From the sequence record PQ656108.1: DNA of 64,000 nt; one strand, given 5' to 3'. Positions 1 through 64,000 of the stretch are shown in pieces. Under the pieces are notes generated by a model. It saw nothing but the letters and a program-made list of their open reading frames with translations, did no database searches and was not told the origin of the DNA. Position numbers and translations under genes: made by a program. Position 1 is the stretch's first letter; each line of letters opens with the position of its first letter. The DNA comes from Acinetobacter phage At2.

Positions 1-15
1 AAAGCTGCTTTTAAT

Positions 16-216
16 GTGCCTGAATCACATTGGCACCACATAAGACTACGCCTTAATGACATGTCACTATTAGTGTCATTTTATGAGGTTCAGCACGAAA
101 CCATATATGTCCCTGCACATATTATGTTGGCTTTATTCGAGTTACCTACTCATGCTGAGAGGTTAGAACTTATTAAAATATTTGGTGTTACTAAAGAGGG
201 TTCACTACCCTACTGA
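16..216 (+). CDS. hypothetical small protein (66 aa), possibly an end-of-window fragment of a longer context
   Basis: ORF track only; no recognisable motif; followed by a hairpin (aacaatc/gattgtt) at 219-241. Confidence 0.25.
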   Translation: MPESHWHHIRLRLNDMSLLVSFYEVQHETIYVPAHIMLALFELPTHAERLELIKIFGVTKEGSLPY

Positions 217-416
217 ACAATCTTAGGATTGTTTAGGCGAACTGTCTTGCTATCTAGCCTATCCTTGAAGCGGGTAGTACCTAGGTGTTACATAGTGGCT
301 GCAACTACTCAGTGGGGAGTATTAGCTCTAATCTTGCAGGATTATCTAGCTCCCTTAGACAGTTCACCTAAGCAATTCTGCTTAATCCCCGAATGACAAA
401 CCAAAGGAATTACTCC

Positions 417-1022
417 ATGTCTCATATTCAAGTTGAACAAGCAAACCGTGTATTAACACAAACAACAGCACAATTACAAAAAGCATCTGCAAGCCTAGCT
501 GCTTCTATTGAAGCTCAGGTACAAGATCTTCAACACAATGCAAACAAACTTGCATCACAAGAAGATCAAATTGCTGCTAACGACAAACGCATTGATGCTG
601 AAGTACGTGAAGCTTCTGCTGAAATTGCATTACGTGTAAAAGAAAACTCTTCTGCCGTATTGACTGAATTATTGGCTGATCGCCAGTTAGTTGCATTACC
701 TCATGCAGAAGTAGTGGCACTTGAAAACCGTGCTACACAAGCAGAAGCAGAAGCAGAAGCTAAAGTAAATGCTGCTGTTAAAGCTGCTGTTAATAGTGCA
801 AACACACGTCATGAGCAAGATATGCTTGCTGTTGCTTCAAAGCATAAAGTTGAAATTGCTCAACTTACTGCAAATGCAAAATCTGATGAAAGCACTATTG
901 AAATGCTTCGTGCTCAAGTGGACTCACTTCAAGAGACTATTGCTGCAAACCGTGACGCTGAAACTAAGCGTATGGAAGCATTGTCTCGTCCTGCTGTAAA
1001 TGTAACTACATCAGGTAAGTAA
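417..1022 (+). CDS. Ala-rich coiled-coil protein, function unknown
   Basis: ORF 393..1022; AAGGAA at 405-410 is spaced 6 nt before ATG 417 and there is no RBS before ATG 393; Ala/Gln/Glu-rich heptad-like sequence (QAEAEAEAKVNAAVKAAV). Confidence 0.5.
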   Translation: MSHIQVEQANRVLTQTTAQLQKASASLAASIEAQVQDLQHNANKLASQEDQIAANDKRIDAEVREASAEIALRVKENSSAVLTELLADRQLVALPHAEVVALENRATQAEAEAEAKVNAAVKAAVNSANTRHEQDMLAVASKHKVEIAQLTANAKSDESTIEMLRAQVDSLQETIAANRDAETKRMEALSRPAVNVTTSGK

Positions 1023-1075
1023 CAAGTTTTAGCAACTGAGCTATCAACTCAGTAAAGACTAAACCAAGGAGACAA

Positions 1076-1369
1076 ATGATGGTTAACTTCTACGGTCTCA
1101 ATCTAACAGTGGTTGATAAGCAAAAGCTTATTCAACTATTAGATGAAGCAGGTTGTCGCTATATAAGTGTGGATGAGCTTAGGGGTGATCTTCGATCACT
1201 TCTAGTTAGCACATCCAAACGTGGCATGACAGATGGGAAATATTCCCCAGACTACTTGCATTGGACTTCTGCCCATAATGCAGCATTAGAGGTACTACCT
1301 CTTGAAGCAAGGCTAGAGTACTTTGAAGCCGAGTGTTTAAGTCATTTACAGACCCAACTCAGCCCTTGA
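1076..1369 (+). CDS. hypothetical protein (97 aa)
   Basis: AAGGAG RBS immediately upstream of ATGATG. Confidence 0.55.
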   Translation: MMVNFYGLNLTVVDKQKLIQLLDEAGCRYISVDELRGDLRSLLVSTSKRGMTDGKYSPDYLHWTSAHNAALEVLPLEARLEYFEAECLSHLQTQLSP

Positions 1370-1410
1370 GGGCACTTGGTTTAGTTGAGCTAATTTAAGG
1401 GAGAATCCCT

Positions 1411-1665
1411 ATGCAATTTTACATAATGATGGCAATTGTCACCTTCATTATTTTGGTGATTCGTACTCACATTGTAAGACGTAAAGAAGGAATGGATCCT
1501 TATAAGATGGAAGGCTTTGTAGCCTACTATGCGTTATTAGCAATAGCATCTTGCTTATGGATCCTGACATGGCCTTGTCTAATCATCTACGGTGTAATTG
1601 AATTAATTACTTATCTATTAGATAAGTCAGTACTCCGTAAATACCTTAAAAAGGAAAAACCATAA
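1411..1665 (+). CDS. small membrane protein (84 aa, two hydrophobic helices)
   Basis: AAGGGAG RBS; hydrophobic segments IMMAIVTFIILVI and YALLAIASCLWILTWPCLIIYGVI; stop overlaps next start (TAATG). Confidence 0.5.
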   Translation: MQFYIMMAIVTFIILVIRTHIVRRKEGMDPYKMEGFVAYYALLAIASCLWILTWPCLIIYGVIELITYLLDKSVLRKYLKKEKP

Positions 1666-2483
1666 TGTTTAAGTCATTACGTGGCGTTGCACTAGCTATC
1701 TGTGCTGCCATTGCCTTTGCAGGTTGTTCACCTGTAGTTAAAGTTAGTGATGCCGAAGTAGGTATCCGTGAAACCTTCTCAGGTGAAATTAAAGACAAAG
1801 TCTTAGAGCAAGGCTTCCACCAAAAGGTTGTTGGTAATGTTATCAAGGTATCTAAACGTAACTTGGTACTTACAGTTAAAACCAACCCGATTACTGTAGA
1901 AAAAGTTCCTATGTCGCAGTTTGTGACTAAGATCAACTACGGTATTAATCCTGCAATGGCTGCTGTTGCCTATAAGACAGAAAAGTCTCAGAACTTAGAT
2001 GTTGATGGTGAAGTGCTGCTGCTAGGTAAGTATGTAAGTGATATCACTGATGCTGCTGTACAGACTGCTGTAAGCAAGTACAAAGCCTTAGAGGTGAATG
2101 ATCACCGTACTGAACTTGAAGCTGCCATTAAATCTGAACTAAACAAGCGTCTTAAGCTTGGTGGTAAAGATGTGTATGTCACAGTCAATGAAGTAAATAT
2201 CTTGGCAGTGAAACCACACGAATCAATCATTGCTTCATCTTTGGCAATTGTTAACTCTCAGAACGCTTTGAAAACTAAGCAGAATGAGCTTGAAACAGCC
2301 AAGGTAGAAACAGAAGTAAAACGTGTCTTAGCAGAGAATGCCTCTGAAAAGTACATTGATTTACAACGTGCAGAAGCTGAAATGTTGAAATCACAGGCCC
2401 TATTAGAAGCTGCTAAGAAAGGTACATTAAACACTATGGTTATTGTTCCTGAAAAGTTCAGCGCATTGGGTGCCGTTAAGTAA
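1665..2483 (+). CDS. predicted lipoprotein with an SPFH/band-7-like Ala/Glu-rich C-terminal region
   Basis: Signal peptide with lipobox (AIAFAGC|S); TAATG coupling to upstream gene; the SPFH similarity is judged by eye only. Confidence 0.55.
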   Translation: MFKSLRGVALAICAAIAFAGCSPVVKVSDAEVGIRETFSGEIKDKVLEQGFHQKVVGNVIKVSKRNLVLTVKTNPITVEKVPMSQFVTKINYGINPAMAAVAYKTEKSQNLDVDGEVLLLGKYVSDITDAAVQTAVSKYKALEVNDHRTELEAAIKSELNKRLKLGGKDVYVTVNEVNILAVKPHESIIASSLAIVNSQNALKTKQNELETAKVETEVKRVLAENASEKYIDLQRAEAEMLKSQALLEAAKKGTLNTMVIVPEKFSALGAVK

Positions 2484-2742
2484 TTGGTGTATTGTGAGTA
2501 AATTCCACATTAGGGCTGCAACAGCCTATAAAGTAATTAATGAATTAGGTTTTAGACCTGACAGGTTTACTTTACCACCTACACCAGAAAGTAATTCTCT
2601 TTATGGTGTAAATTTTAAGTTACGTACTGTGTTTTATATGACTCGGTCAGATAAACCAAGACGCAATCTTTCATTTGAAGAGATACGTGAGTTATCAATA
2701 TTACCTATTGAAGCTCATGATGTTTGGATTGAAAATCTTTGA
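2443..2742 (+). CDS. hypothetical protein; start uncertain (ATG 2443 lies inside the upstream gene, alternative GTG 2494)
   Basis: ORF runs exactly up to the terminator hairpin at 2741; no clear RBS. Confidence 0.3.
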   Translation: MFLKSSAHWVPLSNWCIVSKFHIRAATAYKVINELGFRPDRFTLPPTPESNSLYGVNFKLRTVFYMTRSDKPRRNLSFEEIRELSILPIEAHDVWIENL

Positions 2743-2760
2743 ACCCTTCGGGTTCTTTTG
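2741..2760 (+). terminator. rho-independent terminator (gaaccc-ttc-gggttc then TTTT)
   Basis: Perfect 6-bp GC-rich stem followed by T-run, seen directly. Confidence 0.6.
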
Positions 2761-2792
2761 CGGTTTGTCTCTTTGGAGACAGACCCACTATG

Positions 2793-2862
2793 GTGTGTGT
2801 AGCACGGTCTGGTAGTGCATCAGTCATGAAGAAGGTCGTAGGTTCGAATCCTACCACACATC
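2793..2862 (+). tRNA. tRNA-like gene 1, about 70 nt with a truncated or irregular anticodon region
   Basis: 7-bp acceptor stem GTGTGTG/CACACAT, U8, D-arm GCAC-GGTCTGGTA-GTGC, canonical T-arm GTAGG-TTCGAAT-CCTAC. Only 18 nt (2820-2837) remain for anticodon arm plus variable loop and no 5-bp anticodon stem can be drawn. Confidence 0.45.
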
Positions 2863-2869
2863 CGCGATG

Positions 2870-2944
2870 GTCGAGGTAGCTCAGTAGGTAGAGCAGTGGA
2901 CGATAATCCAAAGGTCGCAGGTTCGATTCCTAGCCCTGACCCCA
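2870..2944 (+). tRNA. tRNA-like gene 2 with encoded CCA; anticodon stem mispaired, anticodon unresolved
   Basis: Acceptor GTCGAGG/CCCTGAC (6 of 7 pairs), U8, canonical D-arm GCTC-AGTAGGTA-GAGC, T-loop TTCGATT with only 3 of 5 T-stem pairs, 3-prime CCA at 2942-2944. The best anticodon hairpin is TGGA-CGATAA-TCCA (4-bp stem, 6-nt loop). Confidence 0.45.
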
Positions 2945-3686
2945 AACATTATTGGGCATGAAGAAACATCTTACTTACAGGTTCATCAGCAGCCTGTTAC
3001 GGGTACTATGTAGTCCCGTCTTGTCCACCAAATATTAAAGAATTAAACCAAGGCCAATAACACGGCTCCCTTACTCTGCAGGTTAGGGATAACAAGTTGA
3101 GGTATGGTAAGTGATTACGTATAGCTTCCCCTTGGTTTGATGGGCAGTGAGCTTAAAGCCACTGTCTCCTATGGCGAGACCCAACAATATTATGGTTGGT
3201 GAGCTTCTACCACCTATGGTCTAAATAGGTCAATAAGACTAACAGTGCAATGCTAGTGATTACGGAGTAGATCTTCCGAAAGCTAGTAACACTGTTATTG
3301 CTCTTATTGGGTTGCAAACATGACAACTCAGAACATATCAGTGGTGAGGTTAAATCTCCTGTGACCCATGTAAATATGACTGCATAGAGGCTTTAATACT
3401 GGTTTAGCCTGGAAGGAAGAGGGTAGCTCCCGACTTACCTATAACCATACTAGAGATTCGTCATCTCTGGGTGTTTGCAACGCCAATAAGAGTACCTCTG
3501 CCCCGACTTGTGGCATTAGCTTCCTGCTGTATGACAGGTGACCTCCAAAGCTAGTATCTTCCTTTAGTGTTTACCTCATAGGCACTAAATAGAGACGTAA
3601 CGAGTAAGCCAAGGGCAATCACCCTGAATGCCATGTTTTCCCTATGGTGGCGATCAAGGGAACCAAATTAACCTTTAACCTCTTTT
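2945..3686 (+). other. ORF-free structured noncoding region of about 740 bp (candidate ncRNA, tRNA operon trailer or replication origin)
   Basis: No ORF of 60 aa or more in any frame; repeated CTATGGYG motif at about 2788, 3170, 3214 and 3643; two related hairpin units (cagtgagctt..cactg and ggtgagctt..ccacc, each followed by CCTATGG); closed by a strong terminator at 3687. Confidence 0.5.
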
Positions 3687-3723
3687 ACCCTACATCTTCC
3701 CCAAGGATGTAGGGTATTTTTTT
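3687..3723 (+). terminator. rho-independent terminator (accctacatc-loop-gatgtagggt then TTTTTTT)
   Basis: 10-bp stem followed by 7 T, seen directly. Confidence 0.7.
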
Positions 3724-3740
3724 AACCCAAGGAACAAAAC

Positions 3741-4052
3741 ATGGATATTGCAAATTTAGTGCTTGAATTAGCTAAACCCGAGCATCTCATCTACATAAAT
3801 GTTTTAGGTGTAATCACTACACTGAAACATGATTGTATTGATGGTTACGTAGGGTTAGACGCATCAGGTGAACTGTACTATTACGATAAAAAACCTATGC
3901 CTTGGGCAGATTATGGTTGGAGTCGTGGAATAGGTGGTGAATCACGCTTACTATTAAACCTCAGACAGTTTATTAATATAAATGAGGGTGAATTCCCTTA
4001 TCAAAATGTATGTTTCCCTGTCAGGGAAATACTTATAAAGGCACCAGTATGA
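3741..4052 (+). CDS. hypothetical protein (103 aa), paralog of the next gene
   Basis: AAGGAA RBS; N-terminal similarity to the downstream ORF (M-I--L-LEL--P----Y-N-LG-I...GY...SG--Y-Y). Confidence 0.55.
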   Translation: MDIANLVLELAKPEHLIYINVLGVITTLKHDCIDGYVGLDASGELYYYDKKPMPWADYGWSRGIGGESRLLLNLRQFININEGEFPYQNVCFPVREILIKAPV

Positions 4053-4372
4053 ACATCCCTGAAATAGCTCTTGAGCTTTCCAACCCTAACTCAGTGGGTT
4101 ATGTAAATTATCTAGGCTTAATCTTACCTATTCCTATGGACTATATGGCAGAAGGTTATATAGCTACTGATCAGTCTGGACAGACTTATGTATATAACTT
4201 TGAGCCTTATTTAGATTCAGATAAACAGTGGTCGCCTTCATTTATAAACAACCCTATGGCTAAGATACAACACGTTACTGACTTAAGGGGATTCTTAGGA
4301 CAGTTCTGTTCTATAGATGCTAGTGAGCTGTGTATTAAACTTTCTGAAATTCAGGTTAATCCTATCTATTGA
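4049..4372 (+). CDS. hypothetical protein (107 aa), tandem paralog
   Basis: ATGA start/stop overlap with the upstream gene favours ATG 4049 (MNIPEIALEL...) over the track start 4010. Confidence 0.5.
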   Translation: MNIPEIALELSNPNSVGYVNYLGLILPIPMDYMAEGYIATDQSGQTYVYNFEPYLDSDKQWSPSFINNPMAKIQHVTDLRGFLGQFCSIDASELCIKLSEIQVNPIY

Positions 4373-4417
4373 CAGGGCTTCGCCCTGTTGAGTGGTTGGG
4401 TTCCCAACTAAACAGAT

Positions 4418-4446
4418 GGCTTAAGGAATAGAAGTATTCCTAAGCC
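4418..4446 (+). promoter_or_regulatory. near-perfect 13-bp-arm inverted repeat (ggcttaaggaata-gaag-tattcctaagcc) upstream of the HTH gene; candidate operator or RBS-sequestering element
   Basis: Seen directly; the left arm copies the downstream RBS context TTAAGGAAT at 4466-4474. Confidence 0.4.
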
Positions 4447-4477
4447 ATTTACCATTAATTACTTTTAAGGAATTCTT

Positions 4478-4771
4478 ATGAAATCCCGTAAACCACTTAC
4501 ACCTTCCGAAGCTGTAGTTGTTGTCGCTGAATGGCAGCGTCCTAAAGGTGAACGCCCTACTCAGGAAGATTTAGCACTCCGCTTCAATGTTGCTCCTGTA
4601 ACTATTCGCCGTGCTTTAGCCGAAGCAGGTCTTATGGAACTGAAAGGCTATAAGACAGAAAAGGAAACTGCAATCATTGAGTTCCTTAAATCTCAAGGTC
4701 TTAACGATTTAGATGCTTTACGCAAATTCATTGTTAAGGCACGGAATAAACAACGTGGCAAACAAAATTAA
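4478..4771 (+). CDS. small putative DNA-binding protein (HTH-like LALRFNVAPVTIRRALAEAG)
   Basis: AAGGAA RBS; helix-turn-helix-like segment; basic C-terminus. Confidence 0.5.
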   Translation: MKSRKPLTPSEAVVVVAEWQRPKGERPTQEDLALRFNVAPVTIRRALAEAGLMELKGYKTEKETAIIEFLKSQGLNDLDALRKFIVKARNKQRGKQN

Positions 4772-4952
4772 GCCAGAGTTCATACCTGTATATCCTGTAT
4801 CGGACTCTTTAGATGACGCATGGGAACACATGCGTTCCCAATTACCAATTGATTCAATCAATGACTTAAAAAGTCTTGTATCCCAATACCACAACACGCT
4901 CATAGCTGAGCTAACTGAACTGGAAAAAGAAAATGGAAACCACATTAAATAA
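4713..4952 (+). CDS. hypothetical small protein; start uncertain (possibly the internal Met near 4830)
   Basis: ORF track; overlaps both neighbours. Confidence 0.3.
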   Translation: MLYANSLLRHGINNVANKIKPEFIPVYPVSDSLDDAWEHMRSQLPIDSINDLKSLVSQYHNTLIAELTELEKENGNHIK

Positions 4953-5955
4953 AGCTGCTGACCTTATTACTAGCTTCATCTTAGCAGACATCCCTGTAAA
5001 CCTTATTGGTTCACCAGGTGTAGGTAAATCCGACATTATCAAACAAGTAGCTGACAAGCTTAACCTTAAAGTTATTGACTTCCGTTTGTCTACTGCTGAC
5101 CCAACTGACTTAACTGGTTTACCATTCGTTGAAGATGGTCGTAGCGTATTCTTACCAAACGTAGCGTTCCCTATCGAAAAAGATGTGGTACCAGAAGGCT
5201 ATACAGGTTGGTTACTGTTCCTTGACGAAATCTCGAACGCACCTATGGCTGTTCAAGCTGCTGCCTATAAACTGATCCTAGATCGTGAAGTAGGTTTGCA
5301 CAACTTACATCCAGAAGTGAAGATCGTATCTGCAGGTAACAAAATGACTGATGGTGCTGCTGTAACTGGTGAAATGTCTACGGCATTGAAATCACGTATG
5401 GCTCACATCAATATCATTCATAGCCTTGAAGTCTGGTTAGACTGGGCAATGGCTGCAGGTGTTCACCACTCGATCACTTCTTACTTGAAGTTCAGTATCA
5501 AAGACTTCTACCGCTTTGATCCTAAAGATAAAGCTGACACCTTCCCTTGTCCTCGTACATGGGCAATGGCTGACAAGCTTGTACAATCATTAGGCACAAA
5601 CAGTCCTTTGTTACGTGATGCATTAAGTGCCACTATCTCTGATGGTGTAGCAACTAACTACATCAACTTCTGTAAGAACTTCGCAAACCTTCCTACATTT
5701 GCAGACATTGTTAAAGATCCTGAAAATGCTGAAGTGCCTCGTGAATTATCTTCATGCTTTGCAATCTCAGGTTCTATCGGTTCACAAACTGATATCACTA
5801 CTGTAGATCAAGTGATGAAGTACATTGACCGTATGCCTATGGAATTCCAACTGTGTACTTTTAACGACTTCGTTAAACGTAACCCAGGTCTTGCAGCAAA
5901 CACATCTGTACGTGGCTGGTTACGTAAAAACGCACCTCATTTAACTTCTGATTAA
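4933..5955 (+). CDS. MoxR-like AAA+ ATPase
   Basis: Walker A GSPGVGKSD, Walker B/sensor LLFLDEISNAP, about 340 aa as typical for the MoxR family. Confidence 0.65.
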   Translation: METTLNKAADLITSFILADIPVNLIGSPGVGKSDIIKQVADKLNLKVIDFRLSTADPTDLTGLPFVEDGRSVFLPNVAFPIEKDVVPEGYTGWLLFLDEISNAPMAVQAAAYKLILDREVGLHNLHPEVKIVSAGNKMTDGAAVTGEMSTALKSRMAHINIIHSLEVWLDWAMAAGVHHSITSYLKFSIKDFYRFDPKDKADTFPCPRTWAMADKLVQSLGTNSPLLRDALSATISDGVATNYINFCKNFANLPTFADIVKDPENAEVPRELSSCFAISGSIGSQTDITTVDQVMKYIDRMPMEFQLCTFNDFVKRNPGLAANTSVRGWLRKNAPHLTSD

Positions 5956-5999
5956 TAGTTAGGGAGCTTCGGCTCCCTTCTCATTCGTAAGGAAATCGT

Positions 6000-6404
6000 A
6001 TGCTGTACAACGTAACTCAGATATGTAATGGCTATTTGGCTACTCCTTTTAATAGTAACCACTTACGTAATTTTGCATACCCTGATGATTTACATGATGA
6101 TCACGCTAGTGGTTGGCCTGAATATTCATTATGGCAATCAGAAGTATATCCGCCCCTGCTAAACACTTTAGCTGATATGGGTATCCCGTTCATCTGGGAG
6201 TTTGTACTCACAGAGGACTTCTCATATTTTGCGTACAATTTCCCTACGGATGACAAACCAAACAACCTAGTCCATTACAAGACTGGTAAGCGTAAGCGTG
6301 CTCCCCATCTAACTAAAAAGATGAAAGCAGAGCTTGAAATCATTAACGCAGCTAACACGCTGCTCTACGAATTAGGAATAAAAAATGGCTCGAATAATGC
6401 CTGA
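6000..6404 (+). CDS. hypothetical protein (134 aa)
   Basis: AAGGAAA RBS. Confidence 0.5.
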   Translation: MLYNVTQICNGYLATPFNSNHLRNFAYPDDLHDDHASGWPEYSLWQSEVYPPLLNTLADMGIPFIWEFVLTEDFSYFAYNFPTDDKPNNLVHYKTGKRKRAPHLTKKMKAELEIINAANTLLYELGIKNGSNNA

Positions 6405-7608
6405 ACCTGCTAATGCAGTTGAAGCTTTATCTAAAGCTCGTATTAAACTTATGCGTAAGCCTGACTGTGCGTTCTTCTCCACACTTATCTTACAAAGTCC
6501 TGTTTACTGGGTTACTAAAGATGAAGTTGATACTGCTGCTACAGATGGTAAAAACATCTTCATCAATCCTGAATTCTTCCTGAGTTTAGATCCAGAAGAA
6601 CGTATCTTCATCATGCTCCATGAAATCATGCACAACGTGTATCAACACAGTATTCGCTGTGGTTTCCGTAAGCATGGGACTTGGAACAAAGCAGGTGACT
6701 ACGTAATCAATGATGAATTGATTCAACGTAACTTCAAGATGCCTAAAGGTGGCTTGCATGATGTTGGTTATCGTGATTGGTCTGCCGATGAAGTCTATTT
6801 AGACTTACTCGACAAAGAAGACAAAGGCGATAGTGGTCAACAAAACCCTTGGCCTGATTTACAACCTCCTACTCCACAAGGTGGCGGTAGTAGTGATGGT
6901 GATGGTAGTGGACAAGGAAACCAACCACAAGGTATTGGTGGCATTCCACAGCCTTCAGAAGAAGAGATTGTGTCTCATAACACTGATCTACTCTCGTCTG
7001 CTACACAGATGTCTAAGATGAAGAATGACAAAGCAGGTACAGTACCAGGCTCTCTGGAACGTACCCTGGAAGATCTTCTACATCCTAAGTTACCTTGGTA
7101 TGAGATCTTGTCTAAATTCTTATTCTCTATGAACAAGAATGACTACTCTTGGCGTAGGCCAAACCGTAGGCTACTTCCTATGGGTATCTTAATGCCATCA
7201 CTCTACAGTGAAGGTGTTGGTCGTATCGACTTCGCTATTGATACCTCAGGCTCTGTAAGCAATGAAGACTTTAACCGCTTCATGTCAGAGATTGGTTACG
7301 TGTTCCAACGCTTTAATCCTCAAGAAATTGGGGTAATGCAGTTTGACCATATCCTTCAAGGTAATGATCGTGTATGTACACCTGCAGACTTCTTAAACCT
7401 TCAGTTTAAAGGTGGCGGTGGTACACGTATTGAACCTGTACTTGAAGTATTCAAGTCTAACGAAGCAAAGGCTTTAATCATCCTTACAGATGGTTATCTA
7501 TCTCAGACTCCTGAGATGGATCCTAATAAGCCTGTTGTATGGTGTATTTACGACAATCCACGCTTTAAGCCTGCATTCGGTACCGCAATCCACTTTGATA
7601 AGGACTAA
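6385..7608 (+). CDS. VWA-domain protein with N-terminal HExxH metallopeptidase-like region (partner of the MoxR ATPase)
   Basis: HEIMH zinc-binding motif, MIDAS motif DTSGS, Gly/Ser/Gln-rich linker; this arrangement pairs with MoxR ATPases in other genomes. Confidence 0.6.
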   Translation: MARIMPEPANAVEALSKARIKLMRKPDCAFFSTLILQSPVYWVTKDEVDTAATDGKNIFINPEFFLSLDPEERIFIMLHEIMHNVYQHSIRCGFRKHGTWNKAGDYVINDELIQRNFKMPKGGLHDVGYRDWSADEVYLDLLDKEDKGDSGQQNPWPDLQPPTPQGGGSSDGDGSGQGNQPQGIGGIPQPSEEEIVSHNTDLLSSATQMSKMKNDKAGTVPGSLERTLEDLLHPKLPWYEILSKFLFSMNKNDYSWRRPNRRLLPMGILMPSLYSEGVGRIDFAIDTSGSVSNEDFNRFMSEIGYVFQRFNPQEIGVMQFDHILQGNDRVCTPADFLNLQFKGGGGTRIEPVLEVFKSNEAKALIILTDGYLSQTPEMDPNKPVVWCIYDNPRFKPAFGTAIHFDKD

Positions 7609-7611
7609 ACC

Positions 7612-7809
7612 GTGCCACTCAAATTAGTACTATTTATTGATGGTGAGCCTACCTATGAAGAATACCCCTATCCTTTAGAGGCAGGGGTACAAATCACTGA
7701 TCCTGAGGAAGTTTACAGACGTATGTATGCTTACTCTAAAAGTGATAATCCTAATAGAGACACGCCACCATTCACACACGAATACAAAATTTTGTGGAGC
7801 GATGTATGA
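7612..7809 (+). CDS. hypothetical small protein (GTG start)
   Basis: AAGGA RBS 7 nt upstream of GTG. Confidence 0.4.
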   Translation: MPLKLVLFIDGEPTYEEYPYPLEAGVQITDPEEVYRRMYAYSKSDNPNRDTPPFTHEYKILWSDV

Positions 7810-8114
7810 CACCAATCAAGGAAATTAAGCCTACCAACATTCAAGCCTTTGATGCTATCTCAGGACAGGTTATCAGCCTGTCTTGGGGTATCAGGCATAA
7901 CTTACATAAGTTTGCTCGTGCTCGTGTGCATGAGCTTCATGTGTTTGATTACGACAAAGTAAGTATCATCCAACACAAACCACCTAAGTTAAAAGGTACC
8001 ACCAAACTCTACGAAAGTAAGTTTGATGTAATCCTTTCCTCAGGTAAAAAGATCAAACATTCGGTATGTGGTATCTCACTAACTAAAGATAATTACGTAC
8101 CTCACATTACTTAA
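7806..8114 (+). CDS. hypothetical protein (about 102 aa)
   Basis: ATGA overlap with the upstream stop; GGAG RBS; the track start 7794 is GTG. Confidence 0.45.
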   Translation: MTPIKEIKPTNIQAFDAISGQVISLSWGIRHNLHKFARARVHELHVFDYDKVSIIQHKPPKLKGTTKLYESKFDVILSSGKKIKHSVCGISLTKDNYVPHIT

Positions 8115-8126
8115 AAGGAGCCTCTC

Positions 8127-8333
8127 ATGGAGACTCATTTAACACATTTGCCTATCAAGGCTTATGAATTGATTAAGGAAGATGGACTGTTAGTTCTACA
8201 GACAGTAGGACACTCAGACACCATCATTATTTATTCAAGTCTCCCTGTAGAGGAGATTGAAAAATTCACCTCACACGTTAAACAACCTTTCACATTAATC
8301 AAAGCGGGCTTAGCCCCACTGGAACTAAAATGA
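8127..8333 (+). CDS. hypothetical small protein (68 aa)
   Basis: AAGGAG RBS. Confidence 0.45.
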   Translation: METHLTHLPIKAYELIKEDGLLVLQTVGHSDTIIIYSSLPVEEIEKFTSHVKQPFTLIKAGLAPLELK

Positions 8334-9553
8334 CTCAATATCTTCAACAACCTGGCATGATCACTATCGCACCTGACTTTACAGGTGTTGCATTAGACAA
8401 AGTACCTGCAGGTTATTACCGCATTGGCTTTAACCGTGAGCATGGTTTCTTCTACTTATCAGAAGTAGAACCTCTACAAGTAGCTGATAAAATCTATGGC
8501 AACTTACTAGAACATCTTCCACGTATTGAAGCTGCATTTGCTGCAAGCACTGGTAAACCAATTAGTGTAATGCTTGAAGGCCTTAAAGGTTCTGGTAAGT
8601 CTTTACTTATGAAGACCTTGGCTAAACGCTTTGTTGAAAACGAAGACGGTATTGTCTTGATGTGTAATGCACCATTTACTGGCGATGGTTACTTTGAGTT
8701 CTTACAAAAGATCACTCAAAAGAAAATCGTATTAATGGATGAGTTCGACAAAGTCTACAAAGAGAAAGATGATCGTAATAACATCCTAACTTTGTTAGAT
8801 GGTAACTTCGCATCTCATACGTTATTCGTATTGACAATGAACCAAGACATCTCATCAGGTGCATTTGAATTCTTCCACAACCGCCCAGGTCGTGTGATGA
8901 TCAACGTAAAATTCAAAGGTGTACCTGAAGAAGCTATTCGTGAATACGCTGAAGATCACTTAGATGATCAAGACAAGTTACCTGAGCTTATGCAGTTTGT
9001 TAAACGCTTCACAGACTTCAACATGGATATGTTGAGTAAGTTAGTGGCAGAAGTTAACTACGCTACGGACAAGAATCTTGAACAGATCTCTGAATACCTG
9101 AACGTAAAACCAGACTTAACATTAGATGATGTGTTCTTCAAAGCACGTTACTTACGTAATGGCGTTGACGTAACTAAACACATTCATGGTGACACAACAG
9201 ACTACGAAATCAAAAAGATTTTACGTGCTTTGAATAATCCTGCAGAGTCTGAACGTGCTTTAAACCTAATGTTACGTGGTTCACAGTACTGCAATAAGAC
9301 TACAGGACAAGAGTGGGATCGTGTTAAAGATCCTCACGAGACAGACATTATTTCTGGTCAGTTCATTCAAGTAGGTCGTGGTAAACGAGAGTTTATTCAG
9401 ACTTTTGATGAGTACTTGTATGCCTCTGATATTAAAAAGTCTCAAGATCCTAAGTCGGGTGAAATTACTCTTAAGTGTAACTCTGATGAGAACACTAATT
9501 GGGTAATCACCTTGGTACCAGAAGTACTTAAGCGTTATAAATACGCATTCTAA
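8330..9553 (+). CDS. P-loop ATPase (407 aa)
   Basis: Walker A GLKGSGKS, Walker B IVLMDEFDK; ATGA coupling to upstream gene. Confidence 0.55.
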   Translation: MTQYLQQPGMITIAPDFTGVALDKVPAGYYRIGFNREHGFFYLSEVEPLQVADKIYGNLLEHLPRIEAAFAASTGKPISVMLEGLKGSGKSLLMKTLAKRFVENEDGIVLMCNAPFTGDGYFEFLQKITQKKIVLMDEFDKVYKEKDDRNNILTLLDGNFASHTLFVLTMNQDISSGAFEFFHNRPGRVMINVKFKGVPEEAIREYAEDHLDDQDKLPELMQFVKRFTDFNMDMLSKLVAEVNYATDKNLEQISEYLNVKPDLTLDDVFFKARYLRNGVDVTKHIHGDTTDYEIKKILRALNNPAESERALNLMLRGSQYCNKTTGQEWDRVKDPHETDIISGQFIQVGRGKREFIQTFDEYLYASDIKKSQDPKSGEITLKCNSDENTNWVITLVPEVLKRYKYAF

Positions 9554-9562
9554 ACACACAAA

Positions 9563-9591
9563 TAGCTAGTCTTCGGACTAGCTATTTTTTA
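9563..9591 (+). terminator. terminator hairpin (tagctagtc-ttcg-gactagcta then TTTTTT)
   Basis: Seen directly. Confidence 0.65.
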
Positions 9592-9614
9592 TCAACACTT
9601 AGTAGGAATCCCTC

Positions 9615-10838
9615 ATGGCAATTACATTAACTGCTGATCAAATGGTAGCGTACAACGCTATGATTACATTACTAACTACTAATCAACAAGAGTTAGTTAT
9701 CCTAGGTGGTGCAGGTACAGGTAAGACAACTTTAGTTAATACATTCTTGGCAGAATGGGAAACTCTTACTAATGTGTCTCCTAACCTATTCCCCAAATTA
9801 AACTTTGAACTTACCGCTACAACAAACAAAGCTGCAGATGCTCTAGCTGCTGCTACTGGAAGACCTACACGAACTATTCATAGTGTGCTTGGTTTACGTG
9901 TAGTCAGCCAAGGCTACAATCAGTCTTACTTGGCAGACAACGGTAACATACCCGAGGCAGGCTCTGTATTGATTATTGATGAAAGCTCTTTTATTGATAA
10001 AGACTTGCTCCTCTTAATTCAAACTAAAGCTAGGTATGCTAAGTGTAAAGTTATTTATCTTGGTGATCACTGTCAGCTTAAACCAGTGAACTCAGACACT
10101 ACTCCTGTGTTCTCAGCAGGCTTTAAAACCGTAGAATTGAAGCAGATTGTACGACAGGCTGATACTTCACCCATCCAAGCTCTATCACGCAACCTACGTG
10201 AATTGGTGAGCACTGGTACTATGCCTAATGCAGGTGTAGATGGTGTAAACATTCTTCACATGCCACAGGCAGACTTCGAAGAAGCTTTTAAACATGAATG
10301 TAAGGTTAATCCTTCTGTACGTGCACTAACGTGGACTAATAAAGCTGCCAATTACTATAACGAGTTAGCTGCCCTGTCTTTATATGGGGACACTGAATTT
10401 AAGGTAGGTAATTTACTTAACTTAAACAAACAGATATCTTGTCGTGATAAATGGAAGCTTCCTACAGATACCACTATTGAAGTAACATCTGTATCTCCTT
10501 GGCATACAGACCGTAACGGTATCACGTATCAAACCATTGGTACTACTCATGGAATTGAGCTACGGCATCCTGCCGATTATGGTGATGTAATCGCCATCAT
10601 TAAAGAAGCCTATAACAAAGGTAATTTAGAGCAAGCTTACGTCTTGGAAAACAAATACGCTGATTTAAGGCGTATGTACGCATCCACAGTCAACAAAGCA
10701 CAAGGTAGTACTTACAGCACAGTATTCATTGATCTAAATGACATTGGTAAATGTCGTGACAGGGATCAGGTAAACCGTATGCTATATGTAGCTGCCAGCC
10801 GTGCTAAAGATAAAATTGTATTCACAGGTGATATATGA
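9615..10838 (+). CDS. SF1B DNA helicase, Dda/RecD-like
   Basis: Walker A GGAGTGKTT near the N-terminus; C-terminal motif TVNKAQGSTYSTVFI resembling helicase motif V/VI of Dda/RecD. Confidence 0.6.
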   Translation: MAITLTADQMVAYNAMITLLTTNQQELVILGGAGTGKTTLVNTFLAEWETLTNVSPNLFPKLNFELTATTNKAADALAAATGRPTRTIHSVLGLRVVSQGYNQSYLADNGNIPEAGSVLIIDESSFIDKDLLLLIQTKARYAKCKVIYLGDHCQLKPVNSDTTPVFSAGFKTVELKQIVRQADTSPIQALSRNLRELVSTGTMPNAGVDGVNILHMPQADFEEAFKHECKVNPSVRALTWTNKAANYYNELAALSLYGDTEFKVGNLLNLNKQISCRDKWKLPTDTTIEVTSVSPWHTDRNGITYQTIGTTHGIELRHPADYGDVIAIIKEAYNKGNLEQAYVLENKYADLRRMYASTVNKAQGSTYSTVFIDLNDIGKCRDRDQVNRMLYVAASRAKDKIVFTGDI

Positions 10839-11359
10839 CTTCCTACACAATGGGACACGTTATGCACTCCAACAACCGCTTATTACTTCGACTAGAAAGT
10901 TATATATTTTCTGGTTCAATGGAAGCATGGGAAAAGGTGTGTAACCAGTTCTGTAAACGTCAGGCTGATCTAAATAAAGATCACATTTTGCAGTTTAAGT
11001 ACGCAGGTAAGCAGTACAAGTTAAAGGATGATGTTTATGTCCATTATGGTATGAAACAGTTACACCCAGAGCTTTTGCCTGAGTTTGAAGCTTCTTACAA
11101 CATGTTTGTTAAGGAGGTTGAAGAAGAGCGCCGCATCTTTACTAACATGCTTTCACACGCCATCCGTATTGCTAAATACGAAGAAGACTTAATTAAACTT
11201 CTTCCTCCAGTTATGCACTCATCAATAACTGAGTCTGGGTTCTTCCAAATGCCTCACAAACCTGAGATGCACCCTGCAGATCAGGAGAAGTTTAGGGAAC
11301 TCTATGAGCAATACTTCCACCTTTTTGATGAGAGGAGACTTATCGGTGAAATGTTATGA
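10835..11359 (+). CDS. hypothetical protein (174 aa)
   Basis: ATGA coupling on both sides. Confidence 0.5.
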   Translation: MTSYTMGHVMHSNNRLLLRLESYIFSGSMEAWEKVCNQFCKRQADLNKDHILQFKYAGKQYKLKDDVYVHYGMKQLHPELLPEFEASYNMFVKEVEEERRIFTNMLSHAIRIAKYEEDLIKLLPPVMHSSITESGFFQMPHKPEMHPADQEKFRELYEQYFHLFDERRLIGEML

Positions 11360-13983
11360 AGACACTTAAGTTTGTTGATGATACACCCAAACCCTTGATT
11401 GGTATTCTGATCAAGGAAACAAGCTTTAAGGAAACCAACCTGATTAAATACTATGTGGAGCCTATGGTAGCCACAGGTATTAAACGTGAAGAAATTGTAG
11501 CTTTCAGCCTTGAGTACACTCAAGGCGGTAAAGCCCCTGCACACTTGATTAAGGATTACATTGACGCATGGTTACAGTCATTCAAAGACGCAGGTGTTAA
11601 ATACCTGTTCTGTGCTGACTCTGCCTACTTCAAAGCCTTAACTAAGCAACGTAAAGCAGATGTAAACCTGGGATACGTTTTACCATGTGCAATTCCAGGA
11701 TTTGAAGATATGCAAGTAGTCTACTCGTTAGGCTATGGTGCACTGGTACATAACCCAAACCAACAGGAAAAGATTGATCTGTCTATTGAAGCTGTCTCTA
11801 CTCACTATCATGGTGCGTATGTGGCAATTGGATCAGACATTATTCATGAAGAACGTTATCCCTATTCAATGTCTGCTATTAAAGCAGAGCTTGCTTACCT
11901 ACATCAGTTCCCAGAACTAGCTGTGGATATTGAAGCCTTCTCTTTAAACTTAAGAGATGCAGGTTTAGGTACGATAGCTTTTGCTGAATCTAAACATAAA
12001 GGTTCAGCATTCCTCGTGGAATATCAACCAATTGTTCCTGAGGATGGTTACTACGCTGTACGGACAGATGCCCCTAAAGTGAAGAGAATGCTACGGCAAT
12101 TCTTTGAATCTTATAGGGGCAAATTGATCGCACACAACGCTTCGTACGACTTCAAGTGTTTGATTCATTCTTTATGGATGAAACATCCTCTTGATTGGGA
12201 TGGTATGTTGCGTGGTTTAGAAGTACTTACCCGTTGCTTTGATGATACCAAGATCATTGCTTACTTGGCTTTAAACAGTACTGCTAAGACTCTGTATGGC
12301 CTTAAAGCTTTAGCCCAACCTTTTGCAGGTAACTGGGCAGAAGATGAAATTAAGGACATTACACGCATACCTCCAGATAAGTTATTACGGTACAACTTAG
12401 TAGATGTATTATCTACACACTACGTAAAGGAAACCTATTACCCAATCATGGTTGCAGAAGAACAGTTGGATATTTATACCAATCTTATGCTGCCATCTCT
12501 GAAAGTAATTGTTCAGATTGAATCTCATGGTTTACCTCTAATACCTGAAAGGGTTCAAGAAGTTAAACGTGATCTTCAAGATCGGGTAGATGTTCTTGTG
12601 GACATTATGGAAACCAATGCTTATGTGTTAGAGGCTACTAACCGTATTCAGGTAGCCACAATGCAAGCTGCTAATGCCAAGCTCAAGAAGAAGGTACATC
12701 CTCGTGAGAAGTTCAATGAACCAATCAACTATAACAGTAATCAGCAACTAGCTATTCTGTTGTATGACGTGATGGAAATGCCTGTCATTGAGTGGACAGA
12801 CTCAGGTGAACGTGCAACTGGCGGTGATGTAATTAAAGCTCTCAGGAAGCACACAAAAGACCCTGAGAAGCTTGAAGTAATGGAAGCACTACATAAGTAC
12901 TCTAAACTTGTGAAAGTGCTTACAGGCTTCATACCGACCTTTGAAGACGCATGGGTTAAAGCTGATGGTATGGGCTATCTACATGGTAGCTTTAACATTG
13001 GTGGAACCAAGTCTGGTAGGCTTAGCTCATCTGATCCTAACTTACAGAACCTGCCTGCAGGTGGTGAATTAGGTAAGTTGATTAAGTCATGCTTTGCAGG
13101 GCCTTGGGGCCATATCTTCTGTGGTGCTGACTTTGCTAGCTTAGAAGATCGTATCTCTGCTTTAACTACCAAAGACCCTAACAAACTGAAAGTTTACACT
13201 GACGGTTATGATGGTCACTGTCTACGTGCCTATGCATACTTTGGTCATAAGATGCCTGATATTGATCCTAATTCTGTTGAGTCAATTAACAGTATCGAAG
13301 AGAAGTATCCTAAGGAACGCCAAGACTCTAAAGCTCCTACGTTTGCCCTTACGTATATGGGTACATGGGCTACGCTTGTTAAGAACTGTGGTTTTACAGA
13401 AGAAGTAGCTAAGTCTATTGAAAAGCTATACCACGAACTTTATGAGCACTCAGACAATGTAATTATGAATCGTATTCATGAAGAAGCTGTAAAACTAGGC
13501 TATGTAAAATTAGCCTTTGGATTGAAGCTTCGTACACCATTACTCAAGAAAACCGTATTAGGTAATCGCTACACTACCAGTGAAGCTAAAGCTGAAATGC
13601 GTACAGCAGGTAATGCTATGGGACAATCCTATGGCTTATTAAACAACCGTGCTGTAGTTGAGTTTATGGAAATTGTTTGGAAGTCTAAACATAGGCTTAA
13701 GATCATGCCAGTAGCATTGATTCATGATGCTATTTACTTAGTTATTGAGGATGATTTAGAAGTGATTGAGTTCGCTAATAAACATCTAACTAAATGTATG
13801 GAATGGCAAGACCTAGAAGAGATCTGGCACGATGAAGTTAAACTCGGTGGTGACTTAGATTTGTTCTATCCTCATTGGGGACACGGCATCACCCTACCAC
13901 GTACTGCAAACCAAATAGAGCTTGTCACTACAGTTCAGGCTGCAATGGACAAGTATTACGCTAAACTTAAAGAGGCAGCTTAG
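11356..13983 (+). CDS. family A DNA polymerase (Pol I-like) with 3-prime to 5-prime exonuclease domain
   Basis: Exo I motif VDIEAFSL, pol motif A GADFASLEDRI, motif B RQDSKAPTFALTYMG, motif C LIHDAIYLV; 875 aa. Confidence 0.8.
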   Translation: MKTLKFVDDTPKPLIGILIKETSFKETNLIKYYVEPMVATGIKREEIVAFSLEYTQGGKAPAHLIKDYIDAWLQSFKDAGVKYLFCADSAYFKALTKQRKADVNLGYVLPCAIPGFEDMQVVYSLGYGALVHNPNQQEKIDLSIEAVSTHYHGAYVAIGSDIIHEERYPYSMSAIKAELAYLHQFPELAVDIEAFSLNLRDAGLGTIAFAESKHKGSAFLVEYQPIVPEDGYYAVRTDAPKVKRMLRQFFESYRGKLIAHNASYDFKCLIHSLWMKHPLDWDGMLRGLEVLTRCFDDTKIIAYLALNSTAKTLYGLKALAQPFAGNWAEDEIKDITRIPPDKLLRYNLVDVLSTHYVKETYYPIMVAEEQLDIYTNLMLPSLKVIVQIESHGLPLIPERVQEVKRDLQDRVDVLVDIMETNAYVLEATNRIQVATMQAANAKLKKKVHPREKFNEPINYNSNQQLAILLYDVMEMPVIEWTDSGERATGGDVIKALRKHTKDPEKLEVMEALHKYSKLVKVLTGFIPTFEDAWVKADGMGYLHGSFNIGGTKSGRLSSSDPNLQNLPAGGELGKLIKSCFAGPWGHIFCGADFASLEDRISALTTKDPNKLKVYTDGYDGHCLRAYAYFGHKMPDIDPNSVESINSIEEKYPKERQDSKAPTFALTYMGTWATLVKNCGFTEEVAKSIEKLYHELYEHSDNVIMNRIHEEAVKLGYVKLAFGLKLRTPLLKKTVLGNRYTTSEAKAEMRTAGNAMGQSYGLLNNRAVVEFMEIVWKSKHRLKIMPVALIHDAIYLVIEDDLEVIEFANKHLTKCMEWQDLEEIWHDEVKLGGDLDLFYPHWGHGITLPRTANQIELVTTVQAAMDKYYAKLKEAA

Positions 13984-14009
13984 GCTGCTTCTATTTTAGG
14001 AATGAAACC

Positions 14010-14411
14010 ATGAATATTGGTCAAATACTGGAGTCAGGTTATAAACCTGCATACTTTAAGAAGACTCGTATTATTGATTACAAAGTTAGTTCTGAGTATC
14101 AAACCCTTGTGATTGAAACCGCTACGGATGAACGCATACCACTGGCATTAAGCCTAGAGAAACCTGATGAATTAGAGTTTGAAATGGTTGTTACTTTCTC
14201 AGAAGAGATTGCTCAAGCACTACTGATTACAGGAGTAGCACCACTAGAAAAATGCTATGTTAAGCCTAAGGTCTTCAGACCTTATAATCCTGACTTCAGT
14301 GACTTAGCAGCTAAATTTCAAAGAATGAAGGCTCAAAATGCTATGTATCAGGATAATCTTGGCTCTGGCTCTGGACTTGTAACAGGAATGCTGTCTGCTA
14401 TGTATAAATAA
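14010..14411 (+). CDS. hypothetical protein (133 aa)
   Basis: AGGAA RBS; terminator immediately downstream. Confidence 0.5.
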   Translation: MNIGQILESGYKPAYFKKTRIIDYKVSSEYQTLVIETATDERIPLALSLEKPDELEFEMVVTFSEEIAQALLITGVAPLEKCYVKPKVFRPYNPDFSDLAAKFQRMKAQNAMYQDNLGSGSGLVTGMLSAMYK

Positions 14412-14415
14412 AATA

Positions 14416-14441
14416 GGCTCCCTGCTGGGAGCCTTTTTTTG
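14416..14441. terminator. bidirectional terminator (ggctccc-tgct-gggagcc then TTTTTTT)
   Basis: Sits between the convergent genes 14010..14411 (+) and 14452..14643 (-). Confidence 0.65.
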
Positions 14442-14451
14442 GTGTGTAGTC

Positions 14452-14643
14452 TTAAGGGACTACGGGAGATGTATTAGCTGTAAGCACTACACCTTCACCA
14501 TCTTTCTTGTCCTCAGCTACACGAGCCATACCACCATTAAATAGTGGGATAACATCAATCTTGTCTGCCTTCATTTTATCGAAGATAGTTTCAACATTGA
14601 CCGTAACTGCTGTGGTTAAATTACCTTCTGAATCATACGGCAT
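14452..14643 (-). CDS. small protein (63 aa) on the opposite strand
   Basis: AAGGA RBS 8 nt upstream of ATG on the minus strand; flanked by terminators. Confidence 0.45.
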   Translation of the reverse strand: MPYDSEGNLTTAVTVNVETIFDKMKADKIDVIPLFNGGMARVAEDKKDGEGVVLTANTSPVVP

Positions 14644-14712
14644 ATTTAATTCCTTAGTTGATTGATTTTAGAAGCCTAGATATTAACACAATTTATTTAA
14701 AAGGTAACTCAC

Positions 14713-15186
14713 ATGCTCTTATATGATCTGTTGAAACCAAACAAATATGGCACTATGCCTATGTTCGATATATATGGGGTAGGTCATATATTTATGGAAG
14801 AAGGTGTTGCCTACCTTAAATGGAACTATGATAAAGAGTCCTACATTATAGATCCTCAGCAAACAATTGAACAAAGTTACCATACACAAAATATAACAGG
14901 CTTCTATATAGAAACTTTTATAAACATGCCTGCGACTACTAGGCAGGGTGATGTAGAACTTAGACTGGTATACCTAAAGGTAGCCACTGCAGAAGAAAGA
15001 CTTATCAAAGAAGCGGCTTCTCCAGATGATCCGTATTACTACATGAATAACAATGTGCTGTGGAACATAATCAAACCCCATAAAATACTGGCTAACGGTA
15101 CTGGATGGGACTCTTCAGGTAATCCAGTAACATATTATGTTGATGACATACTATATAGGTTGGATTTGCAACAAGAACTTACATAG
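14713..15186 (+). CDS. hypothetical protein (157 aa)
   Basis: AAAGG RBS. Confidence 0.5.
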   Translation: MLLYDLLKPNKYGTMPMFDIYGVGHIFMEEGVAYLKWNYDKESYIIDPQQTIEQSYHTQNITGFYIETFINMPATTRQGDVELRLVYLKVATAEERLIKEAASPDDPYYYMNNNVLWNIIKPHKILANGTGWDSSGNPVTYYVDDILYRLDLQQELT

Positions 15187-15216
15187 AATACCTCTATTCA
15201 TATAGGGGGGCTTTGT

Positions 15217-15522
15217 ATGTACCATGTAGACCCAGATGCAATGTCTTTCATGGTAGCTGTATTAATGTCATGTGTAACGGCATTCGTATCTATCGTAAAG
15301 AAAGTTATGCGTAAGCGTAAACCACTATCCAAATTGTGGTTATCAAATGAGGTAGCAATGTGTTTACTTGCTTTCTTGTTTGCGTGGGAGATGTACCCAC
15401 ACTTTAAACCTGTTTTACCTACATTCATAACTCAAGGTATATTCGTTGCAATATGCGTGCACATGAGTAGTAGATTAATCCAGATCCTTGAAGAAAGAAC
15501 TATAAGTTCTTTGTCCAAGTAA
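15217..15522 (+). CDS. small membrane protein (101 aa, two hydrophobic helices)
   Basis: GGGGG RBS; hydrophobic segments; terminator follows. Confidence 0.5.
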   Translation: MYHVDPDAMSFMVAVLMSCVTAFVSIVKKVMRKRKPLSKLWLSNEVAMCLLAFLFAWEMYPHFKPVLPTFITQGIFVAICVHMSSRLIQILEERTISSLSK

Positions 15523-15524
15523 CA

Positions 15525-15545
15525 AACCCCGTAAGGGGTTTTTTA
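15525..15545 (+). terminator. terminator (aacccc-gtaa-ggggtt then TTTT)
   Basis: Seen directly. Confidence 0.6.
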
Positions 15546-15558
15546 GTGAGTAAAGACT

Positions 15559-15855
15559 ATGCACAAAATCTCAATAGGTTTATTACGTAACCTACTTAAA
15601 AAACGTGAACAACTTAAACCAATCATTAAGCAGATTATCTTGGCTGATGACTTTATTGTCATTACTAACACTAAAAACAGTTACGCTGTATCAGGTATCA
15701 CTGAATCAGAAGCACGTACTGTACACATGTTAGGTTCAGCCATAGGCAGTAATGCTTTAGCAATTAATCAACTTGATCCTAGTACACCACCTGTTGAATA
15801 CATCAACCAGGTAAGTCATTGGGCACACAAAGCTGCAGGGGTAAACCAAGAATGA
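15559..15855 (+). CDS. hypothetical protein (98 aa)
   Basis: ORF track; weak RBS. Confidence 0.4.
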   Translation: MHKISIGLLRNLLKKREQLKPIIKQIILADDFIVITNTKNSYAVSGITESEARTVHMLGSAIGSNALAINQLDPSTPPVEYINQVSHWAHKAAGVNQE

Positions 15856-16448
15856 AAATAGTTGGTATTACTGGTAGCCACAGAACAGGTAAAACTTCTT
15901 TAAAGGAGTTGCTTTTGGAAAGGCTACCTAGCTCATACTCTGAAATTAACTTTAGTATTAACCAGTCTTTAACCAGAATTGGAATTGACTCTTCCCGTAT
16001 GGACTATGACTTTGATATTCGCAAAGGTATTCAAACACACCTATTTAATACGTTAGAGCAAGAACTAAAACGCAGGGCTAGTTTTGTACACTTAGCTCGT
16101 ATGGAACATTCAACAGGAATTATTGACCGTACTCCTATCGACTTAGCTGCTTATGCCACAATTGTTAAACCAATAGGGCAGGAAGAAACTGATTGGGTAA
16201 ACCAGTACATCACTAAGTGTATTGATTTAACTAACCAATACTTCTCTCATCTAGTCCATTGCCCTGTGTTTGCAGGTTTTGTCTCTACACCTAAGTCTGC
16301 AGGTGAATCATCTCAAACCTATATTGCCGAAGTAATCATGGGCATATTACTTAACCCTGCTTTAAAAGTACCTGTTACTTATTTAAAGCATTCTAACCTT
16401 GAACTGCGTTATGCTGAATTTATAGGAAGCACTTATGAACGTATTTGA
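15852..16448 (+). CDS. P-loop nucleotide or nucleoside kinase-like protein
   Basis: ATGA overlap places the start at MKIVGITGSHRTGKTS (Walker A); IIDRTPID resembles the DRS/ERS motif of dNK/dNMP kinases. Confidence 0.45.
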   Translation: MKIVGITGSHRTGKTSLKELLLERLPSSYSEINFSINQSLTRIGIDSSRMDYDFDIRKGIQTHLFNTLEQELKRRASFVHLARMEHSTGIIDRTPIDLAAYATIVKPIGQEETDWVNQYITKCIDLTNQYFSHLVHCPVFAGFVSTPKSAGESSQTYIAEVIMGILLNPALKVPVTYLKHSNLELRYAEFIGSTYERI

Positions 16449-16821
16449 ACTAGGAACTAAGTTTGGCCTTGGTTTCTCTCTTGGTGTATTCCAAGCAATT
16501 GCAATAGCTTTAGTTATTATCTGGACAGCCTCTATGTTAGTAGAGTTTATCTGGACTAAACGTAAGCTACAAAAACACACGATTAAGAAGCTACCAGAAC
16601 ATGTAAAGCGTATGGAGCTTTCTTACCATCGTGGTGCCAATCTTATTGTGGCTACCGCCACTGTTGTGATAGGTGATAAAAAAGTAACCCGTTTCAAAGC
16701 TACGACCAAACCAAACAAAGAAGCTGTGGAAGTCATAGCTATTAATCTTCAACTCAATCTATTGCGAGAGATCGCAGAGGAACTAGGTAATGGTAACCGC
16801 ATCAGTTCTTTTCAAGCTTAA
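16435..16821 (+). CDS. membrane protein (128 aa, N-terminal TM)
   Basis: AGGAAG RBS; hydrophobic N-terminus. Confidence 0.45.
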   Translation: MNVFELGTKFGLGFSLGVFQAIAIALVIIWTASMLVEFIWTKRKLQKHTIKKLPEHVKRMELSYHRGANLIVATATVVIGDKKVTRFKATTKPNKEAVEVIAINLQLNLLREIAEELGNGNRISSFQA

Positions 16822-17137
16822 TGCTGCTCTAAGTAACTTAGCTACTGCTGTTGATAAAGAGCAACAAAGTGCTACTGCTCTATATGTGGAATCTTTATGG
16901 CAACAGTGTGTTGCTTTGAACCCACAGTTAGATACTCACTGTGTTATCCCAAGTCAGGAAGTATTCCTTGAACCTGTAATGGTACATACCCTTGTACGCT
17001 TACAGTCTGCAGTTGCATCTTATGTGAGTGCTACCTTCTTGAATCAAGTACACCCACGTCAGCTTAAGCTTATTAAGTATTATCTTGAGCTTATCTGTGA
17101 ACAACGTGATATCAATCACGAACCACTTCTAAAATAA
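16790..17137 (+). CDS. hypothetical protein (115 aa)
   Basis: GAGGAA RBS inside the end of the upstream gene. Confidence 0.4.
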   Translation: MVTASVLFKLNAALSNLATAVDKEQQSATALYVESLWQQCVALNPQLDTHCVIPSQEVFLEPVMVHTLVRLQSAVASYVSATFLNQVHPRQLKLIKYYLELICEQRDINHEPLLK

Positions 17138-17210
17138 CGCACTCACACCGCAGCTAACGGACGTAGGCTAACGCCTAGTCCTTGCTGCTGTTCGTGCTTA
17201 GGAAATTAAA

Positions 17211-17555
17211 ATGGAAATCTTAATCGCATTATTTGTAGGCCTGATTGTAGGTGTATTTATTACTTACTGTGTAATGTCTACAGCACAACTTAAAGTTGAT
17301 TTAAACCCTAACGACTACACCATGCCTGAGATGTTACCTGGTTTGGAAGATGTAGATTTTGAACGTGGTTTTAATATCACTGACAACGTAATCACTATGC
17401 ACTGGAAACACGAAAAGTTTGTACAGAATCGTACTTGGACAGTGAAGACTAAACCAAGTAATGAAGACTTCCAACGTGAGTGGTACAAACAGGAACTAAA
17501 CTTTTACCTTAAAGGTAAACCTTATTTTGAAGAACAGGATAACACCAATGTCTAA
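17211..17555 (+). CDS. membrane-anchored protein (114 aa)
   Basis: AGGAAA RBS; N-terminal TM ILIALFVGLIVGVFITYCV. Confidence 0.5.
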   Translation: MEILIALFVGLIVGVFITYCVMSTAQLKVDLNPNDYTMPEMLPGLEDVDFERGFNITDNVITMHWKHEKFVQNRTWTVKTKPSNEDFQREWYKQELNFYLKGKPYFEEQDNTNV

Positions 17556-18219
17556 AGAACTCGTATTGGCAATCAATGCCAAAGGCTTAACTAACCTTAA
17601 CCTAGATCCTAAAGGTCTTGTAGAACTTGACCTAGATTGCGACCTTGATGCATTTAACTATGCATTCTTACCTCGCCATACTGCTGATGATAAATCAATT
17701 CAAAGCCTTACATTAGGTATGATGTATCCTCAGATCCTTGGTTACTTCCAAGTAACTGATTCATCAGGCCGTATCTTAACCTACCAACGTAAAGGTAAAG
17801 AGAAAGGTTTATTGGGTAAATGGTCTATCGGTGTAGGTGGACATGTAAGCCAAGAAGATCTGTTAGATGTATTTAACATCACAGGTGAGACTTACCCTAC
17901 TTTAGCTACATTGGTTTATGCAGGTGCATTACGTGAGTTCAAAGAAGAGCTTGGAATTGCTTTAGATAATACTGAAAGTATTAGTGGCCTAGATTCATTC
18001 AATGAATTAGCAACTCAGTTATTGTATTCATTGGCTGACCCTACTTCTATGTGCCATGTAGGTGTACCAATGACAATTGAAATCAGTGATCATGACAAGG
18101 AATCCTTACAACTTGATCCTACTGAGTTCAATAACGTAGCTTGGTTGACTCCACAAGAACTTAAAGAATCAAACCTTGAGTTTGAGACTTGGTCTTCAAT
18201 CTTAGTTAAGGAAATGTAA
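17548..18219 (+). CDS. Nudix hydrolase
   Basis: Nudix box GGHVSQEDLL...GALREFKEELGI (Gx5Ex7REUxEExGU); start taken at ATG 17548 overlapping the upstream stop. Confidence 0.55.
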   Translation: MSKELVLAINAKGLTNLNLDPKGLVELDLDCDLDAFNYAFLPRHTADDKSIQSLTLGMMYPQILGYFQVTDSSGRILTYQRKGKEKGLLGKWSIGVGGHVSQEDLLDVFNITGETYPTLATLVYAGALREFKEELGIALDNTESISGLDSFNELATQLLYSLADPTSMCHVGVPMTIEISDHDKESLQLDPTEFNNVAWLTPQELKESNLEFETWSSILVKEM

Positions 18220-18500
18220 TGAAAGTCTCTGTTGGTGATCTTGTAAAGGTATCTGAAAAAGATGCGTATGTCCCTGATGATCCTTGGACTCACCCTGTAC
18301 AACTAGGTATGTTAATAACTAGAATGTTATGGGAAGAAGCCAACGGAGATACTGACTTTATAGGTACGGTTGTTAAAATCAAAACCTCTAAGTGGTTGGG
18401 ACTAGTTAAACTAAAACAACCTATCTATATTGTTAAGCTACGTATGCGTTGCCCTTATGACAATATAATCTACACCACAAAATTAAGCCCTCATTCGTGA
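18219..18500 (+). CDS. hypothetical protein (93 aa)
   Basis: TAATG coupling; stop lies inside the terminator stem. Confidence 0.45.
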   Translation: MKVSVGDLVKVSEKDAYVPDDPWTHPVQLGMLITRMLWEEANGDTDFIGTVVKIKTSKWLGLVKLKQPIYIVKLRMRCPYDNIIYTTKLSPHS

Positions 18501-18515
18501 GGGCTTTTTTTTTTT
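18487..18515. terminator. bidirectional terminator (gccctca-ttcg-tgagggc then T11) at the switch from plus to minus strand block
   Basis: Seen directly; sits between the convergent genes 18219..18500 and 18514..19095. Confidence 0.7.
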
Positions 18516-19095
18516 ATTTAACTGAGATGTCTATACATCTGCCTGATGGAATATCAATCTTGGTTTCAAGATCTACTTCATACTTACCTTGATTAAATAT
18601 CACGGGATGAGTAGTAAGAGTTAAACCAGTAGCATCAAATGTGATATTAGCACCACACAGCACATTACCTAATTCATCTTTAGGTAAGCAGTATTTAAAA
18701 CCATTTAGTGCAAATCCTAATGGCCCATTAATACGGTAGTTACCTACACCATTCTTAATGAACCCTGGTTTAACAGTACCATCATGGTCTAGGACAGCAC
18801 CGTTATACACGCTAATTGCCTTAGATCCGAACATTAGTTCATTGTTGGTGTTAACCATTAACCCGAGGTTTAAACGTGCCTGTTGCGCTGTAGTAGCTCC
18901 TGTACCGCCTCTTTCAATTGGTAAGGCATCTTTAAGCCTTACCTCTGATGAACCACCAGTTAACCAATAGAATAATAATGAAGCTGTATGCTCAGCTTTA
19001 AGTGCGTGGATACGAAGTTCATCTCCCTTACCATCTCCTGCAGCTAAACCATACTCAAACCTTTCACGTTCATTCTGGGCTAAGTTAGTTGCCAT
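18514..19095 (-). CDS. tail fibre-like structural protein (193 aa)
   Basis: Motif LPIERGGTGATTAQQARLNLG resembles the conserved tail-fibre motif (PLxGGTMTG). Confidence 0.45.
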   Translation of the reverse strand: MATNLAQNERERFEYGLAAGDGKGDELRIHALKAEHTASLLFYWLTGGSSEVRLKDALPIERGGTGATTAQQARLNLGLMVNTNNELMFGSKAISVYNGAVLDHDGTVKPGFIKNGVGNYRINGPLGFALNGFKYCLPKDELGNVLCGANITFDATGLTLTTHPVIFNQGKYEVDLETKIDIPSGRCIDISVK

Positions 19096-19372
19096 GTCCG
19101 TTCTCCTTGTTGTACTCAGAGATTAACTCAAGAATGCTTTTATGCTTGTTATCACAAACACCATAGCGATAGACAGTGTCATGGCTCCATCTAAGAATCG
19201 TGCTAGCTTTACCATCAGTCAGCTCCTCCAGTGGTTGGTTTGGTGCCGCTAAGTTCGATGGCACTATTAGTTTGGGCGATGTAACTATTGAGTGACTGCA
19301 GCCCACTAGTATCAAAACACTCATTGCTGTAGCTAGACATAAGCACAATTTTTTCAACTTCTCTATCAACAT
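19085..19372 (-). CDS. o-spanin (outer-membrane lipoprotein spanin), overlapped architecture
   Basis: Signal peptide MLIEKLKK-LCLCLATAMSVLILVGC with lipobox; Pro-rich mature part; out of frame within the 3-prime part of the i-spanin gene and extending beyond it. Confidence 0.55.
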   Translation of the reverse strand: MLIEKLKKLCLCLATAMSVLILVGCSHSIVTSPKLIVPSNLAAPNQPLEELTDGKASTILRWSHDTVYRYGVCDNKHKSILELISEYNKENGHGN

Positions 19373-19610
19373 AGATCTTTTCCTTTTCTTTAGCAGCCTT
19401 TGACTGCTCATATTGGTCACCAATCTTAGTGGCAATATCTTGTTGTTTAATGATTACTTCTACTTGCTTATCTTTGCTAGTCAGCAAATGATTTTGAAGA
19501 CTACGTAGTTGCTCACCCCTATAAACAAGCATAACAGTGAGCACTATAGAAATAAGTAAAAGTAATCCACATAAGTAAGGTGACAACTTCTTATATAGGA
19601 TTACTAACAT
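19215..19610 (-). CDS. i-spanin (N-terminal TM plus periplasmic coiled coil)
   Basis: N-terminal TM LCGLLLLISIVLTVMLV, charged coiled-coil body; lies immediately downstream of the endolysin. Confidence 0.55.
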   Translation of the reverse strand: MLVILYKKLSPYLCGLLLLISIVLTVMLVYRGEQLRSLQNHLLTSKDKQVEVIIKQQDIATKIGDQYEQSKAAKEKEKIYVDREVEKIVLMSSYSNECFDTSGLQSLNSYIAQTNSAIELSGTKPTTGGAD

Positions 19611-19612
19611 AA

Positions 19613-20116
19613 TTAAGCCTCGTTAACTGAGATCTTACCTGCAGGTAGTATAGGCAAATCATAACGGTGTTCGTTAGGAACACTACCTTCACTTACCCAA
19701 CGATATGCAGTTACACGTTTAGGATCAAAGTCCTGAATGGTTACAGCATTAGACTGGTTTCCACCTAAGACCTTCAACATACCTTTGGCAGTCTTACCTA
19801 CCACAAAGCCTACATGTCCACCACCATCACGAGTAAACGTAACTACACAACCATAAGCAGGTTTAGATAATGGAGTACCTGCTTTCTCCCACTCTTTAGC
19901 ACGGAAGAAATCTTTAGGTACCTTATGTGATAACCCTGCTTCTTTGAAGACTTGGGCACAGAATGTACCACACCAAGGCTGACCAATAAGCCATTTACCA
20001 GACAGTGTTTTAGCCCACGCATCAATAGTAGGGTGTTTATTTGTAGCGTTAATCTCAGTTAAACCAAGATAGCTACGAGCAATTTCAATATGTTTCAATT
20101 CAGGTTTAGCACTCAT
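19613..20116 (-). CDS. putative endolysin, CHAP/NlpC-P60-like peptidoglycan hydrolase
   Basis: Conserved Cys (GQPWCGTFCAQ) and His (GGGHVGFVVG) in the spacing typical of CHAP/NlpC-P60 phage cell-wall hydrolases; adjacent to the spanins. Confidence 0.5.
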   Translation of the reverse strand: MSAKPELKHIEIARSYLGLTEINATNKHPTIDAWAKTLSGKWLIGQPWCGTFCAQVFKEAGLSHKVPKDFFRAKEWEKAGTPLSKPAYGCVVTFTRDGGGHVGFVVGKTAKGMLKVLGGNQSNAVTIQDFDPKRVTAYRWVSEGSVPNEHRYDLPILPAGKISVNEA

Positions 20117-20193
20117 GCTAACCTCCTAGTAAGTATGTTTTAGTTGGGGTATTATTACAGACTCTGTTAAATAATCAAACTAGGTATAAAACC

Positions 20194-20403
20194 ATGACTG
20201 AAACTGTATCTGCTGTAGGCCTTAGTAAAGTAGAAATGAAGTTGTTAAATGACTTCGCAAATATCATCAATGCACGTGAGTATAGTGAGCAAGTTACTAT
20301 CAAGCGTCTGCACTTAAACTACGATGAAGCTACTGGATTTAAAATTGACTTACAAGAAGCATCCAACATTGTGCCTATAGAAGAGGTATCTCCTGCTGAA
20401 TAA
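20194..20403 (+). CDS. hypothetical small protein (69 aa) on the opposite strand within the lysis/tail block
   Basis: ORF followed by the bidirectional terminator at 20420; weak RBS. Confidence 0.35.
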   Translation: MTETVSAVGLSKVEMKLLNDFANIINAREYSEQVTIKRLHLNYDEATGFKIDLQEASNIVPIEEVSPAE

Positions 20404-20419
20404 GCCCTAAAATAGATAA

Positions 20420-20446
20420 AGCCCCAATTAAGGGGCTTTATTTTTG
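20420..20446. terminator. bidirectional terminator (agcccc-aattaa-ggggct then T-run)
   Basis: Seen directly between convergent ORFs. Confidence 0.55.
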
Positions 20447-20454
20447 TCTACTGA

Positions 20455-20712
20455 TTATTCAGCAGCTTTATGAAGTAAGGCGTGTAGATTTTCTACATAC
20501 TTGCCAATCATAGCATCAATAGACTTTAAGCAAACTTTACTATCTTCATAGTGTTCACCTGCTTTTGATTTAAGGTGATGATCAATAGCTACAGCTAACT
20601 CTGCAGACTGTGCACCAATAAAATCAGTATTGAGGTGAGTAGCACCATGACGTAATGAATGCTCTACCATAGGCTTTGCAACTTCTGTTGCGATTAATGC
20701 AAGTGTGGACAT
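20455..20712 (-). CDS. hypothetical protein (85 aa)
   Basis: ORF track. Confidence 0.45.
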   Translation of the reverse strand: MSTLALIATEVAKPMVEHSLRHGATHLNTDFIGAQSAELAVAIDHHLKSKAGEHYEDSKVCLKSIDAMIGKYVENLHALLHKAAE

Positions 20713-20747
20713 AATAAATTCCTTAGCTAATAAGTAAAATAAAACCC

Positions 20748-21035
20748 CTATGAAGGGGTCTTACCTTTGTCAGTCATGGACTGTACGTATCGAGCAAACT
20801 TAGTCAAACCATTAGATAAAGCTTCTGCATCCTCTGGCCTCTCTTTAAGAAAAGAGCTAAACCATTCATCTAGGGTAAGGCTAGGTTTCTCTTTACCTAT
20901 AGCCATAGAATACGCTGCTTCAAAATTACCAGTAGTCATTGCATACTGATAAGCCTCTTGGTTTGACATAACAACTTTAATCTTAGCAATGTTGTCATCA
21001 CTGTAACCTTGTTGTTTTAAAATTTGCTCTAACAT
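20748..21035 (-). CDS. hypothetical protein (95 aa)
   Basis: ORF track. Confidence 0.45.
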   Translation of the reverse strand: MLEQILKQQGYSDDNIAKIKVVMSNQEAYQYAMTTGNFEAAYSMAIGKEKPSLTLDEWFSSFLKERPEDAEALSNGLTKFARYVQSMTDKGKTPS

Positions 21036-21046
21036 ACTCCAGTACC

Positions 21047-21910
21047 TTACGCTCTTACGTTAGTGTTTGTGTTAGTTGGGTTTGCTTGTTGGAAACCGCC
21101 AATGTTAATAGCTTGGTTAGTTGCTTGGATATTCTGCAATGCTGCAGCCAAACCGTTAGTCAAGTTATTTAGTACCTGAGCCTGAGCTTGGAACTGTAAT
21201 TGGTTTTGGTTTTGTTGGTTTGTCATGTTGATTTCAATTCCGTGACGGTCTTCACTCCTGCGAGCTTCTGCACGTAATTCATTGATTTCATCTTGACGCT
21301 CACCTAACAAACGCTGCATGTTAGCGTTTTCATACGATGTGATTAAAGCACGAGTCTTTTCACCATCATTCTGAATAACTTGAGCTAACTCAAACTTACC
21401 GTTAAGAATTGCTGTACCTAATTGATTACCTACTGCAAGAGTAGTTTCACGGTTAGCACTTGCTGCTGCCAAAGCTGTAGCAATAGACTCAGAGATATTT
21501 TTATTAATACCTGCTTGGCCTTGAATAGCAGTCTGTAAGCCAGTAGCGATGTTTGCATTAATACCTACCGCAGCGTTATTAATACTACCAGTAAGATCTG
21601 CAGTTGCTCCTGCTAGGGCAAGTTGTACTTGGCCTTCTGCTAAAGGAACTGCTGCTTTGATATCACCGAGTCCATTAAGAACTTCGGTATTCATTTGAGT
21701 ATCAGTTACGTTAGCAAGTTGAGCAGATAGGTTAGAAGGAGTTACACAACCTTCAGCTACACCACCACCGCCAAGTAAACCATTACCATTACGTCCTAAG
21801 AGTGAACCCAACACAAGACCTCCAATAAGTCCACCACCTAAGCCAAGACCCATACCGTCAGAACCTCCACCAGTAGCAACCATAGCAGGCATTGTAGATT
21901 GTAAATGCAT
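21047..21910 (-). CDS. Gly-zipper protein with low-complexity Gln/Asn/Ala-rich C-terminal region (287 aa)
   Basis: N-terminal GGGSDGMGLGLGGGLIGGLVLGSLLG glycine-zipper-like hydrophobic segment. Confidence 0.5.
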   Translation of the reverse strand: MHLQSTMPAMVATGGGSDGMGLGLGGGLIGGLVLGSLLGRNGNGLLGGGGVAEGCVTPSNLSAQLANVTDTQMNTEVLNGLGDIKAAVPLAEGQVQLALAGATADLTGSINNAAVGINANIATGLQTAIQGQAGINKNISESIATALAAASANRETTLAVGNQLGTAILNGKFELAQVIQNDGEKTRALITSYENANMQRLLGERQDEINELRAEARRSEDRHGIEINMTNQQNQNQLQFQAQAQVLNNLTNGLAAALQNIQATNQAINIGGFQQANPTNTNTNVRA

Positions 21911-21993
21911 ATTTAATTCCTTGATTTAATAACTCTTTATCGAGCAGGTGTAGTATATTTCAATGATTTAAATTTAATAGGTGGTTCGATTCC

Positions 21994-22167
21994 ATGTCAC
22001 AAATCAAGAAAGCAAAAGAATGTTTTAGATGTCATTATTGCGGTGCTAAAAAAGCTATATGTCCTGTATGTAAAAAACCTTTTTATAAAAGTAGGGAAAA
22101 CCATGTAATATGTAGTACAAGATGTAGGACAAGAAAATATAGAGCAGCTAAAAAGAAAGCCCCTTAG
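21994..22167 (+). CDS. zinc-ribbon small basic protein (57 aa; CxxC-x2-C ... CxxC ... CxxxC) on the opposite strand
   Basis: Hand-translated MSQIKKAKECFRCHYCGAKKAICPVCKKPFYKSRENHVICSTRCRTRKYRAAKKKAP; AGGTGG RBS-like 12 nt upstream; stop lies in the loop of the bidirectional terminator; below the 60-aa track cut-off. Confidence 0.4.
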   Translation: MSQIKKAKECFRCHYCGAKKAICPVCKKPFYKSRENHVICSTRCRTRKYRAAKKKAP

Positions 22168-22177
22168 CGGGGCTTTG
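22158..22177. terminator. bidirectional terminator (agcccc-ttagc-ggggct; stronger on the minus strand, T-run follows)
   Basis: Seen directly. Confidence 0.55.
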
Positions 22178-23014
22178 TTACGTGATTAAATGTTTTATAC
22201 TCCGTACATCAACAATATAAGCTATCTGTGTACCCTGCATTACCCAAGTTTTAATTTCACTAAATCCCCCTCCAAAATTTAATTCATCACCTGTTACTGC
22301 CCTAAAAGTAACTTCAAGATAACCATCCGAACTAATACTAAATATAGCAGCATCGTGTAAAATAATTACTGTACCCGAGCCGTTATACTCCACAAAGTTA
22401 CCAATACGCTTCTGAGAAAATGCAATACCAAAGTCAGTTACATTAGAGGCTTTGACATTACTTTTCCATTTATAAGACCAAGCATCTATAACACCTGCAC
22501 CATTACCATACAACATTTGATTTACTTTATCTTCTGCGGGTAACACGTGAGTAGCTACTACTTTAAGGTTAGGATACATACTACTATAAGTTACATTACC
22601 ACTAGGATCATAACACTCTAAACCTACTCCTGTTGCAGAAGGGTTAGTCACTAAAAGATTAAAGGGGGTAAATATGACCCCAGTAAGTTTTTTATTAAAT
22701 GTCTCCCCATACATAGCCGTAAAACCAACAGAGTAATTATTATTACCTTGGTAAGTATGGCTAGAAATTACAGGACATAACCCTACTGGATTAGTATCTC
22801 CCCTTGGAACAGTTACGATTAAGTGTGCTGCATTTGCTGTATACGGTGTAGCATTCACCGTGTTAACTGGCTTACTAACTAACTTACTATACGTATACTG
22901 TGGGTAGTCAGTATCAAACTGTAATACACCTGTTTCGGAGTAGGCCTCCATACCGTATGCCATTAATAATATCCCCATGATATCTCTGCAGCAGCATAAG
23001 GAAAAGTACCCCAT
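22178..23014 (-). CDS. structural/tail-associated protein (278 aa from ATG 23014; alternative start ATG 22963 overlapping the upstream stop as TAATG)
   Basis: GGAGGT RBS 10 nt before ATG 23014; alternative coupled start; lies downstream of the tail fibre. Confidence 0.5.
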   Translation of the reverse strand: MGYFSLCCCRDIMGILLMAYGMEAYSETGVLQFDTDYPQYTYSKLVSKPVNTVNATPYTANAAHLIVTVPRGDTNPVGLCPVISSHTYQGNNNYSVGFTAMYGETFNKKLTGVIFTPFNLLVTNPSATGVGLECYDPSGNVTYSSMYPNLKVVATHVLPAEDKVNQMLYGNGAGVIDAWSYKWKSNVKASNVTDFGIAFSQKRIGNFVEYNGSGTVIILHDAAIFSISSDGYLEVTFRAVTGDELNFGGGFSEIKTWVMQGTQIAYIVDVRSIKHLIT

Positions 23015-23265
23015 GAAATAGAGTACCTCCTATACTGCCAAGTTAATTGTGAGTTGGATATTGTAGCGTAAGGCAAGTTATCATATACCCCTGCATTTAA
23101 TCCAACCATAAAAAATATAGGTACCCTATCAGCAGGGATATTAATATTTAATGTTCCATCAGTGCCTGCTGTAGTTGTAACCTTGCCCATAATTCTAGGG
23201 AACCTATCATTAGTATCATTAATAAGTACCCCATTTGCGTCATAAACTTGTAAACCTTGTGGCAT
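22963..23265 (-). CDS. tail-associated protein (100 aa)
   Basis: ORF immediately downstream of the tail fibre gene. Confidence 0.45.
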   Translation of the reverse strand: MPQGLQVYDANGVLINDTNDRFPRIMGKVTTTAGTDGTLNINIPADRVPIFFMVGLNAGVYDNLPYATISNSQLTWQYRRYSISWGTFPYAAAEISWGYY

Positions 23266-23275
23266 TAGTAACCCC

Positions 23276-26200
23276 TTACCATAATCCTAACCGAACACGT
23301 ACACGGTTATTATCATCATAAACTGTAATCAAACTACCTTGCATTACCATACGTGCCTTTAAAGGTTGAGCAGGATCTTTGTATGTTATTAGTGTACCTA
23401 AATTAGCACTAATAGCACTTAGTTCAGTTACATTCATCTTATCTGCTGTGATAGTTCCTGCTTGAATCCTAGCTGCTGCAATGTATCCTGCATTAATTTT
23501 ACTAGCATCTAAGTTAGCAATCTTAGCGTTATCTACTGCAAGGTTTGCAATCTTAGCATTAGTAATAGCAGCATTGGCAATATGTGCTGTACCAATAGTA
23601 GCATTAGCAATCAGTGCAACATCAATCCATGTACCTGCAGGATAAGTCACACCTCCGATAGTTTGGCTAGAAGTAAGAATCATAAATGGCTTCTTACCAT
23701 TAGCAGGTTTACCTACATAGAAGTAATCCGCATTAATACCAATAGCAGAGCTAGTACCAGTATTGATTAAACCAATACCTGAAACCAACCCATTCACATC
23801 AAGCTTGATAGAGTATTCAGCTTGAATACCATTAATAGACTGACCGTGAATAGCAATGGTAGATGTATGACCATCTACAGTAGTCTGTAACTGAGTTAAG
23901 CTATTTGATGTAGCAGTAACCTTACCATCAATGTTAGTTACTTGAGTCTGTAAAGTACTAATAGCATTAGCTGAATCTTCTGGTGCAGGTTCCCAACCAA
24001 CAGGTATTGATGACACTGTCATCGTTACGTTGGAGATAGTGAAAGCTCCTCCCGATGTTTGGGTATGGAAAGGGAAAGTTGAAGGAAACTCAGATGCACC
24101 GTTAATCCAAGTTGCAGGTAAAGTGAATTGGTTTTTAATTCTATACTTACCTACTGGTTGGGATGCAGCGTTATTTAACCATACACCACAGTAATGTGTT
24201 GCACCTGCTATGGTGAAACTTGACTCAAACCCAATCCTATTCCTTGAGCCTACACCGACAGGAGAAGTAATATCAATATCAAATGCCATTGAGATTACAG
24301 ATCCTGGGAACAGTAACTTAGACATTGCAGCAGTTAATACAGCCTTAGTACCTCCTGTAGCACTATCTAATAAGTAGTTACGTGTATTAATACCCTCAGC
24401 TAGTTTAGCTTCAACACGTGTAGATGCTTCACTTGCTGCAGTAGCTTTACCATCAATTAAACTTACGTTTGTATTTAAAGTATTAATTGCAGAAGTGTGA
24501 CCTTCTACAGTTGGTTTCATCTCATAAGAGCCAGGGAACCAATCATTACCTAGAATAGTTGGGCCTTTAACCAACACTGCCCAATAGACAGTAGCAACTG
24601 TACCCTTATCCGCAGTAGGTTTATTAATACAGTAGAAGTTAATAACAGGGTCATTCGCACTATTAGCTTTAGTGAATGTAACCTTACGAACAGTTTTAGC
24701 TTGGTTAGTAATACTATCAACTGATTGTTGACCCCCACCAATATAAACAGACAGATTAGAGTTAGTATCTCCAGTACCACGTTGATGTTCACCACACCAT
24801 AGCAACGTATATTGCTGTCCTACGACACAAGCCTTATCCAATGCATAAGCTACATGGGGATAAGAAACACCATTGTATGTACCTACCACATTAGAATTAA
24901 TTGCTAAGTTGTTTGTAGCATCTGCAGCATTATTCAGAGTAGTTGTTACACCAGTAATTGCACCAGTGTTAGCAGTGATCTGATTACCCTGAGATGTGAT
25001 TGTACTCTGCATACTATTGATAGCATTAGTGTTGGCAGTAGTATTAGTCTCTACGTTAGTAACCCTACCAGTTAGGTTAGTTAGATCACTCGTGTTAGAA
25101 GTTATCTTCCCATCCATAGTAGTAATCTGAGCCTGCATACTAGCAACCGCAGTAGCATTAGCTGAAATATTATTAGTTAACTCTTTATTACTTGGTTTCC
25201 AAGCAGAAGCTTTATTACCAACTTCAAATTGAATATCAGATATGCATACATCGTAAGCTGTACTAAACTTACCGCCTATATGCAAGTTAAAACCAGACTT
25301 AGTATTAACTAAGCTTGATGATCTAAAAGTTAGTGAATACCTCTTAGGTGACATAGTTATTTGAGATGTAGTCATATTAATCTGAGGGTCATTATTACCA
25401 CCACCAGTCTGATGTACCAACATCTGTATAAATTGTGCACTAGAAGAGTTTGTATAAGCTAAAAATGAAACAGTATATTCAGTATCAGGGATGAAGGGTA
25501 CTAAACCAGTTTGAGAGATACCTTTAAATAACGAAGTATCGGGTGCTATCAGTCTTGCATAACGTTTGCCAGATAGTACCTCAAAGTTACGTGCTGCATT
25601 ACCCCAAACATTCCAATTTGACCAATCAGGTGTAGCAGCAAAATTACCATTAACTAATAAGTTATCACCACCTACAGCCATATTATCAAAGCTAGCTTTT
25701 AATGCTGTTTGAGCTTGGGTGTTAGCTGTAATCAAACCACCTTGATTAGTAACTTCATTCTGTAAGTTTTGTACAGACTGTGTAGATGCCTTAGTAGTAA
25801 GGTCATTCTTTACAACAACCATATCTGCCTTAAGCGTAGTGGTATCAGAAGTAAGCGTAGTAATCTTACCGTCTTGCTCAGTATTCTTAATTTGTAGTTG
25901 GTTTACTGCAGTAGTATTCGTAGTGATGTTGCCTTCTGCAGCAGTCATACGAGTCTTTAAACCAGTGATATCAGCAGTGTTAGTTGTGGTCTTACCATCA
26001 ATAGTATTAACCTTAGTCTCTAAAGTATTGAAGGCAGTAGTATCTACCTTACCACCTAGAGAAGCTTCTACTGTAGATACACGTCCTGCAGTTACCTCAT
26101 TGGCAGCAGCAGCAGCTTCTGCCTTCTGAGTAGCACTAGCAGCATTAGTCATAGCTTGTGATGCATCTGCTTGAGCTACAGTAACTCGGGCATCAATAGC

Positions 26201-27322
26201 AGACAGTTGTGCAGCGTTAGCTTCAACCTTACCAGTAGTAACTGTAAGCTCTTCACGGATATTAGCTAAGCTTGTATCGTTAGACAGCTTAAGGTTGTTG
26301 ATCATCTCAATAGATGCATTATCACCTTCGATACGCTCAAGAGTCTCTTGAGTTAAACCATCATTAAGTAACTCTACTTGAGCCACACGTGTAGCAGTCT
26401 CTTTAGATATTTCAAAAACACGAGCATCAGTCTCAGCAACAACAGTTGATGCAATCTCATCTGTCTTACGTACAACCTCAGCAGACAATGCTTGAGATAA
26501 GTTAATCATCTCAATAGCGGTATCTTGTGCTTGTTGTGCAAGCTTATTATTGATTGAATTAATATCCGTAAGGTTCTGTGCAAGCTTATCGTCTAGCTCT
26601 TTGATAATAGGGGCTTGAGACAATGCTTCGATAGCCTTATCAATAATGTCTTGCTCTACAGGTAACTTATTTTGTAAGTCTTGAAGGGCTTGATCTAAAT
26701 CACCATCAATAACAGTTTGATAGTCTTTGAACTTACCAAGAATCTCTAAGTCCCATTCACGAGCTTGAGACAAGATAGTCCATGCACCCATATTAATCTC
26801 ACCATTATCCATAGTGATCTGAATAGAGTCTGTAGTGATGTCTTGGAGCATGTCTTCATACTTAGCAATACGTTGACTCATTGAGATGTACTTATCATCT
26901 AAATCAGTCTGAACAATACCAATAGCTGTATAGATCTGATGCTCACGATGGTCAAAGCTAGCAACAGCATTACTGATCTTAATATCAAGATCTATGCCTA
27001 ACTGCTCACGTGCTAATTTCTCAGTAGCTATCTCTAAGTCAGTTTTGATTCTGTAGTCTGATAAGGCTTGTGTTAATGCATTAATGGAATTAACATTTAT
27101 TAGGTCACCTTCAGACCTGTGCAATACCTCAGTAGACAGACGTGACTCAGTACCTTGGTTAGCAGTATTTACATCTGCAACCAACTGGTTATTAGCATTA
27201 TCCCCTGTAACCCTTGAGATAGTTTCATTCTGTAAACTTTCCCATAGACGCTGATCCTCAGCTACCAATTCATTCTTAGTAACCGTTAATCGTAAGTCTA
27301 CTTCTTCAATTGTAGTAGTCAT
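23276..27322 (-). CDS. long tail fibre / appendage protein (1348 aa)
   Basis: N-terminal coiled-coil with Thr/Asn-rich repeats (TTNTADITGLKTRM, TTLTSDTTTLKADM), two carbohydrate-binding-like segments, C-terminal AKIANL/ANAAITNAKIANL repeats. Confidence 0.6.
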   Translation of the reverse strand: MTTTIEEVDLRLTVTKNELVAEDQRLWESLQNETISRVTGDNANNQLVADVNTANQGTESRLSTEVLHRSEGDLINVNSINALTQALSDYRIKTDLEIATEKLAREQLGIDLDIKISNAVASFDHREHQIYTAIGIVQTDLDDKYISMSQRIAKYEDMLQDITTDSIQITMDNGEINMGAWTILSQAREWDLEILGKFKDYQTVIDGDLDQALQDLQNKLPVEQDIIDKAIEALSQAPIIKELDDKLAQNLTDINSINNKLAQQAQDTAIEMINLSQALSAEVVRKTDEIASTVVAETDARVFEISKETATRVAQVELLNDGLTQETLERIEGDNASIEMINNLKLSNDTSLANIREELTVTTGKVEANAAQLSAIDARVTVAQADASQAMTNAASATQKAEAAAAANEVTAGRVSTVEASLGGKVDTTAFNTLETKVNTIDGKTTTNTADITGLKTRMTAAEGNITTNTTAVNQLQIKNTEQDGKITTLTSDTTTLKADMVVVKNDLTTKASTQSVQNLQNEVTNQGGLITANTQAQTALKASFDNMAVGGDNLLVNGNFAATPDWSNWNVWGNAARNFEVLSGKRYARLIAPDTSLFKGISQTGLVPFIPDTEYTVSFLAYTNSSSAQFIQMLVHQTGGGNNDPQINMTTSQITMSPKRYSLTFRSSSLVNTKSGFNLHIGGKFSTAYDVCISDIQFEVGNKASAWKPSNKELTNNISANATAVASMQAQITTMDGKITSNTSDLTNLTGRVTNVETNTTANTNAINSMQSTITSQGNQITANTGAITGVTTTLNNAADATNNLAINSNVVGTYNGVSYPHVAYALDKACVVGQQYTLLWCGEHQRGTGDTNSNLSVYIGGGQQSVDSITNQAKTVRKVTFTKANSANDPVINFYCINKPTADKGTVATVYWAVLVKGPTILGNDWFPGSYEMKPTVEGHTSAINTLNTNVSLIDGKATAASEASTRVEAKLAEGINTRNYLLDSATGGTKAVLTAAMSKLLFPGSVISMAFDIDITSPVGVGSRNRIGFESSFTIAGATHYCGVWLNNAASQPVGKYRIKNQFTLPATWINGASEFPSTFPFHTQTSGGAFTISNVTMTVSSIPVGWEPAPEDSANAISTLQTQVTNIDGKVTATSNSLTQLQTTVDGHTSTIAIHGQSINGIQAEYSIKLDVNGLVSGIGLINTGTSSAIGINADYFYVGKPANGKKPFMILTSSQTIGGVTYPAGTWIDVALIANATIGTAHIANAAITNAKIANLAVDNAKIANLDASKINAGYIAAARIQAGTITADKMNVTELSAISANLGTLITYKDPAQPLKARMVMQGSLITVYDDNNRVRVRLGLW

Positions 27323-27419
27323 ATTTGTGATCCTCTTAACTATGCAAGGATTATAAACACTTATTATCTAAATGGCAGTCCCTGCCCTCTCTCGACTTTT
27401 AAAACCATAGGAAATTAAT

Positions 27420-28058
27420 ATGGCAGTAAACTTAATCAGTATTACCCCTGATGCTGAAAAAACTATGGGCTTCATAGCTCGTGTATCAAACCCTGCAAAC
27501 CAAGACAATGAAAATGTAGCAGGTTTACTTGCTTACTGTATTAAGCACAAACATTGGTCGGTATTCGAGCAAGCACACATCACAATGGAAATTGAAACCA
27601 CACGTGATATTGCTGCACAGATCCTACGTCATCGTAGCTTTACATTCCAAGAGTTCAGTCAGCGATATGCTGCAGTTACTGATATTGCAGAAGCACCTGA
27701 GCTACGCCTACAAGATCATAAGAATCGCCAGAACTCTATTGAGGTTGGTGATGATGACCAAGCTATGCAACATAAGCTTGAACTGTTTCGTATTGATATT
27801 AGAAATCTGTTTCAAGAGATTCATTGTTTATACGAAGACATGTTAAAAGCAGGTGTAGCTAAAGAATGTGCCCGTAAAATCTTACCTTTAAATGTAAAAA
27901 CTAAGCTTTACATGACTGGTACAGTACGTGACTGGATTCACTACATTGATTTACGTTCATCCAATGGTACGCAAAAAGAGCACATGATCATTGCCGAACA
28001 AGCCCGTGAAGTCTTTAAAAACAATCTTCCAATTGTTGCTAAAGCACTTAACTGGTAA
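27420..28058 (+). CDS. thyX: flavin-dependent thymidylate synthase ThyX
   Basis: ThyX signature RHR-x7-S (ILRHRSFTFQEFSQRY); about 212 aa. Confidence 0.75.
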   Translation: MAVNLISITPDAEKTMGFIARVSNPANQDNENVAGLLAYCIKHKHWSVFEQAHITMEIETTRDIAAQILRHRSFTFQEFSQRYAAVTDIAEAPELRLQDHKNRQNSIEVGDDDQAMQHKLELFRIDIRNLFQEIHCLYEDMLKAGVAKECARKILPLNVKTKLYMTGTVRDWIHYIDLRSSNGTQKEHMIIAEQAREVFKNNLPIVAKALNW

Positions 28059-28089
28059 TATCTCGGCCCCCTGAATATAGGAATGAAAA

Positions 28090-30081
28090 ATGATCAAACC
28101 AAAAAATAACCAACCATTAGATAAACGCCTACTATCAGACTTCATTGACTACACCGCAGACAACCACATGATTGCTGCAGGTCGTGAAACAGTTAAAGAC
28201 CGTTATCTCATTCAACAAGAGACATCTCCTCAAGATGCTTATATGCGTTGTGCTACAGCATTCGCTTCGGATGTTGAACATGCATTACGTATGTACACCT
28301 ATTTCAAGAATCACTGGGCAGGCCCTGCTAGTCCTGTATTAGCAAATGCTCCAGTACGAATTAAGTTCTTTGAAGAGTACGAACGTAACTTTAGCCATGA
28401 AGCCTATGAGTCTGTATATGGCCCATTACCTATTTCATGCTACACAGGTTATGTACCTGATAGCCGTATAGGTATTGCAGATCACTACATGGAAATGTTG
28501 TGGATTGCATCTAATGGTGGTGGTTATGCAGCAGACTGGTCACCACTACGTCCAGGTGGCGCTGTAACGTCCACAGGCGGAGTTTCTGGTGGACTAGTAC
28601 CATTTTACCATGTGACTGATTCATTGGTCACAGCAGCGCACCAAGGCTCAAATAGACGTGCTGTTTATGGTGGTAACATCCGTTGTGATCACGTAGAAGT
28701 AATTGAGTTCTGTGAATCTCGTAAAATGTCAGGTGATCCTAACAAGCGTAGTCGTAACGTATTCCAAGCCATCAAGATTACAGATGCATTTATGCGCTGT
28801 GTTTTGAAAGACAAGAAGTGGCATCTCAAAGATCACAAAGGTGTAATTAAAGAGACTGTAAAGGCTCGCTACCTTTGGGAACTAATTATGGAATTACCAT
28901 TTGAAACTGGTTGCCCATTCTTAGTATTTGAAGACACTTGCCGTAGGTTCTTACCAGAAGAACAGAAAGCTCTTGGTTTAGACTTTAACAACGTAAACAT
29001 CTGTACAGAAATTACATTGGCTAACAATGAAGAGCGTACAGCAGTGTGTTGTTTAAGTTCATTAAATATGGCTACCTACAATGAATGGAAAGGTAACAAG
29101 CAATTAGTTAAGGACATGATTGAATTCCTTGATAACGTACTTGAATACTTCATTCAGAATGCTATTTGGTCATGTACCAAAGACTACGATTGGGATAAAT
29201 TGAAATCTACATTACGTAGTTCAATTCAAACAGAAGGTATAGTTATCCCTGAACCTATGCTAGACAAGATCGCTAAGAACCTTGTTGAAGTAAACATCAT
29301 GGGCTTACGTAAAGCAGTATTTTCTGCTAAGTCAGAACGTGCTGTTGGCTTAGGTACTATGGGGTGGGACTCATACTTTAAAGTGTGTGATCTACCTTAC
29401 GAATCTCGTGAAGCATTGAACATTACACACAATGCTACTAAATGGATTAAGGAGTGTGCTCTTGAAGCTACTTATGAACTTGGTGCACAGCGTGGTGCGG
29501 CTCCCGATATGGCAAAATCAGGTAGACGAAACAGTCACTTACTTGCTGATGCTCCAACAGCGACCAACTCTCTCATTTGCGGTGGAGTTACGCCATCCCG
29601 TGAACCACGCTTCCAGAACATCTACCCACAGCAGACTACGTCAGCAACCTTTGAAATGATTGAACCATACTTGCTAAAAGTACTGGACAGTTACGGAATG
29701 AATAATGCAGCTACCATCAAGTCTATCGTAGACAATGATGGTTCAGTTCAGCATTTAGATTTCCTATCAGATCATGAAAAGAAAGTATTACGTACTGCCT
29801 TTGAAGTAGATCAGATGTGGATTGTAGAACATGTTGCTGCAGCACAGAAGTTTGTGTGCCAAGCAATCTCTACTAACCTCTTCTTCAACCCTGGGGTTAA
29901 GAGGCGTTATGTAAATGCTGTTCACTTCATGATGTGGAAGAAGGGCTGTAAGTCCCGTTACTACGTTCGTACGAAAGCTCTTGCATCAAGTAATGCATTT
30001 GCAATCACCAATGACATGAAAGATCTGGTTGATTACGACAGGCCAGAACTATTTTCACAATGCTTGAGCTGTGAGGGATAA
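28090..30081 (+). CDS. nrdA: ribonucleotide reductase class I large subunit (short form)
   Basis: Active-site N-x-C-x-E motif (NVNICTEITL), C-terminal redox Cys pair (SQCLSCEG), adjacent to nrdB. Confidence 0.7.
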   Translation: MIKPKNNQPLDKRLLSDFIDYTADNHMIAAGRETVKDRYLIQQETSPQDAYMRCATAFASDVEHALRMYTYFKNHWAGPASPVLANAPVRIKFFEEYERNFSHEAYESVYGPLPISCYTGYVPDSRIGIADHYMEMLWIASNGGGYAADWSPLRPGGAVTSTGGVSGGLVPFYHVTDSLVTAAHQGSNRRAVYGGNIRCDHVEVIEFCESRKMSGDPNKRSRNVFQAIKITDAFMRCVLKDKKWHLKDHKGVIKETVKARYLWELIMELPFETGCPFLVFEDTCRRFLPEEQKALGLDFNNVNICTEITLANNEERTAVCCLSSLNMATYNEWKGNKQLVKDMIEFLDNVLEYFIQNAIWSCTKDYDWDKLKSTLRSSIQTEGIVIPEPMLDKIAKNLVEVNIMGLRKAVFSAKSERAVGLGTMGWDSYFKVCDLPYESREALNITHNATKWIKECALEATYELGAQRGAAPDMAKSGRRNSHLLADAPTATNSLICGGVTPSREPRFQNIYPQQTTSATFEMIEPYLLKVLDSYGMNNAATIKSIVDNDGSVQHLDFLSDHEKKVLRTAFEVDQMWIVEHVAAAQKFVCQAISTNLFFNPGVKRRYVNAVHFMMWKKGCKSRYYVRTKALASSNAFAITNDMKDLVDYDRPELFSQCLSCEG

Positions 30082-30084
30082 ACC

Positions 30085-31131
30085 ATGAGCTTTAATCAAT
30101 CAAACCATGACGCATTAACCCTTACAGATTCACGTGAATACTTTAAGCCTTTCCGTTATCCAGAGTTATATGAGATGGCTGAAACCCATCGTAAGATGAA
30201 CTGGACTATTGAAGAGGTACGTAAGTTAAGCCACGACATCAAAGACTGGAAAGAATTAGATGCAGATGAAAAAGCTGTATACCAATTCTTACTCTTGTAC
30301 TTTACTCAAGCAGATGTAGACGTAGCAGGCTCTTACTTTGAGAACCTATCTAAGTGGTACACACAACCTGAGCAACGCTTCTGGCTAGCACAGGTAATCC
30401 ACCGTGAAGCTACACACGTACAGTGCTATGACATGCTCCCAGATCAGTTTGGTATTCCTAAAACTGAATACTGTGAAATGTTAGACATTGATGCTGTCTA
30501 TGACCAACGTGAATTCATGATTGGTGTTACACAAGCAAACACTTTTGAAGATCGCCTACTAACTTTGACTAAGCACATCTGTGGTGAAGGTATTGGTATC
30601 TACGGTATCTTCCTCATGCTTATCAATGCTCAACGCTTTGGTAAGATGACTTGTCTTGGTCAAGAGGTTGTTGCATGGTCAGCACGTGATGAAAACCAAC
30701 ACGTTGATGGCCTAACTTGGACAGCTAACACTGAGATCTCAGAGAACCCTTCTGAACTAACTCCCGATCTTATTAATAAGATCGTAGCTATGTTTAAGAA
30801 CTCTGTAGAGCGTGGTGTTGCATTAGCCAAGTGTGCATACTCGAAAGGTAGTCTACGTGACTTATCAATTGAGCAAATTGAAGTATTCCTTAAGCAGTTA
30901 GCGAATGCACGTATCAGTCGCTTAAACATTGGTGTAGATACTGTCTACCCTGATGTGTCTAAAGAAGTACTTCCACAGGTTGGTTTATTGTTTGCCAAAT
31001 CAAGTCTGGTAAACTTCTTTGAAGCTAGTAACACTAACTACTCTGTAGGTAGCTTAACTGGTGAATGGGAATATCCAGATGGTGATTTCCAAACTGACTA
31101 TGATATTGAACAATCAATATTGAATGGTTAA
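30085..31131 (+). CDS. nrdB: ribonucleotide reductase small subunit
   Basis: Position after nrdA; ExxH-type di-iron ligand motifs (REATHVQ, RDENQHVDG). Confidence 0.6.
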   Translation: MSFNQSNHDALTLTDSREYFKPFRYPELYEMAETHRKMNWTIEEVRKLSHDIKDWKELDADEKAVYQFLLLYFTQADVDVAGSYFENLSKWYTQPEQRFWLAQVIHREATHVQCYDMLPDQFGIPKTEYCEMLDIDAVYDQREFMIGVTQANTFEDRLLTLTKHICGEGIGIYGIFLMLINAQRFGKMTCLGQEVVAWSARDENQHVDGLTWTANTEISENPSELTPDLINKIVAMFKNSVERGVALAKCAYSKGSLRDLSIEQIEVFLKQLANARISRLNIGVDTVYPDVSKEVLPQVGLLFAKSSLVNFFEASNTNYSVGSLTGEWEYPDGDFQTDYDIEQSILNG

Positions 31132-31135
31132 TAAA

Positions 31136-31160
31136 GGGCCACCTTCGGGTGGCTTTTTTG
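31136..31160 (+). terminator. terminator (gccacc-ttcg-ggtggc then TTTTTT)
   Basis: Seen directly. Confidence 0.65.
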
Positions 31161-31179
31161 CCTCTTAAGGAGAGAGCTA

Positions 31180-31305
31180 TGAAAGTAAAAGATCTTATTG
31201 AGTTACTAGAAGACTGTGACCCTGACGCAGAAATTCTTGTTGATCAGCGATACGTTGAGATAGAAATTCAAGACTCAACTTCATACGTAAACCTGAGTAC
31301 TTAAT
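31180..31305 (+). CDS. small acidic protein (41 aa, MKVKDLIELLEDCDPDAEILVDQRYVEIEIQDSTSYVNLST)
   Basis: AAGGAGAGAG RBS before ATG; below the track cut-off. Confidence 0.3.
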
Positions 31306-32286
31306 ATGACTCAGTATACAAACCAAACCAACTTACCCACACCAATTGCTGTGTGGTTAGCTCACGACACTTATGATCGTGAAGCTGCAGGACTATCTGC
31401 AACAGCCTTACTGAAACCAATACGACAAGTGATTCTGTCTAAGCGAGTACCTCCAGGTGAGGGCTTAGTAGATATCTCTGGTTTAATTAAATCTCGTATA
31501 GGTTCAGCAATCCATGATGCCATTGAGCAAGCATGGCTAAGTGAAAAACTACCTGAAACCCTAGCAAGCCTAGGTATCTCAAGTAAGGTAGCATCACGTG
31601 TTGTAGTAAACCCTGCAGACCAACACTTCACTAAACCAGTGATTCCTATGTACTTGGAACAGCGTACTGCCAAAGATGTATTAGGTGTACGTATCACAGG
31701 TAAGTTTGACTTTATTGCAGATGGACGTGTTCATGATTTTAAAACAACAAGTACATTTGCATATACATCGGGTAACAAAGATGATGACTACATACTACAA
31801 GGTAGTATTTACCGTTGGCTAAATCCTGATATCATTACGGATGACTTAATGTCAATCATCTTTATCTTTACAGACTGGAACAAGAATCGTTACTTGTCTG
31901 CTAGGGATACTTACCCACCAAGTCAAATTGTATCCCGTGATTTCAAGCTTCTACCTCTGGACACAGTTCAGAAGTATGTAGAAGAACGAGTAACCAAACT
32001 AATTGAATGTGAGAACTTACCAGAAGATCAGCTACCGCTATGCACTGACAAAGAGCTATGGCGTAAAGAAGATGTGTTCAAGTATTACAAGAACCCTGCT
32101 GCTACTGGTAAGAGTACAAAGAACTTTGATAACTACTCAGACGCATACATGAAGTTCGTAGAGGACGGAAGTGTAGGCCGTATTGATACTGTCAAAGGGC
32201 AAGTTACTGCTTGCTTATATTGCTCTGGTTTTACTCTGTGCTCCCAAAAGGATGCACTTATTGAAGCAGGTGAACTTAAACTTTAG
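31306..32286 (+). CDS. PD-(D/E)XK nuclease with C-terminal 4-Cys cluster (Cas4/RecB-nuclease-like)
   Basis: GKFDFIADGRVHDFKTT (D..D-x-K core), C-terminal LPLC...ACLYC..TLC cysteines. Confidence 0.5.
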   Translation: MTQYTNQTNLPTPIAVWLAHDTYDREAAGLSATALLKPIRQVILSKRVPPGEGLVDISGLIKSRIGSAIHDAIEQAWLSEKLPETLASLGISSKVASRVVVNPADQHFTKPVIPMYLEQRTAKDVLGVRITGKFDFIADGRVHDFKTTSTFAYTSGNKDDDYILQGSIYRWLNPDIITDDLMSIIFIFTDWNKNRYLSARDTYPPSQIVSRDFKLLPLDTVQKYVEERVTKLIECENLPEDQLPLCTDKELWRKEDVFKYYKNPAATGKSTKNFDNYSDAYMKFVEDGSVGRIDTVKGQVTACLYCSGFTLCSQKDALIEAGELKL

Positions 32287-32294
32287 GAATTGAA

Positions 32295-34451
32295 ATGACT
32301 CAATCGCTTAAACCATTTGATCAGATGAATTATGATCCTGTTACTGAACAGCTTACAGACATTATGTGTGCTAAGACTCAGAACAATGAACGTATGTTCT
32401 TCCGTATTGCAAACTCATATTATTGGGGTGTTCTGGCTTCCCAGATGCACGCTGTAATTGAAGGTTGGGGTAGCAGTAAACTACCTATCAACATCTATGC
32501 AATGAACCTATCTCCATCAGGTACTGGTAAGGGTTATTCCACTGGTCTCATGGAAGATAGTGTTATTCAACGCTTCCGTGCTTCATTCATGGAAAACACA
32601 TTTCCACTTGCTGCAGAAAACAATATCCGAAAGCTAGCCAATGAACGTGCTAACCGTAAAGGGACTACATTTGACGATGAGTTCGATAGTCTAGTTAAAG
32701 AATTTAACTCTATCGGATCACTTTTATTTAGCTTCGACTCGGCTACTGTTCCTGCAGTTAAGCAACTACGTCACAAACTTAATCTTGCTCGTGCAGGTGG
32801 TGTAAACCTCCAGATTGACGAGATTGGTGCAAACTTGGTTAGCCAAGTGGAAGTAACTAACGCATTCCTTGAACTTTATGATAAAGGCATGATCAAGGAC
32901 AAACTGGTGAAGTCTTCTGTTGAGAATACTCGCTACGAACGTATTGAAGGTATTACACCTACCAATATGTTGTTGTTTGGTACTCCAAGTAAATTACTTG
33001 ATTCAGGCGTAACTCAACGTCACTTAACAGAAATGTTAGAGATGGGTTATGCAAGGCGTTGTTTCTTTGGATACATTCCAAAGGTTAAAAAGAACGTAAC
33101 TGCTGATGCTACTGACTTAGTAAACCAGATGTTTAACAACACTTCTGATGCTGCATTAGAGCAGTTATCTATTGGTTTAGAACAGTTAGCTGATATTAGC
33201 AACATGAACAAAGTAGTTCGTATTGAACAACCAGAAGCAGTCTACTTAATGGAATACAAAATCCATTGTGACAAGCGTGCAGCATGTTTGAAAGATCACG
33301 AAACCATTATGCGCTCAGAGTTAGAGAACCGCTTCTTTAAGGTACTCAAGCTTGCAGGTGCGTATGCATTCCGTGATTACTCACCACACATCACCATTCC
33401 ACACTTAGAGGCAGCAATGCGTTTAGCTGAGGACTCTGGTGAGCACTTTGCACGTTTGATGCAACCTGAATACGATTATCAGAAAGTTGCACGATTCTTA
33501 GCTGAATGTGGTTCTGGCGTAACACTACCTGACCTAGAACAAGCATTACCTTGTTTCCGAGGAAGTAAACAACAGAAAGATCAATTGATTGAGTATGCTG
33601 TTGCTTGGGGATACAAGAACAATATCATCATCAAGAAATTGTATGACGGTAACATCTTGTTCTTACGTGGTGAAACACTTCGTCAAACCAACACAGATGA
33701 ATTGATCATCTCTAGCTCAGACAAGCTGGCGGAAGGGTATCGCAATATCCGTATGCGCTTTGAAGACTTAGTACAGCTAGGTCAACATGATGGCGGTCAT
33801 TGGGCTAACCATCACTTCGATAATGGCCTACGCCGTGAAGACCATACTAAACTTGGTTTTAACATGTTGGTTTTTGATGTGGATGGTACATTGCCATTAG
33901 CTACTGCAATTGAATTGTTGAAAGATTACAAGGCATTCTTCTATACAACTAAACGTCATCAGAATGAAGACAAGTTGGATCGCTACCGTATCATCATGCC
34001 TACGAATTACGAACTTGAATTAGATCGTGAAGAGTACAAGATGTTTATGGATAACGTCATGGGAGCACTCCCATTTGAAATGGATGAATCTTGTAACCAA
34101 CGAAACAAGAAATGGTTATCAGCTAAGAGCGCAGTAACTCATTACAATGATGGCGAACTCTTTGATGTACTTCCGTATATCCCACGTACCACTAAGAACA
34201 GTGAACGTGAAGAGCGTCAGCGTGATCAGAAAGATCTTGATAACTTAGAGCGTTGGATCTTAAACAACACTGGTGATGGTAACCGTAATAAGCAGTTGTA
34301 TAACTATGCAATGGTCTTGTATGAGACTGGCTTACAGTTTACTGAAATTGGTGAAAAGGTTCGCTCATTGAACAATAAGCTTCAAGACAAACTTTCTGAT
34401 GAAGAGTTGCAAGCAACTATTCTTAAATCAATTCAATCTAAAAACAAGTAG
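32295..34451 (+). CDS. putative primase: N-terminal P-loop NTPase plus C-terminal archaeo-eukaryotic-primase-like domain
   Basis: P-loop SPSGTGKGYS; AEP-like motif MLVFDVDG (hhhDhD); in the N4 gene order this position holds the primase. Confidence 0.45.
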   Translation: MTQSLKPFDQMNYDPVTEQLTDIMCAKTQNNERMFFRIANSYYWGVLASQMHAVIEGWGSSKLPINIYAMNLSPSGTGKGYSTGLMEDSVIQRFRASFMENTFPLAAENNIRKLANERANRKGTTFDDEFDSLVKEFNSIGSLLFSFDSATVPAVKQLRHKLNLARAGGVNLQIDEIGANLVSQVEVTNAFLELYDKGMIKDKLVKSSVENTRYERIEGITPTNMLLFGTPSKLLDSGVTQRHLTEMLEMGYARRCFFGYIPKVKKNVTADATDLVNQMFNNTSDAALEQLSIGLEQLADISNMNKVVRIEQPEAVYLMEYKIHCDKRAACLKDHETIMRSELENRFFKVLKLAGAYAFRDYSPHITIPHLEAAMRLAEDSGEHFARLMQPEYDYQKVARFLAECGSGVTLPDLEQALPCFRGSKQQKDQLIEYAVAWGYKNNIIIKKLYDGNILFLRGETLRQTNTDELIISSSDKLAEGYRNIRMRFEDLVQLGQHDGGHWANHHFDNGLRREDHTKLGFNMLVFDVDGTLPLATAIELLKDYKAFFYTTKRHQNEDKLDRYRIIMPTNYELELDREEYKMFMDNVMGALPFEMDESCNQRNKKWLSAKSAVTHYNDGELFDVLPYIPRTTKNSEREERQRDQKDLDNLERWILNNTGDGNRNKQLYNYAMVLYETGLQFTEIGEKVRSLNNKLQDKLSDEELQATILKSIQSKNK

Positions 34452-34481
34452 CCGTACTTCGTACGGTTACGTGCTTTCAAA

Positions 34482-34510
34482 GAGAGACACCTAGTCTCTC
34501 TTGCTTTTTG
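34482..34510 (+). terminator. terminator (gagagac-accta-gtctctc then TTGCTTTTT)
   Basis: Seen directly; preceded by a second ccgtac-ttc-gtacgg hairpin at 34451-34467. Confidence 0.5.
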
Positions 34511-35263
34511 GAGTCAATCATGACAGCAGCGTTACAACAACTTAATGACAACTTAATTCTGATTGGTGGCGTATCAGGTGGTGGTAAATCCGCTAGCCTA
34601 CGTAACCTTAAAGATCCAGAGGGCGTACTTTACTTAAACTGTGAAGCAGGTAAGAAATTACCATTCCGTAATAAGTTTAAAAGTATCGTCATCACCCGAC
34701 CTGAACAAATCCTTGAAGGGTTTCAGTGGGCTGAAACACAGCCTCAAATCCATACCATTGTTATTGATACAGTCTCATTCTTAATGGACATGTTCGTATC
34801 AGTAAACATCATGGGTTCTGCAGATACTCGCGCTCAGTGGCAAGCATACTCAGAATACTTCAAGAACCTTATGCAACAGTACGTTGCTAAATCATCAAAG
34901 AACGTAATCATGCTTACGCATGTTGCTGAAGATGTTGATGAAGAAAAAGGTATCCGTGTCGAACAAGCAGTTGTCAAAGGCGGTTTAGCTAAAACTGGTA
35001 TTGAAGCATTCTTCTCTCTTAACGTAACTGCACGTGCTGTGCCTGTGAAAGAGTTGGATAAACATCCAAGTGAATATTTGAACATCACAGAAGAAGAACG
35101 TGACGTGGGATATAAACATGTATTCCAAGTACGTAAAACCAAGGAAACTACTGGATCTCGTATTCGTGGCCCTATGGGATTGTTCCCGCCTGGAACTGTG
35201 TATATCGACAATGACACTCAACTGTTATTGGATGTAGTACATGAGTTCTACAAAGAAGACTAA
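34508..35263 (+). CDS. RecA-fold P-loop ATPase, Sak4/AAA_24-like
   Basis: Walker A GGVSGGGKSAS near the N-terminus, Walker B TIVIDTVS; about 250 aa. Confidence 0.45.
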   Translation: MESIMTAALQQLNDNLILIGGVSGGGKSASLRNLKDPEGVLYLNCEAGKKLPFRNKFKSIVITRPEQILEGFQWAETQPQIHTIVIDTVSFLMDMFVSVNIMGSADTRAQWQAYSEYFKNLMQQYVAKSSKNVIMLTHVAEDVDEEKGIRVEQAVVKGGLAKTGIEAFFSLNVTARAVPVKELDKHPSEYLNITEEERDVGYKHVFQVRKTKETTGSRIRGPMGLFPPGTVYIDNDTQLLLDVVHEFYKED

Positions 35264-35771
35264 AGCAGAACTTACACAAGAGCTGCTTGCTAAGGTATTA
35301 AAGTATGACCCTATTTCTGGAACTCTTATTTGGATTTCTAACTTACACAGTAAGTCAGTTGTTCCAAATAGCCGTGCTGGGTATTTAAAAAAGTCAGGCT
35401 ACCGAGGCATCTCTTTGTTTGGCGGTACTTACGCTGAACATCATCTTATCTGGTTTATCCATTATGGTTACTGGCCTAAGGGACAGATTGACCATATCAA
35501 TCAGGTTAGGGATGACAACCGTATTGCAAATCTCAGGGAAGTGTCCGTAGCTGAGAACGCTAGAAACAGGTCTCGTAATCCTCACTCTAAGTTAGGTGAG
35601 CATGGAATCTGGTTCAACAAGCGTACGTTTAAATACGTAGCTGAAATCACTTTAAACGGTAAAAAGGTTTACCAAAAATCATTCGATGACATTGATGAAG
35701 CAATCAGTGCTCGAAAAGCTAAATCACTTGAACTAGGCTTCCATCCTAATCATGGAAGCAAACAATCTTAA
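35241..35771 (+). CDS. HNH homing endonuclease
   Basis: HNH motif region AEHHLIWFIHYGYWPKGQIDHINQVRDDNRIANLREVSVAENARN; overlaps the end of the upstream gene. Confidence 0.65.
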   Translation: MSSTKKTKAELTQELLAKVLKYDPISGTLIWISNLHSKSVVPNSRAGYLKKSGYRGISLFGGTYAEHHLIWFIHYGYWPKGQIDHINQVRDDNRIANLREVSVAENARNRSRNPHSKLGEHGIWFNKRTFKYVAEITLNGKKVYQKSFDDIDEAISARKAKSLELGFHPNHGSKQS

Positions 35772-35782
35772 GGAAACATATT

Positions 35783-36475
35783 ATGTCATTATTCGGTGTA
35801 CAACCTACTGGTACTGTAGAGAAAGAACAAGATTACTCAAAACGCACAGTTGATTCTGGTGCTTATGAAGGCGTTATTAAAATGGCTTTCTTAGGTGCAG
35901 CTAAATCTGGTGCTAAGTTCATTACTCTGCAATTAAAGTTGGATAACGGTAAAGACTACAGTGAAACTGTGTATATCACTAACAAAGAAGGTAAAGTTAC
36001 TTATACCAAAGATGGTAAAGAATACTTCCTTCCTGGTTACACTTTATTGAACAACATTGCAATTCTTGCTGCATCTCGTGGCCTATTCGACTTAGAGCCT
36101 GACGTAGAAACTCGTACAGTTAAACTGTATGACTACGATGCGAAAAGAGAAGTGGCAACTGATGTACCTGCAATCATTCCGTTGATTGGTAAAAAGGTAT
36201 TACTCGCTATTAGCGAAGAAGAGTACGCTAAAACCAAACTCAATGATGCAACTAAACAGTATGAGCCTACTGGTGAATACGGTATTAAAAACCAAATTGT
36301 TAAGGCTTACTGCCCAGAGACTCGTAAATCTCCTGTAGAGTTACGTGACGACAAAGACGCATCTGCTTTAGACAATTGGTTAAATACTTTCGGTGGCAAA
36401 CTCAAAACTGTTGAACGTACTGCTGCCCCTGCAAATCAAAATGCAAATCCTACTCCTTCTGGTTTATTCGGTTAA
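35783..36475 (+). CDS. putative single-stranded DNA-binding protein (by position in the N4 gene order)
   Basis: AAGGAAA RBS; placed by gene order only, no motif recognised. Confidence 0.35.
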   Translation: MSLFGVQPTGTVEKEQDYSKRTVDSGAYEGVIKMAFLGAAKSGAKFITLQLKLDNGKDYSETVYITNKEGKVTYTKDGKEYFLPGYTLLNNIAILAASRGLFDLEPDVETRTVKLYDYDAKREVATDVPAIIPLIGKKVLLAISEEEYAKTKLNDATKQYEPTGEYGIKNQIVKAYCPETRKSPVELRDDKDASALDNWLNTFGGKLKTVERTAAPANQNANPTPSGLFG

Positions 36476-36510
36476 TACGTAGGGCTTCGGCCCTACCACT
36501 GGAGAGCTAT

Positions 36511-36735
36511 ATGTCAGCATTAGAAATTGTTGATTATGTCCCTGATAAAACATTAACAGGGTTGCAAAATGCTCTTGCACGTAAAGCTCATTATGAGTCT
36601 GAATTGATACGTGTAGATGCACACATACAACTAACTGCTCACATTCAACGTGAGAAGTTAGAAACATATATTAATACTAGGAATACTCCTCATGACCGAA
36701 CAAATCAAACCCGAACCATCTCAAAAAGACCTTGA
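36511..36735 (+). CDS. hypothetical protein (74 aa)
   Basis: GGAGAG RBS. Confidence 0.4.
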   Translation: MSALEIVDYVPDKTLTGLQNALARKAHYESELIRVDAHIQLTAHIQREKLETYINTRNTPHDRTNQTRTISKRP

Positions 36736-37024
36736 TGCTATGGGCATCAAACCAGAAGACGTTAAACTCGACTCTGTTGAACAGATGGGCCATATCGTCA
36801 CTAACTGGCACTTCCGTGTAGTAGCAGACTTCCACCATAAACTCCGTATGCCAGAAGATGTAGGGATTGATATTCCTACGGGCGAACTGGATGAAAATGG
36901 TGAAGAGATCATCATTGATGGTAATGAAGACCACAAGCGAGGTTTCTTAACTGGCCTACACTATGCCTTAGAACTTATGGATACATTCCCTATTAAAGGT
37001 GTACCAGAAGATGGCGAAGGTTGA
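36692..37024 (+). CDS. acidic protein (110 aa)
   Basis: AGGAA RBS; Asp/Glu-rich. Confidence 0.45.
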   Translation: MTEQIKPEPSQKDLDAMGIKPEDVKLDSVEQMGHIVTNWHFRVVADFHHKLRMPEDVGIDIPTGELDENGEEIIIDGNEDHKRGFLTGLHYALELMDTFPIKGVPEDGEG

Positions 37025-37202
37025 TCTACAAGCCAAGCTATTAAATTCATTAAAGGATCATGCTTCTGTAGTTCAAGAAGTAATTAATGATCCTGAATTT
37101 GAAAAGCAACCTACTACTGTAAAGCTTGCCGTAAATATCTATACCCGTACACTGGCCCTTACAGTCAGCAATTGGGAAAAGGTATTTGATGACAAATCTT
37201 AA
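36999..37202 (+). CDS. hypothetical small protein (GTG start; alternative ATG 37011)
   Basis: ORF track; weak initiation signals. Confidence 0.3.
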   Translation: MYQKMAKVDLQAKLLNSLKDHASVVQEVINDPEFEKQPTTVKLAVNIYTRTLALTVSNWEKVFDDKS

Positions 37203-37764
37203 AATTGTAGGGTTAGATCCTTCACTACGTAACTGGGGCATTGCTATAGGCAGTGCTCCTTTAGATACAGGTATCCTGTCTATTACAGACCTACGTACGA
37301 TACACACTACCCCACAACCTAAAGGGGGAAATGTAAGAGCATCTACGTGGGATATTCAATCAGCCTTTACATTATTTGAAGGTGTGTATGAAGCCATTAA
37401 AGATGCAGACATTGTCTGTGTTGAGGTACCACCTGGAAGCCAAGATGCAAAGGCTGCATTAGGACGGGGTATCTGTCTAGGGATCCTTGGTTCCCTATTT
37501 AGTAATAAACTGATCTTTGTAACTCCCCAATCCGTGAAGAAGATTATTGGCGATAAGGCAGCAACTAAAGCTGAGTCAGTAGCACTAGCTACCAAAAGGC
37601 ATCCAGAAGCTCCTTGGCCTACTCACAGAGGTTCAGTATCTATCACTAAAGCAGAGCACTGTGCAGATGCAGTACATGCAATCTATGCAGCAGCTCAAAC
37701 CAAGGAATTCAACCAATTAATTCAGGAATACAAACATGCAAATCAAGTTCAAGAAACAAATTGA
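37186..37764 (+). CDS. RuvC-like Holliday junction resolvase
   Basis: N-terminal IVGLDPSLRNWGIAIG (RuvC motif I) and acidic VEVP motif. Confidence 0.55.
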   Translation: MMTNLKIVGLDPSLRNWGIAIGSAPLDTGILSITDLRTIHTTPQPKGGNVRASTWDIQSAFTLFEGVYEAIKDADIVCVEVPPGSQDAKAALGRGICLGILGSLFSNKLIFVTPQSVKKIIGDKAATKAESVALATKRHPEAPWPTHRGSVSITKAEHCADAVHAIYAAAQTKEFNQLIQEYKHANQVQETN

Positions 37765-38197
37765 TATTGAGCTAGACCGTAATGACTTACTTGAAGCTGT
37801 ACGTGATTTACTTGCCAAACATGGTCAAGTAATTAGCAACCAAGAGCTTGAAGAAGTTAAGTTCATTAATTCACCTCAAACAGGTATTCGTGCAACTCTG
37901 AAAGTTACTGAAGAGTCTATAAACGAAGACAAACCTCAAGTAGAAATCTCCACTGCTGGTGCTACAGTATCTGCTGTAGAACTAGAACCAGTAAAAGCGG
38001 AAGAAACAGTATTTGAGCCTGAGCCTCAAGAAGCTCCAGGTGAAGTAGCTACCTCTACTGTAGAAGATGTTGCTCCTGCAGATGCTGCTGTAGACGAAGT
38101 AATTGAACGTGCTTTCACTCCTGCTCCTGAAACAGAAGAAGAAGATGAAGCTGTTCCTGCAGATGCTGCAGAAGTTAAAAAGTCATTGTTCCACTAA
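37736..38197 (+). CDS. highly acidic protein (153 aa)
   Basis: C-terminal Asp/Glu/Ala/Pro-rich tail. Confidence 0.45.
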   Translation: MQIKFKKQIDIELDRNDLLEAVRDLLAKHGQVISNQELEEVKFINSPQTGIRATLKVTEESINEDKPQVEISTAGATVSAVELEPVKAEETVFEPEPQEAPGEVATSTVEDVAPADAAVDEVIERAFTPAPETEEEDEAVPADAAEVKKSLFH

Positions 38198-38379
38198 TGA
38201 AGATCGCAACCTACCTCATGCTTGGGGTAGTTGCTATTTTTATAATATTCGTAGTTGTTAGTGTTGTTATAGCAGCAGTACAAATATTAATTTTAGTGTT
38301 AGCTGTTTATGCAGCTATGTTTATTATATGGAAAGTAGCTACGTACTTTAGAAGTAGATCCAACAAGCCTCCTTCTTAG
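38197..38379 (+). CDS. small two-TM protein with charged C-terminus (holin-like, 60 aa)
   Basis: Two hydrophobic helices then RSRSNKPPS tail; terminator follows. Confidence 0.4.
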   Translation: MKIATYLMLGVVAIFIIFVVVSVVIAAVQILILVLAVYAAMFIIWKVATYFRSRSNKPPS

Positions 38380-38392
38380 GAGGCTATTTTTT
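38367..38392 (+). terminator. terminator (gcctcc-ttctta-ggaggc then TTTTTT)
   Basis: Seen directly. Confidence 0.6.
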
Positions 38393-38409
38393 GTAATAAG
38401 GAAATCATT

Positions 38410-38667
38410 ATGCAATCTCGTGGTCGAGAATACCGTATCCGTCAAAAGCAACGTAAACGTGCTGAACAAGCTAAACGAGCAAAAGAAAACGGGTGGAATA
38501 CTTCACCTAAAGCTATTGGTATTATGACTAATACCCCAACACCTTGTTCTGCTGAATGCTGTGGTAATGTCCGTAAACACTGTGGAAACAGTAAACACGG
38601 TAAAACCCAACAAGAGCTACAAAGCATTGAATATATGAAAGCTGAACTCAACCCCGAACCTGTATAA
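38410..38667 (+). CDS. small basic Cys-rich protein (85 aa)
   Basis: AAGGAAA RBS; CSAECCGNVRKHCGNSKHGK cluster. Confidence 0.45.
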   Translation: MQSRGREYRIRQKQRKRAEQAKRAKENGWNTSPKAIGIMTNTPTPCSAECCGNVRKHCGNSKHGKTQQELQSIEYMKAELNPEPV

Positions 38668-38672
38668 AACAA

Positions 38673-38701
38673 ATACCCCTCTTAATTGAGGGGTATTTTT
38701 T
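38673..38701. terminator. bidirectional terminator (acccctc-ttaatt-gaggggt then TTTTTT) between convergent blocks
   Basis: Seen directly. Confidence 0.65.
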
Positions 38702-38702
38702 A

Positions 38703-41700
38703 TTAGAACATACCAGTCATCATCTTGATTGGTAATGGCTCATCCAATGCACTTGGTAAGCCTAAAGCTCCACCACGCATAGGGTTACCCATGTTAAACC
38801 AAATCAAAGGATCAATACCAGCTTCTAAGTTAGTGAAGCTATTAATGAACACTGCTTGGGCCATAGCTGTAGCAGGACGCTTCTTAAGCAACTGGAACAA
38901 TGCTTTCTGAATACGGATATTATATTTAGTAAACATAACAATACCCATATCGTTTAAGTACTGTAAGCCACGTGCTGTAGGTACGTCATAGTTCACAAAG
39001 TTATCAGAAGCAATCTGAATAGCATCTTCATGACTAAGCTTCTCTTTAGCCTTCTGAGTGTAGTACTTGTACATTACATACTTAGAACTAAAGTCAGAGA
39101 ACTGGGTAGCGTTATTCAAGAACTTATACAAAGGAGTATCTGGAGATACAAATGCCCACTTAGCTGCAGTCTTAACAGATTTAGGTACACCACTTGTTAA
39201 GTTATCTACCTTCTCCTGTAACCTGCTCTTATAAGAATAATGATCTGTAGATGGATCAACATCCTCAACAATAGTAGGCATCATACCTTCTTCAATAAAC
39301 CCTGCTAATGGGTTACGGCTAATAGAGTGCTCAAGAGCTAATGCCTCTTGTTCTAGCTTATTAAAGTCACCTACACCTGCACGTTGGTTCTGACGAATAG
39401 CCATTAAACGTGCCATAGACTTACGATAAGCTAAACCAGAACGAATAGCTAACATACTGTCCTTAACAATATCAGTAGGACTTACACCATGAGCCATCAA
39501 TAACATTGCGTTAGACATTGTATTTGCAAGCATGGTTTTAACGTTACGAATAACAATAATGTCCTTCATAAGGGATACACCTTCCTGCCAAGCCCTCTCA
39601 AACCTTACCCCTTTCAACTTAGCGTTGTTACCAAATAACTCTACCATCGTACCTGTATAAATCTTCTCAAACATAGACTTAGCTTCATCCATCTTATCGA
39701 AGGCTTGGTTAAGCGAGTACTTACGATATCCAAACATAGTAAGTAAAACATCGTTACGTACTAGCATTCCATCTTTACCCCAAACACTTGTAATGTGTTG
39801 ACGTGTATCTTCTGGCAATAATGCCCAGATCTCACGTAAACCATAATCAGTAGAGTTAGGGCCTACAGTTACATACGCACGAGGATTACTTGCAAAGTTA
39901 GCCTTGTAGTCTTCGTACGCAGCATCTACAACATCATTGTTCTGATGCGGTACAGTAACCTTGTTAAAGTTGGTTGCAGCGTATGCACCTAGTAACTCAG
40001 CAAAGTCATTATTACGTTCAAGCAACGTATCACGGTTCTTACCAGACATTTCATAACTGAAACCAATCACCTTACCTTGAGTATCGTAGTTAGGTACCAT
40101 GTAGACATTCTTGTCTGACATAGGGTTATAGTTCTTATCTGTAGGAACTGCACGACTTACTTTATTGATAGTTGCAGCTAACTCCTTACCTTCCATAAAT
40201 ACCTGAGTACCTTTACGGTTAGTAGATACGACCTCAATAGCACCAGATACTAAACGCTGAATGTTAGCTTCTTCTGTCATGAATAAGCGGTTAGTGTTTG
40301 TACGTGGATCAGTTAAGTCTTTACCCAACACACGCACTTCTTTGTAGTACTGTTGCTTCAAGATCTGTGCTTCTGCATCACTACCTGCAATACGAATATC
40401 ACGGTTAGGGTTAGTAATTTCAGGCATATAACCTTTAGTTACTGATACAGAGTTATCAGCAAACAGAGTATCTTTAGCTACCTTAGCAAGCTCTTTATGG
40501 AACTTAATAGATGTATCAATACCATTGGTTTTGTTCTTTAACTCACGGTTGAATACACGAATTAATAAATTCTTAGTAGCGTTGTCTGTGTAGTTAATTG
40601 CATACAATGAAGCTAACTTATCTGCTAATGCAATACGTGGATCATTCTCAGGCACCAATTCATTATTGAAACCAGAAACAACAAGACGAGCATTCTTAGC
40701 TAACCCAGGGGAAGCCTTACCTGTGATCATATATTTAGCCAACTGCTTAGCACGGTTAGCAATTACTTGATCATTTAATACAGATTCAATAGAGGCAATC
40801 TCTTTATTATTGAATGACTTGTCAGCATACAACTTAGCAATCTCTTTAGTAGAGTATTGATCTGTTAATGCACCTAAGTCAGCACGTAACATAGTAGTGA
40901 TTGCTGTCTTGTCATCTTTAGTTAAGTATTGACCATTTTCTTCAAACGTAGACATCACGTTCTTAGAAGTAGTATCACGCAGGTTCTCTTTAGTCTGGTT
41001 ATTCAACTTAGTAATACGAAGCATACGCTCAACTGCATTCTTAGTACCATCATTGTTAGCAGCTTCATTAATGATCTCACCAAATAATCCTAACTTTTGG
41101 TTAGGGTTATCCATAGTAGCCATCTCTTTAACTACATCCAGAGTAGTCCACAAATCACCTTTAGCAGATAAACGTGTTACGTTTGAAGCAAGACGTACAG
41201 CAGTAAAACGAGACTTAGCTAATGCATCTTTTTCAGCAAGACTTACCAACCTATCACGTACTTTCTGAGATACACCATCAGTATAGTCAGTAAGCTTTTC
41301 CATCTGAGCCTCTAACTTACTTACAGCAAACTCACGGTTCTTAGCATCAATACGAGCAAGCTCTTTAGACAATAACTCTAGCTTAGAGTTTACTGCTTGG
41401 CCCTTACGAGAGTTAGTCATCAAACCAAACACAAAATCTAACACCTTATTTACAGCTTCAACAATTCGCTCATAGTTAGTGTCTGGTTTAGTATCCACAC
41501 CCGATACAGCAAAGCCTAATAAACTATTTAATTGTTGAGAGCCTAAAGCCATAGCAGTAAAACGAGCTAATGGTTCAGGGTTATCACGACCTAATTTAAA
41601 TAGGAAGTCATACATATCCTGAGCAGCTTGTTTATCATCAATATCTGCAGTAGCCCAGTCACCTTCATGAAAGCTTTCTGGCTTAAGTTTTGCTTTAGCA

Positions 41701-44700
41701 GAACGATATGCCTTGTCCATCTCTGCATACACTTGAGTCATAGTCTTATCACGCATACCTGCAACTAAAGCAGTATATAAAGATTCAACTGCAAAAGACT
41801 CTTGATCAGTCATACGGAAACCTGCAGTAACAGCAGTCTCAGTAGTCATAGCATTACCTTGGTTGATGTAATCATCCCAAGCTTGTTCAGGAGACCAGTT
41901 ACCATCTTTAGTTAAGAAGGTATCATCTAAACCACGATAAATAGTGTCAGATACTGTACGCATTAACTCAGACAACCTAGCTTTAAAAGCAGGATCTAAA
42001 TTAGAGTTTAATGCTTCAAACACTTGCTGAGATGAGTAAGTATCTACTGTATCCCTTGCTTGTTGAGGTGCACCAAAGATAGTTGCTGTAGGCGTAGTAT
42101 TAGCATCAGTACGTCCTAATAACTCCGTAGTATCAATGATTAGTGCTTCTAGTGCTGTTGCATCTTTAGCTGAATACTTACGTCCTGTGAAGCTCTCAAG
42201 CACACCTAGGATGTTCTCTACGAATGAACGTAAAGCTGTGATGATACGATCTTTACCACGTGCTGCTTTAGGAGCCATAGTACGATCTAAGTAATCAACA
42301 AACTCAGGGTATGAGAAACCAGTAGCAATAAACTCTTCTACGTTCTTTACACCATACTTAATTACATCACTGGCATTAGGATCAGCTTCCACCTGAGATT
42401 TGATGTGTTCATACAAGGCATCAATCTTATCTAGTGATTCCTTCGCCTTAGCGTGCGTTTTAGGATCCTTACGTACTTGGGCAATAGAATCTACCGTGAT
42501 AGCGTGAACAAGCTCATGCACGAGCATCTGTGCACGAATAGGACTATCGCTACGTAATATGTTGATCTGAGGGTTACCATCTTTGCCAGTAGTAAACCAA
42601 GCAGGATTATTATTATCCATAGCTTCTTTCACACCATTAGCATTCTCAGGAGCATCAAGATCAGAGAAGTAATTCACTTCTAAACCTTCAGGCATACGCT
42701 CAGTGATAAGATCAAGCATGGCATCATAGAACTGAGAGAACTTACCTTTGTTACCTTCTGAGTTATGGAACTGCTTAAGTTCAGCTTGAAGCATTGGAAC
42801 TAGGTCTGAACCTTTCATAGTACCGTCTTGGTCTAAGTAATCTTGAATAGTTGTTGGCTCAGGTTTTGAACTCAACACTTCGTAGATAGCATTAGCTTGT
42901 GCCATGTCCTTCTTGTAGTCTTTACGTAATTTATCTACAGCATCAACAATCTGTTTACGCTTAGCATTAGTCATTACGAAGTGACCACCTTCTGTACCGT
43001 ATTGGTTCACGTTTACCCAAGACTTCATATTATCTAATTTAGCAAGATCACGTTCATAAGCACGTTTAACCATTCCAGGTAAGATACCTAACTCTTCTAC
43101 AGCAGTATCAATAGCTTGTTTATTTGCTTTGTAGAATGTCTTATCGTCAATCAACTTTTGTAATGGGTTCATTAAAGCACGTACAAACTCACGGTTAACA
43201 TGAGTAGTCATTAAACCATCTACAAAGGCTTCATTCTGGATCTTAGCCATCTCTTTACCTTGACCTACCTGTGAAGCGTTAGCATCATGATAGTTCTGTA
43301 CTGGCATAGCACCTAGAGCACTGTGAGCAATGAAGGCATCAATAGATTGAATGATTAAAGCTAAACCAGATACACCAGGATCTTTAACTACATCACGTTT
43401 AGCGTACGCACGTACAGAGAATCCCTTACCTTGTTTAGAGTCCCAAGTACCTACAAAGTTAAACTGTTGTTCAGACATCTTAGTACCATCCCATGCAGTA
43501 TCTAACTTCATGAGTGGGATAGAAGATTGCTTACTGTTAGTAGAGTTATTACCCATACCTGAAACTACAGAAGGGGTATAACGAGCAATAGACTTAAGTA
43601 CTTTCTTTTCTTGCTGTGAAGATAAACCTTCTTGGCGATTACCTTTAGCATCAGTAATAACGTCAGTAGTGTCTTTCATAGCTTCTTCTAAAGCAGCTTT
43701 ACGAATTAACTCATATACCTTAAACCCTGCAACTGCTTGTGCAGTCAAAGTATCACGTACCTCTTGGAAGTCTTTCATAGCAGTCTCAAGAGTGTTCTTA
43801 ATAGCTTTACCATGTTGAATAGCAGACACATCTAATAAGGCTTTCTCTTGCTCTGCAGTAAGCATGAATTCCATGATATTACCTTGTGGTACCACTCTAG
43901 GTACTGAACCAAGGAATGAGTTGTGGTAATCAATTACAGCATTAACAGCATCAACTAAGTTCTGAGCAGCAGCCATATCATTAGTTTTACCTGCCTTCTC
44001 TAAACCAGTATAGAAAGCATTAAGTACTTCACGACCATTGGCACGAATAATAGAAGCATTACCAGCACCATAGTTTGAAGTAGTAGTAATTGGCTTAGCA
44101 CCTTTACGTTTACCAAATGCAGGGTAGATAACACCTAGTGCATTAGCAGAAGCCAAGGCTTTAGGCTTGATATTAGGATCAGCTTTATATTCAGCCCACA
44201 TCTGTTGCATGACTCCACCAAGCTGTTCATAGATATCTTCTTTACCTTGCTCTTTGTTAGTAGGTACGTTGGTTTTAGCCTTATTGGTAAATACACCACC
44301 TGCCTCTAACATATCAGCATCAGCAGTACCTAAAGCCACGTTAGTAATAACTGGCCCGTTAGTTACACCATCAGATTCAAATGCAATATCAGTAGTGAAT
44401 GTACGAGCACCATCACGCTCAGCAATGTAGTGTTGAGCTAATGCTTGTAATGCACGTACAGACATTGGCCCCATACCAAACTCTTTAACTACACGTTCGA
44501 TGTTAGCGATATCTTCTTTAGTACTCTTGGTTTCAATAATTGAAGCCATAGATTCAATACCTGCTTGTACGTAGTCACGTTGCAAGTATTCTTGGAACTT
44601 AGGTAAGAAAGATGCAGATGACATTTTATCTACTGTCTGGATACCTAATACATCAGATGCACCTTCTGCAGACATTGCTACAGCTTGTAAGAACTCACCA

Positions 44701-47700
44701 TATTTAGTGGTAGTACCATCAGCATTATGAGTAGGTTCACCTACACCAACTTCTGTGATATGCGCAGACATACCCGCTACAGCACGATGAACTTTGTTAG
44801 CCTGTAAGTTAAATGCAGCATCATAACCGCTACGTTGGTTAGTCCAAATAGTGTGTTCAAAGAAGAACTCTTTAGAGTCATCTCCCAAGTTAGCACGCTG
44901 TTCAGCAATCAAATCAAGACTACGCTCTAACGCTTGGTTAGCTGCTTCTTGACCTTCCCAGAACCTTTTGTGCATACCATCAAATGAACCATCTTCATTC
45001 TGTTTAACGTAACCAAACAGTGTTTTAAGATCATCACGAGAAACCTTGTCCATAAATTGCATAGCAGTAGCAGACATCTTGTAGCCATTCTTTTGAGACT
45101 TCTCATATACATCTTTAGCAAAGCTAGGAATAGCAGAACCCATACGGTTAAACGTATTAGGAGTACTGGTTACTGGCTCAGTAGAAGGTAGTTTGTTATA
45201 GCTAGGCATATCAAATAGTTTAGATACGATACCGCTAGAACCTTTACTTGATTTAATGATTTGCTCTACACGTTTGTTAGGCTGTACACCATCATCAGTC
45301 TTAGGACGAATAAATGAGATTGTAGACTTATCAGCTACAGCAGAGTCTTCATTTACAGAGTCTTCATTAGTTGCCATCAAGTCATCACGGGCAGCATCAA
45401 ATTCAGCACGAGGCATTTCAGTACGCTCAATATAACCATTCTGGTTTAGAGCTACTAAAGCCAAGGTACCAACTGCCATTTCTAGTTTAGCCTTACGTGC
45501 AGGATCCACATCAGATACTGTTTTAAGTCCTAATGCTGCAACTGCCTTTTGACCAATACTAGCTGCCACTGCAGATTGGTGTTCACCCACTGTACGGAAC
45601 TTAGAGTAGATATCTTGAGGAATATCTTCCACGTTTGAAACCAATAACAATGAAGCTACTTCACGTTCTGTATTAAGGGTCTTAGATCCATTTTCACCTA
45701 ACCAAGTAAACATAGCAGCAGAGATAGCTGTCTTAGTGTTCTCTGGTAATTGACCATCTTCTAATAAGAATTGGTTAAAGTCTTGGTAGCGGAAGTCAGC
45801 ATAGTCATTACCTTTAGCTGTAGTACCTTTACGCTCACGAATTAAACCATCCAACTTAGATGACATAAAGTTAGAGAACTTAACAAAGTCATTTACTGTC
45901 TTGCTTTGAGTGTCAGTGATATATAAACCAGTAATCTCAGATACAGCAGTTTTATTATCACTACGGTTTAAAGTAGTAGTAATGAAGTTAGCTGTCTTAT
46001 TTAAGATGGTGTCTTTCTTATTGAAACCATCTACAACTAAGTTACGTTTGTTAGGTGCCTTAGCTCTTTCAGCAGTACGTGCAGCATTCTTATCAGCAGT
46101 CTCAGCAGAGTTAATATCTTGAGGTTCAGCTTCTTGCTTAGTCTCTTGTACTACTGTCTCATTAGGTTGAGTATCTGTACTTACATCTTGGTTTGCTGTG
46201 ATTGCTTTGTCTGTGCTTGTCTGAACTTCCGTTGCTACGTCTTCGCTTACGCTACGACTTGCAACACGTTCAGCCTGCGCTACTTCACCTTCAACACTTC
46301 GCTGTTCGGTATTAGTTGTGGTTGGGGTTCCTTCTTGGGCAGGTTGTACTTCTGCCTGTGTTGTTCCCGTTCCAGGTGTAGCTGTTGTAGTGCCAGGTCG
46401 TGTTTGAGTATTGCGTGGATCTTCGACTCTTCTTGCGCTTTGGAAGTCATAATTGTCTCTCGCTTCTTGATTAAAAGAATCCATAGCATCATCAAAACTC
46501 ATAGGAGCAGTTGGAGCTACAGATGGTTGTGAAGTTGGTTCTTGTAACTTAGACATCTCAAGCATAGCATTTTGAGTAGCAGTAATAGCTTGAGCTTCTG
46601 CTTGCATATACTCATTCATTTTAGTTACAGCTTCAATCTGTTTAGGTGAGCGAATAGTAATAGCACCATTCTCACGAGCAGCAGAACGAGATAACCAATC
46701 TCCTGTATTGATTTCCCATGTACCTGCTTCGGTACGTACTACTTGTGTTGGTTGACCAGACATAGCTAATTGTAGGCCTTGTGCAACTACCTCTGCTTTC
46801 TGTACATGTGATTGTTGGAATGCACCAATCTCACGTAACAAATTAGACTGTTGTACAGCATTACCAGTTTTAACAGCACGAGAGTATTGCTCTAAGTATT
46901 GAGGAGTAGAGCGATAGTTAGCATCAAACTTTTTACCTACTACTTGTTGGTTTACAGCATCAATATCTTTAACAGCATTCTGAGCAGCCACAGCTTCACT
47001 TAAAGCACGTAAAGCTACCTTAGATGCTTCAGATATCTGAGGATCATTGATAGCAGCATTAATCTGTTCAGGGGTATATGAAGTTGGTGCACCGAAGATC
47101 TTCTGTTCAGTGGTTTGACTTGAAGGAGTACCACCAAGAATACCTGAGTATTTCTCATGCATAGTACGTGCTTCATCTACTAGAGTAGTGGCATGAGTAA
47201 TAGCATCATCTAATGCTTTCTCTTTACCTACGTACTGTTCTACGCTTGCATACTGTTCTTTTAAACCATCAACAATAGATGTGATCTGTTCAGCTTTAGC
47301 AGGATCAGTTTCAGCAAATCGAGCAATAGCAGCTTCACCATTGGCAATATTATTACGTAGTACATCAATACCTTTAAGGGTATCCCTTGCAGACTCTAAA
47401 CCAGATAAATGAGTTTCAGCATCCATCATTACGGTATCTACACGCTCACGTACAGCAGCAATTTCTTCTGGAGAAGACTGTGGAGTAACAGCTTTAGCTT
47501 CACGGATGATTGCAGCAGTAGGGTTGTAATCTGGAGAAGTAGGGTTAGCTAGATCAGCAGTATCGGTATCAGAAAGCTCTGGAGCATTCTCAACCATACG
47601 CTCACGTATACGCTCTTGTTGACGTACAGCAGCATTAGTAATGGCAGATAACGCAGCATCAGCTAGTGATGATTTAGCATTGATCCCTGCACCCATTCCT

Positions 47701-48731
47701 GCACCTGCAAGAGTACCTAATACTAAGTCTTGGTTTAATCCTTGAATAGCATCTTTACCAGATGAAATGTTAGAGATTACGTTCTCTAAAGAAGACTGTG
47801 CTGCTTCTTCTGCTGCTTCTGTTGCAGTACCCACAGCAAGTGATGTCATACCTTTAGAAGGAGTACGACCCATGCCACTAGCTACTTGATCAATATCAGA
47901 ACCACCAAAGCGGTTAGCTACACGTTGACCTGCTAAACCTACACCACCGCCTAATACACCAATACCTAAAGCACCTAATGCTTGTTCAGCAGTAGTATAG
48001 CCTTGAGCATTACGATCCATATTAGCTTGAGCTTGACCTGCCATAACGGTACCTTCACCGATAGCACCTGCCATACCTCGTGCACCTAATGCACCTGCAC
48101 CACGACCAATAGCACCACCTGCTAATAAAGATGGTACAGATTCAACAATAGTATTTGCTACTAAAGAAGGATTATCTAAAGCATAGCCAAGTGTTTGACC
48201 TAAGCTAGATAAGTTATCACCTAGGGACTTTTGAGTACTCATCCCAGGGATAGCAGCTAGTTCTTGAGCTTGTTGTAAACCTGCAGCAGAAGCTTGTTGT
48301 CCTATAATGTTCTTAGCATCAGCAAAGCGTACACCTGCATCATCCAATGCTTTAGTAAACCTACCACCTTGAACTTCCCAGTTTACTTCTGGGGCTAAAC
48401 CAATAGCAGCAAGAGCTTGTTGTGAGAGTTGTTGTGTTGATTGCAAACCAGTATCTAATAAGTCAACGATACCTGCACCTGCTTGAGGAACACCTACAAT
48501 ACCTTTACCTAATGCTACACCTGCATCTTGTGCATACTCACCAAGTGATCTGTAAGTCTCTTGTTGCATAGGTGTATTCACCAGTTGCTGTGCAGCTAGT
48601 GTAGGATCTGGAGCAATATAGTTATTCGCATAAGCAGTGTTAGCAATGTTTGTAGTTGATACCTTAGGGGCAAGTGATGCACTTACCCTGTCTAATGCAG
48701 CAGCTACTTGTAATGATTTATATGATGCCAT
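38703..48731 (-). CDS. giant virion-encapsidated RNA polymerase (N4 vRNAP-like, 3342 aa)
   Basis: T7-family RNAP motif A (FESDGVTNGPV, about aa 1453), motif B (RKGAKPITTTSNYGAG, about aa 1549) and motif C (VQNYHDAN, about aa 1810) in the correct order; size and position typical of N4-like phages. Confidence 0.8.
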   Translation of the reverse strand: MASYKSLQVAAALDRVSASLAPKVSTTNIANTAYANNYIAPDPTLAAQQLVNTPMQQETYRSLGEYAQDAGVALGKGIVGVPQAGAGIVDLLDTGLQSTQQLSQQALAAIGLAPEVNWEVQGGRFTKALDDAGVRFADAKNIIGQQASAAGLQQAQELAAIPGMSTQKSLGDNLSSLGQTLGYALDNPSLVANTIVESVPSLLAGGAIGRGAGALGARGMAGAIGEGTVMAGQAQANMDRNAQGYTTAEQALGALGIGVLGGGVGLAGQRVANRFGGSDIDQVASGMGRTPSKGMTSLAVGTATEAAEEAAQSSLENVISNISSGKDAIQGLNQDLVLGTLAGAGMGAGINAKSSLADAALSAITNAAVRQQERIRERMVENAPELSDTDTADLANPTSPDYNPTAAIIREAKAVTPQSSPEEIAAVRERVDTVMMDAETHLSGLESARDTLKGIDVLRNNIANGEAAIARFAETDPAKAEQITSIVDGLKEQYASVEQYVGKEKALDDAITHATTLVDEARTMHEKYSGILGGTPSSQTTEQKIFGAPTSYTPEQINAAINDPQISEASKVALRALSEAVAAQNAVKDIDAVNQQVVGKKFDANYRSTPQYLEQYSRAVKTGNAVQQSNLLREIGAFQQSHVQKAEVVAQGLQLAMSGQPTQVVRTEAGTWEINTGDWLSRSAARENGAITIRSPKQIEAVTKMNEYMQAEAQAITATQNAMLEMSKLQEPTSQPSVAPTAPMSFDDAMDSFNQEARDNYDFQSARRVEDPRNTQTRPGTTTATPGTGTTQAEVQPAQEGTPTTTNTEQRSVEGEVAQAERVASRSVSEDVATEVQTSTDKAITANQDVSTDTQPNETVVQETKQEAEPQDINSAETADKNAARTAERAKAPNKRNLVVDGFNKKDTILNKTANFITTTLNRSDNKTAVSEITGLYITDTQSKTVNDFVKFSNFMSSKLDGLIRERKGTTAKGNDYADFRYQDFNQFLLEDGQLPENTKTAISAAMFTWLGENGSKTLNTEREVASLLLVSNVEDIPQDIYSKFRTVGEHQSAVAASIGQKAVAALGLKTVSDVDPARKAKLEMAVGTLALVALNQNGYIERTEMPRAEFDAARDDLMATNEDSVNEDSAVADKSTISFIRPKTDDGVQPNKRVEQIIKSSKGSSGIVSKLFDMPSYNKLPSTEPVTSTPNTFNRMGSAIPSFAKDVYEKSQKNGYKMSATAMQFMDKVSRDDLKTLFGYVKQNEDGSFDGMHKRFWEGQEAANQALERSLDLIAEQRANLGDDSKEFFFEHTIWTNQRSGYDAAFNLQANKVHRAVAGMSAHITEVGVGEPTHNADGTTTKYGEFLQAVAMSAEGASDVLGIQTVDKMSSASFLPKFQEYLQRDYVQAGIESMASIIETKSTKEDIANIERVVKEFGMGPMSVRALQALAQHYIAERDGARTFTTDIAFESDGVTNGPVITNVALGTADADMLEAGGVFTNKAKTNVPTNKEQGKEDIYEQLGGVMQQMWAEYKADPNIKPKALASANALGVIYPAFGKRKGAKPITTTSNYGAGNASIIRANGREVLNAFYTGLEKAGKTNDMAAAQNLVDAVNAVIDYHNSFLGSVPRVVPQGNIMEFMLTAEQEKALLDVSAIQHGKAIKNTLETAMKDFQEVRDTLTAQAVAGFKVYELIRKAALEEAMKDTTDVITDAKGNRQEGLSSQQEKKVLKSIARYTPSVVSGMGNNSTNSKQSSIPLMKLDTAWDGTKMSEQQFNFVGTWDSKQGKGFSVRAYAKRDVVKDPGVSGLALIIQSIDAFIAHSALGAMPVQNYHDANASQVGQGKEMAKIQNEAFVDGLMTTHVNREFVRALMNPLQKLIDDKTFYKANKQAIDTAVEELGILPGMVKRAYERDLAKLDNMKSWVNVNQYGTEGGHFVMTNAKRKQIVDAVDKLRKDYKKDMAQANAIYEVLSSKPEPTTIQDYLDQDGTMKGSDLVPMLQAELKQFHNSEGNKGKFSQFYDAMLDLITERMPEGLEVNYFSDLDAPENANGVKEAMDNNNPAWFTTGKDGNPQINILRSDSPIRAQMLVHELVHAITVDSIAQVRKDPKTHAKAKESLDKIDALYEHIKSQVEADPNASDVIKYGVKNVEEFIATGFSYPEFVDYLDRTMAPKAARGKDRIITALRSFVENILGVLESFTGRKYSAKDATALEALIIDTTELLGRTDANTTPTATIFGAPQQARDTVDTYSSQQVFEALNSNLDPAFKARLSELMRTVSDTIYRGLDDTFLTKDGNWSPEQAWDDYINQGNAMTTETAVTAGFRMTDQESFAVESLYTALVAGMRDKTMTQVYAEMDKAYRSAKAKLKPESFHEGDWATADIDDKQAAQDMYDFLFKLGRDNPEPLARFTAMALGSQQLNSLLGFAVSGVDTKPDTNYERIVEAVNKVLDFVFGLMTNSRKGQAVNSKLELLSKELARIDAKNREFAVSKLEAQMEKLTDYTDGVSQKVRDRLVSLAEKDALAKSRFTAVRLASNVTRLSAKGDLWTTLDVVKEMATMDNPNQKLGLFGEIINEAANNDGTKNAVERMLRITKLNNQTKENLRDTTSKNVMSTFEENGQYLTKDDKTAITTMLRADLGALTDQYSTKEIAKLYADKSFNNKEIASIESVLNDQVIANRAKQLAKYMITGKASPGLAKNARLVVSGFNNELVPENDPRIALADKLASLYAINYTDNATKNLLIRVFNRELKNKTNGIDTSIKFHKELAKVAKDTLFADNSVSVTKGYMPEITNPNRDIRIAGSDAEAQILKQQYYKEVRVLGKDLTDPRTNTNRLFMTEEANIQRLVSGAIEVVSTNRKGTQVFMEGKELAATINKVSRAVPTDKNYNPMSDKNVYMVPNYDTQGKVIGFSYEMSGKNRDTLLERNNDFAELLGAYAATNFNKVTVPHQNNDVVDAAYEDYKANFASNPRAYVTVGPNSTDYGLREIWALLPEDTRQHITSVWGKDGMLVRNDVLLTMFGYRKYSLNQAFDKMDEAKSMFEKIYTGTMVELFGNNAKLKGVRFERAWQEGVSLMKDIIVIRNVKTMLANTMSNAMLLMAHGVSPTDIVKDSMLAIRSGLAYRKSMARLMAIRQNQRAGVGDFNKLEQEALALEHSISRNPLAGFIEEGMMPTIVEDVDPSTDHYSYKSRLQEKVDNLTSGVPKSVKTAAKWAFVSPDTPLYKFLNNATQFSDFSSKYVMYKYYTQKAKEKLSHEDAIQIASDNFVNYDVPTARGLQYLNDMGIVMFTKYNIRIQKALFQLLKKRPATAMAQAVFINSFTNLEAGIDPLIWFNMGNPMRGGALGLPSALDEPLPIKMMTGMF

Positions 48732-48796
48732 GTTAAGTCCTTAAATAAGAAAAGCACGTAATTATACGTGCCTATCCTACCAGAACCTAAAAAGAA

Positions 48797-50506
48797 TTAC
48801 TTCTTCTTCTTGCCATACATCTGTTCATAGAGTGTAGGGTTAATTAATTTAAGTGCTTGTTTCCTGTCTGGAGGTGTAGCACCTGAATCTTGATACTTAC
48901 GCTGTAAAGCAGTAATAGCACTGTTAAGAGCAGCATCTTGACTTGCTTTAAAGGTAGCGGTCTGATTCTTAATATATTCCTTAGCCCTGTTATCAATAAA
49001 ATTTTTAACAGACTGGTTAGGAACATATTCATTCAGTGCGGTACTGTTTACAAAATTATATGTACCTTCAAGGATATTAACCTTAGCTTCCTCAGGCAAA
49101 GAAGACCATACCTTATTATTTTTAGCCATAGCCACAATATCATTTGATTTCGTAATAATAGGGTTAAGTCCACCTTTGGTAAAAGAAAACTCTTTCTTAC
49201 CTGCTAACCAAGCATCAACACCTTTTGAACCACCTGCTATAGAGCCTTTCTGTTGACTGGCTGCCTTACTAGAGTTGTATGCAGCAGTGGCTTTATCAAT
49301 AGCAGTGTTATAGGCACTACGCACTTCTGTTAATGCTTGAGGAGTAATACCCTTTACAGCAGCAGAAGCTTGAGTAGTAGTACTACCTTTAGAACCACCT
49401 AGAACCTTAGGAACATAGTCACGTGTTTCTTTAGGCAACTTAGACAACCAATTAGCACCACCTTTCTTAATGGCATCTTGTACTGCCCCAGGCCCTGCAT
49501 TATATGCAGCTACAGCTTGTTCAGTAGTAAAGTTATGCGCCTTAGCAATACGTTGAATATATTGGTTTGCCCATGCTACTTGTTGATCTGGAGTAGTAGT
49601 CTGTAAGTTAATAGGTTGCATACCATAGCCAGGCTTTGCTGCAGTAGCAGGCATAATCTGAGCAATACCCAAAGCACCTTTAGGAGATCGAGTAAGATTA
49701 CCTTTACTGTCAGTATGTCTAAAACCTGATTCAGTACGTACGATATTACCCATCAGATCACTAATACCCATAAAGGCTTCTAACTTTGTAGGGTTAGCTA
49801 CAGTAGTCACATTACCATTAGCATCAATGGTTTGTGTTGTAGTACCTGCCTCAGGCATCAAAGCATTTACAGCATTGATATTGGCATTCTGCTGTTGTAA
49901 ACCAAATGACTTATTCCACTGATCCTGTTGGATTAAATCCTGTTGAACCTTGTAGTTATAGTCACGATCATTAACACCCTTACGATAGTTAAAGTCACGG
50001 GTATCCCTTAAGTCACCAACCATCTGCTGTGCTTGCTGTGAAAGGTCTACACCTTGAATAGCATTAAATGCAGCTAACTGTTCAGGAGTAGCATTAGCCT
50101 GTTGAAGCCTAGAAGCATATAAAGCATTTAACTGAGGTATTGCAGCCTGTGCAGCTTGAGCATTCTGTAAATTAATATTCTGAAGATCACGGGCAGCTAA
50201 AGTAGACCCACGAGTATCAATAGCATTCCGTACCGCACTTTGATCATAACCACGCCCATACTGCTGTTGCAGTGCTTGGACTGCGTTCATTGCGTTAGGT
50301 AAGTCTGCTGAGGTCTGAGCACGCATAAGCGTATTCAGAATCTCATCAGTATTACGTTGTTTAAGAGCATCTGCATAATCACCTACAGCTTGGCCCATAG
50401 CGGCAATCCCCGCATTAACTTGTTGATTGCCTTGGGTAAGTGAAGCAATGTTAGCAGCCTGATCTAAGGGACGAATAAACTCCCAATCATACTGAGATCT
50501 TGCCAT
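48797..50506 (-). CDS. virion-associated lytic transglycosylase (SLT domain)
   Basis: SLT motifs TESGF (catalytic Glu), GALGIAQIMPATA, AYNAGPGAV. Confidence 0.65.
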   Translation of the reverse strand: MARSQYDWEFIRPLDQAANIASLTQGNQQVNAGIAAMGQAVGDYADALKQRNTDEILNTLMRAQTSADLPNAMNAVQALQQQYGRGYDQSAVRNAIDTRGSTLAARDLQNINLQNAQAAQAAIPQLNALYASRLQQANATPEQLAAFNAIQGVDLSQQAQQMVGDLRDTRDFNYRKGVNDRDYNYKVQQDLIQQDQWNKSFGLQQQNANINAVNALMPEAGTTTQTIDANGNVTTVANPTKLEAFMGISDLMGNIVRTESGFRHTDSKGNLTRSPKGALGIAQIMPATAAKPGYGMQPINLQTTTPDQQVAWANQYIQRIAKAHNFTTEQAVAAYNAGPGAVQDAIKKGGANWLSKLPKETRDYVPKVLGGSKGSTTTQASAAVKGITPQALTEVRSAYNTAIDKATAAYNSSKAASQQKGSIAGGSKGVDAWLAGKKEFSFTKGGLNPIITKSNDIVAMAKNNKVWSSLPEEAKVNILEGTYNFVNSTALNEYVPNQSVKNFIDNRAKEYIKNQTATFKASQDAALNSAITALQRKYQDSGATPPDRKQALKLINPTLYEQMYGKKKK

Positions 50507-51000
50507 TATTTAACTCCGTACTTCTTCATGTAATCAGATACAGATTCATAGGCAACTGGGTTAGAAGCTACACGTGCACGTTGACGGTCTTCTAAGTTAC
50601 GGTTGATATTCTGTTTAGATAGGTTCATCTGTTCACGGAATTGATTAGCCTGTTGGTTCATGTTTTCACGTACAAGCTTATTCTGTTGGAATCCTTGCCA
50701 TGCACCAATACCACCAGTAATTAAACCAATACCAGATTTAAGTAAGTCTGAGTTATTAGATAACCAGTTGTTGGTACCACTTATCCAGTTACTTCCTGCA
50801 GGATAGTTACCAATCTCAGTACCCATAGCAGAGCCTACAGATTGATATGTAGGGTTATTACCGAGAGCATTATAGTTACCACCGAAGTCTAAACTTGGTA
50901 GTGAATAGCCTGTTGTAGTGTTAGGCGCAATGCCACCTAGCCCACCAGGTTGACCTAGTTGAAGGCCAGGAGTGTTATAGTTCAGGAACGGATAATTCAT
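50506..51000 (-). CDS. Gly/Asn-rich virion protein (164 aa)
   Basis: ORF track; low-complexity; inside the structural operon. Confidence 0.45.
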   Translation of the reverse strand: MNYPFLNYNTPGLQLGQPGGLGGIAPNTTTGYSLPSLDFGGNYNALGNNPTYQSVGSAMGTEIGNYPAGSNWISGTNNWLSNNSDLLKSGIGLITGGIGAWQGFQQNKLVRENMNQQANQFREQMNLSKQNINRNLEDRQRARVASNPVAYESVSDYMKKYGVK

Positions 51001-53362
51001 CAGTTCTCTCCTTAATTCTGTTTAAGATAGTTTCCCGTGTAGGTAACGTAAGTGACTCTGACACGTTGTTTTCTAGGATGTAGTATATAGCAGTTCCTAC
51101 GTTAGATACATGAACACTTCTTGAGTAGTAATCTTCTACTGGTTCACCCATACGAACACCAATATTCAAAGGAGGTTCAAACATCAGTAAGGTAGAGTCT
51201 CCTGCTACACCTAATTCCTCATACTTCTGTTTAAGTGCTTTCTGTTCAGCAGATAGTTCTGCAAACAAAGATGTGTATTGTTTGATGGTTTCCTTAAGCT
51301 GTAAAGCAAAGCCTTGAGCTGACATAGAGAAAGCTTGGGTAGCAATAGTTAGTAGCTGAGCTGCTGTCACACCTGCCATAGCTACATCTTTAATAGCACC
51401 ATAAGCACCAAACACTGCAGCTACTACAGCAGCTACAGCAGCAACAATACCTACATCCACACCCATATTAACCAATAGTTTTACGGCTAGCTGTAGTACT
51501 AGCCCAATGGCAATAGCTTGAGCTACTGCTACTGCTGCAGCAACAATATAAGCAGATAGTGGAGCACCTGCACCTACAGTAACCACAGAGATAATAATAG
51601 CAATTACAATCATAATGGCTTGGAAGATACCAGTCTGATACCACTTCTTCTTAATAACCTTTACCGTATTAATAATGATATGCATAGACTTAGTGTAGAG
51701 TTCTTCTAACTGCTTATTATTGAATTCATGGTTTAAGCTGATATCAATAGGTATCATCAAGTTAGCTGAGTCACCCGAGGCAGTAGTGTTATAACCACCA
51801 ATTACATGTTCAGAGCAAGCTAAACCATACACTCTAATCTCACGGTATACGTTGGGTGCAATCTGTTTCCTATAGAAATGGTGGACAATAGAAGACATAG
51901 GCCTAAACACACTTCCAGGTCTGCCAGTGAATACATACTCTTTTCTCATACCAGAAGCTACTGATCCTACCTTACCGATAGAGCCTTGTATATCCATGAA
52001 ACCAATAGAAGTAAATGCTACTGTCTGAGTGTACTCTTCATCCTTAATAACAATAGATTGTCCTTCTTTAGAGCCATAAGACAACATCTCTAATTTAAGG
52101 TCACTAAAGCTACTGTTAGCAAACTTCTGAGGAATACGACCATACAAGTCAAGGAAGTACTCATATAAATACTCCTGTACTAATGGATCTTCTGTATTGG
52201 CAGGTACAGCATGTGTCATAAGGATCTGTGATACATCACCAACTGAACCTACAGACTTATGTACTTCATCTACCCAGTTAGACCAGTTCATACCTAGCTT
52301 CCTACCTAGGCCTACCATAGCTTTATACTTATCAGTATCTTCTAAGGATTCATCATTACACTTCATACCATTCATACGTGCATATACACGTGGGATAAAC
52401 TGTCCATAGCTATCAGTAACATTGAATAAGTTATCAAGCCTTTGGTTTAAACCAGACCCATATAAATAGATAAATATGCCTTCTTTAGATACACCATTTT
52501 CAGTGTATGTATAGTTAGCTTGGTAATAATCCTGTCCATCTAAAGTAGGCTCTACAGCTTCCGTAATAGCATCTGGTTGTATGTTATTAGTATCAGAATC
52601 ATCAAGTCCTTCTTCTATCGGTTTAGATGAAGATTCATAAGCAAGGAAATCTACAGTAAGATCATAAGTCTTCTTAGCTCCTGCAGCATCTTTATAGACC
52701 ACAGTTACTACAGCAATATCATGATCACCTTCATAGTCAGTTACCCAAGGTACATGAGGTGCCTTAGGGTTAGCAGGTCTGAATGGTGTATATCCTGCTT
52801 CTGCAGATAGACCATATTGGTTTAAAGTATCTGGATCTACCTGAGCATCAGTAGAATACTTACTATATTTAATTACTGCTGATTCCATATAACAAGGGAA
52901 ACCAATACGAGCAGATTCATCTACTAACTCATTAGTATCGTAGTTATATCCATACTTCTGCCATAGGATAGGTTTAAGGAAGTAGTAGTTATTCATTGGC
53001 CCAAAGTAAGCATTATGAACTACTACACCTTGAGGGTAGAGTCTTTCTAATTCGTCTGCTACAGCGCCTTTAACATCTACATTAAATTGACTAACAATAT
53101 CTGTCTTAGCAGCACCATAGGCGTAACCTGCTTTCTTAGAATAGTTATATCCTTTCTTTGCCCTAGCTACTGAGTTATTTACAGTGGCACTAATCATATA
53201 GTCAGCAATAGATGATGCATTTACATTATTAGTAGATGAGTCGCTACTCATCACATAGTTAAGTATTGCCATCTTATTAGAGGGAACAATAGATGCATCA
53301 TCCACTGCCCTACTAATAGAGGTATATACCTGAGTCTTTTTCTTGGTTTTAAATAAAGACAT
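50975..53362 (-). CDS. large virion protein with internal multi-helix hydrophobic segment (795 aa)
   Basis: About 120 residues of Ala/Val/Ile-rich predicted TM helices (IMIVIAIIISVVTVGAG ... VAAVAAVVAAVFGAYGAI). Confidence 0.55.
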   Translation of the reverse strand: MSLFKTKKKTQVYTSISRAVDDASIVPSNKMAILNYVMSSDSSTNNVNASSIADYMISATVNNSVARAKKGYNYSKKAGYAYGAAKTDIVSQFNVDVKGAVADELERLYPQGVVVHNAYFGPMNNYYFLKPILWQKYGYNYDTNELVDESARIGFPCYMESAVIKYSKYSTDAQVDPDTLNQYGLSAEAGYTPFRPANPKAPHVPWVTDYEGDHDIAVVTVVYKDAAGAKKTYDLTVDFLAYESSSKPIEEGLDDSDTNNIQPDAITEAVEPTLDGQDYYQANYTYTENGVSKEGIFIYLYGSGLNQRLDNLFNVTDSYGQFIPRVYARMNGMKCNDESLEDTDKYKAMVGLGRKLGMNWSNWVDEVHKSVGSVGDVSQILMTHAVPANTEDPLVQEYLYEYFLDLYGRIPQKFANSSFSDLKLEMLSYGSKEGQSIVIKDEEYTQTVAFTSIGFMDIQGSIGKVGSVASGMRKEYVFTGRPGSVFRPMSSIVHHFYRKQIAPNVYREIRVYGLACSEHVIGGYNTTASGDSANLMIPIDISLNHEFNNKQLEELYTKSMHIIINTVKVIKKKWYQTGIFQAIMIVIAIIISVVTVGAGAPLSAYIVAAAVAVAQAIAIGLVLQLAVKLLVNMGVDVGIVAAVAAVVAAVFGAYGAIKDVAMAGVTAAQLLTIATQAFSMSAQGFALQLKETIKQYTSLFAELSAEQKALKQKYEELGVAGDSTLLMFEPPLNIGVRMGEPVEDYYSRSVHVSNVGTAIYYILENNVSESLTLPTRETILNRIKERTDELSVPEL

Positions 53363-53370
53363 TGGTTTCT

Positions 53371-53399
53371 CCTAAAAAGAAAGGGGGCTAATTGCCCCC
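53371..53399 (-). terminator. terminator on the minus strand (gggggc-taatt-gccccc then T-run)
   Basis: Seen directly. Confidence 0.5.
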
Positions 53400-53414
53400 T
53401 ATTCTACAGTAGTC

Positions 53415-54773
53415 TTATATACCTGAGGTATTAGGCTGTAAGCCTGAGTCAGTCAATAAGCCTTGTACAGCTACACCAATGTTAGCATCATGCAACTGGT
53501 TAGTTACGTTGGCTTCTGTACCTTCATCAGAGTTACGTCTTACGTTCCAAGTATCAACAAGGATCTTAGTTGCCTTCTGTAACTTATCAGACTTATAACC
53601 CTCAGCCTGGGCCATGAGGACTGCTACGTTAGCACCGAGTACAGAACCAGGTAATGCAATATTACCTTGAGTCTGAGCCTTCTCAGTATCTACCTTCTGC
53701 TTATACAAGTCAGCTTGTGCTTGTTGAGATTCAATAGCTGCTAGCTGTACTTGGATCTCTTGACGCTTAACTTCTAATTCAGCTTCCGATAAGAGTAACT
53801 GTTTACCTTGAAGTAATAATTGACCTTGCTTAAGCTCAATATCCTTCTCAGCAATCTGGTTCTGCTTAGTCATGTTAGCCACACGAGCCTGAATCTCTTC
53901 AATCTCATACGGAACACGAGTAGTTTGAGCAGCTACTTGATCTTTCTGAGCAGTCACTAAATCTTTCTGTTCAGATAAGTTTTCACCAGTCTTAACTAAG
54001 TTAGCTACTTCAACAGGAGCTTTATTTAGTAAGTCATAAGTTAACTGGTCTTTGTTAGCAGTAGTTAATGCAGTCTGTGCATCAGCCTGTAGAGCTTGTT
54101 TCTCTAGGAGAGCAATCTCTTTAGGAATACGGGTATTCTGCAAGTTACTACCTTCTACTTGAGACTGTAGCAATTCATTCTGAGTAGTAGCATTGGTTAC
54201 TTGCTTTTGTAGCAACTCTACTTCTACTGGAATCTTAGCTAACTCTGCAGTTACCTGATCTACACGCTTATTAGTAAGTGTGGTTTCAGCACCTACTTGA
54301 GATACTTGAGCAGTTAACAAGTTACCTTGGATTGGTACTAGCAATAACTCTTCTTGTACCTTGGCTTTGTTTGCTTCTGTCAATGCAGTACTAGCTTGGA
54401 TATTAGCAACCTCTGCAGGTAGCTTAGTAGTAGTCTCAGCAATGATCTGAGCAGCTTGAGCTTCAGCTAATTTAATCTGAGCTTCAATTAGTAAACCTTG
54501 TTTCTTCTGGTTTTCTAATTCAATACCCATCATCTTAGATCTATGAAGGTAATCAATAGAAGCTGCAAGTGTTGCCTGTAGACCGCCTAGGTATACCTGA
54601 GAATATTCAGGGCCGCGTATGCGACCCTTTTCAAATTCCTGCTGCATGTGTAATGCAGTAGATGCCATAAGCACATCAAATACACCAGTACCATCTAAGG
54701 CATTAGTCGTTAACTCTTTTATATCTAACTGATCAATCTGAGCTAACGTAATGTCTATATTGGTAGATGCCAT
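53415..54773 (-). CDS. coiled-coil virion protein (452 aa)
   Basis: Extended heptad-like Gln/Ala/Leu/Glu-rich sequence. Confidence 0.5.
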   Translation of the reverse strand: MASTNIDITLAQIDQLDIKELTTNALDGTGVFDVLMASTALHMQQEFEKGRIRGPEYSQVYLGGLQATLAASIDYLHRSKMMGIELENQKKQGLLIEAQIKLAEAQAAQIIAETTTKLPAEVANIQASTALTEANKAKVQEELLLVPIQGNLLTAQVSQVGAETTLTNKRVDQVTAELAKIPVEVELLQKQVTNATTQNELLQSQVEGSNLQNTRIPKEIALLEKQALQADAQTALTTANKDQLTYDLLNKAPVEVANLVKTGENLSEQKDLVTAQKDQVAAQTTRVPYEIEEIQARVANMTKQNQIAEKDIELKQGQLLLQGKQLLLSEAELEVKRQEIQVQLAAIESQQAQADLYKQKVDTEKAQTQGNIALPGSVLGANVAVLMAQAEGYKSDKLQKATKILVDTWNVRRNSDEGTEANVTNQLHDANIGVAVQGLLTDSGLQPNTSGI

Positions 54774-54784
54774 AGTTTTATTCC

Positions 54785-55375
54785 TTATTCTTCATCTTCT
54801 AAAGAGCGTGTACGGATTTGGTGATCTGCAAGCTTATCAAGCTCTTCTTGAGTAAGCGGAGGCAATTCAGTGATGTTATACGCAGGTACCAAACGGGCAG
54901 TAGTTTCAGTAGCACCACGAGCATTCTTTTTAGAAGTAAACAGTTGGAACTTCTTTTCACGAATAGTGTTTAACAAGATTTGCTCTACATGCCATTCAAC
55001 ACCAAAAGGGATAACACGTTTAACTGTACCTAATACAGAGTTACCTGCACAGAATACATCAGAGTCCATGTTAGCAGCTTTAAGTGAGTCCATCGGGGTA
55101 ATGATTACACGTACCAATTTCATAGCATCATTATGCAGTTTACGGATACGATCTTCTTCAAGCTCACGTGCTGATTTGGTTGGTTTGGTTTCAGTAGCAG
55201 TAGGCTCTGGTTCAGAGTCTTCACCACCAATAGGCTGATTCAATTTATCTTGGATTGCCTTCTGTAATGTTGCAACTGATACATTTGACTTATACGAAAT
55301 GCCTAAGCGGTCTGCCTGTTTCTTGAGTGATGCAATTGCTTGATCTAATTCAACTGTATTTTGAGTTTCTGACAT
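54785..55375 (-). CDS. virion protein (196 aa)
   Basis: ORF track; structural operon context. Confidence 0.45.
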   Translation of the reverse strand: MSETQNTVELDQAIASLKKQADRLGISYKSNVSVATLQKAIQDKLNQPIGGEDSEPEPTATETKPTKSARELEEDRIRKLHNDAMKLVRVIITPMDSLKAANMDSDVFCAGNSVLGTVKRVIPFGVEWHVEQILLNTIREKKFQLFTSKKNARGATETTARLVPAYNITELPPLTQEELDKLADHQIRTRSLEDEE

Positions 55376-55397
55376 GGTAGTTACCTTTAATTATTTA

Positions 55398-55427
55398 GAG
55401 TGAAATAAAGGGGAGAACTAGCTCCCC
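55398..55427 (-). terminator. terminator downstream of the capsid gene (ggggag-loop-ctcccc then TTTATTT on the minus strand)
   Basis: Seen directly. Confidence 0.55.
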
Positions 55428-55437
55428 TTATTTGTTA

Positions 55438-56601
55438 TTAGACTAAAGCTGCTGCTTTAATTAGAGCAATACGCTCTGGACGGATTACCATAAAGCCGTA
55501 CCACCATTGAATAGACATAAAGCCCATCTTACCGTACGGATCTGATGGTGATGCCATATCAGGGCCAGGCTTCTTATGGATGATCTTGAACTTCACGTTC
55601 TTGGCATCAGACTGGAAGCCAATAGTAGTAAATGATTCAGAACCAACTACCAATAATGGGAATACGTCTGCCTTACCATTGGTTACGTGAATACCATCTG
55701 CTGCTGAAGCAGTTGCACCTGCACCTTCCCACTTTTGCATTTCAGGAACTACGATGATACGGAATTCATCAATAGAACCAATTTCACCACGCAATGGAGT
55801 AGTACCTGCAGCATAGTGTTGTACACCAATGAAAGCAGGGTTGTTGAAGAAGTCAGTCATCTTACGAAGAGTGTTCTTCATTTCAGAACCGATATACATC
55901 AAACGTGCAGCAGGGATAGTACGAGTATCAATCTTCACTGTACCAGTGTTGATCTTCGTATCCTTAGGCGTAAGGTTATTGTCAAGGTCAGTAACCAAGT
56001 TCACAAGGTCTTGGAATGATACAAGAGAAGTCTTGTCAATTTCAGATGCTTGGGTTGCAGTACCAGCATACTTAGTAATACCTGCGTTACCCAACAAGTC
56101 TAACTGAATTAATGCTTCTGAAATCTGTGAAGCACCTTTAAGCATTTCACGGTTCATGTGAGTCATTAATTCTGCATCAGTATCGAAGTTCAAAGAGTCT
56201 TCTGAGTATTCCATGAAGTAACCGTAGTTCTGGAAGGTACCTTCGAGAGTCTTACGCACGAAGCCTACACGGTTAACACGACCACCAGATTCAGACAATA
56301 CAGGCATCTTGCTTGAGATCTTGCCTACGTCTTTACTTGAGCCATACAAGTTACCATCTTGGATTACTGCACCAGTTGCATCAATACCTTGGTCATTCTT
56401 GTTACGGTCATCTAACAAAGGCACATAGATATAACGCTTAATACGTTGACCATAATGCTTTGGCATGTCCATAGTAGAAGCAAGTGGAGTGAAGAACTGT
56501 TCTTTAGCTACCTCAGTGATTGCATCACGAGCATAGTAGAAGTCTTGTAACTGAGTACCGATAGTTGAGGTGTCTCCACCTTGGTTGTAATAGTGAGCCA
56601 T
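55438..56601 (-). CDS. putative major capsid protein (387 aa)
   Basis: Size and position (scaffold-like gene upstream, terminator downstream) match N4-like organisation; no diagnostic motif. Confidence 0.5.
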   Translation of the reverse strand: MAHYYNQGGDTSTIGTQLQDFYYARDAITEVAKEQFFTPLASTMDMPKHYGQRIKRYIYVPLLDDRNKNDQGIDATGAVIQDGNLYGSSKDVGKISSKMPVLSESGGRVNRVGFVRKTLEGTFQNYGYFMEYSEDSLNFDTDAELMTHMNREMLKGASQISEALIQLDLLGNAGITKYAGTATQASEIDKTSLVSFQDLVNLVTDLDNNLTPKDTKINTGTVKIDTRTIPAARLMYIGSEMKNTLRKMTDFFNNPAFIGVQHYAAGTTPLRGEIGSIDEFRIIVVPEMQKWEGAGATASAADGIHVTNGKADVFPLLVVGSESFTTIGFQSDAKNVKFKIIHKKPGPDMASPSDPYGKMGFMSIQWWYGFMVIRPERIALIKAAALV

Positions 56602-56613
56602 ATTTAAGGTTCC

Positions 56614-57789
56614 TTATAGAAGTTTTGGATCTAGTTTAGCAAATTCTTCTGGAGACATATTCCAGATCTGTTCTGGAGTAAGCACCTGTTTATTTACTTG
56701 TGCTGCAGTACTCTGAGGAGCTGTAGCTAGGTTTCGTGCTGCATTATTACTTGTATTTGGTTTAGTTGCAACAGGTACAGGTACTGGAGTAGGTGCTACA
56801 GGTGCCTGATTAACCACAGGTTGTACCTGAGGTTGTACTTGTGGTTGCTGTACTTGTCCAAATAATAGGTTACCTACAGTGTCATAAGCTTGTAAGAATG
56901 ACATGCCAGTTAACCTTCCAAGTGATTGTTCATACTGAACACGAGCAACAATTTGATCGTATTGACCTTTTTCCACATGACTTGTTAATACACTCAATAA
57001 GCCAGGGTTATTAAAGATCTCTTGTTTAGTTTGATCATCATAAGTACCTAACTGTTGAACTACAGTACCAAAGTGAGGGTTACCCTCTAAAGCTTTAGCT
57101 GCCAACTCAAAGTTGATAGTTGCATCTGATACTTCTGGACGAGAAGGTTGATAAGATGCAGCCTTTTCTTCATTCAAGTCGTAGGTATCAATTCCTGCTT
57201 CTTGTACCAACTTAGCAATTGCTTCTGGTTTCTTATTATGAAGATCTAACAAGTAACCTAGTTGATCAACTGATTCAATACCATGATCCTGTAAGGCTTT
57301 TAATACCTTAAGGCCAGGCTTCATTGCAGCCATCTTCTGGTTATAGTTAAGTCCCATCTGCATAAGCTTGACTGCATCTTCTGCATTGTCAATCTTGTAC
57401 TCTTTACCATTAGCAGTAAAACCACCAGTTACTTTATCGAAGAATGCCTTTTCAGGTGTTACTTCTACTTGTGGTTCTGGTTTGGTTTCTTGTGTTGGTT
57501 CAGGTTGAGTTTCGCTACCTACGTTCGGTTCCGTTCCTGCATGGGTATCCTGCGCTTCGCTCGGCTCCCCATTTGGAACTCCCTCACTCGGTTGCTCAAC
57601 TTGTGGTTCTGGTTCTGGTTCAACTTCTGGAGTTACTTCTGGCTGAACTTCTGGTTGTGTCTCTTCAACAGGTACTTCTTCTACGACTGGCGCAGTGGTT
57701 GGAAACTTAGAAGGATCCAACTTACGAAAGTCTTCTTCAGACATGTTGAGTAGTTCCTCTGGAGTTAAAGCATTGTAATCAATTGGCAT
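56614..57789 (-). CDS. putative scaffolding protein with Pro/Glu/Val/Gln repeats
   Basis: Repeats PEVQPEVTPEVEPEPEPQVEQP and QVQPQVQPQVQP; placed between portal and capsid. Confidence 0.45.
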   Translation of the reverse strand: MPIDYNALTPEELLNMSEEDFRKLDPSKFPTTAPVVEEVPVEETQPEVQPEVTPEVEPEPEPQVEQPSEGVPNGEPSEAQDTHAGTEPNVGSETQPEPTQETKPEPQVEVTPEKAFFDKVTGGFTANGKEYKIDNAEDAVKLMQMGLNYNQKMAAMKPGLKVLKALQDHGIESVDQLGYLLDLHNKKPEAIAKLVQEAGIDTYDLNEEKAASYQPSRPEVSDATINFELAAKALEGNPHFGTVVQQLGTYDDQTKQEIFNNPGLLSVLTSHVEKGQYDQIVARVQYEQSLGRLTGMSFLQAYDTVGNLLFGQVQQPQVQPQVQPVVNQAPVAPTPVPVPVATKPNTSNNAARNLATAPQSTAAQVNKQVLTPEQIWNMSPEEFAKLDPKLL

Positions 57790-58115
57790 TAGGTATTCCT
57801 TGTTTCTTGATCTCTTAAGGTTTCAGCATCGTGTATCTTAATATCAATGTCTGCTATCTGAGATGTTTTGGTTTCTAGATACATCTGGAACAGTGCTACG
57901 CATTCGAGTTGTCTGTCAATATCTAGGTTTGCTTCGGGTGTTAGGTTTAGTCTGCCTTTACCCTTTAATAAAGATAGAGGGTGCTTTGTTAGAAAGTCAT
58001 CTAAGATTACCTTCTGAAAGTCAGGATTAACTAACAATCTCTCAAGAGATTGAAGTACCTTCTTCTCTTCTCTTAACTCTAAAATGTTTCTGTCTAATTC
58101 ATGCATAGTACTCAC
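57789..58115 (-). CDS. hypothetical protein (108 aa)
   Basis: ORF track. Confidence 0.45.
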   Translation of the reverse strand: MSTMHELDRNILELREEKKVLQSLERLLVNPDFQKVILDDFLTKHPLSLLKGKGRLNLTPEANLDIDRQLECVALFQMYLETKTSQIADIDIKIHDAETLRDQETRNT

Positions 58116-58154
58116 CTAAATTAAAGGGGAAGCTTACTTCCCCCTAGTTAGTTG

Positions 58155-60359
58155 CTATCTTACAGATTTTTCTTTAGGTTGCAAACTTGCTTTAGCATGT
58201 TCAGCTAACAAAGTAGTACCACGTTGCTTATCTGCTAAGTCTAAGTTGTTCTGATTCTTTAAGGTATCCTTAGCTAAATCAGTATCCAACTTCTGTTGTT
58301 GAAGGTCTTTAGCCTGCTGATGTTTAATCCCATTGGCTTCATTGTAGAAGTCCAAGTTATTCTTATCAGTAGTAGACTGCATGTTAGCTGCCCTTGCTTC
58401 TTCAACACCAACCTTAGCTTGTTGTACAAATGACTTAGCATCTGCTTCACGTGCTTGCGCATTAAGTAATGCAGTTTCAGCTTTGATCTTAGCAAGCTCA
58501 AGTTCTTTAAGAGCTTCTTGCATAGGATCAGGTTGTGGTTCCCAAGTCTCTAAGTAATGAGCTAAATCAGGAAGTTTATGTAACTTCACAATCTTAGCCA
58601 TAATCTTAATAGGTACCTCTGGAGGTAAGTTATTACCTAGAGTCTGTAAGATGAATGATAAGTTCTGAGACTTACTTTGATCTTCCTCAGGAGTACTTAC
58701 GTTAATCCTTAAGTCAAAGTCACCTGCCAAGTCATCACGCTTAACAGGTACAAAGTTCTCATTGGTTACCCTTACCACTTCTTCCTCTTCCAAGAACATA
58801 GCATTCATCGTAATAAACTTACGTGCTACTTCTACCAAACCATTACCTAGCCTACGAACAATACCAGTTTCACGTTTGGTTGCAGCATCTGTAGCTGTCC
58901 TTACTGCTTCTGCTGTTTGGCCCAAGTTAACACCACTTACACCTGTACCTTGGAAAGCACGTACACCAGTTAATGACTCAGAATCATTATTTACCATACT
59001 AAGTATGAAAGGTGCTGACTCAGGGATGTTAGGGAATGTCTGCGTAAAGATTGCATGTTGTGGGTTGTTATTACCATTGAACTCAAAGTCTTGACCATTC
59101 TTAAACTTATGTAAGTTCACCTGATCCATAGCACCCTTAGCAAAACCTGTTTGACCTGCACTGATCTTAGCCATCAAGTCAATCATACCTCGGGTAACTG
59201 CACCCTTTATTTTTTGGTTGTCTTCCAATAACTCCGCATCAGGTTCACCATATAGCGAGCCTTTGACGGGCATAAAAGGAATAAACACAAAAGGGAACTG
59301 CTTATCAGGATAAGGATTTTCGGCAAGCTGAATGATTGTGTCTCCGACCCAAGTACAGACGATAGGCCTAGCAATACCATCACCATTAATATCGAAATAT
59401 CCCCAATACTCGTAAGCATACATTTTCTTACGTGCTGAGTCTTTAAATGTGAAACTGCCTTGTTGTGTTGTGCTGTCATATTGGCTACCTACTTCTGATG
59501 TGTTAGCTGCTGTTTGTACGTTGATCTGGTCAACATTCTTATAACGAGAATCCCTCTTTAAATCAGAGAGAGAAGTCTCAAACTTATGAATAATAAAGTT
59601 AGCTTTAGATAGATCCCCTTGGCAAGTAGGATCAACATAAATAGACGTAAAGTCACACACTGAAACAGTAGGGTGGTTACGAATAATTTTCTCCCTGCGT
59701 TCTGTACGTGTACCGTCTTTATATACCCTGATAGGTTGTTGAGCTTGTTGAGATAACTCAATACTAAGTCTTACTTCCTCAGGTACATCTTCTAAATAGT
59801 CTGGTTCCTGCTGCAGCATCTGGAGATGTTGCTGTAGTTCAGGCATATAAGAAGGATCTGGTATCTGCATATAGTTCGGTACTTCTTCATCTACAAACTC
59901 AGACTTAGTTACCCAAGACGTACGTAGAATAGCAGTACCTTCATTTACACAGGTTCGTACGAACTTATCAATGAAAGCTACTTTATCAATCTTAGTATCA
60001 AACTGATTATTAATGATTAGCTCATTCTGCTGTGCTGCCTTCACATCTTCCCACGTATTAGGATTCACATTAAATAAATCCGTACTCGATAAGAAGATTT
60101 CTGACAAAGCTGAATATCGCCACTCTGCTTGTGTGCGTACAAGCTTAGGAGCTACCTTACTCTTGTTGTCTGCTGTGATTGGTTTAGCTGAACCCTTCAA
60201 ATGAAGGATATCTAACCACTTCTCAATCTTGGCACACTGTGCTGAATAAGATGCTTGTGACTCTGTTAGATCCTGCTTAAGATCACTTAGCTGGGGTTCT
60301 TTCTTCCAGTTAGTTAATCTTTGCGGAACAACAATAGGTTTGTTCGCTGTTATTTCCAT
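58155..60359 (-). CDS. putative portal protein (734 aa)
   Basis: Size and position between large terminase and scaffold/capsid; C-terminal coiled-coil; inferred from gene order. Confidence 0.5.
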   Translation of the reverse strand: MEITANKPIVVPQRLTNWKKEPQLSDLKQDLTESQASYSAQCAKIEKWLDILHLKGSAKPITADNKSKVAPKLVRTQAEWRYSALSEIFLSSTDLFNVNPNTWEDVKAAQQNELIINNQFDTKIDKVAFIDKFVRTCVNEGTAILRTSWVTKSEFVDEEVPNYMQIPDPSYMPELQQHLQMLQQEPDYLEDVPEEVRLSIELSQQAQQPIRVYKDGTRTERREKIIRNHPTVSVCDFTSIYVDPTCQGDLSKANFIIHKFETSLSDLKRDSRYKNVDQINVQTAANTSEVGSQYDSTTQQGSFTFKDSARKKMYAYEYWGYFDINGDGIARPIVCTWVGDTIIQLAENPYPDKQFPFVFIPFMPVKGSLYGEPDAELLEDNQKIKGAVTRGMIDLMAKISAGQTGFAKGAMDQVNLHKFKNGQDFEFNGNNNPQHAIFTQTFPNIPESAPFILSMVNNDSESLTGVRAFQGTGVSGVNLGQTAEAVRTATDAATKRETGIVRRLGNGLVEVARKFITMNAMFLEEEEVVRVTNENFVPVKRDDLAGDFDLRINVSTPEEDQSKSQNLSFILQTLGNNLPPEVPIKIMAKIVKLHKLPDLAHYLETWEPQPDPMQEALKELELAKIKAETALLNAQAREADAKSFVQQAKVGVEEARAANMQSTTDKNNLDFYNEANGIKHQQAKDLQQQKLDTDLAKDTLKNQNNLDLADKQRGTTLLAEHAKASLQPKEKSVR

Positions 60360-60474
60360 AATTACATCCCATAAGATTTGATCGCAATAGTATCAAGTAA
60401 AGTTGTTGACACACAACAACAATAAGCCTACTATCCCCTTATGCCTTGATTGGTTGTCATTCCAAAAACAAATT

Positions 60475-60498
60475 AGCCCCTTTACAGGGGCTTTTTTG
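60475..60498. terminator. hairpin terminator (agcccc-tttaca-ggggct then TTTTTT)
   Basis: Seen directly. Confidence 0.5.
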
Positions 60499-60508
60499 TA
60501 TCTAGGGT

Positions 60509-61261
60509 TTATACCCATCCACCACGTTCAAAGCTGCTAGTACTACCAGTAGAAGCAATATTACCTAAGTTATTCCTTAGATCATTACACTCTTCTTGGT
60601 ATTTACTCCAGTAGTTATTACCTTCATGGAACATGCCCCTACCAATTGTCTCTGCACCCTTAGGGTTGTACTTACGAGAAGCAACATACAAAACTAAAGC
60701 ATTCAAGAAGTGATCTGGTAAATCAATATAGACCTGTTCTGGTGGTTTAGTTAAATCTAATGGTTTCATTCGGGCCTTATAGTTCACTAGGATATCTCCT
60801 AGCTGTGCACCCTTGTGTAACTTCAAAGTATTATAACTAAGCATATTAATCCCTTCATAAGTAAACACACTTGGTTTAGTCAAGAAGATATCATCAGTAG
60901 GCCGTATAGCTACCACATCAGTATTTAAATACAAAGACTCACCATTTGCACCAGTAATACTAAAGATCTGCATAATATCGCCTAGGAATGGATCCTGAGG
61001 CTCATCAATAATGAATGCATCACCATTACCACTACTTACTGCATTGGCAGGAATAAGCTCATACACCTGCTTATCTGGGGTAGTCCTTACTAATAAAGAC
61101 TTTTCCCTTATAGAAAACTTCTTATTCAGGTCATTAATACCTGCTTGAATCAAAGCATTAGTCTTAGGTAGTGAGGTAGGCTTAAGCATATCCTCCTGAC
61201 CCTCTGACAACATACTCAATTCACCTGAGCATAACTGCTCATGTACTTCATTTAAAAACAT
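60509..61261 (-). CDS. hypothetical structural protein (250 aa)
   Basis: ORF track. Confidence 0.45.
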   Translation of the reverse strand: MFLNEVHEQLCSGELSMLSEGQEDMLKPTSLPKTNALIQAGINDLNKKFSIREKSLLVRTTPDKQVYELIPANAVSSGNGDAFIIDEPQDPFLGDIMQIFSITGANGESLYLNTDVVAIRPTDDIFLTKPSVFTYEGINMLSYNTLKLHKGAQLGDILVNYKARMKPLDLTKPPEQVYIDLPDHFLNALVLYVASRKYNPKGAETIGRGMFHEGNNYWSKYQEECNDLRNNLGNIASTGSTSSFERGGWV

Positions 61262-61263
61262 AA

Positions 61264-62901
61264 TTACACCACATAGGTTGATACTACAGAAAGCTCAGAC
61301 GAGTGCTGAACCATTTCATAGATTCCATTCTCTTCATTGGCTTGCATAGGAACAGAATCACCTGGTAAGAATACAGGCATTACGGCCAACATACTAATGG
61401 TATCAATAGCGTCATCATGCTTCGACTTTAAACCGTTACCAGAAGCTAATTTAAGCTCTTCCATCATTTCAATCATGGTTTTATCAAGCTTACATTCTTC
61501 AGGGAAGAACATCTCACCAACCTTAAACCAAGGAACAACAACCATGAATCTTTGTAATTTATTGGTATTAGGTCGGATACCTGCTTTATTACTGTTACCT
61601 GAACTAGCCAAGTTAAAGTAGATGTGACGTTTTGACATCTCGCTTTTAATCCAATGAATAAAGCCTTCTTGTTGACCTGTTACCTCAATACCTACAGATA
61701 AAGGCTTATAACGATGTACTAACCTGAATAGATCATCTACGTTCTTATCCATTGTTTGACGTGCACAAATACCATCTACCCAGAACCTATGGCCACTACT
61801 ATTAACTGCCCATACAGAAATGTATGCAAAGTCACCTGACTCTTCTTCTGTAGTTGCAAAGTCGGTAGTGATATAGAAGTTGTACATGTGAGCATGTTTA
61901 AGTAAGTCTGACCTACGGTACCAGTTAATATCTGAATCAAGTACAAGCCTGTCTTCATCAGACATAATTCTTAACATAAGCTCTTGGTTAAACGTATGAA
62001 TAGTACCTGACTTCATGGCCTCTAAATACTTACGTTTAACGTAGTCATACGTAAAGCGATCTTCCCATGAGCCTCTAAACTCTGCTCGGGTACAAGGGAA
62101 CTTCTCGCATACTGGATAACAGTTTACTGCCCATGCACCTGACTCAATTGCCTTATACAGAGGATCACTCGCATTAAAGGGAGTACCTGACCAGATAATC
62201 TTACTCCTAGTAGGATGCATCGCATGGTCAATAGCCTTATGCACAGTATCTTCAATAGCAGCAATCATTGTCTTAGAACGTGCATCCTCATCCGATACCA
62301 AGTCATCCAGAATAGCTAACTGAGGTCGCTTACCATTGGCCTTGGTACCACGAACACCTGTCTTAGCACCATAACCTTTAACGATAAACTCTTTACCTTC
62401 TTTGTTCTTAAAGTGCCAATGGATATCAGTAAACTTAGCTTGAGGTACATACTTCTTAAGGAAGTCTGAGTTCTCCCAACGATACTCTAAGTTCTTACGC
62501 ATGTTCTTCACACCGTTATCAATAGAGTCCGATACATACAATGCAAAGTCTACTCTACCAAATGTAGGTAGCTCACCAAAGGTAGCTAAGTAAAGAATAA
62601 GATACTCACCTAGTACAGTAGTCTTTGCTGCACCACGATGTACCATGTTTGCAATCTTCCTAGAGTTAGGTTGGTCAATCTGATCAAGCATCTTCAAGTG
62701 AAGTACAGGAGTTACGTTCTCTTCACCTTGTCCACCATTCACTAGCTTAATAAAACTAACAAAGGCTTGTGCAAAGTCACTAGGTACATAATCAGGATCA
62801 TCTTCATAAGAGACTTGGTTTAACCATTCCTCTACTGTCTTTACATCTAAACCAAGGTCATCAACAAAGCCTTCGTCTTCTTCTAAAAGTATTTCACTCA
62901 T
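61264..62901 (-). CDS. terminase large subunit
   Basis: Deviant Walker A HRGAAKTTVLGEY, Walker B LAILDDLVSDED, about 545 aa, upstream of portal. Confidence 0.65.
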   Translation of the reverse strand: MSEILLEEDEGFVDDLGLDVKTVEEWLNQVSYEDDPDYVPSDFAQAFVSFIKLVNGGQGEENVTPVLHLKMLDQIDQPNSRKIANMVHRGAAKTTVLGEYLILYLATFGELPTFGRVDFALYVSDSIDNGVKNMRKNLEYRWENSDFLKKYVPQAKFTDIHWHFKNKEGKEFIVKGYGAKTGVRGTKANGKRPQLAILDDLVSDEDARSKTMIAAIEDTVHKAIDHAMHPTRSKIIWSGTPFNASDPLYKAIESGAWAVNCYPVCEKFPCTRAEFRGSWEDRFTYDYVKRKYLEAMKSGTIHTFNQELMLRIMSDEDRLVLDSDINWYRRSDLLKHAHMYNFYITTDFATTEEESGDFAYISVWAVNSSGHRFWVDGICARQTMDKNVDDLFRLVHRYKPLSVGIEVTGQQEGFIHWIKSEMSKRHIYFNLASSGNSNKAGIRPNTNKLQRFMVVVPWFKVGEMFFPEECKLDKTMIEMMEELKLASGNGLKSKHDDAIDTISMLAVMPVFLPGDSVPMQANEENGIYEMVQHSSELSVVSTYVV

Positions 62902-63578
62902 AGCTCTACTACCTCAGCTTCAATAATACGAGAAGCAGCAATCTGACCTGCAGTAAGAGTCTTGGCTTCAATTGCCTTGTTCTGTGTTTGTGCCAACTCG
63001 AAGATAACATTCTTAAGCTCTTTAATAGAGTCTGTCTCTTCAATACCAATGTTAAGATTAACTTGTTTCTCTTCTGGTGGTTTAAGGTGAATCATTAGTG
63101 AGTTAGCTGCATCAGACTGAACCTTCTCACTAGCAGCATTCTTCATCAAATAGAATTGATGATTAATAGCTTCTTGGAACTTATCCTGATTAAGTACATG
63201 AGTAGGGATAACTGCTTGAGCATAAACCAAGTTAACAAGCTTGGACTTGTTATACATAGCAATACTTGCTGACATTGATTGACTTGTCCTACCTTGTTGA
63301 AGCCATGACTGCCACTTATCAGGGAAGGTTAGAGAATAAGCATCCATGTTGTTATATCCCATTAACTTATAGGATACATACATAACAGCATTCATATAGC
63401 TTGATAGTTTGAACTTACCTTCACTAAGAACCCTGTTATAAGAGATCATGTTATCTCTAAATGCTTCTCTAAAGTCTGGATCAGTAATGACATGGTTAAG
63501 TTCATTAACTAGATCATCAGATACACCACTCTGTACTGTAGCAGGCAAAGCCTGTATTAACTCTTCTTTTGTAAACAT
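62898..63578 (-). CDS. hypothetical protein (226 aa), possible small terminase subunit by position
   Basis: ATGA coupling to the terminase start. Confidence 0.4.
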   Translation of the reverse strand: MFTKEELIQALPATVQSGVSDDLVNELNHVITDPDFREAFRDNMISYNRVLSEGKFKLSSYMNAVMYVSYKLMGYNNMDAYSLTFPDKWQSWLQQGRTSQSMSASIAMYNKSKLVNLVYAQAVIPTHVLNQDKFQEAINHQFYLMKNAASEKVQSDAANSLMIHLKPPEEKQVNLNIGIEETDSIKELKNVIFELAQTQNKAIEAKTLTAGQIAASRIIEAEVVEL

Positions 63579-63913
63579 TACTTAATCTCCTTCTCTGTGT
63601 AGCGACCATAGGTTGTATCGTTGTAATCAACTAAACCATCAGGAGAAGCTACATAAGCAGACCTTACCTTCACAATAGTTCTTGTAGGTGATAAGGGTAT
63701 ATGACGTAAGTCTCTTATAGCATCTATCACATGAGCTACAGGTACACTCTTTGAATAGACTGCAGAGATACGACCTGAACTACTACAACCTAAGTCAATA
63801 GAGATATAAGCATCTACTTCATACTCTCTAATGCTAGATAGGCCTTTAGCTACGTTGTGGTAACCAATCTTTAATTTATTAATCATACAAGTATCCTCAT
63901 TAAATATGAGCAT
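63578..63913 (-). CDS. hypothetical protein (111 aa), first gene of the late leftward operon within the window
   Basis: GAGGA RBS 8 nt upstream of ATG. Confidence 0.45.
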   Translation of the reverse strand: MLIFNEDTCMINKLKIGYHNVAKGLSSIREYEVDAYISIDLGCSSSGRISAVYSKSVPVAHVIDAIRDLRHIPLSPTRTIVKVRSAYVASPDGLVDYNDTTYGRYTEKEIK

Positions 63914-64000
63914 AGGATATAGGTTTAATTAGCAGAGAGCAAACCAAGGAAACAAGGTCTCAGCAGGTATTTCAACTTTTTTATATTTTTTATATTTAGG

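Follow-up and report, generated by a model that had tools for sequence, protein, structure and literature searches.

The 64,000 nt of Acinetobacter phage At2 DNA analysed here (PQ656108.1; the window) belong to an N4-like (Schitoviridae) Acinetobacter phage, and they contain a gene-free tract after which the next gene starts with an ATG at 3741. The question raised by this locus is what such a tract encodes. The preliminary description had reported no ORF of at least 60 aa, and this was borne out for 2945-3740 in any frame, as the longest ORF in any frame of 2942-3740 has 39 aa and lies on the - strand. In the 13 homologues described below, the longest ORFs vary in strand and frame, which together with the 39-aa maximum in the window indicates that the element is not coding. 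The conserved unit is 3037-3723 on the + strand, about 680 nt long with a start near 3037, and we consider it probable that this unit encodes a non-coding RNA with several structured domains, which belongs to a previously undescribed family known so far only from N4-like Acinetobacter phages (XC38/nACB1-like). The structure of the RNA, its family and its strand (+) were observed, and any particular function is assigned with low confidence.

The locus and its homologues

Besides the SPFH lipoprotein and N4 gp24-like ATPase genes (Table 1), the neighbours of the element encode small proteins without known function, and all neighbouring genes are on the + strand. At the DNA level the window was matched by XC38 and nACB1 only, piecewise and at about 76-78% identity. 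XC38 contains a 667-bp gap without annotation (L001 4873-5538), with a terminator and an RBS at its end, and in nACB1 four tRNAs are followed by a 747-bp gap (L003 5040-5786); each of these gaps can be aligned with the window and has blocks of identity in common with it. The published description of nACB1 mentions the four tRNAs only (PMC10057805). Homologues of the SPFH protein were then traced to ENA and Logan contigs, which gave ten further loci with large gene-free tracts in the same place, and nhmmer profile matches were obtained in L022/L023, L025, L026, L028, L029, L031, L032, L033, L035, L059 and L061. A pattern of the 5' domain found one true contig in IMG/VR (L040), its other three matches being due to chance. 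The 13 homologues are all N4-like Acinetobacter phages: XC38, nACB1, the IMG/VR contig and ten ENA/Logan contigs. According to nhmmer and a covariance model of the 5' domain (model R1), the element is present in a single copy per genome in XC38, nACB1, L022, L025, L026, L028, L029, L031, L032, L033, L035, L040, L059 and L061.

Model R1 matched every member exactly once, at 68-114 bits. It matched neither the chance loci nor the region of the Vibrio N4-like phage pVa5 that is syntenic with the locus, and the first 50 kb of Acinetobacter phage Presley gave no match either, the best score there being 22 bits. When 2700-3760 was compared by blastn in distant mode with 50,697 phage records, the tRNA part alone was matched. 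The route through the ATPase protein gave no relatives in IMG/VR, exact-pattern scans of IMG/VR with two conserved blocks returned XC38 only, and the 17 matches of a pattern scan of JGI metagenomes were all attributed to chance by blastn. The 5'-domain pattern had 18 matches in GTDB genomes, all of them chance matches, so no host-chromosome or prophage copy was found with that pattern. The SPFH gene was also considered as a marker of the RNA beyond N4-like phages and was rejected, the SPFH neighbourhood of phiAB441 being densely coding.

The ENA and Logan loci are arranged in the order SPFH gene, small ORFs, 5-12 tRNAs, sometimes non-coding modules, element, terminator and next gene. Among the relatives, 4-12 tRNAs lie just 5' of the element on the same strand, and the element stands directly 3' of the tRNA array in nACB1, L022, L025, L026, L028, L029, L031 and L040. 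XC38 has kept the element and lost the array, which means that the link to tRNAs is not obligatory. The shortest copy of the element has about 320 nt (L032) and the longest about 780 nt (L059), that of the window having about 680 nt, and the flanking proteins are 55-85% identical among members. The gene on the 3' side varies, being that of a 103-aa protein in the window and of a membrane protein in L026, and L022 has no adjacent ORF there.

Several smaller features of these loci were recorded. The two small genes after the terminator of the window (3741-4052 and 4010-4372) are apparently paralogues; their XC38 counterpart (L001 5539-5874), judged from translations only, looks split into ORFs of 41 aa and 59 aa and may be a frameshift or a pseudogene. 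At L001 4498-4872, L025 7454-7726, L031 7757-8011 and L040 ~13500-13815, a small upstream ORF terminates within the conserved AAAGAAUUAAACC / P1 5' strand, so that the RNA gene overlaps a coding 3' end in several relatives. In relatives, a further two conserved non-coding modules lie 3' of the tRNA array and 5' of the large RNA, namely A1 (about 150 nt, GCAGUAGCGUGAUUCUGC...UACGCACC) and A2 (about 155 nt), located at L022 6446-6747, L028 6830-7139 and L031 7388-7688, with parts in L029, L032, L033 (3024-3180), L059 and L061. They occur jointly or singly, the window has neither of them, and neither had a match in Rfam. The 5' end of A1 recalls that of tmRNA.

A folded RNA on the + strand

The folding and alignment checks proposed in the preliminary description both favoured a structured RNA. 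The region folded better than dinucleotide shuffles (20 per strand), with -250 kcal/mol and z = -5.35 for the + strand and z = -3.79 for the - strand, and the relatives were found to carry a homologous ORF-free element on the same strand, with helices kept by compensatory changes. The 14 sequences were aligned with E-INS-i, folded by domain and projected on the window. In this way 133 consensus pairs were predicted, 76 of them with changes on both sides; in the 130 pairs that were counted, 90% of the cells were canonical, compared with 37-45% when the 3' partners were slid by 1-3 columns, and clean covarying pairs numbered 57 as against 1-6. An independent count of 132 pairs in the MAFFT alignment A4 gave 83.0% paired cells (37-48% slid), 71 pairs changed on both sides (20-31 slid) and a covariation score of 0.34 (0.07-0.11 slid). 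None of 500 shuffles reached the observed values, a statistic inflated by shared ancestry since all members come from one phage clade, whereas the slid-partner control keeps this relatedness and still separates clearly. Paired cells included 123 G·U and 32 A·C combinations, from which it follows that the selected molecule is single-stranded RNA of the + strand. The terminator is on the + strand as well.

The domains are consecutive and in fixed order, no helix encloses all of them, and the 5' domain and the terminator are the only universal parts (Table 1).

Table 1. Features of the element and its surroundings in the window.
Feature	Coordinates	Strand	Remarks
SPFH lipoprotein gene	1665-2483	+	neighbour of the element
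tRNA-like element 1	2793-2862	+	Rfam tRNA model, 43.6 bits
tRNA-like element 2	2870-2941	+	Rfam tRNA model, 38 bits
Non-conserved spacer, two hairpins	2942-3036	+	outside the conserved RNA
5' domain	3042-3141	+	three-way junction; all 14 members; model R1; inverted repeat I3
P1	3042-3053 / 3130-3141	+	closes the three-way junction
P2 hairpin	3067-3089	+	covarying stem (3 of 4 pairs change on both sides); loop invariant UCUGCAG
CUGCAG, 6-nt palindrome	3076-3081	+	P2 apical loop; invariant in 14 of 14 members
P3	3106-3112 / 3124-3129	+	apical GNRA-type loop
Variable hairpin region	3142-3298	+	alignment, helices, direct repeats D6 and D7
Long-range helix, 22-23 bp	3299-3321 / 3471-3494	+	encloses the central domain
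Central domain	3322-3470	+	optional; inside the long-range helix
Central-domain helices	3329-3338 / 3374-3382; 3388-3392 / 3406-3410 (loop UUUAAUACUGGUUU); 3450-3456 / 3464-3470	+	90-96% paired
3' domain	3506-3605	+	covarying helices
3'-domain helices	3506-3514 / 3597-3605; 3517-3521 / 3549-3553; 3557-3569 / 3583-3595	+	84-95% paired; 5, 4 and 6 pairs change on both sides, respectively
H-type pseudoknot	3630-3661	+	S1 3630-3634 / 3644-3648; S2 3639-3642 / 3658-3661
Intrinsic terminator	3686-3723	+	13-pair stem 3686-3716, then T7 3717-3723
N4 gp24-like ATPase gene	4933-5955	+	neighbour of the element

In the 5' domain, 94% of the cells are paired (31-54% slid) and 13 of 24 pairs change on both sides. 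P1 exists in three covarying versions, AAACCAAKG/CMUUGGUUU, GAGCAAG/CUUGCUC in XC38 and GGUUGUUGAUG/CAUCACAACC in nACB1. No conserved intramolecular partner was found for the CUGCAG of the P2 loop; pairing with CUGCAG in the central domain or in the 3' loop was considered and rejected, the partner sites not being conserved. Over the whole window CTGCAG occurs 57 times where dinucleotide shuffles predict 20.8, so the hexamer is not avoided as a restriction site, and its excess is probably an effect of codon usage (GCTGCAG, CTG-CAG).

The variable region begins with an insertion or duplication specific to the window lineage (3142-3167 and 3168-3180), the first unit of which is missing in L033, followed by a hairpin at 3181-3199, the GGUGAGCUUCUACC unit, a hairpin at 3213-3229, the conserved UCAAUAAGA (3230-3238) and a hairpin at 3242-3296. 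The two related hairpin units noticed in the preliminary description proved to be real direct repeats, at 3140-3154 / 3192-3206 and 3157-3174 / 3202-3219 (D6 and D7). Its four copies of CTATGGYG were reduced to three exact ones (2788, 3169 and 3642), as site 3214 reads CTATGGTC; the whole window has 10 copies where 3 are expected. The CTATGG at 3642 forms the 3' side of stem S1 in the pseudoknot and covaries with the strand opposite, that at 3169 lies in a hairpin unit that is missing from the closest relative L033 and that arose in the window lineage as a duplication of the neighbouring conserved GGUGAGCUUCUACC unit, and that at 2788 overlaps the 5' end of tRNA-like element 1. No copy of CTATGG is conserved as a repeat in the relatives, and an iteron replication origin, one of the alternatives offered earlier, is therefore not supported: what had looked like iterons are a pseudoknot strand, a window-specific insertion and an overlap with a tRNA-like 5' end.

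The long-range helix, with 21 pairs counted, has 94.8% of its cells paired and 12 pairs that change on both sides. Its reading as the inverted repeat at the ends of a mobile element was rejected, as it persists without the central domain and covaries with G·U pairs. A short loop takes the place of the central domain in L028, L022 and L031, and the 3' domain is absent from L031, L061 and L032. Within the 3' domain, the internal loop of the helix 3557-3569 / 3583-3595 consists of the invariant AUCUUCCUU and AAUAGAG. Both stems of the pseudoknot covary in 10 members, with the variants GCCAU/AUGGU, GCAG/CUGU, GUAG/CUAU, GCUG/CAGU and AGAG/CUCU in S1 and UCCC/GGGA, AUCC/GGAU, GUCC/GGAC and CUUG/CAAG in S2.

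The outer 5' strand of the long-range helix contains UCUUAUUG (3302-3309), for which two conserved and mutually exclusive partners exist, CAAUAAGA at 3484-3491 and an upstream copy at 3231-3238. With each partner, 7-8 of the 8 pairs are kept in 13 of 13 members, and in each case one lineage has its own compensation. This alternative pairing could be a switch, a folding intermediate or a strand-exchange site. Three further complementarities (3413-3428/3549-3564, 3346-3354/3674-3682 and 3126-3138/3606-3618) belong to the window only and were discarded, as they are not kept in other members.

At the 3' end, a G+C-containing hairpin is followed directly by a U-tract on the transcribed strand, as in an intrinsic terminator. 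The loop of this hairpin, UUCCCCAAG, is shared by 10 of 13 members and has a single occurrence in the 64 kb of the window, and a terminator of the same kind ends every member that is not cut off. The terminator had previously been described as strong, with a 10-bp stem and T7, 18 nt before an RBS. It is indeed real and strong and does end in T7, but the stem has 13 pairs here, and the 18 nt are the distance from the T-tract to the ATG at 3741; an RBS-like AAGGAA starts about 5 nt after the T-tract.

tRNA-like elements and known RNA families

The upstream genes called tRNA-like in the preliminary description deserve this name according to the Rfam tRNA model, as both scores exceed the RF00005 gathering threshold of 29 bits, but not according to ARAGORN, which found no tRNA anywhere in the window and no tmRNA. 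By ARAGORN and the Rfam alignment, neither has the canonical cloverleaf with a 5-bp anticodon stem and a 7-nt loop, and both anticodon arms are defective. Element 1 has acceptor, D and T arms, and its anticodon arm is a 3-bp stub with a 4-nt loop. Element 2 resembles tRNA-Ile(GAU), but its anticodon loop is shortened by a 1-nt deletion to 6 nt (CGAUAA), and both the acceptor stem and the T stem contain mismatches. L033 and L035 have this element at 86% identity, and the changes in its acceptor and anticodon stems are compensatory. The window lineage is without the 4-12 canonical tRNA genes of its relatives, and the two elements rejected by ARAGORN are what is left between 2740 and 2945; they look like remnants of the larger arrays of the relatives.

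The Ile(GAU)-like element at 2870-2941 also occurs at L033 2924-3018, L022 6053-6124 and L031 7312-7386. Its acceptor stem contains an A·C mismatch that is conserved, its stems differ between the window and L033 by compensatory changes, and at comparable positions in relatives ARAGORN lists odd 'tRNA-???' genes. This element looks like a conserved non-canonical tRNA-like RNA rather than a product of simple decay.

The spacer at 2942-3036 had no similarity in any relative and no Rfam match, and in the closest relative, L033, its position is occupied by module A2. A decayed tRNA was considered for this spacer on account of an acceptor-like pairing and a CCACCA end, but was rejected, since it has no model support and is not conserved.

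The covariance-model search suggested in the preliminary description returned nothing but tRNA. Rfam 15 was scanned over 2400-4000 at E up to 10 with permissive filters, over XC38 at E up to 1 and over four relatives at E up to 0.1, and the tRNA model alone was matched. The element is therefore not GOLLD, ROOL, OLE, HEARO or raiA, nor a group I or group II intron, RNase P RNA, tmRNA or 6S RNA, and no description of it was found in the literature searched. No Rfam intron model, including those of ORF-less group I and group II introns, was matched; the element is intergenic and ends in a terminator, and its varying upstream neighbours (tRNA or small ORF) mean that no gene is split by it, as an intron would require.

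The closest RNAs in kind are GOLLD and ROOL, which the element resembles in context, size class, multi-domain build and the possession of a pseudoknot. GOLLD (RF01998) is a large (often >800 nt), ornate, multi-domain RNA of phages and prophages, often near tRNA islands, with one universally conserved and one variable part and with kissing-loop assembly (PMC12286853, PMC5737381). ROOL (RF03087), of about 580 nt, has multistem junctions, pseudoknots and few highly conserved nucleotides, is found in phages and prophages near tRNAs, with which it may be co-transcribed, and forms RNA-only cages via kissing loops (PMC5737381, PMC12286853). Both form such cages through kissing loops and A-minor contacts (PMC5737381, PMC12286853, PMC12990946). 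The tRNA-adjacent location of GOLLD in phages and prophages recurs here, with tRNA arrays in the relatives and two tRNA-like genes in the window. However, GOLLD had no covariance-model match in the window at E up to 10 and none in the relatives scanned, its universal part is the 3' region and not the 5' end as here, and the element is smaller (320-780 nt) and found only in N4-like Acinetobacter phages. ROOL likewise had no model match at E up to 10; its helices and conserved nucleotides differ, only one pseudoknot was detected in the element, and the hosts are Firmicutes and rumen bacteria for ROOL as against Acinetobacter.

OLE, too, self-associates through kissing loops. The phi29 prohead RNA (pRNA) is one of several RNAs that associate with themselves by way of complementary or palindromic loops; it has about 170 nt, is encoded close to an end of the genome and serves the packaging motor. 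By analogy, the element may be likened to it as a phage-encoded structured RNA with an exposed loop able to pair between molecules, although the two have no similarity in sequence or structure. Palindromic pairing is a common route to RNA homodimers (PMC12990946), and for a homo-oligomeric assembly as in GOLLD and ROOL the sole hint here would be the invariant palindromic loop CUGCAG.

Possible mode of action and alternatives

The reading of the tract as a long structured non-coding RNA trailing a tRNA operon, put forward in the preliminary description, is supported by its position 3' of a tRNA array in almost all relatives, by the common terminator and by the compensatory helices. Considering these results, we propose the following course of events. 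The element would be transcribed from the + strand as the last unit of a phage tRNA operon in the early or middle gene block. Processing enzymes acting on the upstream tRNAs or tRNA-like elements probably free its 5' end, and the defective but structurally conserved tRNA-like elements of the window could still direct this processing. The 3' end would be set by the element's own conserved intrinsic terminator, and a stable RNA would then accumulate and act in trans. Its universal core consists of the terminator hairpin and the 5' three-way junction, on which the invariant palindrome CUGCAG is displayed in a loop; to this core the variable hairpins, the long-range helix with the central domain and the pseudoknotted 3' domain are added as modules. 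The mechanism that we prefer would be that of a scaffold or decoy RNA acting via its conserved exposed loops, which may self-associate through the palindromic loop. Such self-association is speculative, and so is a decoy or scaffold role tied to tRNA biology or host defence.

Other explanations of the same locus have to be weighed against a single trans-acting RNA. As no helix encloses the whole and domains are lost independently, the unit could be several RNAs, or it could be partly decaying. Several independent small RNAs or processing products of one precursor (the 5' domain, the long hairpin with the central domain, and the 3' domain) would fit the sequential arrangement, the independent loss of the central or 3' domain in L028, L022, L031, L061 and L032, and the further separable modules A1 and A2 in the same tract of the relatives. 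Nevertheless, the domains always come in the same order, without terminators or tRNA-like punctuation in between, and a single terminator with a family-specific loop closes the unit at its end; we regard this explanation as unlikely. A cis-acting leader or attenuator, in which the structured RNA controls read-through of the terminator into the downstream genes in the manner of a riboswitch or T-box, appears still less likely. Its attraction is that the terminator ends 18 nt 5' of the next start codon with an RBS directly after it, and that the mutually exclusive helices of 3302-3309 with 3231-3238 or 3484-3491 are conserved and switch-like. Against it, different members have different genes 3' of the terminator, the terminator stem was not found to take part in any alternative pairing, Rfam gave no riboswitch or T-box match, and the same terminator is kept in members without the 3' or central domain. 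To our knowledge, 680 nt is also far above the size of any known attenuator.

A function at the DNA level, whether as an iteron replication origin, a packaging site or a cluster of hairpin promoters for the virion RNA polymerase, is very improbable in our judgement. N4-type early promoters are DNA hairpins, and the window does have short repeated motifs and many hairpins here; but the repeats are not kept as repeats in the relatives, the pseudoknot and helices whose strands lie 80-170 nt apart are maintained by compensatory changes, the roughly fourfold excess of G·U over A·C fits single-stranded RNA of the + strand and not duplex DNA, and the element is absent from the other Schitoviridae checked. 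The least credible account, with hardly any chance of being correct, is that of decayed coding or tRNA sequence, a remnant without a function of its own. It can point to the loss of the relatives' canonical tRNAs from the window lineage, which retains two defective tRNA-like genes, and to the unconserved 2942-3036. For 3037-3723 this account is already contradicted, because this unit is conserved where flanking proteins are only 55-85% identical, and its changes are compensatory and not neutral. Nor does the decayed tRNA array of the preliminary description hold for the body of the element, which is without tRNA signal in Rfam and is conserved as something other than tRNA.

Returning to the structured trans-acting RNA, bacterial and phage RNAs of this size and complexity are rare, and every class known so far has brought surprises in its biochemistry (ribozymes, and the cages that ROOL and GOLLD build from RNA only). 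Giant structured RNAs beside phage tRNA arrays were known, and the present family repeats this context with an unrelated fold, which suggests that the association is functional and convergent. We offer only tentatively, as a possibility that is more doubtful than not, the idea that, beside ROOL and GOLLD, the family is a third class of giant phage RNAs associated with tRNA arrays, one that evolved independently and, as they do, would form an RNA-only homo-oligomer; the CUGCAG loop would nucleate it, and strand exchange between the two CAAUAAGA copies might assist. In contrast to ROOL and GOLLD, the element is found in lytic, cultivable phages with natural domain-deletion variants. Two isolated lytic phages with cultivable hosts carry it, XC38 (A. 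pittii) and nACB1 (A. beijerinckii), and there are natural variants without the central domain, without the 3' domain and without the tRNA array, the minimal core being about 100 nt plus the terminator. The ~700-bp "gaps" in the published genomes of these phages deserve annotation as non-coding RNA genes.

Another ORF-free stretch was noticed elsewhere in the window, at 217-392 (175 nt), 5' of a gene for a 209-aa protein. It is 80-88% identical in XC38, L033, nACB1 and L059, which exceeds the conservation of the flanking coding DNA, and it folds at -63 kcal/mol with a long closing helix GAACUGUCU/AGACAGUUC. This stretch may be a second structured RNA or a 5' leader.
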